Of a stretch of DNA of 64,000 nucleotides, positions 1 through 64,000 are shown one piece after another; within the stretch, counting starts at the first letter, position 1; each line of letters opens with the position of its first letter. The notes beneath the pieces were generated by a model, which saw only the letters and a list, made by a program, of their open reading frames with translations, was not told the origin of the DNA and did not search any database. The position numbers were made by a program, and so were the translations under genes. The DNA comes from Nitrospirota bacterium (GTDB taxonomy: Bacteria; Nitrospirota; UBA9217). Location: contig CAVUHW010000026.1 in NCBI GenBank assembly GCA_963741205.1, positions 288,001 through 352,000 of the forward strand, in the 5' to 3' direction.

Positions 1-49
1 CCCTCGGTAATGTCGTTTCCTTCTCTTCGAACTATGAACCCTGCACCGA

Positions 50-370
50 TTAAGGCATTCGAGGGCGGGCTTCGAACTTTTCTTTGAGATACTCCAGGGC
101 TTCCTCTTCTTTTCCCGCCTCCACCTTGAGGACGTAGGTCTTAATGGCCGCCGGTTCGAGCCCGAGGGAAAAGGCATCGTAGGTGGCTCGGATGCCGCGA
201 GAGCCGAGGAAACTTACGAGGTCCAGCATGATCGAGTCGTCGTATCCCCTGCCCGTGTCTCCGCGAAGCACTTCCACAAAATCGACATCAACAACGGGCT
301 CTTCGGAGCTCCCATCTTTCCAGACGTCTCCGTATTCCCAGCCTTCTTCGTCCTGATCATCGCGCTTCAT
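50..370 (-). CDS. Small acidic hypothetical protein, DUF2007-like
   Basis: 106 aa ORF; FLGSRGIRA...YVLKVEAGKEEEALEYL resembles the DUF2007 pattern. Confidence 0.45.
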   Translation of the reverse strand: MKRDDQDEEGWEYGDVWKDGSSEEPVVDVDFVEVLRGDTGRGYDDSIMLDLVSFLGSRGIRATYDAFSLGLEPAAIKTYVLKVEAGKEEEALEYLKEKFEARPRMP

Positions 371-383
371 ATCATGCCCCGCC

Positions 384-954
384 TCAAGGCGCCTGCCTGC
401 GCTCGTAGATGACGGCGCCTATGACTTTTGCCAGATCCTTATTCGTGTACGGCTTGACGAGGACCCCGGAAAATCCGTAACCCTGGTAGTCGGATATGAT
501 AGGGTCATCCGAATAGCCGCTTGAAACGATGGCCTTCACATGCGGGTCGAAAGCGAGCAGTTCCCTGATGAGTTCCTTGCCGCCCATCTTTCCCGGGACC
601 GTCAGGTCCGTGACGACCGCGTCAAAGGGGGCGCCGGACTCATGTGCTTTCTTGTACGCGTCAAGCGCCTCTTCACCGCTTGGGACGGAAACGACGCGGT
701 GTCCGAGGTACTCCAGCATATCCGCTATGACGGCCCGTATGGTCGTCGTCCATGAGAAGAATGCTTCCCGTGACGCTCAGGGACGGTCTCTCAGCGGTCC
801 GTTGCGTGTTTCGCTTTTCAAGGACCGCGAGGCAGATAAATCGTAAACGTCGTGCCCCCATGTCAGTTTCATCCAGGCCTTCCGCGGCCTCGCGGCATTC
901 CTTCTCCGGGTCCCGAGGCGAATTGTTTTTGCCCTTATTGTCCGTAAAATCCAT
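384..954 (-). CDS. Response regulator receiver protein (frameshift near 720)
   Basis: ORF 673..954 ends with GSILLMDDD; ORF 384..719 continues with VVTDLTVPGKMGG, SSGYS and KPY receiver motifs. Confidence 0.8.
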
Positions 955-999
955 GACGGATTATAGCTTTTTTTCTGTCTCTTCGCAAGAGTTTCGGGG

Positions 1000-1185
1000 A
1001 CGTGTTTCTTTTCCAGCAGCTTCGCCGACGGACAGGAGAAGTTTAATAACAGCCTCCGCTCGGTGGGATAGAGCATCGTTCATGAGAGGAACAACCTCCG
1101 GTGAGTCCAAGCGATCGTAGCCAAGCCATTGCCTCACGTGAGTCCGGTTTTTCTGCTCGATGTAAACATTATCCTCTTTAATTAA
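1000..1185 (-). pseudogene. Remnant of an integrase-core (rve-type) transposase
   Basis: KEDNVYIEQKNRTHVRQWLGYDRLD continues in another frame as LYPTERRLLLNFSCPSAKLLEKK, matching the C-terminal catalytic segment of these transposases; no N-terminus. Confidence 0.75.
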
Positions 1186-1251
1186 ACACGCATTATGAGT
1201 CAACGATACTTTTAGTAACACTTATTGTGAGTAAATTCGTATCGTCATGCC

Positions 1252-1280
1252 TTGACTTGATCGAACAACGTTCCTATAAT
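1252..1280 (+). promoter_or_regulatory. sigma70-type promoter
   Basis: TTGACT-N17-TATAAT. Confidence 0.7.
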
Positions 1281-1476
1281 TCTTACGAGCTCCCGCGAAG
1301 CGGCGCAAGAAGTAACATTAAAAAACGAATCCGCCAGAGCCAAGAGCGAATCACTGAGAGCGCTTGGAAACTGTCGTCGCATGCGCGCATCAACGCGCGG
1401 TCACTTCCCGGGTTCAACCTGCAATATCCGGTGAAACATACCCGCGTCCGACAAGGCGCGAAAAGGATTGGCGTTA

Positions 1477-2151
1477 ATGAGAAAGCTGAGAGCTGTGGTT
1501 ATTGATGACGAAGAGATTATCGTGAACCTGTTCAAGGATTTTTTCTCCACCAGGGGATATGCGGTGCTTTCGTTTACCAGGCCTGTTGTTTGTCCGCTTC
1601 GCGATGTGAAGGGAAATCTCTGCAATTCGGATTACCCTTGTGCTGATGTCATCATCACAGATTTCAAAATGCCCGGCATGAACGGTCTTGAGCTGCTCCA
1701 GGAACAAACCAGGCAAGGATGCAAGTTAAGGCGCGAGAACAAAGCTGTTATGTCGGGGTACCTTGATGCGGAAAGTCACCGGAAGATTCTACAACTGGGA
1801 TACGCATTCTTTCATAAACCGGTCGACTTTTCCAAATTGTCGGCCTGGCTGGATGAGTGCGAAAAAAGGACAGATTTGTCGCTGCCGTTAGGCTCCCGGA
1901 GAAAAGAAACGCGGCATTCAACTCATTATGCGGTGCAGTGTCTGGTGGATCAAACGGACGAAACCGTGGACGGGATAACCGTCGATATCAGCAACAGCGG
2001 GCTCTGCCTCAAGCTGACGAAACCTCTCATCGCAGATCAGACAGTAAACATCAGAACGGCGTCCGCTCTTTTCGCATGCCGTATCGTATCGGTGCGGTGG
2101 GTGAGTATGAATCCGGACGGCTCGTATCTGGCGGGATTATCCTGTCAGTAG
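1477..2151 (+). CDS. Response regulator with C-terminal PilZ (c-di-GMP-binding) domain
   Basis: REC motifs (VVIDDE, ITDFKMPGMNG, KP) followed by RRKETR (RxxxR) and DISNSG (DxSxxG); AAGGA RBS before ATG 1477. Confidence 0.85.
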   Translation: MRKLRAVVIDDEEIIVNLFKDFFSTRGYAVLSFTRPVVCPLRDVKGNLCNSDYPCADVIITDFKMPGMNGLELLQEQTRQGCKLRRENKAVMSGYLDAESHRKILQLGYAFFHKPVDFSKLSAWLDECEKRTDLSLPLGSRRKETRHSTHYAVQCLVDQTDETVDGITVDISNSGLCLKLTKPLIADQTVNIRTASALFACRIVSVRWVSMNPDGSYLAGLSCQ

Positions 2152-2293
2152 AATCCCACATAAGCTCGGTTAGCATCGGTACACGTACTTCAGCAACACA
2201 GCGCCTGTTGTTTTTGCCGTTCACCTTTGATATACTGACACGCCATAGAGCTTGTAAGTTCTAATACATATATCTTAAAAGAGGAGGGACAAG

Positions 2294-2485
2294 ATGGAAA
2301 ATAATTTACGTGAGGAAATTGCAAAGGTGGCCTTTGACCTCCACCAGAAGCGCGGATTGGTTCATGGAAACGATATGCAGGATTGGCTTGAGGCTGAGAG
2401 AATCGTATTAGCTCGTTCTGAAAAGGGTACCGAAAAAGAGAAGGCAAAAAAGTCGACAAAGACCGCACTTAAGAAAAGAAAATAG
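2294..2485 (+). CDS. DUF2934 family small protein
   Basis: IAKVAFDLHQKRG...GNDMQDWLEAE motif; GAGGAG RBS. Confidence 0.8.
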   Translation: MENNLREEIAKVAFDLHQKRGLVHGNDMQDWLEAERIVLARSEKGTEKEKAKKSTKTALKKRK

Positions 2486-2543
2486 ACTCTTCTGATGAGC
2501 AGGAGCAAGAAGGATTTTTGAGATAGTCACGCTGAGTTCGCCT

Positions 2544-3590
2544 CTACCGTTTCGGCAAGGAGAAACTGAACGTGCTGCCTATTTCGGGGGTGCTTTCCAC
2601 CCAAATCCGTCCCCCGTGCGACTCGATGTTCGACCTGGCAATGAATAATCCGAGCCCGGACCCTTTTGAGTCCCGGCTTACTCGATAGAATGCGTCGAAT
2701 ATAAAGGGTAGCTGTTCTTTTGAGATGCCTCTGCCCGTATCGGCCACGGAAACAAGTATCGCGTTGTCCCTCTCGGAGATCCTGACGCGGATGGTTCCGC
2801 CCATGCTCGTATATGCTACTGCATTATCCAGGAGGTTCGAAATGATCCGGTCTATCATCGACGGGTCTGCCAGGGTCGACGCAGGGACTTCTCCGGAGAC
2901 TTCAAAGAAGACAGCTATGTTCTTCTTGTCCGCCGCTACTTTCGCGGCCTCGATATTTCTGCGTACGGTCTCTTCCACGTTGAACGGCCGGAATACCGGC
3001 ATATAGGCCTTGGCCTCGATCCGGGAGAATTCGAGAAAGTCCGCCAGCAAGTCCGACACCTTGAAAAGTTCTTCCCGTATGGTTTCGAGATACTTTCTCT
3101 GCTTCTCCGTGAGCACGCCGGCTTTGTCCGAAAGAAGACGCGCTAGGAATCCTCCCGAGACGGCAACCGGATTTTTCATATCGTGAGCGAACATCGACAG
3201 GATGTTCTTCCGGGCCCGTTCCCTTCTCTTGATGTCCGTGACGTCCCTAAAAAGCTCCAGGGCCCCCGCAAGCTCTCCGGCATCGTCGTAGAACGGAGAG
3301 GCCGTCACGGTGACCGTGATATCCTCGCCGCTCTTCTTCTGCGCCGTGACTTCCACGGCAATGATCCGTTCCTGCTGCATGAGAGCCTGCTTAATGAAAA
3401 GACAAGAATCCCCGTCGTGAGCGACGTGGAACATATTCATGTGCGGCTTGCCGACTACCTCGTCTCTCGAATAACCCGTTATCTCTTCCGCGGCAGGATT
3501 GAAATCAGTAACGATGCCGTCCTTGTCGACCAGGGAAAAGCCGATGGGAAGGTTTTGTATGACGGTCTCGTAAATTTTATGTTTTTTCAT
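2544..3590 (-). CDS. Cytoplasmic PAS-domain sensor histidine kinase
   Basis: PAS (FNPAAEEITGYS), H-box AHDMKNP, N-box NLLDNA, G-boxes DTGRGI and GSGLGL. Confidence 0.92.
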   Translation of the reverse strand: MKKHKIYETVIQNLPIGFSLVDKDGIVTDFNPAAEEITGYSRDEVVGKPHMNMFHVAHDGDSCLFIKQALMQQERIIAVEVTAQKKSGEDITVTVTASPFYDDAGELAGALELFRDVTDIKRRERARKNILSMFAHDMKNPVAVSGGFLARLLSDKAGVLTEKQRKYLETIREELFKVSDLLADFLEFSRIEAKAYMPVFRPFNVEETVRRNIEAAKVAADKKNIAVFFEVSGEVPASTLADPSMIDRIISNLLDNAVAYTSMGGTIRVRISERDNAILVSVADTGRGISKEQLPFIFDAFYRVSRDSKGSGLGLFIARSNIESHGGRIWVESTPEIGSTFSFSLPKR

Positions 3591-3840
3591 TGCTGTCAAT
3601 TCTCCGGAATTGCTTCAATATCTCCTTCGATACTATACTATACCACCTTCTGTTATCAGGATTCATCGCCGGTGCAGATCAGCGCGGACGGAAGACCGAC
3701 GGATGAAATAAGCCCGATTTTATCCCTGTGGAGTTTACCCCGTTCGAGAAAGCCGGGCCTCCGGCGTGATTGATTTCTGCCGAATAAAGGTGATGCAGAG
3801 CCGCCATGCGCGGGTGCAAGAAAAGCCGTTCTCTAAGGGG

Positions 3841-3869
3841 TTTACGTCCCTGTCCCTCCGCGTTATAAT
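3841..3869 (+). promoter_or_regulatory. sigma70 promoter, probably leaderless, for the cbbQ-like gene
   Basis: TTTACG-N17-TATAAT ending 6 nt before ATG 3876; no RBS. Confidence 0.55.
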
Positions 3870-3875
3870 AGTTTC

Positions 3876-4688
3876 ATGAAAACGAAACCGGCAACCGCCC
3901 CACAGTTCATGATCGCCGCAGAACCGTATTATCTCCCCGTAGGCAAGGAAGTGGAGCTCTTCGATGCCGCGTACCGGCACCAGATTCCCGTGCTCCTGAA
4001 AGGTCCCACGGGCTGCGGCAAGACTCGGTTTATGCAGTATATGGCCTGGAAGCTCAGGCGGCCGCTCGTAACCGTCTCATGCCATGACGACCTCACAGCC
4101 TCGGACCTCGTGGGGCGCTACCTCGTGCGCGGCGGGGAAACAGTCTGGATGGACGGGCCGCTCACCACCGCGGTGAAGACCGGCGGGTTTTGCTACCTCG
4201 ACGAGATCGTGGAGGCGCGGAAGGACACCACCGTGGTAATACATCCGCTGGCCGACGACCGGAGGATACTTCCCATCGAGAAGAAAGGAGAGGTCTTGCA
4301 TGCCCCTCCGGAGTTTCTCATCGCTATCTCCTATAACCCCGGCTACCAGAGCGTACTCAAGGACCTCAAACAGAGTACCCGCCAGCGGTTCCTCGCCATG
4401 GAGTTCACCTATCCCCACCAGGAGCTCGAAGCCGAGATCGTGATGCATGAGTCCGGCGTGAACGAGGACACGGCGAAGCGGCTCGTGAGCTTCGCCCAAA
4501 AAACGCGGAACCTCAAAGACCGGGGATTGACCGAGGGAGCGAGCACCAGGCTCCTGGTCTACGCGGGCAAACTTATCACCGCCGGGATCGACCGGCAAAA
4601 AGCCTGCGAGACTGCTGTGGCCCAGCCGCTCACCGATGACCATGAGATGCTGGGATCGCTGGCTGAGATCATCAGCGCGCTGTTTTGA
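3876..4688 (+). CDS. cbbQ: CbbQ/NirQ/NorQ family MoxR AAA+ ATPase
   Basis: [49 protein letters not shown]. Confidence 0.9.
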
Positions 4689-4700
4689 ACCAATATCTAT

Positions 4701-4755
4701 GATGCAGGATTCACGATGCATGATCCATGATAACAACATCCTGTATCATGCATCC
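4701..4755. repeat. Heptamer-repeat palindromic intergenic element
   Basis: GATGCAG/GATTCAC/GATGCAT/GATCCAT followed by the inverted units ATCCTGT/ATCATGC/ATCC. Confidence 0.55.
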
Positions 4756-4769
4756 GGTATCGGTGTCAC

Positions 4770-7023
4770 ATGAAGCATATCTCCGATAAGCAGACCAAAG
4801 ACCTGCGCACGGCCTTCGTCAGGAATCTGGACCTCGACTTTTTCGAAGAAGACGAGATTGAGTATGTTCTGGGGGAGATCGACTCCTTCGAACAACCTGC
4901 GAGACAGAAGGTCCTCGCCCTCTGCCTCGCCCTTTCGAGCGCCAGTTCCTCCCTTGTGCCCCGCGTGCTCTCCCACATCAGGTCCGCCTCGGAGTTGCTG
5001 CCGATCGAGGACCTGGACCAATGGGTAAGCACGGCCTTCGACCTTCTCGATTCGCAGGGAATCGACCAGGCCCTGGCCTTCCTCGGGAAGATCAGCGAAG
5101 CTGAACTTGCCGCGTTTACAGTCCCCGAAGGGGTCAGTTTTCGCGATACGGCCGCAACGCTCGAAACATTCCTGCGGGGAATGTCCGGACTCGACCTCAA
5201 GGTGGCCCCTGACCATGACCAGTATACGGACACCGTAACCGTCTATTTCCCTTTCCTGGTGAACAAGTTTCCGGAGCGAGCGAAGAACGTTCTCCTGTAC
5301 AAGCTCTCCGCCGCGTATGCGTGGGCCCAGATCTCCCAGGGGACCCTCACCTTGGACGTGGACGTTTCGGCGCTTACGCAGCGCTTTCCGGACTACCCGC
5401 TGGACCATCCGGACATCGACGCCTTTTTTTCTCAATTTCCCGATCGGGAACTGGCCGTGGACCTCTATACAATCCTCGAGGCGTTCCGGCTTGAGCCGTT
5501 CCTCCGGAGGGAGCTTCCCGGACTCATGAGAGAGGCCGAGGGCATCTTGCCGGCCTTGTTCGAGGACCGGCCCGGGCTTGACAAATTATCGGAAAAAACC
5601 GCGTTCGTCGAGGCGCTCTATCAGCACTTCCTGGGAAAGCGGACAAGGGGCGCACCCCCTGGAGCGTACAGGGACTCCCTGAAGAAACTTCGGGTCCTTG
5701 CCCAAGGCCCCGGCGTTAACGAGGGCATCGATGCTCTCATTCGTTTGTACCGCGCGGCCACGGCCCTCGCGGGCGCATACGAGCCGCGGCAGCCGCTGCC
5801 CTTCTTCGGAACGATACGGCCGGAAAAGGTATCGCGCGCGCAGAACGAGCTAAGACAGGCGCGCAGAGCGAAACTCGAAGCACTGGTCACGAGGCTGATC
5901 GATTTGCCGGAGGCCGGGCCGCGGGAACGGACCATTGCTGAACCCCTCCCCCGGGAACGCAGGGCCGGAGCCGGAGAAGGAGTATCTCCTGATCAGGGGG
6001 AGGCTCATCGAGATGGACGAGGAACTGAAAGAGGTGATCGAGAAGCGTGGCGGAGTCCCCGGCGGCATCCTGGTGAAGGGAAACGAGATGGGCGGCGGGA
6101 GCCCGGTGAACCTCACGGACCTCATCGAGGAGGAAGAAGTTGCCGGGACAGGAGGCGGGATCAAATACGATGAATGGGACTACAAAAGAGGAGGCTATAG
6201 GAAAGGCTGGTGCAGCCTGTACGAGCACGACATCCATCCGGGCCACGAACCAGTCGTGGAGCAGACGCTCAGAAAGTACGGAGGATACGTGAACGTGCTG
6301 CGGAAGAAATTCGAGCTTTTGAAGCGGGAGCCGCGGACGCAGCGCCGCCAGAAGGATGGTGAAGACATCGACCTCGACGCCGTGATCGAGGCCTTCTCGG
6401 ACATGCGCGCGGGACTCTCGCCAACGGAGGACCTCTTCACGAGACTCGACCGCGCGGAGCGGAACATTGCGGTGTTGTTCCTCATCGACATGAGCGGGTC
6501 CACCAAGGGATGGGTAAACGAGGCGGAGAAGGAGTCCCTGGTACTCATGGCCGAAGCGCTGGAAACGCTCGGAGACCGCTACGCGATATACGGGTTCTCG
6601 GGCATGACCAGGAACCGGTGCGACCTGTACCGGGTGAAGGGTTTTGACGAGCCGTACGCCGAGAGCGTGAAACGGCGCATCGCGGGGATAGAACCCAAGG
6701 ACTACACGCGTATGGGCCCCTTTATCCGTCATGCCGTAAAAGTTCTCAAAGCAGTGGAAGCGAGGACCAGGCTCCTCATCACCTTGAGCGACGGCAAGCC
6801 CGAGGATTGGGACGCCTACAAGGGAGATTACGGCATCGAGGACACCAGAAAGTCGCTCCTGGAGGCCCGCGAGCAGGGCATCCACCCCTTCTGCATCACC
6901 ATCGACAAGGAGGCACAGTCCTATCTCCCCCACATGTACGGCGAGATCAACTACATCTTCATCGACGACGTGCGCAAGCTCCCGAACAGGATTACGGAGA
7001 TCTACCGGAGATTGACGTCGTAA
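4770..7023 (+). CDS. cbbO: CbbO/NorD family VWA-domain adaptor (frameshift near 5940)
   Basis: YDEWDY, MIDAS DMSGST, YTRMGPFIRH, LSDGKPED; directly downstream of the CbbQ-like ATPase. Confidence 0.85.
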
Positions 7024-7094
7024 GCACGTAAGAGGCGAAAACAGACCGTAAAGAAGCGAGCCCCATTCCCCCTCTTCATTGGTATAATTGTTTC

Positions 7095-8805
7095 ATGTCC
7101 CTCTTTGAACGCACGTGGATCCAGCCATTCAAGAGGATCATTGAACTGCTTGACCCCACTCGCCTGTCTCTACCATCGTTCCTTGCGGTGTCCCTTGTTC
7201 TTTGGGCCATATTGACTTTGTCCAGTCTCGGCGTCGCTCCACTTTTCGATTATGATGAGACGGCGCATGCCCAAACTGCCGTGGAGATGCTGAGGGATGG
7301 AAAGTGGCTGCTCCCTACCATGAACGGCCAGCCGTTTTATGAAAAGCCGGCCTTCCTGTTCTATTTCATGAGCGCCTCCTTTACGCTCTTTGGCGAGAAT
7401 GCCTTCGCCGCCAGATTGCCATCTGCCCTGTTCACGCTCGCTACCGCTCTTTATTTATATTACATGGGCAGGCGCATCGGTCGGTCCCAAGTGGGTATGA
7501 CAGCTGCGCTGATCTACCTGAGCATGCTCATGCCGGCTTTACTCGCTCATGCAGCCATCCTTGACGCCACGTTAAACTTCTGGATCGCGGTCAGCGTAAT
7601 GAGCTTCTTTCTATGGCGACAGAGCGGACGGCTTCATGATGCTGTTCTTTCCATGCTTGCCGCAGGGATTGCGGTGAGCGTCAAGGGGCCGGTGGGGGCG
7701 GTCATTCCTTTCTTGGTCATCATTTTAGACCGCCTTGCAGCTGAGGATTTTGCAAACAGCCTGCACCTCTTTCCCTGGAAATGGGGAATACCGGCGTTTT
7801 TTGCGGGAGCACTGCCGTGGTATATGCTCGTGAGCGTAAAATATGGTTTTGGATTCCTCAGAGAGTTCATCCTGGTTGAAAACGTTCATCGTTTCACTCA
7901 TGCCATGGAAGGGCACGGCGGCGGCTGGTATTATTATCTTCTCATCCTCATTCCGAGTACCCTGCCCTGGGTTGCATGGCTTCCCTGGTGGTTGAAGCAG
8001 TCCATAAGCCGCTGGACAGACCGTGATGATCTTGGCCGGATATCGCGCATGAGCTTGATTTGGACGACAGCAGTCATTACCCTCTTTTCCTTCTCACAGA
8101 CCAAACTGCCGCATTATATATCAAGCATCTATCCGGCAATGGCGCTGGGGATCAGCGCTCAGTGGTACAGGCAAGAGCCTGGTCGTTCATGGATCCGCGC
8201 AGCAATGCTTATAGTGATGATTGTCTGTATCCCTCTTGCTCTGGCGCTTATGGCGCTGCCGAATCTTTACCCATATATCGCGGGCATGGTAAAGCACCCG
8301 CACGCTGTAGCCATCATGACCCAGGGTTTCCGGCCAAGCTTCTGGATACCTGCTGCGGGGGCAATCTTGTTTGTTTCGCTCTTCTGCCTTCTGTGGCAGA
8401 CGAGGCATTCACCTTCGAGCACGGCGCTAACCCGGTTTATCCTGCTCGGCCTTCTTCTGCAAGCATCCCTGATCTGGTCAATTGCACCATGGACCGGCCG
8501 TCTCATGCAGAGCGCAGCTGCTCGATATCGCAGCGAAGATACGTACATATCCTCCTTCGGTGCCTGTCTACAGCGTGGTCAATTGTCCGTCCGTTTCATT
8601 TTACAGCGGACGCTCTTATCATGAAATGAAAGCAGGAGACCTTGAACAGCTCGCCTCCTCATCCGCCCCTTACTTATTAATAGCCCGCACGACAAGCAGC
8701 GCAGACATGTCATTTCTGCCTCTTGAGGTAGTTGTAAGTGATAAAGATTTTGTTCTATTCCGGAATGCCCGCGCACATCATTCAGACCATGTGCATTCCG
8801 ATTAA
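7095..8805 (+). CDS. ArnT/PMT-family (GT-C) membrane glycosyltransferase (frameshift near 8515)
   Basis: DYDE, EKP, ARLPSA, KGP and TKLPHY motifs; many hydrophobic segments. Confidence 0.85.
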
Positions 8806-8920
8806 TTTTGGACGTGATTCTGAATAATACCGGACAGACAATCGGTTTTATCCCATACGAAAAAGGGGCATGAATAAATACGTGAGGTAAAATCCCGCAG
8901 CGTCTATCATAAATATCGAT

Positions 8921-10178
8921 ATGACCTCCTCTCTCGATTCACATGAACCACAGGAGATTCTCCGGCACCGTCCGTTTGTCCTGTTCTGGTTTGCACGGGT
9001 GGCGTCCATGGTCGCCTTCCAGATGCAGGCCGTTGCCGTGGGTTGGCAGATCTACGCCCTCACCGGCAGTGCGTTGTATCTCGGCCTCGTCGGGCTTGCG
9101 CAGTTCCTGCCCATGTTCCTCCTGACGCTCGCCGTGGGTCACGTTGCAGACCGGTATGATCGCCGATCCATTGCACGGCTCTGTCAGATCATAGAAGGCC
9201 TGGCCGCGTTCGCGCTGGCTTGGGGGAGCGCCGCCGGCTGGCAGAGCAAGGAGACCATCCTCGTAATCATGTTCGTCATCGGCGCCGTGCACGCCTTCGA
9301 AGGGCCGACCATGCAGTCGCTCCTGCCCGGACTTGGTACCGGTCCCGCTTCTTCCGCGGGCGCTTGCCTGGTCCGCGTCGGCAATGCAGACCGCAACCAT
9401 TGTCGGGCCTGCACTCGGCGGTCTCTTGTATACCGTAGGCCCGACCGAGGTCTATGCAGCGGCTGGGCTCCTGTTTCTGGTTGCAAGCGCATTTCTCGGG
9501 CTCATCCGCTCCGTCCGCGCTCCCGTCATACGCGAACCTGCAAGCATCAAATCGGTGTTCGCCGGCATCGCCTTCATCCGCAGTCGCCCCGAGATCTTCG
9601 GCGCCATATCCCTCGACCTCTTTGCCGTGCTTTTGGGCGGTGCTACGGCCCTCTTGCCGATCTATGCCCGTGACATCCTGATAACCGGACCGTGGGGGCT
9701 GGGCCTTCTCCGTTCGGCGCCTGCGGTGGGCGCCCTCGCCATGTCCCTTTTCCTGGCGCGCCATCCGCTCAAGCGCCGCGTAGGAAGGACGATGTTCAAT
9801 GCCGTGGCGATCTTCGGCGTCGCAACGATTGTGTTCGCTCTGTCGACATCCTTCCTCCTGTCCCTGGCCGCCCTTGCCGTGCTCGGAGCCGCCGACGTGA
9901 TCAGCGTCGTCATCAGACACTCGCTCGTCCAGATCAAGACGCCAGACGAAATGCGGGGCCGGGTAAGCGCCGTTAACTCCTTGTTCATCGGAACATCGAA
10001 CCAACTGGGAGAGTTCGAGTCAGGAATCACCGCAGCCTGGTTCGGCGCTGTTTTCGCCGTTCTCATCGGCGGAGTCGGCACGCTCATCGTCGTAGCGCTC
10101 TGGATGCGAATATTCCCGCAGCTCCTTCAGACCGACACCTTGGATTCGGGGAAGGATCATCCAGAAATCTTGACCTGA
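8921..10178 (+). CDS. MFS transporter, MFS_3/H+ antiporter type (frameshift near 9335)
   Basis: GHVADRYDRR, SLDLFAVLLGGATALLP, TPDEMRGRV. Confidence 0.88.
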
Positions 10179-10362
10179 TAAAACCTGGCATTACTGATCG
10201 AGTGGAACTCAATACAGCTAATTATTGATCGGCGGTTCCTGGCAATGGATCTCTGCAAAGTTGCTGCTGCTTTCCAGAAGATTTGAACGGGGCATTATTC
10301 AAATGACCGTCGGTTTCAGCCGTCCTGTGGTTGCGACAGACAGGTTTTGTTATTTGACGCAA

Positions 10363-11130
10363 TTACAGATTGAGATGTGAATGAGCGTAGCGCAACGGAT
10401 CTGCTGAGACCTTGATCACGCCTTCAAAGGGCGCACCCATCTCTAACAGAATAAATATAGCTGTACCAACAGACAGCGCACAAACGAAGAGGACCGCGAG
10501 GACCATGGCGTTCCTCGGGGCAAACAACCCAAAGCTCACGAATATGATCGTGAGCCAGAACAAGAGAATCACAAGGAACGGAACAGGAACTGACGTCTCC
10601 GTGTCTGTGAGCACAAGCCACCTCTCTTGCAACAAGGCCTCGATGAGGTTGCGCGCACGGGACTGGAGTGCCCGCTGGGAGTCGTCCTGTGGCTTTAGAT
10701 TGTTGATTGCGTTTGCGACTTTCTCCGCCGCGAACCCTGATTCCGAGCGCATCGAGTCCAAATTTCCTGGCTTGGATGAGCCCTGCGGCCAAATCAAGTC
10801 GATCCGGGCCCCGATCACTTGGTGCAAACCCTTGCGAATATCAGCAGTCTCGGAGCCATAGCGGGCAAGTACACGGTCGAGCGTGAGGATGTTAACGGCG
10901 GTTTGTTTCACGGCTGTGTTCACTGCATCAAAGGAACTCTTGGCTGAAGCAGTGACGAGGCCAAGAACGAGCGCGGTCATCGTGGCGATGAGCCCGATGC
11001 CGACCTTTACCGTGTCTCGCGACTCAGCTTCGAAGTGATGTCCTGGCAGGGCTGTGCGCAACCACATTCCGAGCAGCGCGCCGCCGAAAGTACATGTGAA
11101 CGTGATCATGCCGATAATAGTAGGATTCAT
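10363..11130 (-). CDS. DUF4239/bestrophin-like membrane protein
   Basis: ATMTALVLGL...ILTLDRVLARYG...LEMGAPFEG pattern; GGAGG RBS before ATG 11130. Confidence 0.65.
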   Translation of the reverse strand: MNPTIIGMITFTCTFGGALLGMWLRTALPGHHFEAESRDTVKVGIGLIATMTALVLGLVTASAKSSFDAVNTAVKQTAVNILTLDRVLARYGSETADIRKGLHQVIGARIDLIWPQGSSKPGNLDSMRSESGFAAEKVANAINNLKPQDDSQRALQSRARNLIEALLQERWLVLTDTETSVPVPFLVILLFWLTIIFVSFGLFAPRNAMVLAVLFVCALSVGTAIFILLEMGAPFEGVIKVSADPLRYAHSHLNL

Positions 11131-11439
11131 GGTCCTGCCTCCAACTCCGCCTCGCTGCCTAAACAAGTAAGTATCGTAAGTACCGTGCCCCCCTCGCAAA
11201 CACCGGATTTCGGATATTGGTGAGTTTGTGAGAAGCTATGCGTGTCATGAGTTTATGATACCAAAACCAGGGGGAATTGGGTAACACTGATCCCTCAATG
11301 GAAGATGGGAGAAAGATTCGCAAGACAATAACTTCGAAATGAAGTTGACAATGTTTCACCGCATGAGAAATCCAACGGCATAGGGTGGAAATGTTGAAAG
11401 TTACCGAGTGAATATTGAAGGATTCAAAAGGATTGGAAC

Positions 11440-11467
11440 ACACCCGGCTGTGGAATAAGCCGGGTGT
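11440..11467 (-). terminator. Hairpin terminator after the P460-family gene
   Basis: ACACCCGGCT...AGCCGGGTGT inverted repeat. Confidence 0.5.
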
Positions 11468-11487
11468 CAGGGATTTAAAGGTATTTA

Positions 11488-11964
11488 TTACTTCAAAGGT
11501 TTAGAAAGAACATAGTCCCTATCTTTCGCGCCTTCGTGGCAGGAGAGGCAATCCTTTTTAGGGTCCTTGTCGAGCATCTTGCCGTCCGCGCTGAAAGCAT
11601 ACCACTCCCACCCGCCCGTTTGCTGCATCTTGGAATTTTTCTTCATGACTGGGAAGAAGGCGCGCTTGCCCTCGTTCAAAATGCCTCCGCTCTCTACAAT
11701 TTCATAAACTGCGTCCACGATGACGGTTCCGTCAGGATATTTCCCGCCCTTTTCGAATGCTGCAAGCCCTTTACTATTCATGTAGAAGTGATGGATGCCA
11801 TGGAGCGGATGTTCCTTGTCGGTAACGATCAGGGAGCCGATATGCCGGTAAGTCTCCCAATCCTTGGGAAGTACCATGCCCTTTTGCGTCTCGGCCGATA
11901 CGGCGACGACGAGCGCACCTAAACTAAAATAGATTGCCGTGATGAAGATGAATAATTTTTTCAT
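11488..11964 (-). CDS. Cytochrome P460 / c'-beta family periplasmic monoheme protein
   Basis: Signal peptide, YPDGTVIV, VMKK, GGWEWYAF, single C-terminal CLSCH, DYV. Confidence 0.85.
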   Translation of the reverse strand: MKKLFIFITAIYFSLGALVVAVSAETQKGMVLPKDWETYRHIGSLIVTDKEHPLHGIHHFYMNSKGLAAFEKGGKYPDGTVIVDAVYEIVESGGILNEGKRAFFPVMKKNSKMQQTGGWEWYAFSADGKMLDKDPKKDCLSCHEGAKDRDYVLSKPLK

Positions 11965-12127
11965 AGTCTGCCTCCTTGATATTGGATTCCGTAAATCGCA
12001 GCGAATGAACCGCTGGCTGAGATATTGCCAAGTTTACCATCACATTCTGCATTGTTGTTGCGCTGTGTTCTTCGTCCGGTGCGAGGGCGTTGTATATTCA
12101 GGCGAAGCTTCGGCTGCCGCGGGAGCG

Positions 12128-12799
12128 TCAGAACCGGAATCCCGCCTTCAGGGCAACGGTCGTGCCGTCAAGGTCGACGGTCGTGCCGAGAACCTCGCTC
12201 TTCATCACGAAATACCTCCCTTCGAGCCCGACGACAAAGGCACCGAGATTGACGTCGACCCCCAGCCCGCCCTGATACCCGAGGTTTGCCTTGGTCGTCG
12301 AAGCCGATCCGACCTCGATCTTATTGAAATACAGGCCGCCTCCCAGCAGGACATACGGCTCGACTATGGCGATCGGTATGCCGAGCCTGAGGGACAGGTT
12401 CAGAGGGATCGAGTGGACCTTCGCGTTGGTAGAGAATAACTTCCCGTCCGTCGACATATATCCGAGGCCGAGCTCAGCGCCAATATAGGGATTGAACTTG
12501 CCGCCGTAGGCGATCTCCCAATAGGTGCCGGTGCCCGAGTCCTTGACATCCTTTTCTTTCAGCGACCATTCGCCGCCCTTGATGACGAAGTAGGAAGTCC
12601 TGTCATCCTTCTTCGGCGCGGCGGCCGGCGCTGCCGTTGCCGCCGCGGAAGCTGCAGGAGCGGCTGCGGACGTTCCGGTCATCGTCGAGGTCACCGCGGA
12701 CGCAGGAGCCGGAGCTGTTTCCTGGGACAGCGCGGGCGAAGCCGCGATCATGATCCCGCCGATGGACATCCCCATTATTGTCACTATCATTCTCTTCAT
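12128..12799 (-). CDS. Outer-membrane beta-barrel protein (OmpA/OmpW-like) with Ala/Pro/Thr-rich linker
   Basis: Signal peptide, amphipathic strands, PYVLLGGG, C-terminal GFRF. Confidence 0.85.
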   Translation of the reverse strand: MKRMIVTIMGMSIGGIMIAASPALSQETAPAPASAVTSTMTGTSAAAPAASAAATAAPAAAPKKDDRTSYFVIKGGEWSLKEKDVKDSGTGTYWEIAYGGKFNPYIGAELGLGYMSTDGKLFSTNAKVHSIPLNLSLRLGIPIAIVEPYVLLGGGLYFNKIEVGSASTTKANLGYQGGLGVDVNLGAFVVGLEGRYFVMKSEVLGTTVDLDGTTVALKAGFRF

Positions 12800-12937
12800 C
12801 GGGGTTCTCCTTTTTTCTCTCTCTATATCACGGTCTTCCGGTCGCATTGACGTTACCGGTCTTGTGGGCTTGGCTTTATCGGCTCCTACCTGATTTGTTT
12901 GCCGCGTGTGTTGTTGTTGTTGTGTGTGTGTGCGCGG

Positions 12938-14576
12938 TCACGTATTGCAGACGATATTGGCGAGTTCCTTCGAAAACGTTTCGATAGTTGACGGAATAGT
13001 CGATGGGGCATTCGACGAGGACCACGGTTTTGAGCGAGAAGGCCTTTCGCAGGACCTCCGACAGGTTATCGCCCTCCTTGACCTTCATGCCGACCGCACC
13101 GTAGCTCTCCGCGTATCTTACGAAATCCGGGTTCGTATACTCGAGCCCGAAGGCGGGATATCCCTTTGCCTGCTGCTCCCACTTGATGAACCCGTAGGCA
13201 TTGTCGTTCAGGACAAGGCAGACAAGGGGAGTATCGTACCTGAGCGCGGTCTCGAGCTCCCGCGAATTCATCATGAACCCGCCGTCCCCCACGACGGCGA
13301 GGACGTTCCGGTCGGGCTTGACCATCTTGGCCGCGATGGCCGCGGGAAGACCCGCGCCCATGGTCGCAAGGGCGTTGTCCAGGATGAACGTGTTCGGTTT
13401 GTAGGTCCGGTAGAGCCGGGAGAACCACAGCTTGTAGATCCCGTTGTCCAGCGTCAGGATGTCCTCGTGCGACATCACCTCGCGCACCCGCCATACGACC
13501 TCCTGCGGGCGTGGGGGGATACTGCTTCTTAAAATCCGAGGAAAGCTTCTTGTCCAGAAATTCCCGGATCGTTCCTGAAGGTCTCGCCCGTTCTTCCTGC
13601 CCGCGACCAACTCCCCGAGCTGCCGGAGCGAGCAGGAAACATCGCCGATGACCTCGATGTCGGGATCATAGTATTTATCGACGACCGCTTCGGAGAAATC
13701 AATGTTGATGATCTTCTTGTCGAGGTCCCTGTTCCAGACGTACGGGGGGTACTCGACGATGTTGTACCCGATCGTGATGATCACGTCCGCCTGGTCGATG
13801 CCGCAGTTGACGTAATCGCGCCGGTGCATGCCCGTCGCAAAGAGGCTGTATTCCGACGCGTCGCTCAGCACGCCCTTGCCCATCTGCGTGTGCACGGCGT
13901 AGATGCCGGTCTTTTCGATGAACTGCATCAGATGCCGGGTGATCAGGTTCCGGTTCGCGCCCGACGACAGGATGATGAGCGGGTTCTTCGCCTGGTTGAT
14001 CATCGAGGCCGCCCGCATGAGGGCCTTGGCGTCCGGCGCCGGCCTCCTGACGAGCCCCCGTTTCTGCACGCACGCATCGGTCTGGCATCCCGCAACGTCC
14101 TCGGGGAGCTCGATATGCACTGCGCCGGGACGCTCGGCCTGAGCGAGCTTGAAGGCGTTCCGGAGGACCGTCGGGATTTCGCCGGGGTCGACGATGGAGA
14201 CGGAGTTCTTGGTGATGGGCCGCATCAGGCTCACGACGTCGATAAGCTGGAACCGCGCCTGCCAGTTCGACCTGACCGCCTTCTGTCCCGAAATGGACAC
14301 GAGCGGCGCGCCGATGAGCTGCGCGTGCGCGACGCCGGTCACCAGGTTCGTCGCGCCGGGGCCGAGGGTCGAGAAGCACACCCCGGCCTTTCCCGTCAGC
14401 CTGCCGTACGTGGCAGCCATGAACGCCGCGGTCTGCTCGTGGCGCGTGATGACGACCTTGATCTTCGAGGTGCGCAGCGATTCAAGGAAATCGAGGTTCT
14501 CTTCCCCGGGCAGGCCGAAGATGTACTCTACCCCTTCTTCCTCAAGCTGCCTCACGAACAGGTCGGATGCCTTCAT
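12938..14576 (-). CDS. ThDP-dependent acetolactate-synthase-like enzyme; candidate 2-oxoglutarate decarboxylase (local frameshifts)
   Basis: FGLPGEENL, RHEQ, STLGPGATN, GDGGFMMN; removing one base near 12983 gives the C-terminus NYETFSKELANIVCNT* ending at 12938. Confidence 0.85.
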
Positions 14577-14708
14577 GCGGACTCCTCTATAATAAAACGA
14601 AGGAGGAAGGTGGACAGGTACGCAGGTCAGTCAAAGCTTCTCGCTTGGACGTGTTGACGTTACATTTTTTCGTCCCTCGTCACCTTCGTCTCTCATCCCT
14701 CGTGTTCC

Positions 14709-16211
14709 TTACTCCCTCACAACCACTGTCTTAACGTTCACGAACTCCTTCAGCCCGTAGTGCGACAGCTCCCTGCCGATGCCGGACTTCTTCACTCCGC
14801 CGAAGGGCAGCCGGGGATCGGACTTCACCATGTCGTTGATCGCGACGGTCCCGCTCTCGATCCGCGCGGCAAGCCGCTCGGCCCGCTCGATGTTCCTGCT
14901 CCAAACCGAAGCGCCAAGCCCGTATTCGGTGTTGTTCGCCGCCCTGACCGCCTCGTCCTCGTCCTTCACCACGATGATCGGCGCGATGGGGCCGAAGACC
15001 TCTTCGGTCAGGACCTTCATGTTCGGCTTGGTATTGATCACCATGCAGGGCGTGAAGAACAAACCCTTCGTGAAGGTCTGTCCCGCCGAGAGCACCCTGG
15101 CCCCTTTCGCCTTTGCGTCCCGCAGCTGTTCCTTCAAGCCATCGAGGATATCCTTCCGCGCCACGGTGCCGATGTCGGTGGTCTCGTCCATGGGATCGCC
15201 GAGCTTCATTTCCTTGAGCCGCGCCAGGAAATGCCTGACAAACTCGTCGGCCACGCTTTCCATGACGATGAATCGTTTTGCCGCGATGCAGCTCTGGCCG
15301 GTGTTGATCATGCGGGCATTAGCCGCCATACGGCCCGCCTTTTCCACGTCTGCGTCATCCAGAACGATGTACGGGTCGGAGCCGCCCAATTCGAGCACAA
15401 CCTTCTTGATCCTCCTGCCCGCATGGGCCCCGATCTCCTCGCCCGCCCGGTTGCTTCCGGTGAGCGACACGGCATCGACAAGGTCGTCATCGATGAGCCT
15501 CAGGGCTTCCGCAGCGTCGATCAGCGCCGTTTTGAACACGTTCTCCGGGAAACCTGCTTTGGTAAAGGCCTCCTCGATCGCCAGCGCCGTCTGCGGCACG
15601 TTCGACGCATGCTTCAGCAGCACAACATTCCCCGCTGTGACCGCGGGAACGCCGAACCGGAAGGCTTGCCAGAACGGGAAGTTCCAGGGCATGACCGCCA
15701 GCACGATGCCGAGGGGCTGGAACATGACATAGCTCTTCTTTGCCTCGGTCTTGATCTCCTCAGGCTTAAGGAACGAAACGGCGTTCCCGGCATAATAGTC
15801 CGCAAGCACCGCGCATTTTTCAACCTCGGCAAGCGCTTCCTTGATGGGTTTCCCCATCTCGCTCGTCATAAGCTCCGCATAGCGCCGCTTCTCGGCGCGC
15901 AGCACCTCCCCGAGCTTCGTGAGGAGAATCGCACGGCCCGCAACTGGCACGTCCCGCCACTTGACGAAAGCATCACGGGACTCTTTCACCTGCCCGTTCA
16001 GTTCCCACGTAGTCATGAGCGGAAACTTTTTCATCACCTCTTCGGTGAAGGGATTGATCGAATGCAGCTTCTTCGGCGTCTGCTGTGTTTTTGATATCGC
16101 AACAGTTGCCTTCATAATTTTCACCCCCTTTTTCGGGGACACAATATTTTTCGCCCTTGCTCGTTGTGTTCCTGCTTTCCTTTTCTCAACGCTTGTTTTC
16201 TTCGTTGACAT
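14709..16211 (-). CDS. gabD: NAD(P)-dependent succinate-semialdehyde dehydrogenase (GabD1/Sad type)
   Basis: PLGIVLAVMPWNFPFWQ, LELGGSDP, GQSCIAAKRF, FGGVKKSGIGREL; alternative start at 16115. Confidence 0.85.
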   Translation of the reverse strand: MSTKKTSVEKRKAGTQRARAKNIVSPKKGVKIMKATVAISKTQQTPKKLHSINPFTEEVMKKFPLMTTWELNGQVKESRDAFVKWRDVPVAGRAILLTKLGEVLRAEKRRYAELMTSEMGKPIKEALAEVEKCAVLADYYAGNAVSFLKPEEIKTEAKKSYVMFQPLGIVLAVMPWNFPFWQAFRFGVPAVTAGNVVLLKHASNVPQTALAIEEAFTKAGFPENVFKTALIDAAEALRLIDDDLVDAVSLTGSNRAGEEIGAHAGRRIKKVVLELGGSDPYIVLDDADVEKAGRMAANARMINTGQSCIAAKRFIVMESVADEFVRHFLARLKEMKLGDPMDETTDIGTVARKDILDGLKEQLRDAKAKGARVLSAGQTFTKGLFFTPCMVINTKPNMKVLTEEVFGPIAPIIVVKDEDEAVRAANNTEYGLGASVWSRNIERAERLAARIESGTVAINDMVKSDPRLPFGGVKKSGIGRELSHYGLKEFVNVKTVVVRE

Positions 16212-16341
16212 CCGTCGTCCTCCATGATTTCTAATCTCAGCGTTTAAAGCTCATGGACCGAAAGAAACCGAGCCTTAATTCCGCATCCGCTGCGCCCACG
16301 TTACGATGCCTGGCACGGTTGAATTCCGCACTCGCATCAGA

Positions 16342-17523
16342 TCACTTCCTCTGCCCGATCGGCTCATAGGCGCAGCCGGTCTTGCCGCAGTAATTGCCGA
16401 TATACTCCGACGACGGCCGGTAGAGGGCCGGCTTTTCCTGGGCGTCGCCGAACTTCTCCTCGATGATATGCGCGGTCCAGCCCGCGATCCGGGCCACGGC
16501 AAAGACCGGCGTCATGAGATCGTGCGGAATGCCCATCATATGGTAGACCGGCGCGCTGTAGAAATCGACGTTCGGCTTGATCGTGGTCTTGCCCCGTTTG
16601 ACGAACTCGGCCACGGCCGCCTCCTCGATCTGCGTTGACAGCCCGCACCACTGTTCCTGTCCCGTCTTCTTGCCGATCCTGAAGCACATGTCCTTCAGAA
16701 ACCGCGCCCTCGGGTCAGTCGTTTTATACACCGCGTGGCCCATACCCATGATCTTCTGGCCGCTGTCGAGCTGTTTCCTTACCCACCCGGCAACGTCCTT
16801 CTCGTGCTCCAGTTCCTGGAGCATCTTCATGACCTGCGCATTCGCCCCGCCGTGAAGGCTGCCGGAAAGTGCTCCCACGCCCGCCGCAACGCCGGCGTAC
16901 ATGTGCGCGCGCGTGGATACGACCTCGCGGCACGCGAAGGTGGACGCATTGAAGGAATGATCGGCGTGAAGCAGGAGCGCCGTATCGAGATCATGCGCGA
17001 TCTCCGCATCGGGATAGGTCCCCTTGAGAAGCCACAGAAAGTTTCCGGCATGGGACAGGTTTTCATCGGACGGCAGCGGCTCATGCCCCCTCCGCAGCCG
17101 GTCCCAGCCTGCCACGATCATGGGAATCCGCGCGATAAGCCTGATGGCCTTGGAGATGTTCGCCTCCCTTGTTTCCGACTGCAAATCGGGGTCGGCCGTG
17201 GCCAGGATCGGGATCGAGGCCTGGAGCACATCCATGGGATGGGATGTCTTCGGCAGTTTCCTGAGGCTGTCGAAAACGAACGACGGAAGCTCCCCCGCCT
17301 CGATCAGCTTGCGCTTGAAATCCTCGAGCTGCTCCTCGTTCGGCAGCGCGTCGTGAAGAAGCAGATAGGCCGTTTCCTCGAAGGTCGAGTTCCGCGCCAG
17401 GTCCTCGATGCGGTACCCGCGGTAAATAAGGATGCCGTTCTCGCCGTCCACGTGGGATATCTTCGTGTCCGCCACGGTCACGCCGCGAAGACCGATGTTC
17501 TTTACTTTCAAGGCCTCTGGCAT
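16342..17523 (-). CDS. gltA: Citrate synthase
   Basis: GLRGV, HADHSFNAST, GSLHGGAN, GMGHAVYK, PNVDFY. Confidence 0.92.
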   Translation of the reverse strand: MPEALKVKNIGLRGVTVADTKISHVDGENGILIYRGYRIEDLARNSTFEETAYLLLHDALPNEEQLEDFKRKLIEAGELPSFVFDSLRKLPKTSHPMDVLQASIPILATADPDLQSETREANISKAIRLIARIPMIVAGWDRLRRGHEPLPSDENLSHAGNFLWLLKGTYPDAEIAHDLDTALLLHADHSFNASTFACREVVSTRAHMYAGVAAGVGALSGSLHGGANAQVMKMLQELEHEKDVAGWVRKQLDSGQKIMGMGHAVYKTTDPRARFLKDMCFRIGKKTGQEQWCGLSTQIEEAAVAEFVKRGKTTIKPNVDFYSAPVYHMMGIPHDLMTPVFAVARIAGWTAHIIEEKFGDAQEKPALYRPSSEYIGNYCGKTGCAYEPIGQRK

Positions 17524-17717
17524 CGCAGCCTCCCTTTTGGCTCTTTTATGTTTGAGATCGCACCCATAGTGACGCCTTTCTTGAAGACCGGTCACGACCG
17601 CATGAGACCCTTCGCAAGGAAGGGCTTGAGGATGGATAAAGATTCTAAGAACCACTTAATCTTCCCTTAAGAGTCGTCTTACTTCGAGTTGGCATGCGGC
17701 TTAAAATTTCATAAGCT

Positions 17718-19663
17718 TCATGCCTTTACCAGCAGTTCCTCTTTCACAAAATTCAGCGTCCCGCCGGCCAGCAGATGTTTTCTCTGGCGGTCGGACACGT
17801 CCAGAATCGTCATGATCACCCTGCCGTCGACCTCCACGGGTATCTCCCGGTCCCCCCGTTCGATCCGCTTCCGCACATCGGGAAACACGACCTTCGTCCC
17901 TTTCTTCAGGAGGTCATAGTCCTTCGGGTCCTTGAAGGTAAGCGGGAGAATGCCGAAGTTGCAGAGATTGGACTTGTGGATGCGGGCAAAGCTCTTGACG
18001 ATCTTCGCGCGGACGCCCAGATACCGGGGAGCAAGCGCCGCATGTTCGCGGCTCGACCCCTGGCCGTAGTTCTCGCCGCCCACGACGACCACCGTGCCCC
18101 TCGCCTTGCACTCCTTCGCGAAATCGGGGTCGACCTGCGAGAACACGAACTCGGCCAATGCCTCGATATTGGAACGGAACGGCAGCACCCGGTTTCCCGC
18201 CGGCATGATCCCGTCGGTGGACATGTTGTCTCCCACCTTCAGCACCACCTCGGCCGCGAGCGTGTCGGGAAGCGCGTCGAGCTCGGGCAGCGGCTTGATG
18301 TTCGGCCCGCGCACGATCTCCGTCCCGGCAAGTTCTTCGGACGGGAAGAATGATAGACCTCTCATCGATCACATACTGTTTCGGGTCCTCGATTCGGGGA
18401 TACGCCATTTCCTTCGCAAGTTCGCGGGGATCGGTGATCACGCCTTTTAGCGCCGCCGCGGTCGCCGTCTCCGGCGAGCAGAGATAGACCTGGTCGTCCT
18501 TGGTGCCCGCTCCTGCCCGGGAAGTTCCGCGGGAAGGTGCGAAGGCTCACCTCGCCGGTGCCGGGCGCCTGGCCCATGCCGATGCAGCCCTGGCAGCCGG
18601 GTTCATGCACGCGCGCGCCCGAAGTCAAGAAAGCGAGGAGCCCGCCCGCCTGATACACATTTTCGAGCACCTGCCTGCTGCCGGGGTTCACGTGGAACGA
18701 CGTATTCGGGATGAACGCGCCTGCCTTCCAGCATCCTGGCCGAGACCATCAGGTCCCGGAAGGACGAGTTCACGCTGCTGCCCACGATGGCCTGGTCCAC
18801 TTTGATGCCGGCGATCTCGCGCACCGGCACCACGTTTCCGGGCGACGACGGCTTGGCGATCAGCGGCTCGAGCTTCGACAAGATCGATCTCGGCGTGTTC
18901 GTCATACTCTGCGCCCTCGTCGGCGGAGAGCGGGACCCAGGCATCGCCCCGGCCCTGGGCATCAGGTATTCCCGGGTGCGCTCGTCGGACGGAAAGATGG
19001 AGGTCGTGGCCCCGGTCTCGGTGCCCATGTTGCCGATGGTCTCCCGGTCCGTGGCGGACAGGGTCGGGACCCCCGGGCCGTAGTACTCGATGATCTTGCC
19101 CACGCAGCCCTTGACGTCGTAGCGGCGCAGCATTTCGAGGATCACGTCCTTGGCGCTCACCCAGTCGGGAAGTCTGCCCGTGAGCCTGACGCCGAGCACC
19201 TTGGGGCAGGGGAGATGATAGGGATAGCCGGCCATGGCCAGGGCCACGTCGAGACCGCCCGCGCCGATGCCGAGCATCGAGACGCCGGCGGCGCCGGGCG
19301 TATGGCTGTCCGCGCCGAAAAGGGTTTTGCCCGGAACGCCGAAGCGCTCCATGTGCACCTGGTGCGAAACTCCGTTGCCCGGCCTGCTGAAATGGAGGCC
19401 GTATCTGGACGCGGCGGTCTGGAGGAATTTGTGGTCGTCGGCGTTCTTGTTATCGGTCTGGAGAAGGTTGTGGTCCACGTACTGCGCCGCAAGTTCCGCC
19501 TTTACCCGGTGAGGCCCAGGGCCTCGAACTCGAGCATGGCGAGCGTGCCGGTCGCGTCCTGGAGCAGCGTGTGGTCGATCCGGATGCCGATCTCCCTGCC
19601 GGGTACGAGTTCACCCTCCACCAAGTGGGCTTCCAGTATCTTATAAGTAAGGTTTTTTTGCAT
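17718..19663 (-). CDS. acnA: Aconitate hydratase (several frameshifts)
   Basis: MQKNLTYKIL...QDATGT, GADSHT, GCQGCIGMGQAP, RNFPGRSG, NYGQGSSREHAA across consecutive frames. Confidence 0.9.
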
Positions 19664-20090
19664 GCTGTTCCCCGCCCCGGTCAGTAAATTATTTTTTAAT
19701 TTGGACTGAATTTATCCCTTTTAGAGGGGCCGATCTTCTGCATTTTCCTAATTCATTTTACCACAATTTGCCAGGCAAGGCGCGCCTCCGATAAACGGTA
19801 CGTTTGGGGAAAAAGAGGTTTTTCGCGCCTACCTTGGTCACGATGATTTATATCATTCAAGTTCTTTCTCTTAACACGGCATCCTGGAGTTTTGTTCTGA
19901 CTAAACCATTGAGTGACCCTGATCCGGTCAACTGGCAAGGAGTTAGAAGCTTAATTTCCCATGAGAATACATCAAGGATTGACCTGCTCGTTCAAAGTGA
20001 GCGGCTCAAAGTGAACATAATGCTGCGTTTAACCGTATTTTCAGTGTTATAACTAATTGTTTTCCTAAAGATAGTCATTCTGCAAATCTA

Positions 20091-20106
20091 TGGCATAAGC
20101 ATTGCT
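20091..20106 (+). promoter_or_regulatory. sigma54 (-24/-12) promoter
   Basis: TGGCATA-AGCA-TTGCT; IHF-like site (1 mismatch) at 20050..20062. Confidence 0.7.
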
Positions 20107-20262
20107 ATAAATAAAAGTGGAAGACTTTCGATATTCGTAAAAAAAATGATTTACCCAGGATAAGGAACACAAGGGGGTGTAATTCCCAGATTCTCATTCA
20201 TGAGATTTCACACCCGAGCCGGCATCAAGTCCGGCTCTTCCTCTCTCAAATGGAGGGTAGAA

Positions 20263-21538
20263 ATGAAAACATTCAAATCATATATGATAATCACCGCGGC
20301 GCTTACAGTATTGACCATGGGCCTCGCCCATTGCAGCAGCGGCGGTAATAGTGGGTCATCTTCTTCCGATAAAAACGGGGATGGCACTGCCAATACTCTC
20401 TCGGGCGTTGCCGCAGCGGGCGCGCCTGTTGCGTCCGCAACGATAACCCTGAAGGACAGGAAAGGTTCCCTGAAGACCAGCGTCACGGGAACAGACGGCA
20501 AATATTCGTTCGACATAACAGACATGACAGCGCCGTTTCTTCTCAAGGTCCCGTCGGGCACCGGTCGATCTTTACAGCGTGGCAACCTCATCAGGAACAG
20601 CCAATATCCACCCCTATACGGATCTCATCGTAAGGAACTGGTACGCGGTCAAGGGGAGCGATGTGGAGACGGTTTTCGACGAGCACGGGGGCACTTCCCT
20701 CGCCACCGACCGCGGCTGATATATCGACGATTGAGACCGCTGTAAAGAGCATCATGAAGACCTGGCTTCAGCAAGAAGGCCTTGATGAGTCGTCCTTCAA
20801 CCTTATCACCTCGTCCTTTGACGCTAACAGCGTCCGGGTTCGACAAAATCCTGGACATGACAATGGTTGAGATCGATGCTGCGGGCCAAGTAACTGTGGA
20901 AAGCTGCGACCCGGCAACCGGTCTTGACGGTACTATGGTTGCAACGAACATCACAAAACTGGCGGCAGCCGATACGGCTCCACCAAGTGATCCCGCCGGT
21001 CTTATAGCGACAGGAGCCGATAAAAACAAGATCGTCTTGCTGTGGAACGCCTCGACTGATGACATCGGCGTCGCGGGATACAATATTTACAGGGGTAATA
21101 CAAAGATCGGGAAGTCCCCTGCCCTGATTTATACGGATTCCGCAGGGCTTGAGCCCTGCACCGAGTACTGCTATCAGGTTGAGGCATTCGACGGGGCGGG
21201 GAATGTATCCGCCAATAAGAGCGGCCAGGCATGCGCCTTCGACCCTCGCGGAATTCGGACACAGCGCTCCCTCAACGCCTTCCAATCTGACCGCAACGGC
21301 CTAGCTACCTCGCAGATAAGCCTGTCGTGGACGGCATCTACGGATGATTTAAGCAACTGACGGTTACAAAGTATACCGGGACGGTAATAGGATCGAATCG
21401 GTAGCAATTCCTGCAACGAGCTTCGTTGATGATAAGAGGCTTTCCGCACATACCCAATATTGCTACACCGTGAAGGCCTTTGACGCAGCAGGGAACAATT
21501 CCCCGGACAGCAACCAGGTCTGTATAACGACGCCGTAG
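20263..21538 (+). CDS. Lipoprotein with carboxypeptidase-regulatory-like domain and two fibronectin type III repeats (frameshifted)
   Basis: Lipobox LAHC; GAPVASATITLKD; two FN3 units WxASTD...YCYxVxAFDxAGN. Confidence 0.75.
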
Positions 21539-21653
21539 GCTCCCGTCCGCTGCTTACTATTCAAGACATCCTCAGGAACGCCAAAGGGGATATTGAGTAT
21601 CTTCGAATCAATATCCCCTCTCTCGACAGCTGCCTCACGACAGTGTTCCGCCT

Positions 21654-22094
21654 TCACGCCGCTTTGCGAACTTCGCAAGTCCCCACAAGCGCCTTGGACA
21701 GGTCTGCCGTGTCATAGTAATTACGTAACCGTTTTATCTTGCCGTTCGCCAGCGTACATACCATCACCCAGTTGATAAAAAACTCGCATCCCGTGGTGCT
21801 CGCCATGCCGCGTGACGATCCTTCGACGATCACGTAGTCATTCTGGGCAGTATAATGTGCCGGCTTTATTTCGATTGGTTTAACCTTTGAAAAGGCTTCT
21901 TTGAAAAAACTGGAGACTTCCGCGCGGCCGTGTCTGGGCTTTGCCCATGATATGGCTTCGCTCATGGTATTCGTTACCGGCGACCACCAATCACAGTCAT
22001 CTGCCACGTAGTTCAACAGGGCCTCATAATCTCCCTTTTTACATGTTTCAAAGATGTCTTTCATGGTCTGTATATTTTTTTCCTGGAGTGTCAT
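21654..22094 (-). CDS. SnoaL/NTF2-like (ketosteroid isomerase-like) protein
   Basis: ADDCDWW, HGRAEV, NGKIKRLRNYYDT. Confidence 0.85.
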   Translation of the reverse strand: MTLQEKNIQTMKDIFETCKKGDYEALLNYVADDCDWWSPVTNTMSEAISWAKPRHGRAEVSSFFKEAFSKVKPIEIKPAHYTAQNDYVIVEGSSRGMASTTGCEFFINWVMVCTLANGKIKRLRNYYDTADLSKALVGTCEVRKAA

Positions 22095-22217
22095 GGCAAT
22101 TCTCCTTTCTTCTTATATTGCATCACGAAATAATGACCCTGTCAATCGGACCCAAGTCGCATCTTTTTTGATGGTAAGTAATATGTCGTACATAAATAAC
22201 AGGAAGGGAGTTGGGGC

Positions 22218-22361
22218 TCAGAAATCGATCCCCTTCTGGGGCTCGATATCCTTACGGAAGGCATGTTTGATCTCCCTCACTTCGCTGACCGTGTCCGCCC
22301 GTTCAATGATATCGGGATGGGCGTCCCTGCCGGTCAGGATGAGGTGCATCAGCGGAGGCTT
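22218..22361 (-). pseudogene. cobO: C-terminal remnant of cob(I)alamin adenosyltransferase (CobO/BtuR)
   Basis: Translates to KPPLMHLILTGRDAHPDIIERADTVSEVREIKHAFRKDIEPQKGIDF*; the N-terminal part is absent. Confidence 0.8.
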
Positions 22362-22472
22362 GGTGTATAGTTTGAGTTATTTCGCGCTTTCCGGATATTC
22401 CAGAACATCAGCTTTTTCCATACGTATGTTCGCCCTTCTCATGAACGTTGAACGACGTTATTGACATCCATT

Positions 22473-22886
22473 TTACGAAACCGGTTTTCCGCTGTTTCTC
22501 AGATGGGACAGGAAGGCCGCGATCCTGTATCTCCGATCGGCGAACCAGCGATAAGCCATGCGGGATAGTACCCCCGCTCCCGGCATTTTGAACAATGGCG
22601 CGAAAATGCGATAGCCTTTGAGGCGCGTGAAGATCTCGGGCAAGGCCTTTTCCCCCACAAGCACCGTGCCGTCACCAAGAACGAGGTGCATGGCGTTCAT
22701 GCACGCGGCCCGTTCCACCCCCGGGTACCGTGAGGCCATTGTTTCCGACTGGCACGGCAGCATTTCGAATGAACCGTCGACCTCATTCTCTCCGATCCAC
22801 TTGACCGTGCCTGAACATATCGGACAGCTCCCGTCGAAAATCAGCGTTGCCTTCAGCCCCTCTGTTTTTTCCTTACCCTGTTTCAT
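22473..22886 (-). CDS. DCC family (DUF393) thiol-disulfide oxidoreductase-like protein
   Basis: FDGSCPIC, AYRWFADRRY. Confidence 0.88.
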   Translation of the reverse strand: MKQGKEKTEGLKATLIFDGSCPICSGTVKWIGENEVDGSFEMLPCQSETMASRYPGVERAACMNAMHLVLGDGTVLVGEKALPEIFTRLKGYRIFAPLFKMPGAGVLSRMAYRWFADRRYRIAAFLSHLRNSGKPVS

Positions 22887-22981
22887 TGGAGATTGCCCCG
22901 GCGCGGGAATGCCCTTAGCAGTAGATGTACAACCGCGAGACCTTCGGCTTTTCCAGCCGGTCCTGTCATTGCCGCGAAAAT

Positions 22982-23029
22982 AAAAAAAAGGCCGAGCGCG
23001 CGATTCTTGTATCCTTCGGCAGCTCGGCC
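22982..23029 (-). terminator. Intrinsic terminator forming the riboswitch expression platform
   Basis: GGCCGAGC...GCTCGGCC followed by T8 on the minus strand; the 5' arm lies within the aptamer. Confidence 0.8.
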
Positions 23030-23096
23030 ATCTTCTCCTCGTGAAGATTCGTGACTTTCCGTCCCCTCCTTGCGGAGGGTTTGGCTTTATCGGGAC
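23011..23096 (-). ncRNA. c-di-GMP-I (GEMM-I) riboswitch aptamer
   Basis: Minus strand reads CCGAUAAAGCCAAACCCUCC-GCAA-GGAGGGGACGGAAAG...GAGCUGCCGAAGG: AAACC/GGACGGAAAG core, GNRA loop and YGCCGA 3' end. Confidence 0.85.
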
Positions 23097-23241
23097 TGTT
23101 TTCTGTATTAAGCCTGAGTTCCTCTCTTGGCACCGACTTATTGCCGCCCCTTATCCATGCTGCGAACTCTTCCCCGCTTAGCTTCCCGCCAATCGGATAA
23201 CATCCATCCTAATTAATATATAGCTCCGGCCCGACTTGCTG

Positions 23242-23757
23242 TCAAGAAGCGGCGGGTCTGCCTGGCATTGCTGCGGCGGCCCCATGCCCCGAACCCGCAT
23301 GTGCCGGCGAGATCACGACGCCCTTCGCTCCTGCTGCTCGGCAACCCCCCTGAAAGTCCCGCTCGATGTTCCTGATGAAGTCTTCCCGGCGCTTTTTGTA
23401 ATAGCGGGTCTTGACGCCGGTGTATATGCGGTAATCGATAAAAAAGTAAAGCTCGAAGCTGCTTACCGCGACGGCGGTCATGACAATGGAGCTCTTCAAT
23501 TTGAACAGTTCCCGGTGTGCCTCAAAATCAATCGCGACAAGCCCGATGACGACCAGGACCAGGGCGCAGAGAATAAAAAAGAAGATTGTAAAAAATCTCC
23601 GCTCCAGTTCCATGAACTCGACAGACTCAACGTAGTCGAACAGCCTCCCGGCCCTGGACTCGAACGTTGCCCAGTCGCACTTCCCGGCATAATAGAGGAG
23701 AGCCTTCCGGTGGTTTTCCACCTCCTGATTGAACCGTTCGGCAAGTTGCCTCTTCAT
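23242..23757 (-). CDS. Hypothetical membrane protein (about 2 TM helices)
   Basis: 171 aa ORF with AGGTGA RBS and two hydrophobic stretches. Confidence 0.7.
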   Translation of the reverse strand: MKRQLAERFNQEVENHRKALLYYAGKCDWATFESRAGRLFDYVESVEFMELERRFFTIFFFILCALVLVVIGLVAIDFEAHRELFKLKSSIVMTAVAVSSFELYFFIDYRIYTGVKTRYYKKRREDFIRNIERDFQGGCRAAGAKGVVISPAHAGSGHGAAAAMPGRPAAS

Positions 23758-23802
23758 ACGACATCACCTGCCCTTTCCTTAATAATATACGGTAGGGGCT
23801 CA

Positions 23803-24150
23803 TCAACAGTGCCCGCCGATCTTTTCTCCTTTTGCCGCCGCGACATACTCCATGATCTCTTCGGGACCGCATTCAATGCAGCGGTCAATCCCCTGGATAA
23901 TTTGAATATCCTCGCACTGCGTGTAAGCCCGTTTGAGCCCCGGATCGCTGAGCCGTTTGAGCACAAGGGACTTGGGCCTTATGTACGTGCTGCTGCAGTT
24001 CATGCAGATCCAGATAAAGTTCTGCTTAGCGGTCTCCAGGCACTTCTCGCACACGAAGACATGCTGCCCCGGCGCGATTTCCGCCTGAATCGTCGTCATT
24101 CCTACTCTGCATACCTGACAGAGCCCTTTACTGTTCAGATAATCTTCCAT
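23803..24150 (-). CDS. Hypothetical protein with four CxxC motifs (double Zn-ribbon-like)
   Basis: CQVC, CEKC, CMNC, CIEC; AGGGGG RBS. Confidence 0.75.
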   Translation of the reverse strand: MEDYLNSKGLCQVCRVGMTTIQAEIAPGQHVFVCEKCLETAKQNFIWICMNCSSTYIRPKSLVLKRLSDPGLKRAYTQCEDIQIIQGIDRCIECGPEEIMEYVAAAKGEKIGGHC

Positions 24151-24315
24151 AACTTCCCCCTTTGGACCAAGAGAACCATGTCTGTTGTATCACCTAAACC
24201 CTTGGTATGTTCTCGATCCACAAAAGGCTGCGATCCCGCTTCAGTCGGGAGTGCTTAAAACAACGGCTGGACATTTCTGCCCACTAACAGCATTACTTAT
24301 ACTAAAATAATATAT

Positions 24316-24331
24316 AGCAATTAACGTGCCG
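24316..24331 (-). promoter_or_regulatory. sigma54 (-24/-12) promoter
   Basis: Minus strand CGGCACG-TTAA-TTGCT; IHF-like TATCAATGAGATA near 24392. Confidence 0.75.
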
Positions 24332-24555
24332 GTGCCGAGTGAGAGACTGTCAAGGCTTTCGGCTGAAAACTGAATAACATATTTTTCACATTATCAATGA
24401 GATATTCCGCAGTATAACTACGTGTTCATAAGCAAGGGGAGGCGTGTTCAGGGAAGGTATATCAAAATGGATAGGTCAAAATAGGACACAGTGGGTAATA
24501 ATTGTTACATTATTGACATAGTTAAAAAGCGGATTGTTGGAAAGATATCCGATGC

Positions 24556-25827
24556 TCATAAATTCCCGCGCAATCTTTCCGCGTTCAGTATCCTCTTGAC
24601 CGCCAGTTCATATGCCGCCTTGCGCATGCGGCACCGGGCCTCGCGGCAATGGCCGCTGACGTCATTATAAGCGGTGATCATGATCTCCCGGAGGCGCGAC
24701 AGGACTTTCTCCTCCGGCCACGTATCGTTGCTCAAGTTCTGGCTCCACTCGAAGTAGCTCACCACGACACCTCCCGCATTCGCGAGAATGTCCGGGATGA
24801 GAAAAATATTTCTGTCGAACAGGATATCGTCCGCGGCCGAGGTCGTCGGTGCGTTGGCGAGTTCCAGGATGATCTTTGCCTTCACGTCTTTCGCATTATT
24901 CGCATCGATCTGGTTGGAAAGCGCCGCGGGGACGAGGACGTCGCAGTCGACCGTCAGAAGCTCTGCGTTCGTGATTTCCTGTGCGCCCGGGAATTCCGCT
25001 ACGCTGCCCGTCTGCTTCTTGTGCTCCATCACCGCCGGAATATCGAGACCTCCGGGATCCAGAACGCCGCCTTTCACGTCGCTTACGGCGATGACACGGT
25101 ATCCCCGTTCGTGAAGGAGCCTCGCGGCGTTCTCGCCCACGTTGCCGAATCCCTGCACTGCCACGCGCAGTCCGCGGGGCTCCATCCCCTGTTCCGCGAG
25201 GGCCTGCTCGAGCACATGGATCCCGCCCAGGGCGGTGGAATACCTTCGCGCTACGATGCCTCCCAGCTCCGGCGGCTTGCCCGTGACCACGGCGGGCGAA
25301 TGCTCGCGCCTGATCCGCTCGTACTCGTCGAGGATCCACGCCATGATCTGCTCGTCGGTGTAGACGTCCGGCGCGGGAATGTCTTTAAACGGTCCGATAT
25401 AGTCCGCGATGGCGCGGATGTACCCGCGCGTCACGAGTTCGAGGTCCCGCCGCGAAAGGTCCATGGGATTGACGACAACGCCGCCCTTCGCGCCGCCGAA
25501 GGGGATGTTCACAACGGCGCACTTGAGCGCCATGAGAAAGGCGAGTTCGCCCGCGTGGTTGGCGTCCATCTCGGGATGGAAGCGGATGCCGCCCTTGGCC
25601 GGGCCCCGCGCATCGTTGTACAGGACGCGGTAGCCGGTAAAGATCTGCGTCTTTCCCGTGGTCATCTTCACCGGAAAGCTGACGGTAAAGGACTGCTTTG
25701 GAACGGACAGCAGGTCCAGCTCGTCCTGCGAGAGGCCGAGGTCCGCGTAGATGTTCTGGAGCTCCGTCATGCCGAGGCTGCGGAGGTCCTGCTCGTCGCG
25801 GTGTAATCGGTCATGGTCACGTTGCAT
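24556..25827 (-). CDS. gdhA: Glu/Leu/Phe/Val dehydrogenase (glutamate dehydrogenase)
   Basis: GPAKGGIRFHP, PFGGAKGG, DIPAPDV, VQGFGNVG, NAGGVVVSYFEW. Confidence 0.92.
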   Translation of the reverse strand: MQRDHDRLHRDEQDLRSLGMTELQNIYADLGLSQDELDLLSVPKQSFTVSFPVKMTTGKTQIFTGYRVLYNDARGPAKGGIRFHPEMDANHAGELAFLMALKCAVVNIPFGGAKGGVVVNPMDLSRRDLELVTRGYIRAIADYIGPFKDIPAPDVYTDEQIMAWILDEYERIRREHSPAVVTGKPPELGGIVARRYSTALGGIHVLEQALAEQGMEPRGLRVAVQGFGNVGENAARLLHERGYRVIAVSDVKGGVLDPGGLDIPAVMEHKKQTGSVAEFPGAQEITNAELLTVDCDVLVPAALSNQIDANNAKDVKAKIILELANAPTTSAADDILFDRNIFLIPDILANAGGVVVSYFEWSQNLSNDTWPEEKVLSRLREIMITAYNDVSGHCREARCRMRKAAYELAVKRILNAERLRGNL

Positions 25828-25830
25828 GGA

Positions 25831-27383
25831 TTACCTCGGATGAATGAAGTTCAGGTATGCATTCGCAAGTGGCATCGGAGTCAAGGAATACATCTTCATG
25901 ACGTCAACTTGCTCCTCGCTATCATTCGGGCATGCCGAACTGTGCCCTCGAACTATTGCTTTAGTCAATCCCGTCTTCTTCGCCGCATCGGCGACAGCGG
26001 CGGAAACGGACGCAACGACGGTGCGGTCGAAAATGCTCGGGATGATGTAATCCTCGTGCAGTTCTTCGGTAGCGACCGTATGGGCGATGGCGTGGGCAGC
26101 CGCGAGTTTCACTGCCTCGTTCACGCCCCGCGCCCGAACGTCCAGAGGCCCCGGAAGATGCCGGGGAAGCCGAGCATATTGTTGATCTGGTTCGGGTAGT
26201 CGGACCTTCCCGTTGCCATGACCCGCGCCAGCGAATGCGACCTCTTCAGGCGAGATCTCCGGGTCGGGATTGGCAAGGGCGAACACGATGGGGTCCCTGG
26301 CCATCTTGCGTACATCGTCGGCGGTGATGACGTTCGGCGCGGAAAGGCCGATGAACACGTCGGCGCCTTTCATAGACGTCCGATATGCTTCCCCTGCACC
26401 TCGCGCGGATTGGTTATCTTCGCCAGTTGCCGCTTGTAGGGGTCCATGCCGTGCTTCCTGCCGGCATACAGGGCGCCGGTCCTGTCACACACCGTGATGT
26501 CCTTTACGCCAGAGGCGAGGAGTATCCTGGTCACGGCCGAACCTGCAGCACCCGCGCCCACCACGACGACCTTGAATTTTTTCAGGTCCCGTTTCAAAAG
26601 CCGCGAGACGTTGATAAGCGCCGCCAGCGCAACAACACGACGTCCCGTGCTGGTCGTCATGAAACACGGGGATGTCGAGCAGTTTCCTGAGCCTGCTCTC
26701 AACCTCGAAGCAGTGGGGCGCGGAGAAGTCTTCGAGATTGATGCCGCCGAATGCCGGCGCGATGTTTTTCACCGTGGCCACGATCTCATCCACATCCTTG
26801 GTCGCGAGCACGATCGGGAACGGCGTCGATGCCGGCGAATTCCTTGAAGATCATGGCCTTGCCTTCCATGACAGGAAGCGCCGCCTCGGGCCCGATGTCG
26901 CCGAGGCCCAGGACCGCGGTGCCGTCGGAAATAACGGCGACGGAATTGCCTTTGATGGTGTAGCGGTAGGCATGCTCTTTATGCTCATGGATGTCCATGC
27001 AGACCCGCGCCACGCCCGGCGTATAGACCTTGGACAGGTCGTTGCGGTCCCTTACCGGAAGCTTGTTCCTGATCTCGATCTTGCCGCCCTCATGGGCGGA
27101 GAAGGTGCGGTCCGAGACCCTGATGACCTTGACGCCCGCCACGGTCTTGATGGCCTTTACGATGGCTTTTTCGTGCATCCTCGTTCTGGGCGTTCGACGG
27201 TAACGTCCCGGATGATCTTGCCCTTCTCCACGCGCACGATGTCCACGGAGCCCAGGTCTCCGCCGGCGCTCGAAATGGCCGTTGCGATCTTCGCGAACAT
27301 CCCGACCTGTTCTCGATCTCGACCCTGATGGTGATGCTGTAGCTGGGGCTGCAGCTGTATCCGGGCGTGCACACGTTGTCCAT
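25831..27383 (-). CDS. NAD(P)-dependent malic enzyme with N-terminal ACT domain (several frameshifts)
   Basis: [11 protein letters not shown] (ACT), [52 protein letters not shown]. Confidence 0.9.
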
Positions 27384-27586
27384 GGCGTTTCTCCTTTACC
27401 ACTTATTATAGATTCAATCCCGGCGATGGTCAACTCACGGCCGCTCATACATAGTATACATGTACTGCTGCTCAAGAGGGTTAACATCCTTTTATAAAAA
27501 AATCACCGTGCAAAAATCGGATAAAGTATGTATAATTGTAACCATTGTCGTCAGGACCATCGATCAACCGACCATTGAATATCGTT

Positions 27587-28981
27587 ATGACTGACTACCG
27601 CATCGAAAAAGACTCTCTCGGCGACGTACGGGTTCCCTCGGACGCGCTCTACAGCGCCCAGACCCAGCGGGCAGTCGAAAACTTTCCCGTTAGCGGCATC
27701 CGCTTTCCCCGGGTTTTCATCAAGGCACTCAGCCTCATCAAGGCGACGGCCGCTGAAGTCAATGCCGGCATGGGACTGCTCGATGCCGGGATCGCCCAGG
27801 CTATCTTCGATGCCTCCCTCGAAGCGGCCGACGGCAAATGGGACGAGCAGTTTCCCCTCGATATCTTCCAGACCGGATCGGGAACGTCGACGAACATGAA
27901 CGCCAACGAGGTGATCGCGACGCGGGCGACGCAGCTTCTCGGCAAGCCGGATAAGCCGGTCCATCCCAACAATCACGTGAACATGGGCCAGTCGTCCAAT
28001 GACGTCATTCCGGCAGCGATCCACGTAAGCGCCTATCTCGAAACAAGCGAAGTGCTCATTCCTGCGCTGAAGCATCTTCACAGCGCGCTCAAAAAACGGG
28101 AAGCGGAGTTTCATGATATCGTAAAAACCGGGCGCACTCACCTGATGGACGCCATGCCTGTGAAGCTGAGCCAGGAAATCGGCGGATGGGCCTTCCAAGT
28201 GCAGCAGGCCATCGAACGCATTGAATCCACGCTCCCCCGTCTTGCGAAGCTTGCCCTCGGCGGCACTGCGGTCGGAACGGGCATCAATGCACCCAAGGAA
28301 TTCGGGAAGATCGTAGCCCAGCGGCTTGCCGGCAGGACGAACCTGCCCTTCAGGGAAACAGACAATCACTTCGCAGCACAGGCGACCATGGACACTGCTG
28401 TGGAGCTTTCGGGCCAGTTGAAAACCACGGCCTCTTCATTCATGAAGATGGCAAACGACCTGCGCTGGATGAACAGCGGGCCCATTGCCGGCCTCGGCGA
28501 GATAGCGCTTCCCGCCCTGCAACCCGGTTCGAGCATCATGCCCGGCAAGGTGAACCCGGTCATGTGTGAGATGATGATGATGGTGTCCGCCCAGGTCACG
28601 GGAAACGATGCGACAATCGCTATCTGCAACCAGCAGGGGAATTTCGAGCTGAACGTCATGCTGCCGGTCATTGCCCATAATCTTCTTCAGTCCGTCACGC
28701 TGCTCGGAAACGCATCCCGCCTGCTGGCGGACAAGGCAATCGCCGGTTTCACCGTGAACCGCGAGCGCATCGCGGGACTCGTGGACAAGAACCCGATACT
28801 CGTCACGGCGCTGAATCCCGTAATCGGGTACGACAAGGCGGCACAGATCGCAAAGAAGGCTTATGCCGAGGGCCGGTCCTTAAAGGAAGTTGCCGCAGAG
28901 ATGACGAACCTGTCCAAAGAAGAGCTGGACAAATTGCTCGATCCGAGGCCCATGACCGAGGGCGGGATTAGCGTCGCATAG
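27587..28981 (+). CDS. fumC: Fumarate hydratase class II
   Basis: QTGSGTSTNMN, GRTHLMDA, GSSIMPGKVNP. Confidence 0.95.
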   Translation: MTDYRIEKDSLGDVRVPSDALYSAQTQRAVENFPVSGIRFPRVFIKALSLIKATAAEVNAGMGLLDAGIAQAIFDASLEAADGKWDEQFPLDIFQTGSGTSTNMNANEVIATRATQLLGKPDKPVHPNNHVNMGQSSNDVIPAAIHVSAYLETSEVLIPALKHLHSALKKREAEFHDIVKTGRTHLMDAMPVKLSQEIGGWAFQVQQAIERIESTLPRLAKLALGGTAVGTGINAPKEFGKIVAQRLAGRTNLPFRETDNHFAAQATMDTAVELSGQLKTTASSFMKMANDLRWMNSGPIAGLGEIALPALQPGSSIMPGKVNPVMCEMMMMVSAQVTGNDATIAICNQQGNFELNVMLPVIAHNLLQSVTLLGNASRLLADKAIAGFTVNRERIAGLVDKNPILVTALNPVIGYDKAAQIAKKAYAEGRSLKEVAAEMTNLSKEELDKLLDPRPMTEGGISVA

Positions 28982-29047
28982 GGCAGAGTGGCGAAGCAGG
29001 CCCCCTTTGCTCCATGCTCTTTGCAGATGAGCTGAAGGATAACAATC

Positions 29048-29717
29048 ATGTTTCTCCCAACATCCACCGTCGGCAGAAAAATCATCATGGCCATTACCGG
29101 CCAGATCCTGGTCTTCTTCATCGTCTTTCATATATCCGGCAACTCGTCGATCTTTTTCCACACGCTCAACGCCTATGTCGTATTTCTCCACTCCCTTCCC
29201 GTTGTTATCTGGGGCGGCCGGCTCTTCCTGCTCGCCGCCTTCGGCCTTCATCTCTGGTACGGCGCCGTATTGAAGCTCGAAAATTATGAAGCGAAACCTC
29301 AGCCCTATGCGGTTACTCACTATTATCAGGCCACCTTCGCGGGCAGGAATCAAATCTGGACCGGCGTTATCATCGCGGCTTTCCTCGTGTACCATCTTCT
29401 CCACTTCACGCTCCAGGTGACGAACCCTATCTATCGCGGCAGTCTCCAACAAGGACGCCCTCGGCAGACCGGATACGCTCATGATGGTGGTCAGAAGTTT
29501 TCAGAATATCGGAATTTCAGGAATCTACCTGCTGTCTCTTGCCGCCCTTGGACTGCATCTGCTCCACGGCATCCAGAGTTCATTCCAGTCCTGGGGACTC
29601 ACAAACGACCAAACGCTGCCGGTCATTGAAGCATCGGGAACCGCGGCTTCTATCGCACTCTTTTTCTGGTATTGCGCGATCCCGGTTTCGATTGTGTTGG
29701 GGATATTTAAGGGATGA
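29048..29717 (+). CDS. sdhC: Succinate dehydrogenase/fumarate reductase cytochrome b subunit (frameshift near 29450)
   Basis: STVGRKIIMAITG, HISGN, HLLHF, HLLHGIQSSFQSWG; upstream of sdhA. Confidence 0.88.
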
Positions 29718-29846
29718 GATGATCCGATAGCAGCCATTCCCACACGGCAGGCATGGATTTTCTCTTTTTCACTTCCTGGCTTTGTGCGAGACAGGTTTTA
29801 TGCGACGTTGTCATATTCAGTTCTCGTTATCTGGAGCTTATCAAAG

Positions 29847-31760
<1,914 letters not shown>

Positions 31761-31784
31761 ATTGCGGAATGCGCAATAAAGGTC

Positions 31785-31871
31785 GTCATTCCCGCCCCTG
31801 CTTTAAGCATGCTGGGGCAGGCTCAAGCGGGAATCCAGGGTCTCTGGAGTCCGGGTCAAGCCCGGAATGAC
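31785..31871. repeat. REP-like nested palindromic element (GTCATTCCCGC...GCGGGAATCCAG...GGAATGAC type)
   Basis: Terminal GTCATTCC/GGAATGAC inverted repeat with internal hairpins, between sdhA and sdhB. Confidence 0.7.
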
Positions 31872-31889
31872 AGTCGGGATGATTCTTTT

Positions 31890-32633
31890 ATGAACTTAAC
31901 CCTCTATGTTTGGCGTCAAAAAGGCCCCAAGGACAAAGGCAATCTCGTCCGGTACGAAGCAAAGGACATCAGCTCAGACATGTCCTTTCTTGAAATGCTC
32001 GACACCGTGAACGAGGGCCTTATCAAACAAGGGGACGAGCCCATCGCGTTTGACAGCGATTGCCGCGAGGGCATCTGCGGCATGTGCGGCCAGGTCGTGA
32101 ACGGCATCCCGCACGGGCCGCGGAAGAACACGACGGTCTGCCAGCTCCACATGCGCCGCTTCAAGGACGGCGACACGATCTACATCGAGCCGTTCCGCGC
32201 CAAGGCCTTCCCGGTAATAAAAGACCTCGTCGTGGACCGGAGCGCATTCGACAGAATCATCCAGGCCGGGGGCTACATCTCAGTCCACACGGGCGGCGTA
32301 CCCGACGGCAACGCGGTCCTCATTCCGAAGCAGGACGCAGATACGGCCATGGACGCTGCCGAGTGCATCGGCTGCGGCGCCTGCGTCGCTGCCTGCCCGA
32401 ACGGTTCGGCCATGCTCTTTACTTCCGCGAAGGTATCACACCTTGCTATGCTGCCCCAGGGAAAACCCGAAGCCGCCCGCAGGGTCTGCGTCATGACCGA
32501 GGAAATGCTGAAGCAGGGTTTCGGCAATTGCAGCAATCACTACGAGTGCGAGGCCGTCTGTCCCAAGGGGATCAAGGTGAAGTTCATCGCAAAACTCAAC
32601 CGTGAATTTATCAAGGCGCAAATGCCGGGATAA
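31890..32633 (+). CDS. sdhB: Succinate dehydrogenase/fumarate reductase Fe-S subunit
   Basis: [34 protein letters not shown]. Confidence 0.95.
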
Positions 32634-32754
32634 GACAGCGGCAAAAAGAAGGAAACAGTGTCCGACAAATGTTTTACCATCGGGGTTCCTATAGTGTACA
32701 ATATACTGCGTAAGTAAGGCGACGTTAATTCCACGATACGAGGGAGGAGAGACA

Positions 32755-34017
32755 ATGAAAAGAGTACTGGCATTACTGCTCATGGCGATTTTCATCGTAC
32801 CAACCATCGCGACGGCTGCAACGGTGAAGTTGGGCTTCATCAATGCAATCACCGGTCCGGAAGCGCCCATCGGTGAGAACCTGTCGAACGGCGTGACCCT
32901 CGCCATTGAAGACCTGAAGAAAAAGGGCATCGATGTGGACCTGGTCAAGGAAGACGATACCGGCAAACCCGATAAATCGCTGGCCGCATTCGAGAAACTC
33001 GCCACTCGGGATAACGTCGCGGGCATCGTGGGCCCCTACACGTCGGCCACGGCCAACGCCGACGCCAAGATAGCCGAACGCTACAAAGTTCCGTTGATCG
33101 TTCCGGCAGCCTCTAAGGAGGAAATCACACGACAGGGCCTCAAGTGGACTTTCCGGGTTTCGGGCACGACCGGCGACTACGCGGGCGTGCTGCTCGACCT
33201 CGCCACGACCCTCGGCAAACCCAAGACGATCGCGATCCTGAACGAAAATACCGACTTCGGCGTTTCAGCGGCAAAGAGCGCCAAGACCATTGCAGAACAG
33301 AAGGGCATCAAGGTGGTCTTCGAGGAAGCCTACTCCAAAGGCTCTCCTGACTACCGCTCCACCCTTGCCAAAGTAAAGGCCACGAACCCCGACCTCGTGT
33401 TCATGGTTTCCTATGTGGCCGATGCCATCCTGCTCATGCGTCAATCGCGCGAGATCGGGCTTACACCCATGGCCTTCCTCGGCGCGGGCGCAGGGTTCTC
33501 GGTGGCCCAGTTCGCCAAAGAGCAAGACATCAGCAACGGCATCTTCTCCTCCACACAATGGACCGAAGACGCGCCGTGGGGCAACTCCAAGGCATGGTTC
33601 AAACGCTATGAGAAACAGTTCGGAAAAGCTCCTACGTATCACGCAGCCTGCGCGTACGAGTCGATGATGATCATGGGCCAGGCCGCAGCTGCCGTGGGCG
33701 GGGACCGCGAGAAATTGCGCGAAGCGCTTCACACCGGCAAGTGGAACGGCATCCTCGGCGAGGTTTCCTTCCCGGACTTTGAGGGTTACCAGAACCAGCG
33801 CAAAGCCTTGATGCTGGTCGAGCAGGTGCAGAACGGACAGCACGAGACCGTATGGCCGCTCAAGGAAGCCGCCAAGAAGCCTATTTGGCCGTTCCCGGGC
33901 TGGAAAAAGTACGGATGTTATGAAGGGTCAAGCAGCAAGGGTCATGGGTCACAGATCTTGTTGCCTTCCATGACTCCTTGCTACTTGACCCTTGACCTCT
34001 ATACAGGCAATCAATGA
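32755..34017 (+). CDS. livK: Branched-chain amino acid ABC transporter substrate-binding protein (true stop probably near 33912)
   Basis: Signal peptide, EDDTGKP, VGPYTS, typical C-terminal WPFPGWKK; the tail runs through an intergenic-type repeat. Confidence 0.88.
   Translation: MKRVLALLLMAIFIVPTIATAATVKLGFINAITGPEAPIGENLSNGVTLAIEDLKKKGIDVDLVKEDDTGKPDKSLAAFEKLATRDNVAGIVGPYTSATANADAKIAERYKVPLIVPAASKEEITRQGLKWTFRVSGTTGDYAGVLLDLATTLGKPKTIAILNENTDFGVSAAKSAKTIAEQKGIKVVFEEAYSKGSPDYRSTLAKVKATNPDLVFMVSYVADAILLMRQSREIGLTPMAFLGAGAGFSVAQFAKEQDISNGIFSSTQWTEDAPWGNSKAWFKRYEKQFGKAPTYHAACAYESMMIMGQAAAAVGGDREKLREALHTGKWNGILGEVSFPDFEGYQNQRKALMLVEQVQNGQHETVWPLKEAAKKPIWPFPGWKKYGCYEGSSSKGHGSQILLPSMTPCYLTLDLYTGNQ
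33923..33993. repeat. Heptamer-based long inverted repeat
   Basis: AAGGGTCAAGCAGCAAGGGTCATGG...CCATGACTCCTTGCTACTTGACCCTT. Confidence 0.7.
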
Positions 34018-34880
34018 GTGTATTCCTCCAGTCCCTGATAAGCGGCATTCTGATCGGCGGGGTTTACGCCCTGATCGGCATCGGCTTGACCATCATCTTC
34101 GGGGTCATGCGGGTCATCAACTTCGCCCACGGCGATCTCCTGATGCTCGGCATGTATGCGACCTATTTTCTTTTCACCCTTGTCAATATTGACCCCTTTA
34201 TGTCTATCGTCGTGACCATCCCGCTTATGTTCCTGTTCGGCGCATTCCTGCAAAAAGTATTCATTAACCGCATGCTCGGCGCCCTGCCCCAGAACCAGAT
34301 ACTGCTCACCATCGGCATGGGCCTCGTCATGAGCAACTCGATCATGCTTGCCTTCACCTCGGATTACAAGATCCTGTCCACGACCTATTCTTCCAGCAGC
34401 TTTAATATACTGGGCATTTCGATCTCCAGCCCGCTGCTCATCTCGTTCGGCATCACCGTCGTCATCACCCTGGCCTTGTACTGGTTCCTGTATAGAACCG
34501 ACACGGGCCAGGCGATCCGCGCAACGGCACAGGACCGCGACGCCGCCCAACTCATGGGGATCAACGTTAAGCGCATGTCGATCATCGCGTTCGGAATGGG
34601 GGCCGCCCTGGCAGGCACCGCGGGCGCGCTCATAGCGCCGACGTACTACATTTTCCCGCAGGTAGGCAGTGTATTCACCCTGAAGGCCTTTGTCATCACC
34701 GTGCTCGGCGGCATGGGCAGCATCGTCGGCGCGACCCTGGGGGGCGTTCTCATCGGCATTGCAGAGTCCGTAGGCGGCGTCTATCTCGGCTCCGGGTGGA
34801 AGGACGTGATCGTGTTCATCCTGTTCCTGCTGGTGCTTCTCTTCAAGCCTTCGGGGCTTTTGGGCACGTCGAAGGATTGA
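34014..34880 (+). CDS. livH: Branched-chain amino acid ABC transporter permease
   Basis: GLTIIFGVMRVINFAHG, VLGGMGS, KPSGLLG. Confidence 0.92.
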   Translation: MSVFLQSLISGILIGGVYALIGIGLTIIFGVMRVINFAHGDLLMLGMYATYFLFTLVNIDPFMSIVVTIPLMFLFGAFLQKVFINRMLGALPQNQILLTIGMGLVMSNSIMLAFTSDYKILSTTYSSSSFNILGISISSPLLISFGITVVITLALYWFLYRTDTGQAIRATAQDRDAAQLMGINVKRMSIIAFGMGAALAGTAGALIAPTYYIFPQVGSVFTLKAFVITVLGGMGSIVGATLGGVLIGIAESVGGVYLGSGWKDVIVFILFLLVLLFKPSGLLGTSKD

Positions 34881-35121
34881 GTGGGTTTAAGAAACCTTCT
34901 GCAAAACGCTTGAGATAGTATCGAACAAAAAAGTATTTTTTCTTTGACAAGAATGATGATCGAAAAGTACGCACGAATAAGAAGCGAGACGATGACAACA
35001 AAAGAGGGTTTATCGATTTTCTTACGAGACCAAGAATTAATATTTCCTTCATTTGTCTTTGCGGAGACGCTTCGAGGTTTCGATTTCCGGTCCGGAAAAA
35101 TATGAGCTTATCAAAAACAAC

Positions 35122-36174
35122 ATGCAGGGGATCGCCGCCATACCGGCCTTGCTGGGCGTGATTGCCGTCGCAGCGCTCTTTCTGCTTCCGAAATTCGTCC
35201 AGAGCACCTATGCCCTCCACATGATGATCCTGATTTTCATCAGCATCATCATGGGAGCGGGCTGGAACCTCCTGGGCGGCTACACCGGCCAATACTCGGT
35301 GGGCCATGCCGCCTACTTCGGCGCGGGCGCGTACACCACGATGGTCCTGCTGCAATACCGCCATATAGCGCCGTGGTACGGCGTCTGGGCCGGAATCGCT
35401 ATGTCCATGGTGGTCGGCCTGATTATCGGATCCATCTGCTTTCGTTTGCGCGGCCCCTATTTCGTTCTTGCGTCCATCGCCGTGGCGGAGATCTTCCGCG
35501 TCACGGCCCTGAACCTGAAAAATCTGACGAACGGCGCAGAAGGCATCCTGATAACCGACATTCCTCCGCTCAAGATCGGCGGCACCGTTATTACCGACTT
35601 CATGTCCAAGGTTCCCTTTTACTACACTGGTCTCGTGATCGTACTCGTCGTCATCCTTGTGACCTGGCTGGTGCAAAACTCCAAACTCGGCTACTATTTT
35701 CAAGCCATCAGGGAAGATCAGGACGCGGCGCACTCGCTCGGCATCAACCTCACCGTGTACAAGAACATTGCCCTCTCCCTCTCGGCCATATTCACCTCCC
35801 TGGCCGGCAGCCTGTATGGACTCTATGTCGGGTTCATCGATCCCAGCACGGTCCTGGCGCTCGACCTGTCGGTCCAGATCGTCATGACCGCGATCATCGG
35901 CGGCATCGGCACCATCTTCGGTCCGGTCATCGGCGCCCTCGTCCTGGTTCCGTTTTCCGAGGCTTTGCGCAGCAACATGATCGCCCAGGCGTTGATCGAC
36001 TCCGGCCTGGTCAAAGCAGAGTCGGGTTTCGGCATTTTCCTGAAGGAGCAGTTGTCTCACGCCCATGTCCTGATCTACGGCATTCTTCTGGTCGTCGTTA
36101 TCATGTACATGCCTGACGGCGTGATGGGCTTTATGAAGAAACTCCTGGCGAAGAGACGAAAGGAGGCAGCCTGA
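35122..36174 (+). CDS. livM: Branched-chain amino acid ABC transporter permease (start uncertain, possibly 35102 with frameshift)
   Basis: [38 protein letters not shown]. Confidence 0.9.
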
Positions 36175-36886
36175 TGGCAATTCTCGAGATCAAGCGCGTC
36201 AGCAAGTTTTTCGGCGGGCTGGCTGCCAATTCAGACGTCTCCTTCGAGATGAGCCAGGGAATGATCATGGGGCTTATCGGTCCGAACGGCGCGGGCAAAA
36301 CCACGCTCTTCAACTGCATCACCGGCTTCTATCCGCCCTCCCGCGGAGAAATCTTCTTTGACGGCCGACCGCATGAACGGCCTGCATCCCGATGCAGTCT
36401 GCAAACTCGGCATGGCCCGAACCTGGCAGAAGGTGCGTCCCCTGGCGAAGATGACCGTCGTGGACAACGTCATGGTCGGCGCGCTCTGCCGCACGAATTC
36501 GCTTAAAAAAGCGCGCGAGCTGGCAATGGAGCAGATCAAGGTCGTTCATCTCGAGGGCCGTATCGATTTCCGCGCAGGCAGCCTTCCCATCGGCGAACGC
36601 AAAAAACTGGAAGTGGCGCGCGTCCTGGCCACGAAGCCCAAACTACTTCTGCTCGACGAGGTCATGGGCGGGCTCAATCCGACCGAGAGCGAGGAGCTCA
36701 TCCAGTTGATCCTGGATATAAAAAAACTCGGCGTTACACAGATGGTCATCGAACACGACATGAAGGCGATCATGCGCATTTCCGACAGGATCGTAGTCTT
36801 GAACTCGGGTGAGAAGCTCGCCGAGGGCAATCCCCAGGAGATCGTCTCCAACAAGGCCGTCGTCGATGCTTATCTCGGAGAGAGCA

Positions 36887-36894
<8 letters not shown>
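36174..36894 (+). CDS. livG: Branched-chain amino acid ABC transporter ATPase (frameshift near 36368)
   Basis: [29 protein letters not shown]. Confidence 0.9.
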
Positions 36895-37591
<697 letters not shown>

Positions 37592-37727
37592 GAAGAGGCG
37601 CTATCAAAGCTCTCATATCGAAATCCTGATACATTTTTAAATCAAAATATTCAATACTTAATTTGGCGCTTTGACATTATTTGGTATTTAGAAATTCGGG
37701 TTTAGAATTTTCCATGGGAGGTGTGCC

Positions 37728-38372
37728 ATGTTCGTTTCCGATTGGATGACAAGAAAAGTCTTTACCGTCAGCATCGACGACTTTCTCTCCGATGCCGTCT
37801 CGATCATGAAGGAGCGGCGTATCAAACATCTGCCGGTCATGAAAAACGACGTACTGAAAGGCATCGTTTCCGACCGCGACATCAAGGAATACAGCCCATC
37901 CAAGGCGACCACCCTCGATGTCTACGAACTTCACTACCTGCTCGCGAACACGAAGCTCAAGGACATCGTAAAAACCAAAGTCTATTCCATCACCTCGGAC
38001 ACGCCCATCGAAGAAGCGGCCATGCTCATGCTCGACCAGAACATAGGGGCTCTTCCCGTGCTGGATGACGGAAAGCTCGTGGGCATCATCTCCGACAAGG
38101 ACATCTTCCACGCGCTCGTGGACATCACCGGCGTGCGCCACGGCGGCACCCGCATTTGCGTCACGATCGAGGACCGTGCCGGGTCCATCAAAGAAGTGGC
38201 CGACATCATCCGGAAGCACGGCTTCGGTCTTCGGGGGGTCTTCTCGACCTATGAGGGGGTGAAGGAAGGCTACCGCAAGGTGGTGATCAGGACTCACGGC
38301 AGGGGCAACTTCGGCGGCGTGAAGGACGAGATCGAGAGCGCTTACCGGACATGCCGGATCAAAAAAGGCTGA
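37728..38372 (+). CDS. acuB: CBS-pair plus ACT domain protein (AcuB-like)
   Basis: MFVSDWMT, SPSKATTLDVYELHYLL, C-terminal ACT EDRAGSI. Confidence 0.85.
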   Translation: MFVSDWMTRKVFTVSIDDFLSDAVSIMKERRIKHLPVMKNDVLKGIVSDRDIKEYSPSKATTLDVYELHYLLANTKLKDIVKTKVYSITSDTPIEEAAMLMLDQNIGALPVLDDGKLVGIISDKDIFHALVDITGVRHGGTRICVTIEDRAGSIKEVADIIRKHGFGLRGVFSTYEGVKEGYRKVVIRTHGRGNFGGVKDEIESAYRTCRIKKG

Positions 38373-38411
38373 AGGCAATACATGCCGAATCTTTCCATCC
38401 CTGATATGCTG

Positions 38412-40160
38412 TCATCCTGTCGAATAGTTTTTTGACTTGTTCCTTCTTACTGCCTTCAGGCGTTCCAGCAGTTCCCGGTAAGGCAAGGTATTCAGTACGT
38501 CCTTTGTTTCCACCCATCCCCTTCTCGCAATGGCCACGCCGTAGGTCATATAATCGAACTGGGTCGTGACGTGCATGTCCGTGCAGATGACGAGCTGCGC
38601 GCCGTACTGCTTCGCCAGCTTGATATGCAGATCGTTCAGGTCGAGCCGCAGAGGCTGCGCGTTGATCTCCAGGGCGACGCCGTACTTTGCCGCCTCCCTG
38701 ATCACCGTTTCCATGTCCACGGCATAGGCGTCCCGCTCGCCGATGAGCCTGCCCGAAGGATGGGCGATCACGGAGACGCAGGGGTTCCTGATAGCCGCGA
38801 GGATCCGTTTCGTGATCTGGTCCTGGGTCTGATTGAACCCCGAGTGGACCGATGCCACGACGATATCGAGCCCTGCCAGCGCTTCGTCGGCAAGATCGAG
38901 CCTTCCGTCGGACCGGATATCGATCTCGGTCCCTTTCAGGATCTTGATGCCCGTATTTTTCCTGTTCGCCTCATCGATAAGCTTGATCTCGTCGGCAAGC
39001 CTCTTTTCGTCAAGGCCGTGGGCGACACCCAGACCTTTTGTGTGGTCCGTAATCGCGATATACTCGTATCCCTTCTTCACGGCCGCCTGTACGACGGCGC
39101 CGAGGTCATGGCTTCCGTCCGACCATTTCGTATGGACGTGGAGGTCTCCCTTGATGTCGTCAACCGTGATGAGCCGCGGCAGCTTCCCCGCAAGGGCAGC
39201 ATCGATTTCACCCTGGTCCTCGCGCAGTTCCGGCGGAATAAAGGGAAGTTTGAGCGCCCGGTAAACGTCCTCCTCCTGTTTCCCTCCGATCTTCTTTTCG
39301 CCGGGTTCCCTGAACACGCCGTATTCATTGATCTTGAGACCGGCCCGCACCGCTCTTTCACGGAGCTTGATATTGTGCTGCTTGCTGCCGGTGAAGTACT
39401 GGAGCGCCGCGCCGAAGGAGTCCTCCTCCACGACCCGGAGGTCCACCTGGATGCCGTCATCGGTGACGATCGACGACTTCGTCGGTCCCTGCATCAGGAC
39501 GCGGTCCGCGTGCGGCAGCTTCACGAAGGCGTCCATGACCTTTTCGGGATTCTTCGACGTGGTGAGGATGTCGATGTCCTTCACCGTCTCCTTCCACCGC
39601 CTGATGCTGCCGGCGACCTCGACCCTGTCCACGGGGGCTTCTGCTTTTATCCTCCGTACGATATCCTCGGCCAGCGGCAGGACCCTGCCCAGCGGCCGCC
39701 TCTCCGACCCTCTCTTGATGAGTTCAATCCCCTTTAGAATGTTCTCTTCGGTCTTCTTTTGGATTCCCGGCAAGCCGGAAAGCTTGCCGCTTTTGATCGC
39801 GGCTTCGAGCTCATCAACGCTCTTGATATTGAGCGCCTCATAAAACTGTTTTGCCTTTTTTGGCCCGAGGCCGGGCACGCGCAGAAGATCAAGGACGCCC
39901 GCGGGTATTTCCTTCTTCAGTTCCTCGTGTTTGGCGATCGAGCCTTTTTCGAGATATTCATGGATCTTCCCGATGAGGTCCTTGCCGATGCCCGGGACAG
40001 CGGCCAGTTCCTCGTCCGTGAGCGAAGCTACGTCTCTTGACAGGCCGTCAATGTTCTGGGCCGCGCGCCGGTATGCCCTGACACGGAACACGTTCTCGCC
40101 CTTGAGATCGAGAAGTTCCGCGATCTCGTTAAAGATATTCGCGATCTGCTGGTTTTTCAC
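38412..40160 (-). CDS. polX: DNA polymerase X / PHP 3'-5' exonuclease
   Basis: AGSIRR, DIDIL, YFTGSK, GDLHVHT, TDH, AHPSGR; GGAGG RBS before GTG 40160. Confidence 0.95.
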   Translation of the reverse strand: MKNQQIANIFNEIAELLDLKGENVFRVRAYRRAAQNIDGLSRDVASLTDEELAAVPGIGKDLIGKIHEYLEKGSIAKHEELKKEIPAGVLDLLRVPGLGPKKAKQFYEALNIKSVDELEAAIKSGKLSGLPGIQKKTEENILKGIELIKRGSERRPLGRVLPLAEDIVRRIKAEAPVDRVEVAGSIRRWKETVKDIDILTTSKNPEKVMDAFVKLPHADRVLMQGPTKSSIVTDDGIQVDLRVVEEDSFGAALQYFTGSKQHNIKLRERAVRAGLKINEYGVFREPGEKKIGGKQEEDVYRALKLPFIPPELREDQGEIDAALAGKLPRLITVDDIKGDLHVHTKWSDGSHDLGAVVQAAVKKGYEYIAITDHTKGLGVAHGLDEKRLADEIKLIDEANRKNTGIKILKGTEIDIRSDGRLDLADEALAGLDIVVASVHSGFNQTQDQITKRILAAIRNPCVSVIAHPSGRLIGERDAYAVDMETVIREAAKYGVALEINAQPLRLDLNDLHIKLAKQYGAQLVICTDMHVTTQFDYMTYGVAIARRGWVETKDVLNTLPYRELLERLKAVRRNKSKNYSTG

Positions 40161-40346
40161 GATGCTCTCCTCCACGACACAGATTCGATCACGAGTACTG
40201 AGTCTCTAATTTGATTTTATCAAGAAGAAAAATCGAACATCTTTAAGGGGGACCAGATGGGACCGAATCTTACGAACGAAGTTCCTGCTATAATAAGATT
40301 CATATTATGATTTTCATAATTCCGTAGAAACCGGAGACCGACAGCC

Positions 40347-41651
40347 ATGATGACTCAATCATTACACCGCGATCTGCCGCTGATCCAGGACGCGGACCTG
40401 CAGGGCAAGGTGGTCCTCGTCCGCTTCGACCACAACGTCGTCAAGGGAGGGGCCATCAAGGACCCCTTCCGCATCGACCGCACCATCGGCACGCTCTTCC
40501 ATATCGTGGAGCGGGGCGGCAGGCCCGTCATGATGACCCACGTGGGCAGGCCCAGGGACAAGAAGACCGGCGCCATCTCCTGCAGGCCCGAGGAGTCCGT
40601 CGAACCGATCGTGCGCTATCTGGAACAGAAGCTGCACACAAAATTTTACATCGCGGACTTTCCCCAAGACCCCGAACACGGCATCGTCGGCATCGACACT
40701 TCCATAAACCTTGCCATCCGTGAACTGCGGGAGCGGAAGATCGGAGGGATCTATCTGCCGAACTCGCGGTGGTTCCAGGGAGAGGAGTCCGGGGGAGGGC
40801 TGCGCGAGCGCTTTGCGCTCCAGCTTGCCGGCCTGGCGGATATCTACGTGAACGACGCCTTCGGCTCGTGGCAGCCCCATGCCTCCACGTACGACATCAC
40901 GAGGCACCTCCCCTCCTATGCGGGCTTCCTTTTCCAGCAGGAGATCGCGCACCTGGACGGCGTAATGAAGCCCGAACGGCCCTTCCTCGCCGTCGTGGCC
41001 GGTTCGAAGTACGACACCAAGATCAAGCCCCTTAACGCCATCTATGACAAGGTGGACCGCCTGGTGCTCGGCGGCGTCATTTACAATACCTACCTCTGCG
41101 CCAAGTACGGGGTCCGTATCAAGGGGGTGAGCGACGAGGACCGGGCCCTTGCGCGGGACCTGGTCGAAAAGGACCGGGAAGCGAACAAGATCGTCGAGCT
41201 GCCGCTCGTCGTGGAATCGGACGTCCTCGACGGAAAGATCGAGGGAAAGTACCGCACCATCTCCGTTAAGGACTTCAAGCCCGGCGGCTCCTTCGGATAC
41301 GTCCTGGACATCGACCCCCGGTCTTTCGAGGCGACGGCCGTTGCCGAGGCCATCGGTACGGCAAAGACCATCTTCGTCAATGCCGTCATGGGGTTCACGC
41401 CTCACTTTGCCGCCGGTTCCCAGGCGCTCGACAACACCATAGACAAAAACCGCGATGCCATGAAGATGTACGGCGGCGGAGATACGCTTCAGGAGTTCAA
41501 GAACCTTTTGCCCGGCCTTTATCTCTCGGTCATGGATGACGCCAGCTATTACTTCTTCACCGGAGGCGGGACTGTGCTCACGGCGATCGAGCATGGAAGC
41601 CCCTACAGCCTCGATCCGGTCAAGGCGCTGATGGACACGAAAAGGAAATGA
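40347..41651 (+). CDS. pgk: Phosphoglycerate kinase (divergent subfamily)
   Basis: GKVVLVRFDHNV, HVGRP, YVNDAFG, GGGDT, TGGG. Confidence 0.85.
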   Translation: MMTQSLHRDLPLIQDADLQGKVVLVRFDHNVVKGGAIKDPFRIDRTIGTLFHIVERGGRPVMMTHVGRPRDKKTGAISCRPEESVEPIVRYLEQKLHTKFYIADFPQDPEHGIVGIDTSINLAIRELRERKIGGIYLPNSRWFQGEESGGGLRERFALQLAGLADIYVNDAFGSWQPHASTYDITRHLPSYAGFLFQQEIAHLDGVMKPERPFLAVVAGSKYDTKIKPLNAIYDKVDRLVLGGVIYNTYLCAKYGVRIKGVSDEDRALARDLVEKDREANKIVELPLVVESDVLDGKIEGKYRTISVKDFKPGGSFGYVLDIDPRSFEATAVAEAIGTAKTIFVNAVMGFTPHFAAGSQALDNTIDKNRDAMKMYGGGDTLQEFKNLLPGLYLSVMDDASYYFFTGGGTVLTAIEHGSPYSLDPVKALMDTKRK

Positions 41652-41975
41652 CAGTGCTGATGATGGTGGGTAGAGGACGCACCAGCATTAAGCGAACCAG
41701 GACGAGGCATTAGCCGGGTTCGTTACAAGCGGGCTTCCTGCTACCTGACCCTGCTTACAACCACCAGAAAAATCCCCTACCTCAAAAAAAACAACCGACA
41801 CTTTCTGCTGCTTCGCTTCCATTAGTCTAGATATTTTTGTTACTATTTGTAACACAAAAAGGGTTTTTTATGTTATCATTTGGACATAAAAAACCCGATC
41901 GATGGCTCGTCGATAATGCATTACCCTCAGACTGGCAAAACGGGTATCAGATTATCGAAGCAGAGAGGAGTGGAA

Positions 41976-43283
41976 ATGGGAAAGAAAGGCTGGCTCGTAA
42001 CAGTTGCGGGAATTGGGCTGAACCTGGCCCTCGGTATTCTCTATGCGTGGAGTATGTTCAGTAAGCAGCTCACAGAAGCCGTGGAGAAAGGAGGCTTTGG
42101 GTGGTCCAAGACCCAGGCCACGCTCCCTTATACCGTTGCGATTGCCTGCTTCGCGGTTATGATGGTACCCGCAGGCCGCTTGCAGGACCGCTTCGGCCCC
42201 CGAATAGTCGCCACGATCGGCGCGTTGCTCTGCGGCATCGGCCTTGTGATAGCGAGCTTTGGCGGCCCGGCGTCCGTCCTCCCCGCGATTCTGGGCTTTG
42301 GGGTCCTGAGCGGAGCGGGCATCGGCCTGGGATATGCATCGGCCACCCCCGCGGCAGTCAAGTGGTTCCCGCCGGCAAAGAAGGGACTCATTACCGGACT
42401 GGTCGTCGCAGGCTTCGGTCTGGCGCCCGTGTATATCGCGCCGCTTTCGAAATACCTTCTTGGAACGTATGGGATCAACTCTTCATTCAGAATACTGGGC
42501 ATTGCCTTCATCATTGTTGCGGGAATTGCCGCGCAATTCATCTCGAATCCGGCCGCTCCGGCGACAGTCAAAACGGCAAACTCGAAAAGCGTCTCATCGA
42601 ACGACTTTACCTGGCGCGAGATGCTGAGGACCCCGGCCTTTTATTCTCTCTATATCCAATATGCCTGCGCCGCGACAGCCGGTCTCATGATCATCGGCCA
42701 CCTGGCGAAGATCATCGCCGTGCAATCCGGCAATACGATCAAGATCGGCTTTCTCTTCGTCGCCCTCCTCGCGATCTTCAACGCGAGCGGTCGCGTGGTG
42801 GCGGGAATTGTTTCGGACTACATCGGCAGGCTCATAACCCTCGTCTTCGTTTTTATCATGCAGGCCACCATTATGGCTTTTTTCCCGCAGTTCTCCACCA
42901 TCTCGGGCTTTATAATCGGTTCCGCAATGGTGGGTTTCAATTACGGCGCGTGCCTTTCCCTCTTCCCGTCTACAACGGCGGATTATTGGGGGACGAAGAA
43001 CCTCGGGATGAACTACGGCATCCTCTTTACCGCGTGGGGCGTCGGCGGCATCTTCGGCCCCATGCTGGCGGGGTTCATTTCTGATGCCACCGGCTCCTAT
43101 GCCATGGCATACTATATAGCCTGCGGCCTTTTGGCATTCGCGGCGTTCGTGGGCATGACCAGCTATATCAGCGTCTCGATAAGTTTGCCGCAGAAGCAGA
43201 TCGTCATCAGTTTCGCCGGGAAATCGGCGAAGACAAAAGAAACCAGCCCGGACCCTGCCCTTGAAACCGGGAAAACCATGTGA
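41976..43283 (+). CDS. OFA family MFS transporter (oxalate/formate antiporter-like)
   Basis: GILYAWS, GRLQDRFGP, KWFP, KNLGMNYG. Confidence 0.9.
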   Translation: MGKKGWLVTVAGIGLNLALGILYAWSMFSKQLTEAVEKGGFGWSKTQATLPYTVAIACFAVMMVPAGRLQDRFGPRIVATIGALLCGIGLVIASFGGPASVLPAILGFGVLSGAGIGLGYASATPAAVKWFPPAKKGLITGLVVAGFGLAPVYIAPLSKYLLGTYGINSSFRILGIAFIIVAGIAAQFISNPAAPATVKTANSKSVSSNDFTWREMLRTPAFYSLYIQYACAATAGLMIIGHLAKIIAVQSGNTIKIGFLFVALLAIFNASGRVVAGIVSDYIGRLITLVFVFIMQATIMAFFPQFSTISGFIIGSAMVGFNYGACLSLFPSTTADYWGTKNLGMNYGILFTAWGVGGIFGPMLAGFISDATGSYAMAYYIACGLLAFAAFVGMTSYISVSISLPQKQIVISFAGKSAKTKETSPDPALETGKTM

Positions 43284-43316
43284 CAGCGGGCATGACGAGG
43301 GGAACTCTGTAAAAAA

Positions 43317-43347
43317 ATGGCCCCGGAGCCGTCATGCCCGGGGCCAT
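43317..43347. terminator. Bidirectional hairpin between the OFA transporter and acuC
   Basis: ATGGCCCCGG...CCGGGGCCAT preceded by an A-tract. Confidence 0.6.
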
Positions 43348-43382
43348 ACTATGACTAAAGCGAATCTCTATGACTCACCACA

Positions 43383-44504
43383 CTAGAGTGTTCGAAGAAC
43401 GTGCTCCCTGATATACCCGATTACCCTGTCTACTTCTTTCCTCATCGCCTCTTTCCTTCTTCCGTCCACGACAAATTGTTCGTCCCGCAGTCTCCTGCCC
43501 GTAAAACCGGCGATCTGATACTGACGAAGAAAGGCTTCGGGTATCTCATCGGGAGCATCAATGCCGTTCATAATAGCCCAGGCGAGGGTCCATGCCCTGG
43601 CCACATTTGCGATATCATACCCGCCGCCTCCAAGCGCCACCCACTTCGGGGACAGGACTTGGATCATCTTGACGACGCGGCAAAACCCGTTCGTCGTCAG
43701 ATTCAAGTGGGCCAGCGGATCACTCCAGAATGTATCGACCCCCAGCTGGCTCACGACAATATCGGGCCTATAGGCGTCCACGAGAGGCGGAACGAGCTCC
43801 GTAAAGGCATGGATGAATAGGTCGTCATCCGCCTCCGGAGGCAGCGGGACATTCACGCAGTACCCGTTTCCCGCACCCGTGCCGGTCTCATGCTCGGTGC
43901 CGGTGCCCGGGAAGAGGGCTTCTCCTGTTTCATGCAGGGAAATCGTAAGGACCTTGTCCGTATTGTAGAAGGCCTCCTGGACGCCGTCTCCGTGATGGGC
44001 GTCAATGTCGATATAAGCGACCCTTCTTCCCCGGCCGACCAGTGACTTGATTGCGAGAACAGGATCATTGATATAACAGAACCCAGAGGCATGACCGGCC
44101 ATTGCATGATGGAGCCCGCCCGCGATATTGAACGCAACTTCCGCCTCTCCGCTGTCAACGAGGTCCGCGGCCTTGAGTGAAGCGCCGGCAATGAGCCTCG
44201 ACCAGTCGAGCATGCCGGCGAATACGGGATTGTCCCCGGGGCCGAGCCCGTACGCTTCGGCGCCGGAGACGTACTCACCGCTGTTTGTTGTCTTGAGGAT
44301 ATTGATATATTCCGAGGTATGCCAGGAGAGCAGGTCCTCAACGCTCGCTATATGCGGCTCGACCAGCCGCGGGTCAGGTACGGTGAGCAGGCCGCATGCC
44401 TTGATCAGCTCATAGGTTAGCTTCAACCGGAATGGCTTCAACGGGTGGCCGGACCCGTAATCGAACCCGGCGAAGTCGTCGGAGTAGATGAAGGCAGTTT
44501 TCAT
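43383..44504 (-). CDS. acuC: Acetoin utilization deacetylase (HDAC class)
   Basis: HPLKPFR, GGLHHA, SGFC, DIDAHHGDG, GGGGY. Confidence 0.92.
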   Translation of the reverse strand: MKTAFIYSDDFAGFDYGSGHPLKPFRLKLTYELIKACGLLTVPDPRLVEPHIASVEDLLSWHTSEYINILKTTNSGEYVSGAEAYGLGPGDNPVFAGMLDWSRLIAGASLKAADLVDSGEAEVAFNIAGGLHHAMAGHASGFCYINDPVLAIKSLVGRGRRVAYIDIDAHHGDGVQEAFYNTDKVLTISLHETGEALFPGTGTEHETGTGAGNGYCVNVPLPPEADDDLFIHAFTELVPPLVDAYRPDIVVSQLGVDTFWSDPLAHLNLTTNGFCRVVKMIQVLSPKWVALGGGGYDIANVARAWTLAWAIMNGIDAPDEIPEAFLRQYQIAGFTGRRLRDEQFVVDGRRKEAMRKEVDRVIGYIREHVLRTL

Positions 44505-44664
44505 GGATTTACTCTGTCTCTATTTTACCTCAATCTCTGTGAACCATAGCTCGGTTAAAGGGTCATCCTTTCGTCTATCGGGAGGAGCGCATAAATCATA
44601 GATCTCGAGGGGAGTTTTGAATTGGGACATACGACATGGTACCGGGTTTCTACGCGGAAGGTAA

Positions 44665-44737
44665 TGGTGATAAGGCAATCGGCCCGGACGTGGAGGGCTG
44701 AATAATACTGCTCCGCGCCTTCGAAGTCCTTGAAGGA
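44665..44737 (-). pseudogene. Fragment of a PIN toxin paralog
   Basis: Translates to SFKDFEGAEQYYSALHVRADCLIT, versus AFKDFEDAVQYYSAIHVRADCLIT in the intact gene at 46384..46806. Confidence 0.85.
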
Positions 44738-44738
44738 C

Positions 44739-44766
44739 GCAACGGATGCAATAACGTCACTCTCTA
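44739..44766 (+). repeat. 28-bp direct repeat, copy 1
   Basis: GCAACGGATGCAATAACGTCACTCTCTA. Confidence 0.85.
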
Positions 44767-44845
44767 TCTTACAGGAAACTGGATGGCCACCGCATTATCA
44801 GGAGATGTAAAATTAGAAATACAGCTTAGAATCATTCTTTTTTAC

Positions 44846-44874
44846 TTGCGCCCGGCATCTGCTTCGGTTATACT
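44846..44874 (+). promoter_or_regulatory. sigma70 promoter
   Basis: TTGCGC-N17-TATACT. Confidence 0.55.
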
Positions 44875-44931
44875 TATTTTAAATAGGATAAAATTTGTAC
44901 TAATTAAGTTTCTTTAAGGAGGAAGTTGATC

Positions 44932-45465
44932 ATGCATACGACAGCCAGCGGTTCATTGGAGTACAAGAACGATTTTTTCACTCTCGTCATTCGTGAGTCC
45001 GAGCACCGCCCCGGGAGTTACATTTTCTCCAGCGGGATCAGCCTCCCCAAGTTCAACCCCATCATCTGGGGAAGGACAGGAATCTGCTCCAATGCGGCAT
45101 TTAAGGCCCTGCAGCAGCTTCAGGCCGATATGTCTTACTTTGCCCTGCAGCGGGGCATTGCGACGAAGAGCGCCGATATCCCCTCCGGCTCGACAGGCGG
45201 ACACGGGCACGGCTGGTATGAGGAAAATGCCCTCTTGATCGAGGACGCGTCTCCCGAGGCTATTCAGGATATCCTCGCGTTCAGCGCACGGGACCTCGTT
45301 CAGACGATCCTGAATGCCTGCCAATCGGATGTCAGTGTGCCGGCCGGATTGGATTCCGCGGCAATGCAGCGTTTCCTCGAATCGGTGGGCATCTCGAATT
45401 ACCGGGAAGCGGCCCCATCGCCGATCTCGAAACCGACCGGAGAGACAGTAGACGGGAGATGGTAG
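44932..45465 (+). CDS. Hypothetical protein
   Basis: Open ORF with AAGGAGG RBS, own promoter and terminator; no family recognised. Confidence 0.75.
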   Translation: MHTTASGSLEYKNDFFTLVIRESEHRPGSYIFSSGISLPKFNPIIWGRTGICSNAAFKALQQLQADMSYFALQRGIATKSADIPSGSTGGHGHGWYEENALLIEDASPEAIQDILAFSARDLVQTILNACQSDVSVPAGLDSAAMQRFLESVGISNYREAAPSPISKPTGETVDGRW

Positions 45466-45509
45466 ACTGAGGTAGTATATAACAAAAAAGGCAGAGACGA
45501 CTAAAACAC

Positions 45510-45540
45510 AAGGGCCCGGGAATTTCCCGGGCCTTTTATT
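45510..45540 (+). terminator. Intrinsic terminator
   Basis: GGCCCGGGAA-T-TTCCCGGGCC followed by TTTTATT. Confidence 0.75.
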
Positions 45541-45586
45541 TGAAGGGAGTGCTGCCGTCAGAGAGTACAGCTCACCAGCCTGCTGC

Positions 45587-45614
45587 GCAACGGGTGCAAC
45601 AACGTCACTTTGTA
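45587..45614 (+). repeat. 28-bp direct repeat, copy 2
   Basis: GCAACGGGTGCAACAACGTCACTTTGTA. Confidence 0.9.
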
Positions 45615-45694
45615 TTCTACGCGATAAACGCGGATGCCTCGCTCGAAGAAAAGATCTGAGATGCGATGAACAAGGCTTTTAGCGAAAGGAAAGA

Positions 45695-46282
45695 TTATGC
45701 TTGGCGCGGGGAGGCAGTACGCTTCTGCCTCGTGGGGCGATTGGTAACTGCCTTGCTCTTGTCGTCAAAAAAGCGGAAAAGCTTGTCCTTCCATGCTCCG
45801 GCATACTCCACGCCGACCCGCTTCGTCCTCCTGATCAGCGGCCGGTACGCAGTGTCCTGCAGGAGAAACAGCGTATCGCCGGTGAGGTCGAGGCCGTTCA
45901 TGGTACGAGTGATCCCAAGCGCGCGCGTAAGCTTGCCCGGGCCCGAAAGGTCGGCATTCCAGTCGCCCAGGGGCTCGGCTGCCCGGATGAGCACAGCCTG
46001 ACCGCTTCCTGCTTTACCTGCGACGATATTGAACATCTCGTACATCCCGTAGATCAAGTAGACGTAAGCATGGCCTGCCGGACCGAACATGGTTTCCGTG
46101 CGTTTCGTGCGGCCTTTGGAAGAGTGGGAGGCGAGGTCCTGGGGGCCGGTGTAGGCCTCGGCCTCAACGATGCGGGCCCGGTGTTCCCTGCCGCGCATGC
46201 GGCGGACAATGATCGCCCCGATCAGGCCGGGGGCAAGCTTTTTCGCATCGCGCTGGTAGAATGAATGGTCGATTTTTTTCAA
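45695..46282 (-). CDS. mpg: DNA-3-methyladenine glycosylase (MPG/AAG family)
   Basis: RIVEAEAY, AYVYLIYGM, AVLIRA, GPGKL. Confidence 0.92.
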   Translation of the reverse strand: MKKIDHSFYQRDAKKLAPGLIGAIIVRRMRGREHRARIVEAEAYTGPQDLASHSSKGRTKRTETMFGPAGHAYVYLIYGMYEMFNIVAGKAGSGQAVLIRAAEPLGDWNADLSGPGKLTRALGITRTMNGLDLTGDTLFLLQDTAYRPLIRRTKRVGVEYAGAWKDKLFRFFDDKSKAVTNRPTRQKRTASPRQA

Positions 46283-46307
46283 AATGGCGGTACTCTCTTA
46301 ACGCCGT

Positions 46308-46335
46308 GCAACGGGTGCAACAACGTCACTCTATA
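46308..46335 (+). repeat. 28-bp direct repeat, copy 3
   Basis: GCAACGGGTGCAACAACGTCACTCTATA. Confidence 0.9.
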
Positions 46336-46383
46336 ACATTGTGTGTTAGACTTGTCTGTAAACTTGCATGATTCCCTCAAGGC

Positions 46384-46806
46384 CTACCGTTCATCGCCAA
46401 TAAGCGCCAGGAACTCTTCGGGAGTCATAACCGGAAGCCGGTCCACACGGTAATCCACCTTGTTTCTGGTGATTAGGCAGTCAGCCCGGACATGGATAGC
46501 TGAATAATACTGTACTGCGTCTTCAAAGTCCTTGAAAGCTGAGGTGAGCGAAAGATCGATCACTTTTTCATCGACTGCTGCGACACGAAAGACGATCCTG
46601 AGCTTTTCCAAGACCCGCATCGCTTTGTCTCGTTTCAGTTCCCTGGACAAAAGATAGAACATCGTCGGAAAGCTCTGCGCCGAGAGATAACCCTGGAGCT
46701 TCTTTTCTTCGATCAGGGAAAACAGCTTCGCGGCAGGACCATAATGCGGATCCCGCTTTAGAAAGATGTCGAGGATGACATTGATATCGCAGAGAAGGCT
46801 CTTCAC
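46384..46806 (-). CDS. PIN-domain toxin (VapC-like)
   Basis: LCDINVILD, KDFEDAVQ, ITRNKVDY; overlaps the antitoxin stop. Confidence 0.9.
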   Translation of the reverse strand: MKSLLCDINVILDIFLKRDPHYGPAAKLFSLIEEKKLQGYLSAQSFPTMFYLLSRELKRDKAMRVLEKLRIVFRVAAVDEKVIDLSLTSAFKDFEDAVQYYSAIHVRADCLITRNKVDYRVDRLPVMTPEEFLALIGDER

Positions 46807-47051
46807 CGGTACTTCTCCGCAAGATGCTTCCGGTACCCCGCTCGCAGTTGCGCGGCATCCTGCTTGCCCGAAAGTACGCCCGCTACCTCGTACAGGACCG
46901 GCGATTCCCGCACCTCCTGCACTCCCTGTTCAGCAACAGCCTTAAAATAGTCCTCCACCATGCGCGACAGGCTGACACCCTTCCTGCTCGCGGTCTTTTT
47001 TGCCTTATTGATTACGGTCTCATCCAGTCGTAGGGTCAGTTTCGTGGTCAT
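46803..47051 (-). CDS. Ribbon-helix-helix antitoxin (DUF6364-like)
   Basis: MTTKLTLRLD...GVSLSRMVEDYF...HLAEKY; AAGGAGG RBS. Confidence 0.85.
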   Translation of the reverse strand: MTTKLTLRLDETVINKAKKTASRKGVSLSRMVEDYFKAVAEQGVQEVRESPVLYEVAGVLSGKQDAAQLRAGYRKHLAEKYR

Positions 47052-47066
47052 GAGCGCATCCTCCTT

Positions 47067-47107
47067 GATGACGTACATATATTATAATATTGTACGTCAT
47101 CTGTCAA
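47067..47107 (-). promoter_or_regulatory. TA promoter with palindromic operator
   Basis: TTGACA...TATAAT/TAATAT overlapped by the perfect 11-bp inverted repeat GATGACGTACA-N13-TGTACGTCATC. Confidence 0.75.
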
Positions 47108-47181
47108 GCCCCTCCGCTGACATAAATAGACGAGTCCGGGATAATTTCTCTCCGGCCTTTCAGGTCGATCGCAAGTCCAAT

Positions 47182-47214
47182 AAAAAAGCCGGCAGAGATA
47201 TTCTCCCTGCCGGC
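47182..47214 (-). terminator. groEL terminator
   Basis: GCCGGCAG...CTGCCGGC stem followed by T6 on the minus strand. Confidence 0.75.
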
Positions 47215-47302
47215 CTTTGTGTTTCATTTCCTCGCCTGCACCGCAGCCGGTCATAGACGAAGTGCTCGCCGCGAGTGCAGGGTGTGAAAGGAAATTCTAT
47301 TC

Positions 47303-49297
<1,995 letters not shown>

Positions 49298-49345
49298 ACA
49301 ATTAACTCCTTTCTGTGTTGTAATGGTTTATAGAATATCAGAACG

Positions 49346-49372
49346 TTAGCACTCGTTCAAGGCGAGTGCTAA
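49346..49372. promoter_or_regulatory. CIRCE element (HrcA operator)
   Basis: Perfect TTAGCACTC-N9-GAGTGCTAA upstream of groES. Confidence 0.97.
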
Positions 49373-49485
49373 TATATTGCCCGGCCGCAAAAAAAGCAAA
49401 CCCTATTTTAGGTTATTTACGGCTGATTTTAGCTAGTTACAGGCTTAATTTACTGAAAATCTCAACTTCTCTGACTTCTCATTCA

Positions 49486-49525
49486 TAAAAAAAATAAAAG
49501 CAGGATAGGTATATCCTGCTTTTAT
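49486..49525 (-). terminator. Terminator after ctpA
   Basis: ATAAAAGCAGGATA...TATCCTGCTTTTAT with adjacent A/T tract. Confidence 0.7.
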
Positions 49526-49579
49526 CAATTCCTGCATTTTTTTCGTTTTTGAAGCCAGTCGATTACTATCGAGCCGGTT

Positions 49580-50953
49580 TTATTTCTCTTTTCCCTTTTC
49601 CGGTTCCGCATCCTTCTTCACCGGCGCGGGGACGTTCTTGAAAACATCCGCCGCGATGATGGACGGCTTCAGGATCTCGATCGCCTTCTGGATCTGGATG
49701 TCGTCTTTGTCTTCCTTCGGCATCACTTCCATGGTGAATTCTTCCTCGCCGGCCGGCTGCTCTTTCTTCTTCTTTTCCTCTTTCACCGTCTCGTTCTTCA
49801 AATGGCGGTCAAGGTCCTTCTCGCGGACGACCATGTGCACGGGCTCTCCCTCTTTCGGCTCTTTTACCGTCGGCAGCTTCACCTCGATGTCAGGTGTGAT
49901 GCCTACGTTCTGGATCGAACGGCCGCTCGGCGTATAATACTTGGCCGTCGTAAGCCTGATGCCGCCGTCTTCGAGCGGGAACACGGTCTGCACCGACCCC
50001 TTGCCGAAGGTCTGCGTTCCGACGATCAGCGCCCGCTTTGAATCCTGGAGCGCTCCCGCGACGATCTCCGACGCTGAGGCGCTGCCCGTATTCACCATGA
50101 CGACCATGGGGTAGCCCCGTGGCGTTTCCGCGCTCGTGGTCATGAAGTCCTTCCGGTCCGTCTTCTGCCTGCCCTGCAAATAAACTACGAGACTGTCTTT
50201 GGGCAGGAACTTGCCGCTCACGTCCACCGATGCATCCAGGAGACCGCCCGGATCGTTTCGAAGATCGAGGACCAGTTTTTTCATTCCCTTTGCTTCGAGG
50301 CCTTTCAGCGCCTTTTCCAATTCATCCGCTGTCTGTCCCTGGAACTGGATGATCTTCACATAGCCGATCGACTCGTCGAGCATCTTTGACTTGACGCTGA
50401 CGACCTTGATGACATCGCGGACGATCTTGAAATCGCGGGGCTTGTCCCAGCCTTCCCGGAAGATGAGGAGATTCACCGGCGTGCCCCTGGGCCCTCTCAT
50501 TTTGTCAACCGCCTGTTCAATCGACATATCCTTGGTCCACTCGTCGTTGATTTTCATGATCTTATCGCCGGCGGCGAGACCGGCCCGGAAACCGGGCGTG
50601 TCCTCGATCGGCGCGATGATCGTGAGCTGCTGGTTCTTGACGCCGATCTGAATGCCGACGCCCGTGAACTCGCCCTTGATGTCCATGTTCATTTCCTTGA
50701 ACTGCCGCTCGGTCATATACGACGAATGCGGGTCAAGGCTCGAAATCATCCCCCGGAGCGCGCCCTCGATAAGCTCCTTGGAGTCCGGGTTTTCCACGTA
50801 GTTGCGCTTCACGATCTCCAGCGCCTGCGTGAAGCTCTTCAGGTCTTCATAGGTATCGGACTTGGCTTGCACCATCTGCTGACCGATCAAAATACCGGTC
50901 AGCAATATCACCACCGCTGCAATTAAAAATTTTCTCTTGTTGATCCGAATCAT
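49580..50953 (-). CDS. ctpA: Carboxy-terminal processing protease (S41A, PDZ)
   Basis: LDPHS, DLRNDPGG, SASASEIVAGALQD, FGKGSVQ. Confidence 0.93.
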   Translation of the reverse strand: MIRINKRKFLIAAVVILLTGILIGQQMVQAKSDTYEDLKSFTQALEIVKRNYVENPDSKELIEGALRGMISSLDPHSSYMTERQFKEMNMDIKGEFTGVGIQIGVKNQQLTIIAPIEDTPGFRAGLAAGDKIMKINDEWTKDMSIEQAVDKMRGPRGTPVNLLIFREGWDKPRDFKIVRDVIKVVSVKSKMLDESIGYVKIIQFQGQTADELEKALKGLEAKGMKKLVLDLRNDPGGLLDASVDVSGKFLPKDSLVVYLQGRQKTDRKDFMTTSAETPRGYPMVVMVNTGSASASEIVAGALQDSKRALIVGTQTFGKGSVQTVFPLEDGGIRLTTAKYYTPSGRSIQNVGITPDIEVKLPTVKEPKEGEPVHMVVREKDLDRHLKNETVKEEKKKKEQPAGEEEFTMEVMPKEDKDDIQIQKAIEILKPSIIAADVFKNVPAPVKKDAEPEKGKEK

Positions 50954-51089
50954 TTCGTCATCCTCCACTTCATTCTGCATACTTGTTCTCCCGAATAAGC
51001 ATACGCTCTCTGAAAAATATCATGACCACGCGCAAAATGCAAAAAAATAATTTTCTGTATGTTCCGGTGACCACGCCCACAACGGCAAT

Positions 51090-52323
51090 TTATCTCCTGG
51101 CCAGCCACTGAAGGGGGTCTTCCGCCTCTCCCTTCCGTCTGATCTCAAAGTATAATTTCGAACCTTTCAGGCTTCCGGTCTCTCCGGCGAGGCCGATTGC
51201 CTGTCCCCGGGAAACCCGGTCCCCCTTCTTGAGGTCCAGCCGCGAAAGGTTCCCATAGAGCGTGTAAAAACCGCTCCCATGGTCAAGGATTACGAGTTTC
51301 CCGAACCCCTTGTACCAATCGGCGTATGCCACTTGTCCGCTTTCGACGGCGCGGACCGTCTGACCCTCGTGCGCCTCGATCTCGATGCCTCTGCGGAAAA
51401 CCATGGTCCCGAATTGGGGATGGCGCTGCATGCCGAAACGCGTCAGCAGTGGTCCATCGATGGGCCAGGGCAAACCCCTTTTACCGCCTGCTGATCCTTC
51501 CTCAGGATGTCCGCCGGAAGGCTTTTGCGCCGAGGCGGACCGCCGCTCACGCTCATCCGACCGGATCATTGCCCAAAGGCCGGCCGACTGCTCCTCCAAC
51601 TCGTGTAGTGTCTGCTCGTACAAGCCCTTTTGCTGCCGCACACCCGCCAGCATCGAGGACTTCTGCCGCCTCTTTGCCTCAAGTTCCGCTTTCTTTGCTT
51701 CGAACGCCCGTCTGCGCTGGAGGATCTCCTCTTTTTTCTGCGAAAGACCGGTTTGCTGCGCCTGTAAACGGGTGAGCGCGCTGCCGTACTCTTCGATGAT
51801 CGACCGGTCCCGTTCCGCGATAAGACGCATATACTTGACCTGCTTGACCACGCTGCCCAGGCCGTCCGACGGGTCGAGCATTGCGCCGCCGCTGCGGCTC
51901 ATCTTGTACAGCGCCCGGAGCCTCCTGGCGTAGAGGCCCTTCAGCCCCGTAAGCTCGCGACCGAGCCCGGTCGCTGCTTGTCTCAAGCTCCCGCCGCGCG
52001 GACTCGGCTTCCCTGAGTTTTTTCTGCTGGTCTGCGAGCTCGGCGCTCCCCGCCTGGATCTCATGATCGATCCTGTCGAGGTCCGCAAGGACCGAATGCT
52101 CCTTGCGCTTGGCCTTCTTGATCTCCTTTTTTTTCTCCTGCATCTCGCGCTTGACGCGCTCGAATTCCTTCTTCGTGTCCGAAGTCCCGCCCTCGCCGAA
52201 CCCCGGAGAGGCTGCGAGGCCCGCTGCAAGGATCAGCAGCACGGCGGCAAGGAATATGCGGGGGCCTCTAATTGTCCTTCCACCTGTCTTTAAAGACTTT
52301 TGATGGGGCCTTTCTGGATGCAC
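51090..52323 (-). CDS. envC: Murein hydrolase activator EnvC (coiled coil plus degenerate M23; frameshift near 51965; start uncertain)
   Basis: Signal peptide, coiled coil, WPIDG, RGIEI, GFGKLVILDHG, LYFEIR; follows ftsEX. Confidence 0.85.
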
Positions 52324-52375
52324 CGGCTGTTATCCCTTCGGCGGTGCCCGGCACCGGCCGCTGTGAAATACGGAA

Positions 52376-53264
52376 CTACTCCAGGAACCTGCTCACCGAG
52401 ACCAGACCTCCCGCCAGACCCAGCAGGCCGCCCCCTGCAACGATATATGCTACCACCGAAGGAGGCAAAAAGTCCAGGCCGTTCGCCTGGGACAGGAAGA
52501 GCACGACATCGTGCGGCAGCAGCGAATACAGCACCGCGAGGATGCCGACCGCAAGGGCCGAGCCGAGCACGGCGAGGAGCATGCCCTCGATCAGGAAGGG
52601 GACCTGGATGAACGCGCGCGTCGCCCCGATCCATTGCATCAGTTCTATCTCCTGTCCCCGCGAGTACAGCGCCAGCCTGACCGAGTTGGAGATAATAAAC
52701 ACGACGGAAACGCCGAGCAGGAACGCCAGGGCCGTGCCGCCGTAGGCAAGGAGCTTGTAGAGGCGGATATCACCGCCGCCCCCTGCTTTCCGTAGGTCAC
52801 GTCCTCCACGCCGGCGATAGGCTGAAAATTTCTTCGCCATGGCCTCAAGCCGGTCCGCCTCGGCAAAACGGCGGTCGATTTTCAGCTCGAAGGAATCGGG
52901 GAGCGGGTTTTCACCCAGGCCGTCGACGAGCGCCTCCCGGCCCTTCAGCCCTTTCTTGAACAGGGCGAGCGCCTCGGCCTTGGAAAGCAGAACGGCCTGT
53001 CTTACGGCCGGTTCCGCCTTGAGCCTGCGGAGGAGAAATTCCTTCTCGTGCTCCGTCAAGCCGTCCTTCAGGTACACCGACATCTCGAGCCGGTCTTCCA
53101 GGCTGTTTACCGCCGAGCCGGACATTGAAAAAAACGATCAGGAAAAATCCGACGATGAGCATGGCCATGCTGATGGTGCCGACGGCAAGAAGGTTCACCA
53201 TGCTGTTGGCGCGGAGTCCGCGGAAGGCCTCCGCTATGAAAAAGAACGGGCCATACCCTCTCAC
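52376..53264 (-). CDS. ftsX: Cell division permease FtsX (frameshifts)
   Basis: NPLPDSF, ISNSVRL, EIELMQWIGAT, PFLIEG. Confidence 0.9.
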
Positions 53265-54005
53265 GATTCCCCCTCATGCGGCGAAGCGGCGCTTCCGCCC
53301 TCTCCCGGCTTCGCCGAAAGCCGCGGGGCGGGCTTCGCCGAAGCCTGCCGGCCGTCGTCGATCACCCTTCCCTTCTCCATGGTAATGATCCTTCGCTGCA
53401 TCTTTCTCACCGTCTCCCAGTCATGGGTCGCCACGAGCACCGTCGTGCCTTTCAGGTTAATCTCCCGGAAGAGGCGGAACACCTCCTGGGCGCTCTGCTG
53501 GTCCAGATTGCCGGTGGGCTCGTCCGCAAGGAGCACCTGCGGTTCGTTCACGAGCGCGCGGGCCACGGCCACCTTCTGCTGCTCCCCGCCCGAGAGCTTG
53601 GGAGGCGTGAGGTGCGCTTTGTCCTGCATGCCTACCTTCTTGAGCACGGACAAGGCCCTCCGTTCGATCTCTCCGTAGGGCGTGCCGACGACACTTGAGC
53701 GCCAGGGCGATATTTTCGAAGATGGTCTTGCGGGGGAGGAGTTTGTAATCCTGGAACACGAAGCCCATGTTTCTGCGAAGGTAAGGAATGCTCGAGGCTT
53801 TGAGACGAAAGGTGCTCAACCCCTGGATGATGATCTGCCCTTCATCGGCATGTTCCGCGCAGAAGATGATCTTGAGGAGGGTGGTCTTCCCCGCTCCGGA
53901 GAGGCCGGTGACAAACACAAACTCGCCCTTGTCCACGCTGAAGCTCACGTCGGAGAGGGCGGGAACGCCCTCATAGTATTTGGTCACCCGGTAGAGTTGA
54001 ATCAT
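53261..54005 (-). CDS. ftsE: Cell division ATPase FtsE (frameshift near 53690)
   Basis: GLSGAGKTT, FVFQDYKLL, LSGGEQQ, ADEPTGNLD. Confidence 0.92.
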
Positions 54006-54015
54006 TCTTCAAAAG

Positions 54016-54105
54016 AGTAGCAAGTAGCGAAGTAGCATGGAACAAGGGGTAGTCAAGGTTTCCTTGCCCCTTGCTACTTGCTCCTTGCTACTTGCTACTT
54101 GCTCC
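54016..54105. repeat. Heptamer tandem/inverted repeat (AGTAGCA / TGCTACT)
   Basis: AGTAGCAAGTAGCGAAGTAGC...TTGCTACTTGCTCCTTGCTACTTGCTACTTGC. Confidence 0.7.
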
Positions 54106-54131
54106 TCGACCCTTGCTTCTTCTTAATCACT

Positions 54132-55061
54132 TCACTTCACCGCCGCCGCGATATGCTCCGCCGAGATGCCGTAGTGCCTGAGAAGGCCTTCGTGGTCGCC
54201 GGAGGTCCCGAAGGAGTCCTTGATCCCGACGCGCACCATTGGAGCCGGCGCCGATTCGGCAAGCACCTCGGCAACGGCGCCGCCCAGGCCGCCGATGATC
54301 GAATGCTCTTCCGCCGTTACGATGGCGCCCGACTGCCTCGCCGCCTTGATCACGGCCTCGGCGTCGATGGGCTTGATCGTGGACATGTTGATCACGCCGG
54401 CCTCGATCCCCTCCGCCTTGAGCAGGTCCCGGGCCTTGATCGCCTCGGCGACCATAAGGCCCGTGGCAATGATTGCCGCGTCCTTGCCTTCGTTGAACAC
54501 GTGGGCCTTGCCGATCTTGAACCGGTAGTCGGCGCCGAAGAGCGTGGGCACCTTGTTGCGACCCACGCGCACGTAGCAGGGGCCCTTGTGCTCGGCCACC
54601 GCCTCGATGGCCTGCAGGGTCTCGGGGCCGTCCGCCGGAACGATCACCGTCATGTGCGGGATCACCCGCATCACGGCGATGTCCTCGACCGACTGGTGCG
54701 AGCCGCCGTCCTCGCCTACGGTGATGCCGGCGTGGCTCGCCACGATTTTGACGCTCAGGTTCGGATAGCAGATCGACTGCCGCACCTGCTCCCAGGCCCT
54801 GCCCGTTGCAAAGACCGCAAAGGTGCTTACGAAAGGCAGTTTGCCCGCGATCGCGAGCCCGGCCGCGGTGCCCATCATGTCCTGTTCAGCGATACCGATA
54901 TTGAAAAACCTGTCCGGGAACGCCTTGGCGAATTTAGAGGTCTTCGTCGAACCCGAAAGGTCCGCGTCCAGCACCACCACGTCTTCTCTTTTTTTACCGA
55001 GGCTGACCAGCGCATCCCCGTATGCATCCCGTGTCGCGATCTTTGTCACCATTACCCCCAT
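54132..55061 (-). CDS. Transketolase, C-terminal subunit
   Basis: ATRDAYG, GIAEQ, GEDGGSHQ, EEHSIIGGLG. Confidence 0.92.
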   Translation of the reverse strand: MGVMVTKIATRDAYGDALVSLGKKREDVVVLDADLSGSTKTSKFAKAFPDRFFNIGIAEQDMMGTAAGLAIAGKLPFVSTFAVFATGRAWEQVRQSICYPNLSVKIVASHAGITVGEDGGSHQSVEDIAVMRVIPHMTVIVPADGPETLQAIEAVAEHKGPCYVRVGRNKVPTLFGADYRFKIGKAHVFNEGKDAAIIATGLMVAEAIKARDLLKAEGIEAGVINMSTIKPIDAEAVIKAARQSGAIVTAEEHSIIGGLGGAVAEVLAESAPAPMVRVGIKDSFGTSGDHEGLLRHYGISAEHIAAAVK

Positions 55062-55159
55062 ATAGACTGACGCGGTGATTCGGCGACGGGGAGACGTCGA
55101 GAAAAAGACCGAAACAACCCGGCTCTCCGCGTCCATCTGCTCCCCCTTCTCCGCGTCCG

Positions 55160-55999
55160 TTATTTACACACTGCCTCTTCCAGTTCCTTCACCGCAATCG
55201 CGAGTTCTTCCTTCGACGGCGTCGTGCCGTGGAACTCCACTTTGCCTTCGAATACCTTGGAGCCTTTGCCCTTGACGGTGCGGCAGACGATCATGACGGG
55301 CTTCCCTTTTACCGTCTCGGCCTTGTCGAGTGCGGCGACGAGCTGCTCCATGTCGTGGCCGTCGACATCGAAGACCTCCCAACCGAACGCGCGCCACTTG
55401 TCAACGATCGGCTCCACGCCCATCACCTTCGCCACGGGCCCGTCGATCTGAAGCCCGTTGTTGTCCACGAGCGCACAGAGGTTGTCGAGCTTGTAATGGG
55501 CCGCCGTCATGGCCGCTTCCCATACCTGCCCTTCCTGGAGTTCTCCGTCTCCCAGGAGCGCGTATACGCGGTTCGGCGTCTTGTCGAGCTTGTGCGCGAG
55601 CGCGATCCCGTTCGCAACGGACAGGCCCTGGCCGAGGGACCCCGTGGAGATCTCGACTCCCGGCACGTACTTGCTGTCCGGGTGCCCCTGGAGGCGGGAG
55701 CCGAGCTTTCTGAGCGTGCAGAGCTCCGCGTGCTCGATAAACCCGGCGTGGGCCAGCACGGTATACAAGAGCGGCGCGGCATGTCCCTTCGAGAGGATGA
55801 AATGGTCCCGGCCCTTCCAGTCGGGCTTCTTCGGATCGTACTTCATCTTATAGAAGTACAGGGCCGTCGCGATATCGGCGGCCGAGAGACTGCCGCCCGT
55901 GTGGCCGGAGCCGCAGTCGGTCAGCATCTTCAGGATGTCGATCCGGACCCTCTTTGCCTTGTCCTTCAGGGTCTTCAATTGCTCTTCACTAACTGGCAT
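55160..55999 (-). CDS. Transketolase, N-terminal (ThDP-binding) subunit
   Basis: SGHTGGSLS, LSKGH, LQGHP, GSLGQG, GDGELQEG. Confidence 0.93.
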   Translation of the reverse strand: MPVSEEQLKTLKDKAKRVRIDILKMLTDCGSGHTGGSLSAADIATALYFYKMKYDPKKPDWKGRDHFILSKGHAAPLLYTVLAHAGFIEHAELCTLRKLGSRLQGHPDSKYVPGVEISTGSLGQGLSVANGIALAHKLDKTPNRVYALLGDGELQEGQVWEAAMTAAHYKLDNLCALVDNNGLQIDGPVAKVMGVEPIVDKWRAFGWEVFDVDGHDMEQLVAALDKAETVKGKPVMIVCRTVKGKGSKVFEGKVEFHGTTPSKEELAIAVKELEEAVCK

Positions 56000-56065
56000 G
56001 CACCAAACCTCCTGATTGAATAACCGTAGAGTGGGGTCTTGCTGCGTCACATCGAGAACAGAAAA

Positions 56066-56542
56066 CTATTTATTGCTGCGCTCTTTCTGTTCCTGGGCGA
56101 GGAAATCAAGGATGATGGCGTCGAGGCTCTGTTCTTTTTCCTCTTGCTTCGGGGCGGAAGGCGCAGCCGGGGGCGCTGGTTTCTGGGGCGCCTTCTCCCC
56201 GGCCGAAGCAGCCTTCGGCTCAAGTTCGGGTATTCGGGTGGGGGCCGGCTGAGGAGCAGGCGGCTGATACGCCGCCTCATGCGGAGCGTTGTGTGCCTCG
56301 AGTTTCCCCTTCATCAGATCGCGGATCATCTGCTTGTGCTGCTCCATCATGAGCTCGCGTACGACTTCACCCAGGCAATCGGCCTTCAGGATGTCGGCGT
56401 AGCTTGTCTTGCGCGACGCGAGGATCGCCCCCTGATGATAAAGCAAAGACGTTATCGCGGGACTGCCCAGGCCGCCGTCTTCGGTTTGTACGTGGTAGAT
56501 CTTCCCCCGGAACTTGAAGTCGGTATTGTAACCGGTGAGCAT
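56066..56542 (-). CDS. Conserved protein, RomY-like (candidate MglB co-GAP)
   Basis: N-terminal GYNTD...YHVQTED...KTSYADIL...QHKQM domain, Pro/Ala linker, C-terminal SLDAIILDFL; family assignment from recall. Confidence 0.55.
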   Translation of the reverse strand: MLTGYNTDFKFRGKIYHVQTEDGGLGSPAITSLLYHQGAILASRKTSYADILKADCLGEVVRELMMEQHKQMIRDLMKGKLEAHNAPHEAAYQPPAPQPAPTRIPELEPKAASAGEKAPQKPAPPAAPSAPKQEEKEQSLDAIILDFLAQEQKERSNK

Positions 56543-56739
56543 AGATGTGCATTATACAAACGAGAGCGGGAAGATGCAAGCATTTTTACCCCGTTAGAGA
56601 TCGATTGTCGCGGGGATTGCCAAACATGATTTTTTGCCCGGTGACGCCCTCGAAATCACGCCCGGATAAATCTAACGAGGTGAACTTGAAAGCTTTTCGC
56701 TTGACACTCGCTAGGTGGTTAGTGTAATTTTGACTCCGT

Positions 56740-56826
56740 GCCGGTGTGGTGAAATTGGTAGACGCAGAGGACTCAAAATCCTCCGGGGGCAACTCCATGT
56801 CGGTTCGATTCCGACCACCGGCACCA
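56740..56826 (+). tRNA. tRNA-Leu(CAA)
   Basis: GCCGGTG acceptor stem, anticodon loop CT-CAA-AA, long variable arm, GGTTCGATT T-loop, encoded CCA; TTGACA at 56701. Confidence 0.96.
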
Positions 56827-56828
56827 AT

Positions 56829-56859
56829 AAAAAAGATCGGGTTTCTGCCGATCTTTTTT
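56829..56859 (+). terminator. tRNA terminator
   Basis: AAAAAAGATCGG...CCGATCTTTTTT. Confidence 0.8.
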
Positions 56860-57020
56860 GCTTTTCAGTGGTCGGACTTGAACCAAGGGGGCATGGGAGA
56901 AAGGTTCACCCATGCTGAGTGCACGAGGGGGCCAGCCCCTTCATGAAGCGGAGCGAGTGAGATTCTGACACCTATAGTCAAGGGAATCATTGATTTTTTT
57001 AATTTTTAAGATGCTCTCAA

Positions 57021-57870
57021 CTACATCATCGCCGCAACTGCCGCCTTCAGTGATGTCGTCGGCCTGTTGATGAGCTTGCTCAGTTGATGGCTGTCGTCAA
57101 ACAGCGCGCCTTTGGAAATGCCCGTGTCGGAATCGGCGATCAATGAGGCGACCGCTTCGGGCAATCCCGCTTTAATAAGAACATTTCTGTATTCGGCTTC
57201 AGGCAGATCCACATAGCCGATGTTCCTGCCCGATTGGCGCGAAATCTCGGCCGCCAGCTCCGCCAGCGTGAAGGCAGTATCTCCTGCCAGTTCATAGATC
57301 CGCCCCGCCTGGTTTTCCGCGGTCATCACGGCAGCCGCTGCTTCCGCGTAGTCGGCGCGTGCGGCCGAGGCAACGCGCCCCTGGCCTGCGCAGCCATACA
57401 CTGCTCCATGAGCCAGTGCGCCGGGTATGCCGGCCGTATAGTTCTCGGTGTACCAGCCATTCCGCAGCAGGGTAAAAGGAATGCCGGATGCATGGATCAA
57501 TGCCTCGGTCTCTTTATGTTCCGCGGCAAGACCCAGCGGCGATGTGTCGGCACGGAGGACACTGGTATATGCCAATAGTTTTACGCCTGTTCGCCTGGCT
57601 GCGTCGATGACGGAACGATGTTGTTTCGCGCGCTGCCCTACCTCGCTGGAAGAGATCAGCAATACTTTGTCCACGTTTTTCAGAGCAGTGTCCCACGTCG
57701 AAGGCTGGTTGTAGTCGGCGTAGCGCACTTGCACGCCCAATGCCGCAATGTCCCTGGCCTTTTCTGACATTTCGCACGGCCGCGACGATGTTAGATGCAG
57801 GTACTTTTTTAAGCAGTGCCGCGATGACCAGACGTCCCAATTGCCCGGTGGCTCCCGTAACAGCGATCAT
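57021..57870 (-). CDS. qorB: NAD(P)H:quinone oxidoreductase QorB/YtfG (NmrA-like SDR; frameshift near 57770)
   Basis: IAVTGATGQLG, LLISSSEVGQR, LRNGWYTENY, YELAGD. Confidence 0.88.
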
Positions 57871-58056
57871 AAGAACTCCTTTCGATAGAGATGATAGTGG
57901 ATGTCCTTCAGACAGCAGCGTGACAGGACCAATTATACCATTATGATAGGCATGCCGGAGCGTGTTCAGGTAAATGATTCGGTCCCGGTGGTCTTTGAGA
58001 AAGCGGCCGCCTTTTCATTGCTGCGGGAAGCGATGTGTTAGACAACATCGGCATAA

Positions 58057-59708
58057 TGAACTACCCGCCACTGAACCAATTACATGGTTGCAGTAGGGGT
58101 TTCACGGATCATAGAAGCATGCAGTCCCTGGGTAGTTCCCAAGGCGTGTCTTATCTGCTTCTCCCCGTGCGTAACTTCGGCCGGTTCCCGGCCTAGTGTT
58201 TCCTTCTTCCTTAACCGCATGGCGCGTTTGTGATGCTTTACGGCAATTTCGCCGGACACAAGCATTTCTATGCCGCGCTTCTTGATAACGAGAGACGCAT
58301 TGGTATCGGCGTTTTCCGTAAAGCCACAGCTCTGGCAATCGAACACCGCCTGTGACTGGCGGTTGTCCGGGTGAGTGTGCGAACACTTCGAACTCTCCTG
58401 TGAGGTGCCGTGCGGCGGTATGGCGATAACGAGCTTGTTGCGTCGTGAGGCTTTATACATGGTAAAGAGTTTTACCTTGCCCCACGCTGATTCGAGTATG
58501 GACTTGTTGAGACCGGCCTTGGCCTTTGCCCCGTTCGCAATATACGTCCCGCCGGCTGACTTCTTCGGCTTTGGCGCTCTGGTCATGTTCTTGACCTTGA
58601 GGTCCTCGAAGACGAACACCTCCGCGGGTGAATCCACGAGCTTGCGGCTGGCCTTATGCGCGAAATCATGCCTCACATTGGCAGCATACACCTGGCAACG
58701 GGCTGATTTCGCAGCTAATTGCTTAAAGCGGCCGGATCCTTTGATCCGCCTCGCCAATTGCCTCTGATATCTCTTCTTCCGGGCATCCTTTTTTACCAGT
58801 CGCTCTTTTTGGATGCCGGAGAAGTCATGCACCGAGCCGTCGCTCGTTGCCAGCGGGATTACAACCCCTCGGTCCATTCCCAGGGTAACGGTATTGAGAC
58901 TCTCTGATGACATGCCGCCGTAAAGCTCGAGAAGTTCCTGCTCGCTCAAAACTGTGCCTTGCTTCTCATAGGAGAACGAGACATACCATTTCCCGGACTC
59001 CCGGGAAATGGTGATAGCCGCCGGAATTTCGTACTCATCATGAGCCTTGAACTTAAGTTCGCCCAGATCGACCGACTTTGTGCCAAGCATCAGCCGGTGC
59101 TCATATATTGTTTTGTCCTGCCGCTGTTTTGAGCCTCCAGTAGGAACGAACCTGAATAGCTCGCTGGTAATCCAGACGGACTGCCGTCCAGCCTTCTTTT
59201 TATAAGCAGGGCGACCAGCCAGTCCTGTCAGGTACCTCTTGTAGGAGCCCATGAACCTGGTTGCGCCGTTCCTTAGGATCTGAGACGGCACATCGTATAA
59301 AAACGGAGTGAGTTCCTTGTCCTTGAACTGGGAGTACTGCTGATCAATCGGCGGCTGTAGTCCGGTTAGCGACAGTGAGTGATTCCGGAATGTTCGGAAA
59401 TAACGCTCCTCGGCAACCTTGGCGTTGTAGATAAACCGCTGGCAGCCCATCCACTGCGCGAGAATATCGGACTGCTCCGTTGTCGGGTAGCAACGGAATT
59501 TTATGCCGCTTGAAATCGCCATATTTCTAATATAGGTGATGAATCCTGATAGTGCAACTAAATAAAACGCTGCAGCCATCAGCCTATATTATAAGATTGC
59601 AGTATCGTTTTTAGTAGCACAAACAATGGCACGAATCCACGCCCAAAACAGTCCGCTTGACCCCCTCCTGGCGCTTCGCCCCTAGCAGGGGGAATGCGCG
59701 GACTTTAG
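58057..59708 (-). mobile_element. IS200/IS605-family element lacking intact tnpA
   Basis: tnpB plus right end GAAACCCC...CAGTGGCGGGTAGTTCA and left-end hairpin CCCCCTCCTGG...GCAGGGGGAATGCGCGG; exact boundaries approximate. Confidence 0.8.
58080..59522 (-). CDS. tnpB: RNA-guided endonuclease TnpB
   Basis: KFRCYPT...GCQRFIYN HTH; RuvC LGMDRG, VFEDL, NADTNA; Zn ribbon ESSKC...CQSCG. Confidence 0.93.
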   Translation of the reverse strand: MAISSGIKFRCYPTTEQSDILAQWMGCQRFIYNAKVAEERYFRTFRNHSLSLTGLQPPIDQQYSQFKDKELTPFLYDVPSQILRNGATRFMGSYKRYLTGLAGRPAYKKKAGRQSVWITSELFRFVPTGGSKQRQDKTIYEHRLMLGTKSVDLGELKFKAHDEYEIPAAITISRESGKWYVSFSYEKQGTVLSEQELLELYGGMSSESLNTVTLGMDRGVVIPLATSDGSVHDFSGIQKERLVKKDARKKRYQRQLARRIKGSGRFKQLAAKSARCQVYAANVRHDFAHKASRKLVDSPAEVFVFEDLKVKNMTRAPKPKKSAGGTYIANGAKAKAGLNKSILESAWGKVKLFTMYKASRRNKLVIAIPPHGTSQESSKCSHTHPDNRQSQAVFDCQSCGFTENADTNASLVIKKRGIEMLVSGEIAVKHHKRAMRLRKKETLGREPAEVTHGEKQIRHALGTTQGLHASMIRETPTATM

Positions 59709-59714
59709 TTCATT

Positions 59715-60794
59715 TCAAACTGCGCTGTCGGTTCCTTCTTTTTGCGTTGATGAAAATTGTACGGGGGACATCTCGGGGCCGAGCAATACTGCGACCCAGC
59801 GTGCGCTTTTACTGTTTTCACAGGCAAACTTCAGGGTCATGGTCAACGGTACGCAAAGAACCACGCCGATAAAACCAAGCAGGCCCCCCCAAAATATAAG
59901 TGAGAGAAGGACTACCAGCGTGGACAGGCCGAGCCTACGACCCATGAGCACTGGCTCAGCAATGTTGCCGAGCAGGAAGTTAACGGCCAGATATCCGGAA
60001 GCCGCGAGCGCAGCGCGGCCTAGCCCGAGCTGGAGGAGGGCGAGAAGGACCGCGGGAATGGAGGCGATAAGGGCGCCGACATTAGGCACGTAGTGAAGCA
60101 GGAATGCCAGGAAACCCCAGAGAATCGGAAAATCCACACCGAGAATCGTCAGCCAGAGTCCGATTAAAAACCCCACGGTCAGGCTCATCGCCGTTTTGAT
60201 GACCATATAGCGGTTGATGTCGTAGACGAACCCCATAAACGGGTGAAAGTCCTTCACCGGATCGCCGAGGACTGCGTGGAGTTTGCCGGGAAAGCTTGAG
60301 GCCTCAAGGAGTATGAAGGTTACCAGGAACAGAATCACGACGATTTCGAACATCACTGAGCCCAGCGTCGTGAGCACACGGGCGGTCTGTGCTTTTACTG
60401 CTTCCGGTATGATCTGCTCCAGGAGAAAGGCCTCCGTGAACGGGATACCCTTGGATGCCAAATACGTCTGGAGTGAGGAGACGTCCTTTTGGAATCGCGA
60501 CTGATAGTAGGGAAGGTCCATGTAAAAGCTGTCGAGCGATGTGCCGACGAGAACTCCGATAATGACCAGAATAGCTGCCATGCCGGTCACTACGAGCACT
60601 ACCGCGGCTGCATAGGGGATGCGTTTTTGCTCGAGCCAGAGGACTGACGGCGTGCCGATGGCTGCCAGGAATACAGCGACAAGGATTGAGGACAAGACCG
60701 ATTGTGCCTGGTGAATAACTACGATGATGATCATGAGCGCCGCTACAATGACAAGGATGCGTGCGCCGCGATGTGAATCGTTTTGTTCTGTCAT
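59715..60794 (-). CDS. AI-2E family transporter (TqsA/YhhT-like)
   Basis: RYMVIKT, HYVPNVG, GNIAEP, GLSTLVVLLSLIFWG. Confidence 0.9.
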   Translation of the reverse strand: MTEQNDSHRGARILVIVAALMIIIVVIHQAQSVLSSILVAVFLAAIGTPSVLWLEQKRIPYAAAVVLVVTGMAAILVIIGVLVGTSLDSFYMDLPYYQSRFQKDVSSLQTYLASKGIPFTEAFLLEQIIPEAVKAQTARVLTTLGSVMFEIVVILFLVTFILLEASSFPGKLHAVLGDPVKDFHPFMGFVYDINRYMVIKTAMSLTVGFLIGLWLTILGVDFPILWGFLAFLLHYVPNVGALIASIPAVLLALLQLGLGRAALAASGYLAVNFLLGNIAEPVLMGRRLGLSTLVVLLSLIFWGGLLGFIGVVLCVPLTMTLKFACENSKSARWVAVLLGPEMSPVQFSSTQKEGTDSAV

Positions 60795-61153
60795 GGCCGG
60801 GGACCTCGAATCGACGCCGAGTAAATGCCTCTTGCGATTATCATATCAAATTATGGAATTCTTTGAGGGAATTCGTAGGGAGGGTCAGGGCCAGGGTTTC
60901 AGGGTCAGCTCTTGCGGTGTGACAATCACCTTTCACGATCAAACCAGCTTCAGGCCGGAATGTTTTGCAATTGCCTTGAATGTCTGTCGCGGGTATAAAG
61001 TGGAACGCCTCTTTGTCAGCGGTAAAATCCTGAGGCTAAGATGTTCCGATGCTTCCGCCAAAAGGTATGGTATAATGCTGCCCGATGATGGCCTCGGCTC
61101 GATGAAAAAAAATAACTCCGGTCACTGCCTCTTTGACCTATCGGGTTGCCTGC

Positions 61154-61909
61154 ATGGTCTTTTATCTGAAATTTCCCCTCCTTTTCACAGCCGGCCTTGC
61201 CGCGGGGCTCATTGACTCCATGGCCGGAGGCGGCGGGCTCATAACCATCCCCGTGCTCCTCGGCATGGGCATGCCGCCCCAGACAGCGCTCGGCACCAAC
61301 AAGCTCCAAGGCACGTTCGGCTCGGGAAGCGCCATGCTTCACTTTGCCCGGGCCGGCACCGTGAACCTCAGGGACTGCGCCGCAGGGGTCGCCTGGACCG
61401 CTATCGGCGCCGCCCTCGGCTCGATGGCCGTGCAGACCCTCGACCCGGCCTTGCTCCGCAGCGCCATTCCCCTCTTGCTCATCGCCATCGCCCTCACCAT
61501 GCTTTTCTCGCCAAGGCTCGGCATGGCGGACGTCCGTGAACGGATGGGGAAAAATCCGTTCTATCTTCTCTTCGGCCTGGCGATCGGGTTCTATGACGGC
61601 TTTTTCGGGCCCGCGACGGGCACCTTCTGGGCCATGGCATTCGTCCTCTGCCTCGGGTTCAACCTGACCCGCGCCACTGCCTACACCAAGGTGATGAACT
61701 TTACAAGCAACCTTGTCTCCCTCGTCTTTTTCCTGGCTGCTGGATTCGTCTCTCTTCCCGAGGGGATCGTTATGGGGCTGGGTCAGTTCGCGGGCGCCCG
61801 CATCGGCTCCCGCCTGGTCATTACCCGGGGAAGCCGCTTCATCCGGCCGGTGTTCATCGCCGTGGTCGTCGCCGTCAGCGCAAAGCTCCTCTGGCAGAAT
61901 TTCAAATGA
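61154..61909 (+). CDS. TSUP (TauE/SafE, YfcA-like) transporter
   Basis: DSMAGGGGLITIP, ALGTNKLQ, GFYDGFFGP, NFTSN. Confidence 0.9.
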   Translation: MVFYLKFPLLFTAGLAAGLIDSMAGGGGLITIPVLLGMGMPPQTALGTNKLQGTFGSGSAMLHFARAGTVNLRDCAAGVAWTAIGAALGSMAVQTLDPALLRSAIPLLLIAIALTMLFSPRLGMADVRERMGKNPFYLLFGLAIGFYDGFFGPATGTFWAMAFVLCLGFNLTRATAYTKVMNFTSNLVSLVFFLAAGFVSLPEGIVMGLGQFAGARIGSRLVITRGSRFIRPVFIAVVVAVSAKLLWQNFK

Positions 61910-62001
61910 GTTATGCAGTCATCATCTCGACAATAAACCTGAAAACGGCAGTTGTTCTCGCAAAGCCGCAAAGCACGCAAAGAAAACCGAAGACGGAGAA
62001 A

Positions 62002-62185
62002 TGAACCTCCCGCAGCAAGCTGCGGTGTATCTGATCTTAATTTTCGCCCCTCCCTTGATGGGAGGGGAACAAGGGGAGGGTGAAGTATCCGCCGTGCATC
62101 ACCGTCACCCCCACCTAACCTCCCCCATCAAGGGGGAGGGATCTAAGAGGTGACCCCGTAGCAAGCTACGGGGAATTGCAAGTTA
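62002..62185. mobile_element. Miniature IS200/IS605-derived element (PATE-like) with a nested REP-like palindrome
   Basis: End hairpins CCGCAGCAAGCTGCGG and CCCCGTAGCAAGCTACGGGG enclose CCCTCCCTTGATGGGAGGGG...CCTCCCCCATCAAGGGGGAGGG. Confidence 0.6.
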
Positions 62186-62343
62186 AAATGTATGTACCTG
62201 CCTGGCGATTCTGTAAGAATACGACATTTCTGCTTGGGGTTGACATGCTCCGTCACCCCCTTGCAATTCCGACAGGGTTATAGTACGCTTTTCAAGAGAG
62301 CTGCTGGTTACGATGATGATCTGATCACGAGCAGGAGGATGCC

Positions 62344-63522
62344 ATGAAAACAAAGAATGGACCGAGCGGTCTTAACCGGAGAGAGTTCCTGAAGGCCAGC
62401 GTAGCAGGCACCACCGCTGCAATGATGGGCGGCAGTTCCCTTGCCGGGGCAGCGCAGCAGCTTGCCTCGCCTGACCCCTTTGCCTTCCCTTCCCCGGTCT
62501 ACCGCACCCTGGGCAGGACCGGGCTCAAGGTCTCGATCGTGAGCTTCGGCGCCATGCTCACACCCGAACCCGAGGTCCTGAAGATCGCCTTTGACCACGG
62601 TGTGAACTACGTTGACACGGCACGGAAGTACATGGACGGCAGGAACGAGGAGATCGTGGCCAGGGCGCTCAAAGGCAGGCGCGACAAGGTGTTCGTCGCC
62701 ACCAAGACCCTCCCGTCCTCGAGGACAAAGGAAGACATCATCCGCGATGTGGAAACGAGCCTCAAGACGCTCGAGACCGATCATATCGACGTGATACAAC
62801 TCCACAACCTCACGGACAAGGACCGCATCTTCATTCCCGAGACACGCGAGGGGCTCCTGGCCTTAAAACAGCAGGGCAAGGTCCGCTTCTGCGGAGTGAC
62901 CACGCACAAGAACCAGCCCGAAGTGCTGAACGCGCTCGTGGACGACAAGGACCGGTTCTTCGATACCTGTCTTGTTGCCTATAACTTCGAAAGCAGCGCG
63001 GACGTTGCAGCGGCCATCGAGCGGGCGGCAAAGGCGGGCATCGGCATCATCGCCATGAAGACCCAGGCAGGCGGATACAAGACCGAGGCCCTCGGTGCGA
63101 TCAGCCCCCACCAGGCTGCGCTTAAGTTCGCGCTCCAGAACCCCTCGATAACCACGGCCATCCCCGGAATGAAGGACCTGTCGCAATTCAGGGAGAATGT
63201 GGCTGTCATGGGCATGACCTTCAAGGCGGCCGATGCCCGGATCCTGCAACGCTACCATGCCGCAGTGGCCGGGTTCTACTGCGATCTTTGCGGCACCTGC
63301 GAAGGAACCTGTTCCCGGGGCGTGGACATCTCCACGGTCAACCGCTCGCTCATGTATGCCGAAGGCTACCAGGACCGCGAGCTCGGCCGCAAGACGTACC
63401 AGGAGCTCCCCCGCTCCCTCTCCGCTGACGCCTGCCTTGACTGCCCTGTCTGCACGGCCCGATGCGTCAAGGGCCTGAACATCGCGGCCAAGATGGAGCA
63501 GGCGCGGACCCTGCTGGCATAG
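62344..63522 (+). CDS. Aldo/keto reductase with Tat signal and C-terminal 2x[4Fe-4S] domain
   Basis: NRREFLK, YRTLGRTG, YVDTARKY, IAMK, CDLCGTCEGTC, CLDCPVCTARC. Confidence 0.88.
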   Translation: MKTKNGPSGLNRREFLKASVAGTTAAMMGGSSLAGAAQQLASPDPFAFPSPVYRTLGRTGLKVSIVSFGAMLTPEPEVLKIAFDHGVNYVDTARKYMDGRNEEIVARALKGRRDKVFVATKTLPSSRTKEDIIRDVETSLKTLETDHIDVIQLHNLTDKDRIFIPETREGLLALKQQGKVRFCGVTTHKNQPEVLNALVDDKDRFFDTCLVAYNFESSADVAAAIERAAKAGIGIIAMKTQAGGYKTEALGAISPHQAALKFALQNPSITTAIPGMKDLSQFRENVAVMGMTFKAADARILQRYHAAVAGFYCDLCGTCEGTCSRGVDISTVNRSLMYAEGYQDRELGRKTYQELPRSLSADACLDCPVCTARCVKGLNIAAKMEQARTLLA

Positions 63523-63530
63523 GAGGCCGG

Positions 63531-64000
63531 ATGAAGAAAACCAAGCCGATCACGGGGCTCGTTTCTTTTCTCATCGTCATTGTCCTGCTTGCCGCCCGAA
63601 CGGCGCCGGCAGCGGATCAGGATCTGATCAAACGCATGCCTTCGCCCGCCTGTGCCGAAGGCTGGGTCATGGACGGGAACGTGACCCTCTATGACAAGGA
63701 CTCGCTCTTTGACCGGATCAACGGCGAGTCGGAGCTCTTCTTCCCTTACGGGTTCGAGGTGCTGGCCTACGCACGGTACGAGAGCAGACAGAACCCGAAG
63801 ATCGCCATTGATATGGATGTGTACAAGGTTGGCTCTCTTCTGGACGCCTTCGGCCTGTTCTCGATGTTCCGAAGAAAGGACGCTGTTGAGGCGGCCATCG
63901 GCGCGGGCGGGACGCTGTCGCCGTCACAGCTCTTCTTCTATCAGGACAGGTACTTCGTGCGGCTTCAGGTGACGGGCGCAACAAGCGTGGACCAGGAGGC
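63531..64000 (+). CDS. Secreted DUF6599-like protein (truncated by window end)
   Basis: Open frame from ATG 63531 with AGGAGG RBS; signal peptide, LFDRINGESELFFPYGF, DAFGLFS. Confidence 0.7.
   Translation, partial: MKKTKPITGLVSFLIVIVLLAARTAPAADQDLIKRMPSPACAEGWVMDGNVTLYDKDSLFDRINGESELFFPYGFEVLAYARYESRQNPKIAIDMDVYKVGSLLDAFGLFSMFRRKDAVEAAIGAGGTLSPSQLFFYQDRYFVRLQVTGATSVDQE

Follow-up and report, generated by a model that had tools for sequence, protein, structure and literature searches.

A bypass from 2-oxoglutarate to succinate in Synechococcus sp. PCC 7002, formed by OgdA and SsaD (A2770/A2771), was reportedly described by Zhang and Bryant in 2011. The residues of the assayed Microcystis enzyme (MaKGD) are named in the available part of one study (PMC10418658), and homologues in methanogens and anaerobic bacteria are said, in the available part of another, to have been reported with the original discovery in 2011 (PMC12214013). 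Outside cyanobacteria, the accessible text of two papers mentions a SucA-like Kgd route (mycobacteria and Frankia) and a bypass proposed for a rhizobial 2-oxoglutarate decarboxylase (PMC10418658; PMC11850969); in a further paper 2-oxoglutarate decarboxylase figures as a marker annotation only (PMC6131200). The net chemistry of the Kgd and rhizobial routes (2-oxoglutarate to succinic semialdehyde to succinate) is that proposed below, but the enzymes involved are homologous to SucA (the E1 component), and no gene of this family was found in the genome described here, which is 84.5% complete. Metabolic reconstructions of uncultured Nitrospirota treat a lack of sucAB/sucCD or korAB as an incomplete tricarboxylic acid cycle, and the accessible text of an aquifer study presents a non-cyclic "horseshoe" cycle for one class of the phylum (PMC11033732).

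The window (the whole stretch of 64,000 nucleotides that was analyzed, from a Nitrospirota bacterium) contains four co-oriented genes on the minus strand at positions 12938-19663, two of which rather likely encode a 2-oxoglutarate to succinate bypass of the OgdA/SsaD type, as judged from their sequences. Since this shortcut is already known from cyanobacteria, the locus most likely represents a known pathway in another host. The genes are those of an aconitate hydratase of about 650 amino acids and PRK07229/TIGR01342 type (acn; 17718..19663), a type II citrate synthase (gltA; 16342..17655), an ssaD-like, NADP-type succinic semialdehyde dehydrogenase (SSADH; 14709..16211) and an ogdA-like ThDP enzyme that bears the label acetolactate synthase large subunit (12938..14576). 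The intergenic gaps measure about 60–130 nt, and the gene for the aldehyde dehydrogenase (ALDH) ends 132 nt upstream of the ThDP gene. The citrate synthase scores 427.4 bits with TIGR01800 (cut-off 421.3) and 434 bits with PF00285, and its true start is probably near 17523 (Met45). Scans of 11800-20400 yielded no excess of promoters (4 sites; shuffle mean 2.4) or terminators (11 sites; shuffle mean 9.2) and are thus uninformative as to where the operon ends. An earlier note on this DNA had described a co-oriented run of acn, gltA, a GabD1-type SSADH and an acetolactate synthase (ALS)-like ThDP enzyme with an FGLPGEENL-type N-terminus, in the absence of an ALS small subunit or ilvC/ilvD. This description is borne out in orientation, position and N-terminus (which reads ...YIFGLPGEENLDF), and also as regards the missing genes, the only ilvN of the genome being located on another contig (C20:329150-329620).

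The order of these genes recurs well beyond this genome. Related loci were retrieved with the ThDP protein of the window as single query. Among the 31 close ones (other genomes, ThDP gene at least 69% identical) an SsaD-type ALDH is adjacent in 29, the citrate synthase is present in 28 and the aconitase in 24, in the same order as in the window, and most of the misses are at contig ends. Because the order recurs in 24–29 of 31 close loci, the arrangement is not attributable to chance; it is conserved across related Nitrospirota MAGs. On a wider scale an SsaD-type ALDH adjoins the ThDP gene and is co-oriented with it at 48 of 79 related loci, which span bacteria and archaea. The sister sub-branch, represented by Rhizobium/Burkholderiaceae, has ThDP genes without an adjacent ALDH. 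No cyanobacteria occur among the 80 best related loci; in three of five cyanobacterial genomes the ALDH gene adjoins that of OgdA in the same orientation.

The open reading frame of the ThDP gene extends, as read, from 12876 to 14576 and encodes 566 amino acids, against 544 in relatives; with a correction for a 3' frameshift, the predicted true stop is at about 12938. All three TPP Pfam domains are found in the product, which scores 768.7–769.2 bits with NF006187 (PRK08322 family; cut-off 509) and remains under the cut-offs of the AlsS models NF006378 (453.6 vs. 510) and TIGR02418 (421.2 vs. 551.1) and of the IlvB model TIGR00118 (384.5 vs. 538.35). A second paralogue (C20:222527-224137; 714 bits) occurs in the genome. 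Even cyanobacterial genes that agree residue for residue with the assayed KGD are named "acetolactate synthase large subunit" by the equivalog NF006187. Five named cyanobacterial genomes, reached via a 16S primer pattern, were searched with this model; each of the five has exactly one such gene (871–884 bits), in which 17 of 17 mapped MaKGD residues are identical at a constant offset of -3, and the next-best match, at 303–388 bits, is taken as IlvB. The mislabel therefore reaches every genome annotated with NF006187, and the misannotation anticipated for the window gene is indeed encountered, in databases as well as in NCBIfam.

That the enzyme is nonetheless a genuine acetolactate synthase of the catabolic or anabolic kind, as this label in databases and NCBIfam implies, is scarcely credible. 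Fold and ThDP motifs are common to both, and the nearest relatives of known structure are acetolactate synthases (310–390 bits), but the phylogeny proposed in the earlier note, with OgdA, IlvB and AlsS as references, separates them. In a tree of 79 rows, built by a quick search that leaves the order of deep sub-branches within the OgdA family without support, the window protein lies within a family of 66 rows that includes the cyanobacterial OgdA orthologues (SH-aLRT 99). AlsS is sister to this family, while IlvB, IlvI and Gcl are outside and distant. AlsS/BudB resemble the window enzyme as members of the sister clade (about 33–34% identity) with a three-domain ThDP fold and no regulatory subunit; however, at position 386 the window protein has Lys where AlsS has His/Tyr, and the Gln residues of AlsS at 408 and 471 are replaced by Ala and Glu. 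In three AlsS reference loci the neighbor is an acetolactate decarboxylase gene, whereas the ThDP gene of the window is flanked by the ALDH gene on one side and by an unassigned ORF on the other, with no acetolactate decarboxylase adjacent; an ALDH partner would make no sense for acetolactate. As for IlvB/IlvN, the likeness consists of the ThDP superfamily and the label, but identity to IlvB is 29–32%, the Trp of IlvB at 471 is lacking, the locus has no small subunit, and the genome possesses its own canonical ilvD-ilvB-ilvN-ilvC cluster on contig C20, as established by the proposed search for a separate ilvBN.

The ALDH has as its best NCBIfam model NF006915 (NADP-SSADH, GabD1-type), with 518 bits against a cut-off of 730, a value that is also missed by the ALDHs located beside OgdA in two cyanobacteria (687 and 689 bits). 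Its best matches in the PDB are 3VZ1/4IT9 (440 bits), the SSADH of Synechococcus PCC 7002 (PMC7510979). Residues N177, W181, R185, K200, S203, E274, C308, and S464 of the window protein correspond to N131, W135, R139, K154, S157, E228, C262, and S419 of the cyanobacterial enzyme, so that the catalytic Cys262, Glu228, and Asn131 as well as Trp135, Arg139, and Ser419, which bind the carboxylate of succinic semialdehyde, are all kept. With every substrate-binding residue of the solved cyanobacterial SSADH retained, the claim of a GabD1-type SSADH is supported.

The pair thus shares with cyanobacterial OgdA/KGD and SsaD the NF006187 family, an SsaD-type NADP-SSADH with identical catalytic and substrate-binding residues, adjacent and co-oriented genes and a host that appears to lack 2-oxoglutarate dehydrogenase. 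It differs in that the two genes are embedded with those of citrate synthase and aconitase, in the existence of a second paralogue, in the basic N-terminal extension of the SSADH (about 48 amino acids, rich in Lys/Arg), and in the host, a non-phototroph that carries dsrAB and haem-copper oxidases. The ThDP enzyme itself is 42–44% identical to cyanobacterial OgdA and belongs to a sub-branch of its own, not nested inside the cyanobacterial clade.

According to the available part of PMC10418658, residues E50, M410, D435, D462, and Y465 of MaKGD were shown by mutagenesis to be ThDP-related or catalytic; their equivalents are all kept in the window protein, as are the GDGG motif and the family-specific K386, and in two close relatives the Y465 position is occupied by Phe. 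The same text places Q254, V382, K386, A408, L467, and K471 on 2-oxoglutarate by docking, not by a solved complex, and these positions read H, N, K, A, F, and E in the window, two of six (K386 and A408) being kept; a Lys is found two residues before the Glu at 471. The four differing contacts, with a Lys-to-Glu change at a specificity hot-spot among them, could mean that the ThDP enzyme acts on another 2-oxo acid, for instance pyruvate, 2-oxoadipate, or oxaloacetate, whose aldehyde product the ALDH then oxidizes; the link to the cycle would in that case be positional only. A lactaldehyde-dehydrogenase-like ALDH is the partner at 6 of the 79 related loci, in other sub-branches, and natural ThDP-ALDH fusions in the family (P0124 and P0182) carry a non-SsaD ALDH part, so that substrate specificity may vary within the family. 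For the window enzyme this is unlikely, considering that the docked residues are predictions and not structures, that the ALDH keeps the W135, R139, and S419 that hold the carboxylate of succinic semialdehyde, and that citrate synthase and aconitase belong to the operon at 24–28 of 31 close loci. To our knowledge, 2-oxoglutarate is the sole 2-oxo acid that gives succinic semialdehyde by ThDP decarboxylation, which also counts against a different substrate.

The departures from MaKGD form a recurrent signature (H254, basic residues at 255-256, N382-I384-Y385, F467, and K469-E471), carried by some 36 sequences (among others from Nitrospirota, Methanosarcinales, and Methanomassiliicoccales), nearly all of which adjoin an SsaD-type ALDH. 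It seems an even chance that this sub-branch constitutes a second, as yet uncharacterised kind of 2-oxoglutarate decarboxylase whose substrate pocket has been re-wired, and that the cycle of dsrAB-bearing Nitrospirota is closed by the operon module. If so, the operon would be an irreversible module leading from acetyl-CoA and oxaloacetate to succinate in these organisms, and the "horseshoe" or incomplete cycles of uncultured Nitrospirota would in fact be closed.

In the bypass as proposed here, citrate synthase and aconitase would supply isocitrate, from which an NADP-isocitrate dehydrogenase encoded elsewhere would form 2-oxoglutarate. The ThDP enzyme would decarboxylate the latter non-oxidatively to succinic semialdehyde, and the neighboring NADP-type SSADH would convert this to succinate. 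These two steps, free of CoA and ferredoxin and irreversible, would replace 2-oxoglutarate dehydrogenase and succinyl-CoA synthetase and, together with SdhCAB, a fumarase-like lyase and malate dehydrogenase, could close an oxidative cycle. NADP-isocitrate dehydrogenase, SdhAB, a FumC-like gene and malate dehydrogenase are all present in the genome. Within the window the plus strand carries the gene of a lyase of the class II fumarase/aspartase family (27545..28981), with 574.8 bits for TIGR00979 fumC (cut-off 664.75) and 536.8 bits for NF008909 (cut-off 510), followed by sdhCAB (29048..32633), a succinate dehydrogenase/fumarate reductase of Bacillus type. It comprises sdhC (29048-29717), a membrane subunit read from ORFs in two frames, sdhA (29784-31760; NF005749 1145.6 bits, TIGR01811 918.8 bits, with PF02910 at C26:319350-319754) and sdhB (31809-32633; NF005746 435.9 bits). 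At the 2-oxoglutarate node there is also a glutamate dehydrogenase gene on the minus strand (24556..25827), which scores 467 bits with NF040817, under the cut-off of 750.

The enzymes to be replaced appear to be missing. Checks for sucAB/sucCD, kor/oor and ilvBN had been suggested in the earlier note; neither SucA nor sucC was found in the genome (84.5% complete). SucA is over the cut-off in none of 41 related genomes, several of them listed as 100% complete, and SucC in 3 of the 25 genomes that belong to the same family, as opposed to 10 of 16 from other families. As for kor/oor, a VorB-like 2-oxoacid:ferredoxin oxidoreductase is present and might also use 2-oxoglutarate. No glutamate decarboxylase (PF00282) was found in this 84.5% complete genome, so that a GABA route to succinic semialdehyde is not evident. 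Closure of the cycle by an OgdA/SsaD-type route in a non-cyanobacterial host, the central proposal of that note, is consequently supported by the tree, the lack of hits for sucA and sucC, the location of ilvBN elsewhere and the residues of the SSADH. If the pair works in this way, organisms of this family would need neither 2-oxoglutarate dehydrogenase nor succinyl-CoA synthetase nor an oxygen-sensitive ferredoxin enzyme to oxidize acetyl-CoA fully, and the irreversible step would bear on arguments about oxidative vs. reductive operation of the cycle.

Two of the four genes are interrupted in the deposited sequence. In comparison with intact relatives the aconitase gene shows six frame changes (near 19511-19517, 18957-18960, 18880, ~18705, 18506-18510, and 18343-18348) and the ThDP gene three (near 13569-13587, 13507-13517, and ~12983), which garble residues ~331-355 and produce a wrong C-terminal tail; the citrate synthase and ALDH genes are each a single frame. 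The aconitase pieces match NF005558 at 63-323, 326-388, and 441-644 of 647 in changing frames, whereas relative L029 has an intact frame of 647 amino acids and L016 and L024 have one long open frame over the whole gene. If the nine changes were real, the operon would be decaying and the pathway lost in this organism. Their concentration in two of the four genes is in line with decay, as are contigs of relatives in four public runs, which lack the breaks and differ from the window by 1-nt indels at 19510, 18960, 18879, 18705, 18506, and 18348. The runs contain at most 12% of the sampled words of the locus, so that the source sample is not among them, and the matching contigs are from relatives (85–99% likeness), for which reason the choice between error and mutation cannot be made from them. 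Decay is quite improbable, given that the segments between the breaks are 66–97% identical to a relative at the amino acid level, that the corrected frame contains no premature stop, and that frame splits affect numerous further genes in this genome (ilvD, ilvB, recN in three pieces, dsrA, and sdhC; 3 of 8 sampled targets outside the operon, a small sample with 14 target keys). Another MAG, L074, shows frame splits of the same kind in its citrate synthase, ALDH, and ThDP genes. With other genes of the same genome also split, the breaks in the aconitase and ThDP genes are probably assembly indels. As to expression, a weak hint, since DNA can occur in such libraries, comes from one soil metatranscriptome, in which RNA contigs partly cover the genes that encode the ALDH, citrate synthase, and aconitase in relatives.

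The minus strand carries a head-to-tail run of four genes (12876-19663), separated by gaps of about 60-130 nt: aconitase, citrate synthase, aldehyde dehydrogenase (ALDH) and a ThDP enzyme, the same four co-oriented genes that an earlier note on this DNA had listed. The limits named there also hold, 19663 being the start of the aconitase match and 12938 the expected stop of the ThDP gene if a frame change near its 3' end is taken into account. The aconitase (17718-19663) is of the ~650-aa PRK07229/TIGR01342 type, and its pieces match positions 63-323, 326-388 and 441-644 of the 647 of NF005558. The citrate synthase (16342-17655) is of type II (TIGR01800, 427 bits, cut-off 421), the ALDH (14709-16211) has the GabD1-type NADP-SSADH model NF006915 as its best match (518 bits, cut-off 730), and the three-domain ThDP enzyme (12938-14576) has the N-terminus ...YIFGLPGEENLDF. 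The best-supported reading of the operon is a bypass from 2-oxoglutarate to succinate, with the ThDP enzyme as putative 2-oxoglutarate decarboxylase and the ALDH as putative succinic semialdehyde dehydrogenase (SSADH); this proposal of the earlier note is backed by protein family, tree, ALDH residues, synteny and a search for SucA that found none.

Two of the genes are broken in the assembly; citrate synthase and ALDH occupy one frame each. Set against the proteins of the related MAG L029, which are intact, the aconitase has six frame changes (near 19511-19517, 18957-18960, 18880, ~18705, 18506-18510 and 18343-18348) and the ThDP gene three (near 13569-13587, 13507-13517 and 12983), because of which the 566-aa open frame of the latter carries garbled residues at ~331-355 and a false tail; its close homologues are mostly of 544 aa, covering 94% of the query. 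In four public runs, contigs of relatives (at least 85% likeness) show single-base indels at 19510, 18960, 18879, 18705, 18506, 18348 and 13506, which coincide exactly with the frame shifts of the window. Frame splits also affect ilvD and ilvB (locus L014), recN (three pieces, L012:9165-10970), dsrA (C8:197604-198750) and sdhC (window 29048-29717), and were found in three of eight other sampled targets of this genome. In view of these splits elsewhere in the genome, the breaks in aconitase and ThDP gene are probably assembly indels. The many conserved genes split by single frame changes suggest that indel errors are frequent in the assembly, and gene calls in this genome need checking against relatives. 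Among the operon flanks, 20200-21360 (plus) holds lipoprotein-like ORFs, frame-split in appearance, and 12128-12847 (minus) an ORF of 239 aa whose N-terminus resembles a signal peptide and whose C-terminus resembles a beta-barrel, with no NCBIfam match.

The ThDP enzyme scores 768.7 bits (cut-off 509) on NF006187 (PRK08322), a model named 'acetolactate synthase large subunit'. It falls under the cut-offs of both models of the catabolic acetolactate synthase AlsS (453.6 vs 510 and 421.2 vs 551.1 bits) and of the anabolic IlvB model (384.5 vs 538.35 bits). NF006187 was calibrated by model search of five cyanobacterial genomes (Trichodesmium erythraeum IMS101, Chlorogloeopsis fritschii PCC 6912, Scytonema sp. 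NIES-4073, Calothrix sp. NIES-3974 and Microcoleus vaginatus HSN003). In each, one gene alone reaches 871-884 bits, and the next-best match, taken as IlvB, has 303-388 bits. Residues named for MaKGD, the assayed 2-oxoglutarate decarboxylase of Microcystis, include E50, Q254, V382, A384, H385, K386, A408, M410, G434-D435-G436-G437, D462, Y465, L467, K471 and Y531 (PMC10418658). All 17 mapped residues are present in the five cyanobacterial genes, at a constant offset of -3, and three of the genomes have, next to the gene, an ALDH that shares 49-52% identity with that of the window. Since each of the five has a single such gene, with 17/17 KGD residues, and three have the ALDH neighbour, NF006187 represents, despite its ALS name, the OgdA/KGD family. 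The equivalog naming is thus a systematic source of misannotation, placing an ALS name on genes that match an assayed decarboxylase residue for residue, as the earlier note had anticipated for the gene of the window. The window protein shares 42-44% identity with the cyanobacterial OgdA orthologues and 29-32% with cyanobacterial IlvB.

The phylogeny, which the earlier note had proposed as a check, places the window protein in the OgdA family, outside AlsS and IlvB/IlvI. The tree (79 rows; IQ-TREE quick search, LG+C20+F+G4, support as SH-aLRT only) was built from 94 sequences, of which 15 from Nitrospirota, partial or almost identical to others, were set aside; loci whose ThDP frame was shorter than 480 aa, six in all, had been removed beforehand. 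IlvB/IlvI and Gcl form one clade, and a 66-row family (SH-aLRT 99), whose deep branching order lacks resolution, contains the window protein, a paralogue from the same genome and the OgdA genes of the cyanobacteria; its sister is a group of three proteins annotated as AlsS and encoded next to budA. The window protein and its Nitrospirota relatives belong to a 20-row sub-branch, shared with Methanosarcinales, Methanomassiliicoccales and Eisenbacteria and sister to a Rhizobium/Burkholderiaceae sub-branch; nesting among cyanobacterial OgdA was not seen in the 79 rows.

The window protein keeps the catalytic Glu, the GDGG...D motif and M410, and K386 is invariant across the family (His/Tyr in AlsS, Gln in IlvB). 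Position 471 is the specificity hot-spot of the superfamily (Trp in AHAS, Gln in AlsS), and the alignment bears out these two letters. Substitutions in the window-type sub-branch are H254, N382, F467 and E471, accompanied by K469 and by basic side chains at positions 255-256, a signature found in ~36 sequences. Of the six predicted 2-oxoglutarate contacts of MaKGD it retains two, K386 and A408; these differences weaken the KGD assignment and do not refute it, because the contacts were predicted by docking to an AlphaFold model (PMC10418658).

The OgdA/SsaD bypass is a cyanobacterial pathway (PMC5160925), a 2011 study is reported to have found close relatives of its genes in certain methanogens and anaerobic bacteria (PMC12214013), and succinic-semialdehyde variants are discussed for rhizobia, mycobacteria, Frankia (PMC10418658, PMC11850969) and methanotrophs. 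No literature was found linking Nitrospirae, Nitrospirota or Thermodesulfovibrionia to 2-oxoglutarate decarboxylase or SSADH, and the main text of two Nitrospirota genomics studies does not mention oxoglutarate, acetolactate or semialdehyde. Judged from sequence, the operon probably encodes the known cyanobacterial pathway, in a sub-branch of the ThDP enzyme whose predicted substrate pocket differs from that of the assayed enzymes.

The best solved relatives of the ALDH are 3VZ1, 4IT9, 3VZ2 and 3VZ3 (436-440 bits), with Sad/YneI next. For 3VZ3, the SSADH of Synechococcus sp. PCC 7002, the residues described are catalytic Cys262, Glu228 and Asn131, Trp135, Arg139 and Ser419, which surround the carboxylate of the substrate, and the cofactor determinants Lys154 and Ser157 (PMC7510979). 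All eight are retained in the window ALDH (C308, E274, N177, W181, R185, S464, K200, S203). Its score under the NF006915 cut-off is not alarming, because OgdA-adjacent cyanobacterial ALDHs also remain below 730 (Scytonema 689, Chlorogloeopsis 687 bits). The window SSADH has a Lys/Arg-rich N-terminal extension of ~48 residues (16068-16211), present but poorly conserved in relatives L029 and L071 and absent from the cyanobacterial enzymes.

Among the 79 best-matching loci that a query with the ThDP protein retrieved from other genomes, an SsaD-type ALDH (W135/R139 signature) is adjacent and co-oriented in 48, another type (best model lactaldehyde dehydrogenase) occurs in six, and in four the ALDH lies at a distance of 5-6 kb. 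The other 21 lack one; contig ends truncate several of these, and in one (L074) the ALDH is frame-broken. In the 31 loci at least 69% identical, SsaD-type ALDH (29), citrate synthase (28) and aconitase (24) recur in the order acn, gltA, ALDH, ThDP. Two natural ThDP-ALDH fusions (P0124, 1016 aa; P0182, 1019 aa) have an ALDH part of non-SsaD type; they support an aldehyde-forming decarboxylase for the family, yet show that partners vary. Further fusions are P0129 (677 aa) and P0241 (691 aa), one with a cyclic-nucleotide-binding domain (16-member cluster) and one with an N-terminal FlK-type thioesterase. Relatives of the window protein (E<=1e-40) occur in 892 plasmid records, AlsS, IlvB and pyruvate oxidase genes included, many of the best matches being from Rhizobium. 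On plasmid pRL12 of Rhizobium johnstonii 3841 (285111-286757), there is a family member ~49% identical to the window protein and without ALDH; dctA, which encodes a C4-dicarboxylate transporter, and a LysR regulator gene lie ~1.5 kb upstream of it.

The two genome checks suggested in the earlier note, for a 2-oxoglutarate dehydrogenase route and for a separate ilvBN, came out in line with its reading. In the window genome (84.5% complete, 4.9% contamination) neither SucA nor glutamate decarboxylase (PF00282) was found, and SucC gives a 19.6-bit match only. The three 2-oxoacid:ferredoxin oxidoreductase alpha-type genes (PorAB-like, VorB-like and IorA) pass no KorA/OorA model, but the VorB-like enzyme (NF005507, 540 bits, cut-off 399) might also use 2-oxoglutarate. 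An ilvD-ilvB-ilvN-ilvC cluster lies on contig C20. The genome also encodes NADP-isocitrate dehydrogenase (NF006156, 635 bits), malate dehydrogenase (TIGR01763, 461 bits), COX1-family oxidases and dsrAB, and 5-13 kb from the operon (24556-32633) are glutamate dehydrogenase (minus), a fumarase/aspartase-family lyase, sdhC (two frames), sdhA and sdhB.

In a survey of 41 genomes (the window's own and 40 relatives) SucA exceeds its cut-off in none and NF006187 in 25, including 22 of 25 of the same family, two of whose three misses are fragments at contig ends. SucC passes in 13, 3/25 within the family vs 10/16 outside; its presence in 4/25 genomes with an OgdA-type gene vs 9/16 without is a pattern and not a test, because kin are not independent. 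A second paralogue (~704-719 bits) occurs in 9/25 family genomes. That of the window genome (C20:222527-224137; L011:8519-10168, minus; 714 bits) has the signature V382/T384/C385/K386/L467/K469/K471 and is solitary, beside a DedA/UptA-like gene and a TnpB fragment; in the Thermodesulfovibrio MAG L071 this type adjoins an SsaD-type ALDH 70% identical to that of the window.

Follow-up and report, generated by a model that had tools for sequence, protein, structure and literature searches.

Direct repeats between acuC and groEL in an uncultured Nitrospirota bacterium are probably solo ends of a TIRtron

Three 28-bp direct repeats separate accessory genes between acuC and groEL in a genome of the Nitrospirota. 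Comparison with related genomes suggests that each is an isolated copy of the terminal inverted repeat (TIR) found at the ends of a TIRtron, an element whose Y1/HUH transposase carries a C-terminal HTH (TIRYT), and we give this reading a probability of roughly 0.6. Judged from sequence, the motif is the end of a known element class and not a new kind of site. The repeats sit at joints between accessory units in a hypervariable spot by groEL. Homology often breaks off at solo ends, which are nearly always directly oriented.

Three repeats and their gene context

The window, i.e. the whole stretch of 64,000 nucleotides that was analysed, contains the following features of the interval and its surroundings.

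43383..44504, minus strand: acuC-type histone deacetylase-family gene (Pfam Hist_deacetyl, 1.1e-84), left anchor of the variable interval
44570..44738, minus strand: PIN_3 toxin pseudogene, a 3' fragment truncated precisely at the inner edge of repeat 1
44739..44766, plus strand: repeat 1, exact pattern match; probable solo TIRtron end with the variant tip GTCAC, then ...TA
44772..45545, plus strand: orphan-gene module (promoter-like site, ORF, terminator)
44784-44813, plus strand: promoter-like site of the orphan module
44932-45465, plus strand: orphan ORF of 177 aa, no Pfam family
45513-45533: bidirectional hairpin terminator of the orphan module
45587..45614, plus strand: repeat 2, probable solo TIRtron end; the orphan gene and mpg converge on it with their 3' ends
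45695..46282, minus strand: mpg (3-methylpurine DNA glycosylase; Pur_DNA_glyco, 2e-52)
46308..46335, plus strand: repeat 3, probable solo TIRtron end, located 25 nt before the start of mpg and 48 nt after the PIN stop
46384..47107, minus strand: TA module (PIN_3 toxin, antitoxin and promoter-like site)
46384-46806, minus strand: PIN_3 toxin (2.9e-23)
46803-47051, minus strand: DUF6364/CopG-like antitoxin (1.7e-21)
47107-47079, minus strand: TA promoter-like site, TTGACA-17-TAATAT
47135..47157, no strand assigned: hairpin closing the TA module, from alignments
47188..47214, minus strand: groEL terminator hairpin
47303..48960, minus strand: groEL, right anchor, split into three ORFs in this assembly
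58080-59579, minus strand: solitary TnpB (IS605 OrfB/Cas12f-like), without a motif copy nearby

The degenerate 28-mer pattern has exactly three matches in the window, all on the plus strand, versus none in 100 dinucleotide shuffles, and a chance occurrence was rejected on this count. The first 23 nt are identical between repeats 2 and 3, the spacings are 848 and 721 bp, and the tandem GCAAC-N4-GCAAC can be read from the sequence; the initial annotation had described the repeats in these terms and is borne out. The same goes for its account of the cargo, namely one gene per interval (the 177-aa ORF with its promoter-like site and terminator, then mpg), a complete PIN TA pair after copy 3 and a truncated PIN paralog beside copy 1. 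The PIN fragment (44665-44734) is 84% identical to the intact PIN at 46467-46536 and 88-92% identical to PIN genes of relatives; its translation covers PIN residues ~89-113 and then continues into a degenerate C-terminus, and the adjoining 44570-44665 is homologous to three other loci (L152, L158 and L042). The groEL gene is intact (548-551 aa) in the congeners G028 and G027.

In the whole genome, the motif has four matches with at most three mismatches, against none for the reversed control, and three of these four copies lie within 1.6 kb of each other. A profile built from relatives alone recovered the same four matches plus a marginal one, with an nhmmer E-value of 1.9e-09 for repeat 2. 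Compared with the family consensus GCAACGGGTGCAACAACGTCCC, repeat 1 has 3 differences in 22 positions.

The position of the repeats bears on a regulatory reading, in which the motif would be a host element (for instance an operator or outward-facing promoter, or a site at which the AT-PIN-mpg mRNA is processed or stabilised) borrowed by or from a transposon end. Repeat 3 lies just upstream of mpg, and read-through of mpg from the TA promoter, as the gene order and the lack of a terminator-like site between PIN and mpg suggest, would include repeats 2 and 3 in the transcript; in relatives, moreover, a terminator-like hairpin is attached to many of the copies. However, copy 2 is located between convergent gene ends, none of the four to five copies in the genome precedes a core gene, and the repeats contain no promoter-like site. 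Moreover, an E-value scan of 43000-49500 against Rfam gave no match, and DNA folds of the three repeats on both strands predicted no stem spanning the motif (z from -1.98 to +0.48); two TIRtron ends were likewise without significant structure. We consider this reading very improbable, and the shared operator or promoter module that had been offered as an alternative fails. A Sigma-54 promoter was dropped by eye, as the GG/GC spacing does not fit.

The motif bounds an intact transposase element in relatives

Among 64 genomes of the family, 48 contain the motif, with 146 matches versus 8 for the control and 1-11 copies per genome, tandem pairs and direct groups included. The exact 20-mer was found in 25 stretches among the genomes of 185,579 species, 23 of them labelled Nitrospir*. 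In relatives, the same motif (22-45 nt) stands in inverted orientation at both termini of a small, lineage-specific mobile element of ~1.1 kb, the gene of which encodes a Y1/HUH (IS200-like) transposase with a C-terminal HTH. At two loci (L034 and L035) a 325-aa ORF lies between inverted motif copies; it matches Pfam Y1_Tnp (6.2e-13) and, weakly, HTH families. The HUH motif NHVHLL and the catalytic tyrosine in RYIHLNP are visible in the translated transposases, and the coordinates give the same inverted arrangement at G023:C70 and G035:C105. The linked recombinase that the initial annotation proposed to look for is thus found in relatives, between inverted motif copies.

Read from the outside in, the TIR of the intact TIRYT genes is GGGGACGT(T/A)GTTGCACCCGTTGC. 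The tip (G)GGGACGT(T/A)G is common to paralogous TIRYT genes, whereas the inner part is gene-specific: at all seven of the loci L063-L069, inverted repeats have ACGT(T/A)G at their outer end or close to it, preceded by GGG or GGGG in six, and the inner part differs in each. The tip GGGGACGT is present in five of these seven paralogous loci as well as in L034/L035, and matches the published GGGGWSAS at six of eight positions. Transposase matches reach 23 in a single genome, and G035 holds two copies that are 100% identical. An internally deleted TIRtron of ~500 bp occurs at L182, and tandem 31-32-nt duplications of TIR plus flank are also found. At G035:C100, where the TIRtron encodes a 325-aa TIRYT, the right flank is a partial second copy, 98% identical, of a gene conserved in 14 of 15 congeners; when its empty site was searched for, the left flank proved unrelated and no target-site rule could be derived.

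The TIR tip can be written ACGTCCCC/TA, and the window variant GTCAC...TA. The window copies read GTGACGT at the tip position and, besides the GTCAC tip, possess a conserved tail of the form CTnTGTATCTYY. The GTCAC-tip variant was not found flanking a TIRYT gene at any of the family loci compared, and for this reason it may represent a separate derivative that has its own function.

The initial annotation had stated that no recombinase is in the window. This holds for integrases and Y1 transposases, since none of the 59 window ORFs matched Pfam families of that kind; it does not hold for the solitary TnpB. In the rest of the genome, tblastn with the cognate transposase gave matches on contigs C23, C13 and C24 only, and not on the window contig C26. 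The match on C23 is a paralogue (40% identical to the cognate transposase), and that on C13 is a TIRYT fragment of 39-40 residues, 82% identical, ~500 bp from the fourth motif copy. No intact cognate TIRYT was detected by tblastn in this genome, which is 84% complete, so that the enzyme could sit in the missing part. Because no intact cognate enzyme was found, the three window copies are most likely inert relics.

Altogether, the element fits the published TIRtron/TIRYT class as it is set out in the part of PMC3733652 drawn on here, and the host in this case is a Nitrospirota family. The repeats had been proposed to be recombination or attachment scars of an undescribed cassette-accretion system: that they are mobile-element sequence is supported, and that the system is undescribed is not.

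Variability of the interval and homology breakpoints

Gene content between acuC and groEL varies among congeners, as the initial annotation had suggested checking: G037 and G029 have no gene in the interval, G027 and G028 have one for an MBL-fold hydrolase, and the genome studied here has a 2.7-kb patchwork. Homology with the acuC loci of 12 relatives stops at 44504-44510 and resumes at ~47180 with the empty-site relatives (L053, L044 and L046). The orphan module is 68-89% identical across 12 Nitrospirota loci, from 44772-44799 to just past the terminator in the loci that reach that far. Its ORF shows no similarity to the 178-aa ORF beside mpg in G003; the true G003 homologue is the neighbouring 177-aa ORF. 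The DNA homology of mpg with G003 is confined to the coding region (45737-46283). The TA module (~46400-47160) is 81-84% identical in G034, G035, G059, L072-L074, L076 and L110, and 77% in L075; in G034, G059 and G035 the homology stops inside or after the right-hand copy. The hairpin that ends this module is followed in the same three genomes by GATCGTTCAAAC-GCTGC and the repeat, and in the window by unrelated or degenerate sequence.

A rival reading is active cassette exchange, an integron-like system run by an HUH transposase in place of an integrase. Direct TIR copies would be nicking sites on the same strand, and the enzyme would excise the intervening DNA as a single-stranded circle with one copy and reinsert it at another copy. 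Direct arrays with gene-sized spacing do occur in eight genomes of six genera (G000, which is the present genome, G003, G034, G035, G049, G051, G059 and G063), and among solo-end neighbour pairs within 5 kb that do not flank a TIRYT, 10 of 11 are in direct orientation. The TA module lies between direct copies in G034, G035 and G059 with a different right outer neighbour in each, its left neighbour being common to G034 and G059. The TIR-orphan junction is common to G000 and G003, with the order of the orphan and mpg units permuted, and mpg is patchy (20 of 64 genomes), its best match (81% identity) coming from another genus. The tandem 31-32-nt duplications, finally, show activity at single ends.

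However, the same modules also occur without the motif. The closest TA homologues at L072, L073, L074 and L076 have no match; a clear copy lies near such homologues only at L077 and L110, and at L075 the only matches are marginal, with 4 mismatches and at a distance from the module. Of 80 PIN loci, 3 have a match within 2.5 kb, as do 4 of the 12 loci with the orphan gene, the other 8 having none; the repeat is thus not an obligatory cassette boundary, which the initial annotation had implied. There is no fixed crossover point, because 56-200 nt of unrelated sequence separate the left-hand copy from the start of TA-module homology. The intact enzyme is absent from the tblastn results in the genome itself, and no hairpin is predicted in the motif, whereas the Y1 enzymes characterised to date act on hairpins. 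Cassette exchange of this type appears unlikely, and the more specific proposal that direct copies of TIRtron ends recombine gene and TA units via single-stranded circles, with the acuC-groEL array as one accretion site, slightly more so.

The circular or empty-site junctions that had been suggested as a check were not seen in reads. Even the best-matching runs contained no more than 0.16 of the sampled words, and they existed only as contigs; these are short pieces with a depth of 1-5 over the array, and at that depth they contained no joint between repeats.

Two read records deserve mention on their own. One X1 contig matches 46343-47124 and then diverges from the window, 7 nt beyond repeat 3, and in one X2 record, of depth 2.3, the final base of repeat 2 (45614) is followed directly by 45718. 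Both are weak hints, and neither junction constitutes firm evidence.

Proposed origin of the solo ends

For the solo-end reading, we propose that the HTH would read the inner GCAAC-N4-GCAAC boxes and that the HUH domain would nick near the ACGTC(C/A)C...TA tip. TIRtrons would insert into intergenic spots of a tolerant, hypervariable interval, and internal deletion or one-ended duplication would then leave a single end. This route from a two-ended element to a solo end is pieced together from separate forms rather than from stepwise observation. The common orientation of the solo ends may follow from strand-specific Y1 chemistry; their clustering and direct orientation are not obviously predicted by simple decay. 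The solo ends would mark the joints of an accessory-gene patchwork and probably helped to create them.

An enigmatic repeat can now be given a name and linked to TIRtrons, a widespread Y1/HUH class never studied at the bench. One family of uncultured Nitrospirota offers intact and internally deleted elements, tandem end duplications and solo ends at joints for comparison. If direct solo ends are substrates of the transposase, they would show an HUH enzyme shuffling host genes; if they are not, the interval would be an ordinary hypervariable spot littered with transposon relics.

Comparison with known systems

The array resembles an integron CALIN in that it is a direct series of short conserved sites, each interval contains a single small gene or TA pair, and the genome has an integron integrase; integron cassettes typically carry TA pairs and orphan ORFs. 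In that case the repeats would be attC-like sites served by an integron integrase encoded elsewhere. Such a gene is indeed present on contig C18 (131982-133454; TIGR02249, 367.5 bits, above the cut-off), as it is, above the cut-off, in 28 of 64 family genomes. However, a home-made scan (regular expression plus fold) found no RYYYAAC...GTTRRRY imperfect palindrome of ~55-140 nt in 44000-47500 or in C18:133001-141000, and the repeats, which lack R''/R' boxes, fold no better than shuffles. Contig C18 has no motif match, a repeat search of 10 kb spanning the integrase (~8 kb on the expected array side) found no site in common, and none of 10 integrase loci compared is near the motif, the same-contig cases being ~48, 174 and 590 kb away. 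The inverted pairs in relatives, moreover, demonstrate that the motif is a transposon end. The CALIN reading is already contradicted and we regard it as extremely improbable. A 'long attC', suggested by one copy in which an upstream GTTCTGAAAC seemed to pair with GTTCAAAC round the hairpin, was dropped, as other copies do not retain the pairing.

Like dif/pdif, the 28-bp sites bound small modules, and pdif modules often carry TA pairs between inverted sites; here all copies are direct, and the sequence reads as the GCAAC tandem instead of an 11-6-11 dyad symmetry, so that Xer sites were rejected. CRISPR was rejected too, the intervals being gene-sized and holding whole genes. The earlier statement that the repeat matches neither attC, dif nor CRISPR is therefore upheld.

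The cognate transposase shares the Y1_Tnp catalytic domain with IS200/IS605, the single-strand, strand-biased chemistry of which serves as a model of possible cleavage at the ends. Elements of the IS200/IS605 family lack terminal inverted repeats and carry hairpins in subterminal positions, whereas the elements described here have TIRs of 30-45 bp and an added C-terminal HTH.

REP/REPIN-RAYT systems were reportedly treated by Bertels and Rainey in 2011. As presented in the part of Bertels et al. 2017 (PMC5581495) used here, they share with our motif a short extragenic repeat tied to a Y1/HUH gene that it flanks inversely, with copies persisting intergenically. The motif here has no palindromic hairpin, no inverted doublets of it were found, it numbers 1-11 copies per genome against dozens to hundreds in the portion of that source considered, and its transposase behaves like an IS gene in being present in several copies (a genome may have up to 23 matches), in contrast to the single-copy, vertically inherited RAYT described there.

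The closest system is the TIRtron/TIRYT class of Di Nocera, De Gregorio & Rocco 2013 (BMC Genomics 14:522, PMC3733652), which, in the sections drawn on, comprises RAYT-like genes between TIRs with a GGGGWSAS tip and TIR copies that are single, dimeric or grouped; the authors state that neither binding nor cleavage had been demonstrated for any TIRYT. The tip GGGGACGT agrees with that consensus at only six of its eight positions. The window differs in having solo ends only, with the GTCAC tip and conserved tail and a cognate enzyme that has decayed in its own genome, and in having direct ends at accessory-module joints, an arrangement outside what those sections of PMC3733652 describe. In common with the class as presented there are a RAYT-like Y1/HUH gene of ~1 kb between long TIRs with a GGGG tip, extra TIR copies as singles, dimers and groups, and several paralogues, each with its own TIR.

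Repeat copies and gene content of the window

A degenerate 28-mer pattern matched the window three times, at 44739, 45587 and 46308 (copies 1, 2 and 3), always on the + strand, versus no match in 100 dinucleotide shuffles, and the three repeats reported in the initial annotation are therefore real. The first 23 nt are identical between copies 2 and 3, and the similarity among all three copies spans ∼35 nt. The surrounding gene content also agrees with the earlier description:

Genes around the repeats
Orphan ORF (orphan module): 177 aa, no Pfam family, promoter-like site and strong hairpin terminator
45695-46282: mpg, Pur_DNA_glyco 2e-52
TA pair (TA module): PIN_3 toxin and DUF6364/CopG-like antitoxin, promoter-like site TTGACA-17-TAATAT
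PIN pseudogene fragment: its end coincides precisely with copy 1's inner edge

In the genome carrying the window (4.27 Mb in 50 contigs; completeness, 84%), four matches to the motif occur at ≤3 mismatches, three in the window and one on contig C13; a profile built only from the relatives' copies recovered the same four and one marginal match. The alternative that the repeats form a shared operator or promoter module was rejected, since copies are few, copy 2 falls between two genes that converge on it and no repeat contains a promoter-like site. A structured RNA was likewise discarded, with no Rfam match and no significant predicted fold.

A Y1/HUH transposase element bounded by the motif in relatives

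Across the family, a 22-mer pattern gave 146 matches in 48 of 64 genomes (reversed control, 8 matches), with the consensus GCAACGGGTGCAACAACGTCCC. The exact 20-mer was found in 25 stretches when one genome of each of 185,579 species was searched, 23 of them labelled Nitrospirota, Nitrospirae or Nitrospiraceae. In two relatives (G023:C13 and G035:C100), two inverted motif copies 1.07 kb apart enclose a single 325-aa ORF, which matches Pfam Y1_Tnp (IS200-like, 6.2e-13), has weak HTH matches at its C-terminus and displays the HUH motif NHVHLL and the tyrosine motif YIHLNP; coordinates indicate the same layout on G023:C70 and G035:C105. The motif thus forms the termini of an element that encodes a Y1/HUH transposase. 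The protein has homologues in 51 of the 64 genomes, and a single genome can yield as many as 23 matches. Each of the seven paralogous loci compared (63-75% identity) has inverted repeats that contain ACGT(T/A)G at their outer tips or close to them; GGG or GGGG comes before it at six loci, and every locus has an inner part of its own. The tip is therefore conserved and the inner part specific to each paralogue, so that the window motif, GTGACGTTGTTGCACCCGTTGC on the other strand, marks the ends of a single subfamily, the one called cognate here.

No intact cognate transposase gene was detected in the window's genome by tblastn with the cognate protein, this genome being 84% complete. A remnant of 39-40 residues (82% identity) lies ∼500 bp inside the C13 copy, and C23 carries a distant, 40%-identical paralogue with unrelated inverted repeats. 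Between the C13 copy and the remnant, we noted an 84-aa cysteine-rich ORF (L004:1667-1921) with several CxxC pairs and no Pfam family, adjoined by a fragment of a sigma-54-type activator gene.

Decay forms and end duplications exist. Locus L182 is a ∼500-bp internally deleted element with a tandemly duplicated left end, and G014 and G011 carry tandem 32-nt duplications of end plus flank; such elements thus decay by internal deletion, and single ends can duplicate. The duplicated units, 31-32 nt long, comprise the element end and ∼10 nt of outside flank (L040, that is G014:C2:553802-553855; G011:C226:691-744; L182:1985-2052), and at locus L034 short flank words are repeated after the element ends, which points to a replicative event of some kind at individual ends. 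Directly next to the G035:C100 element lies an incomplete second copy (98% identity; L035:2599-3163; compared with L174, on G035:C86, and eight congeners) of a gene that 14 of 15 congeners share. This copy is joined a few bases past the tip and the left flank is unrelated; the junction may be a rearrangement, a capture at the element end or an assembly chimera.

An integron origin was also considered. The window's genome encodes an integron integrase on C18 (TIGR02249, 367.5 bits), as do 28 of the 64 family genomes above the cut-off; this reading was rejected, as C18 carries no motif copy, no match lies near any of 10 integrase loci compared by coordinates, and a simple scan found no attC-type palindrome. 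The C18 integrase (131982-133454, L057) has 490 aa, its N-terminus extending ∼170 residues beyond the 315-position model; this long form recurs across the family (open frames of ∼450-560 aa), and no clear attC array was evident next to L057. At least six genomes (G024:C139, G022:C324, G023:C145, G002:C1, G042:C11 and G035:C79) carry Y1-transposase paralogues, ∼40-44% identical to the cognate protein, at ∼0.05-7 kb from an integron-integrase gene or a fragment of one. A TnpB gene of the window (58080-59579, - strand, 499 aa; OrfB_IS605, Cas12f1-like TNB and HTH_OrfB_IS605 domains), solitary and without an adjacent Y1 TnpA, has no motif copy nearby.

The acuC-groEL interval is hypervariable

Gene content between acuC and groEL varies, a point that the initial annotation had proposed to check. 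Among 14 acuC loci of relatives, groEL adjoins acuC in four: in G037 and G029 nothing but intergenic DNA, including the groEL terminator, separates them (an empty site), and in G027 and G028 the interval holds an MBL-fold hydrolase, with an extra 101-aa ORF in G028, and no motif. Homology of the window to these loci stops at 44504-44510 and restarts at ∼47180, indicating that ∼2.7 kb is inserted. In public MAGs, the orphan gene adjoins groEL (L153), the order is groEL-TA-motif (L110), or orphan, MBL hydrolase, PIN and antitoxin follow one another without the motif (L073). These differing combinations indicate that the interval is hypervariable and that modules are shuffled among genomes.

As to the genes themselves, just 20 of the 64 family genomes have mpg, and the nearest copy to that of the window (81%) comes from another genus, same-genus copies being 67-76% identical, which hints that it may have been exchanged horizontally. 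The window groEL (47303-48960, - strand) is broken into three ORFs, its relatives encoding intact proteins of 548-551 aa, and the aconitase and malic-enzyme genes are likewise in pieces (17718-18691 and 25831-27487). Contigs from other runs lack single bases at 47664-47666, 47938-47944 and 48220-48228, so that assembly indel errors seem likelier than pseudogenes.

The claim that the repeats bound the modules holds in part. In G034, G035 and G059, direct motif copies lie on both sides of the TA module; to its right, these genomes share the promoter, the hairpin, GATCGTTCAAAC-GCTGC and GCAACGGGTGCAAC, and diverge completely beyond. The PIN fragment is cut at copy 1, and the junction between a copy and the orphan module is common to the window and G003, the orphan and mpg units being permuted. 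Neighbouring pairs <5 kb apart that do not flank a transposase gene are direct in 10 cases and inverted in one, besides two 32-nt tandems, a count that is no formal test since kin genomes are not independent. However, a match (≤4 mismatches in 20) lies within 2.5 kb of only 3 of 80 PIN and 4 of 12 orphan loci; by the same measure none accompanies L072, L073, L074 and L076 (proteins 80-89% identical), and L075 has marginal matches only, far from the module. Moreover, orphan-module homology stops at the module's own terminator in every genome, and 56-200 nt of unrelated DNA separate the TA module from its left motif copy. Taken together, the repeats meet breakpoints more often than not, and are dispensable for modules to exist or move.

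Origin of the repeats and relation to TIRtrons

The window repeats are best explained as solo ends (lone terminal inverted repeats, TIRs) of such elements in a hypervariable accessory spot. The C-terminal HTH would read the inner GCAAC-N4-GCAAC boxes and the HUH domain would cut near ACGTC(C/A)C...TA; deletion or one-ended events could leave solo ends, and strand-specific Y1 chemistry could account for their common orientation. The copies in this genome are probably inert, as no intact enzyme was found. A bolder reading, in which the stretch lying between two direct copies is excised and reinserted, would fit the direct arrays and the permuted order of modules, but it has no fixed crossover point, no intact enzyme was found in this genome and no circle was observed in the short, low-depth contigs available from public reads.

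The initial annotation had proposed an undescribed cassette system. The repeats do belong to a transposase element, but one of a kind already published: Di Nocera et al. 2013 (PMC3733652) gave the name 'TIRYT' to RAYT-like genes that lie between long TIRs, and 'TIRtron' to the elements. The parts of that paper concerned give GGGGWSAS as the TIR tip, describe single, dimeric or grouped TIR copies and report no biochemical test. The likeness lies in the Y1/HUH gene between inverted repeats, as in relatives G023 and G035. TIRtrons are a known, if untested, kind of element, of which the window copies are a further member.
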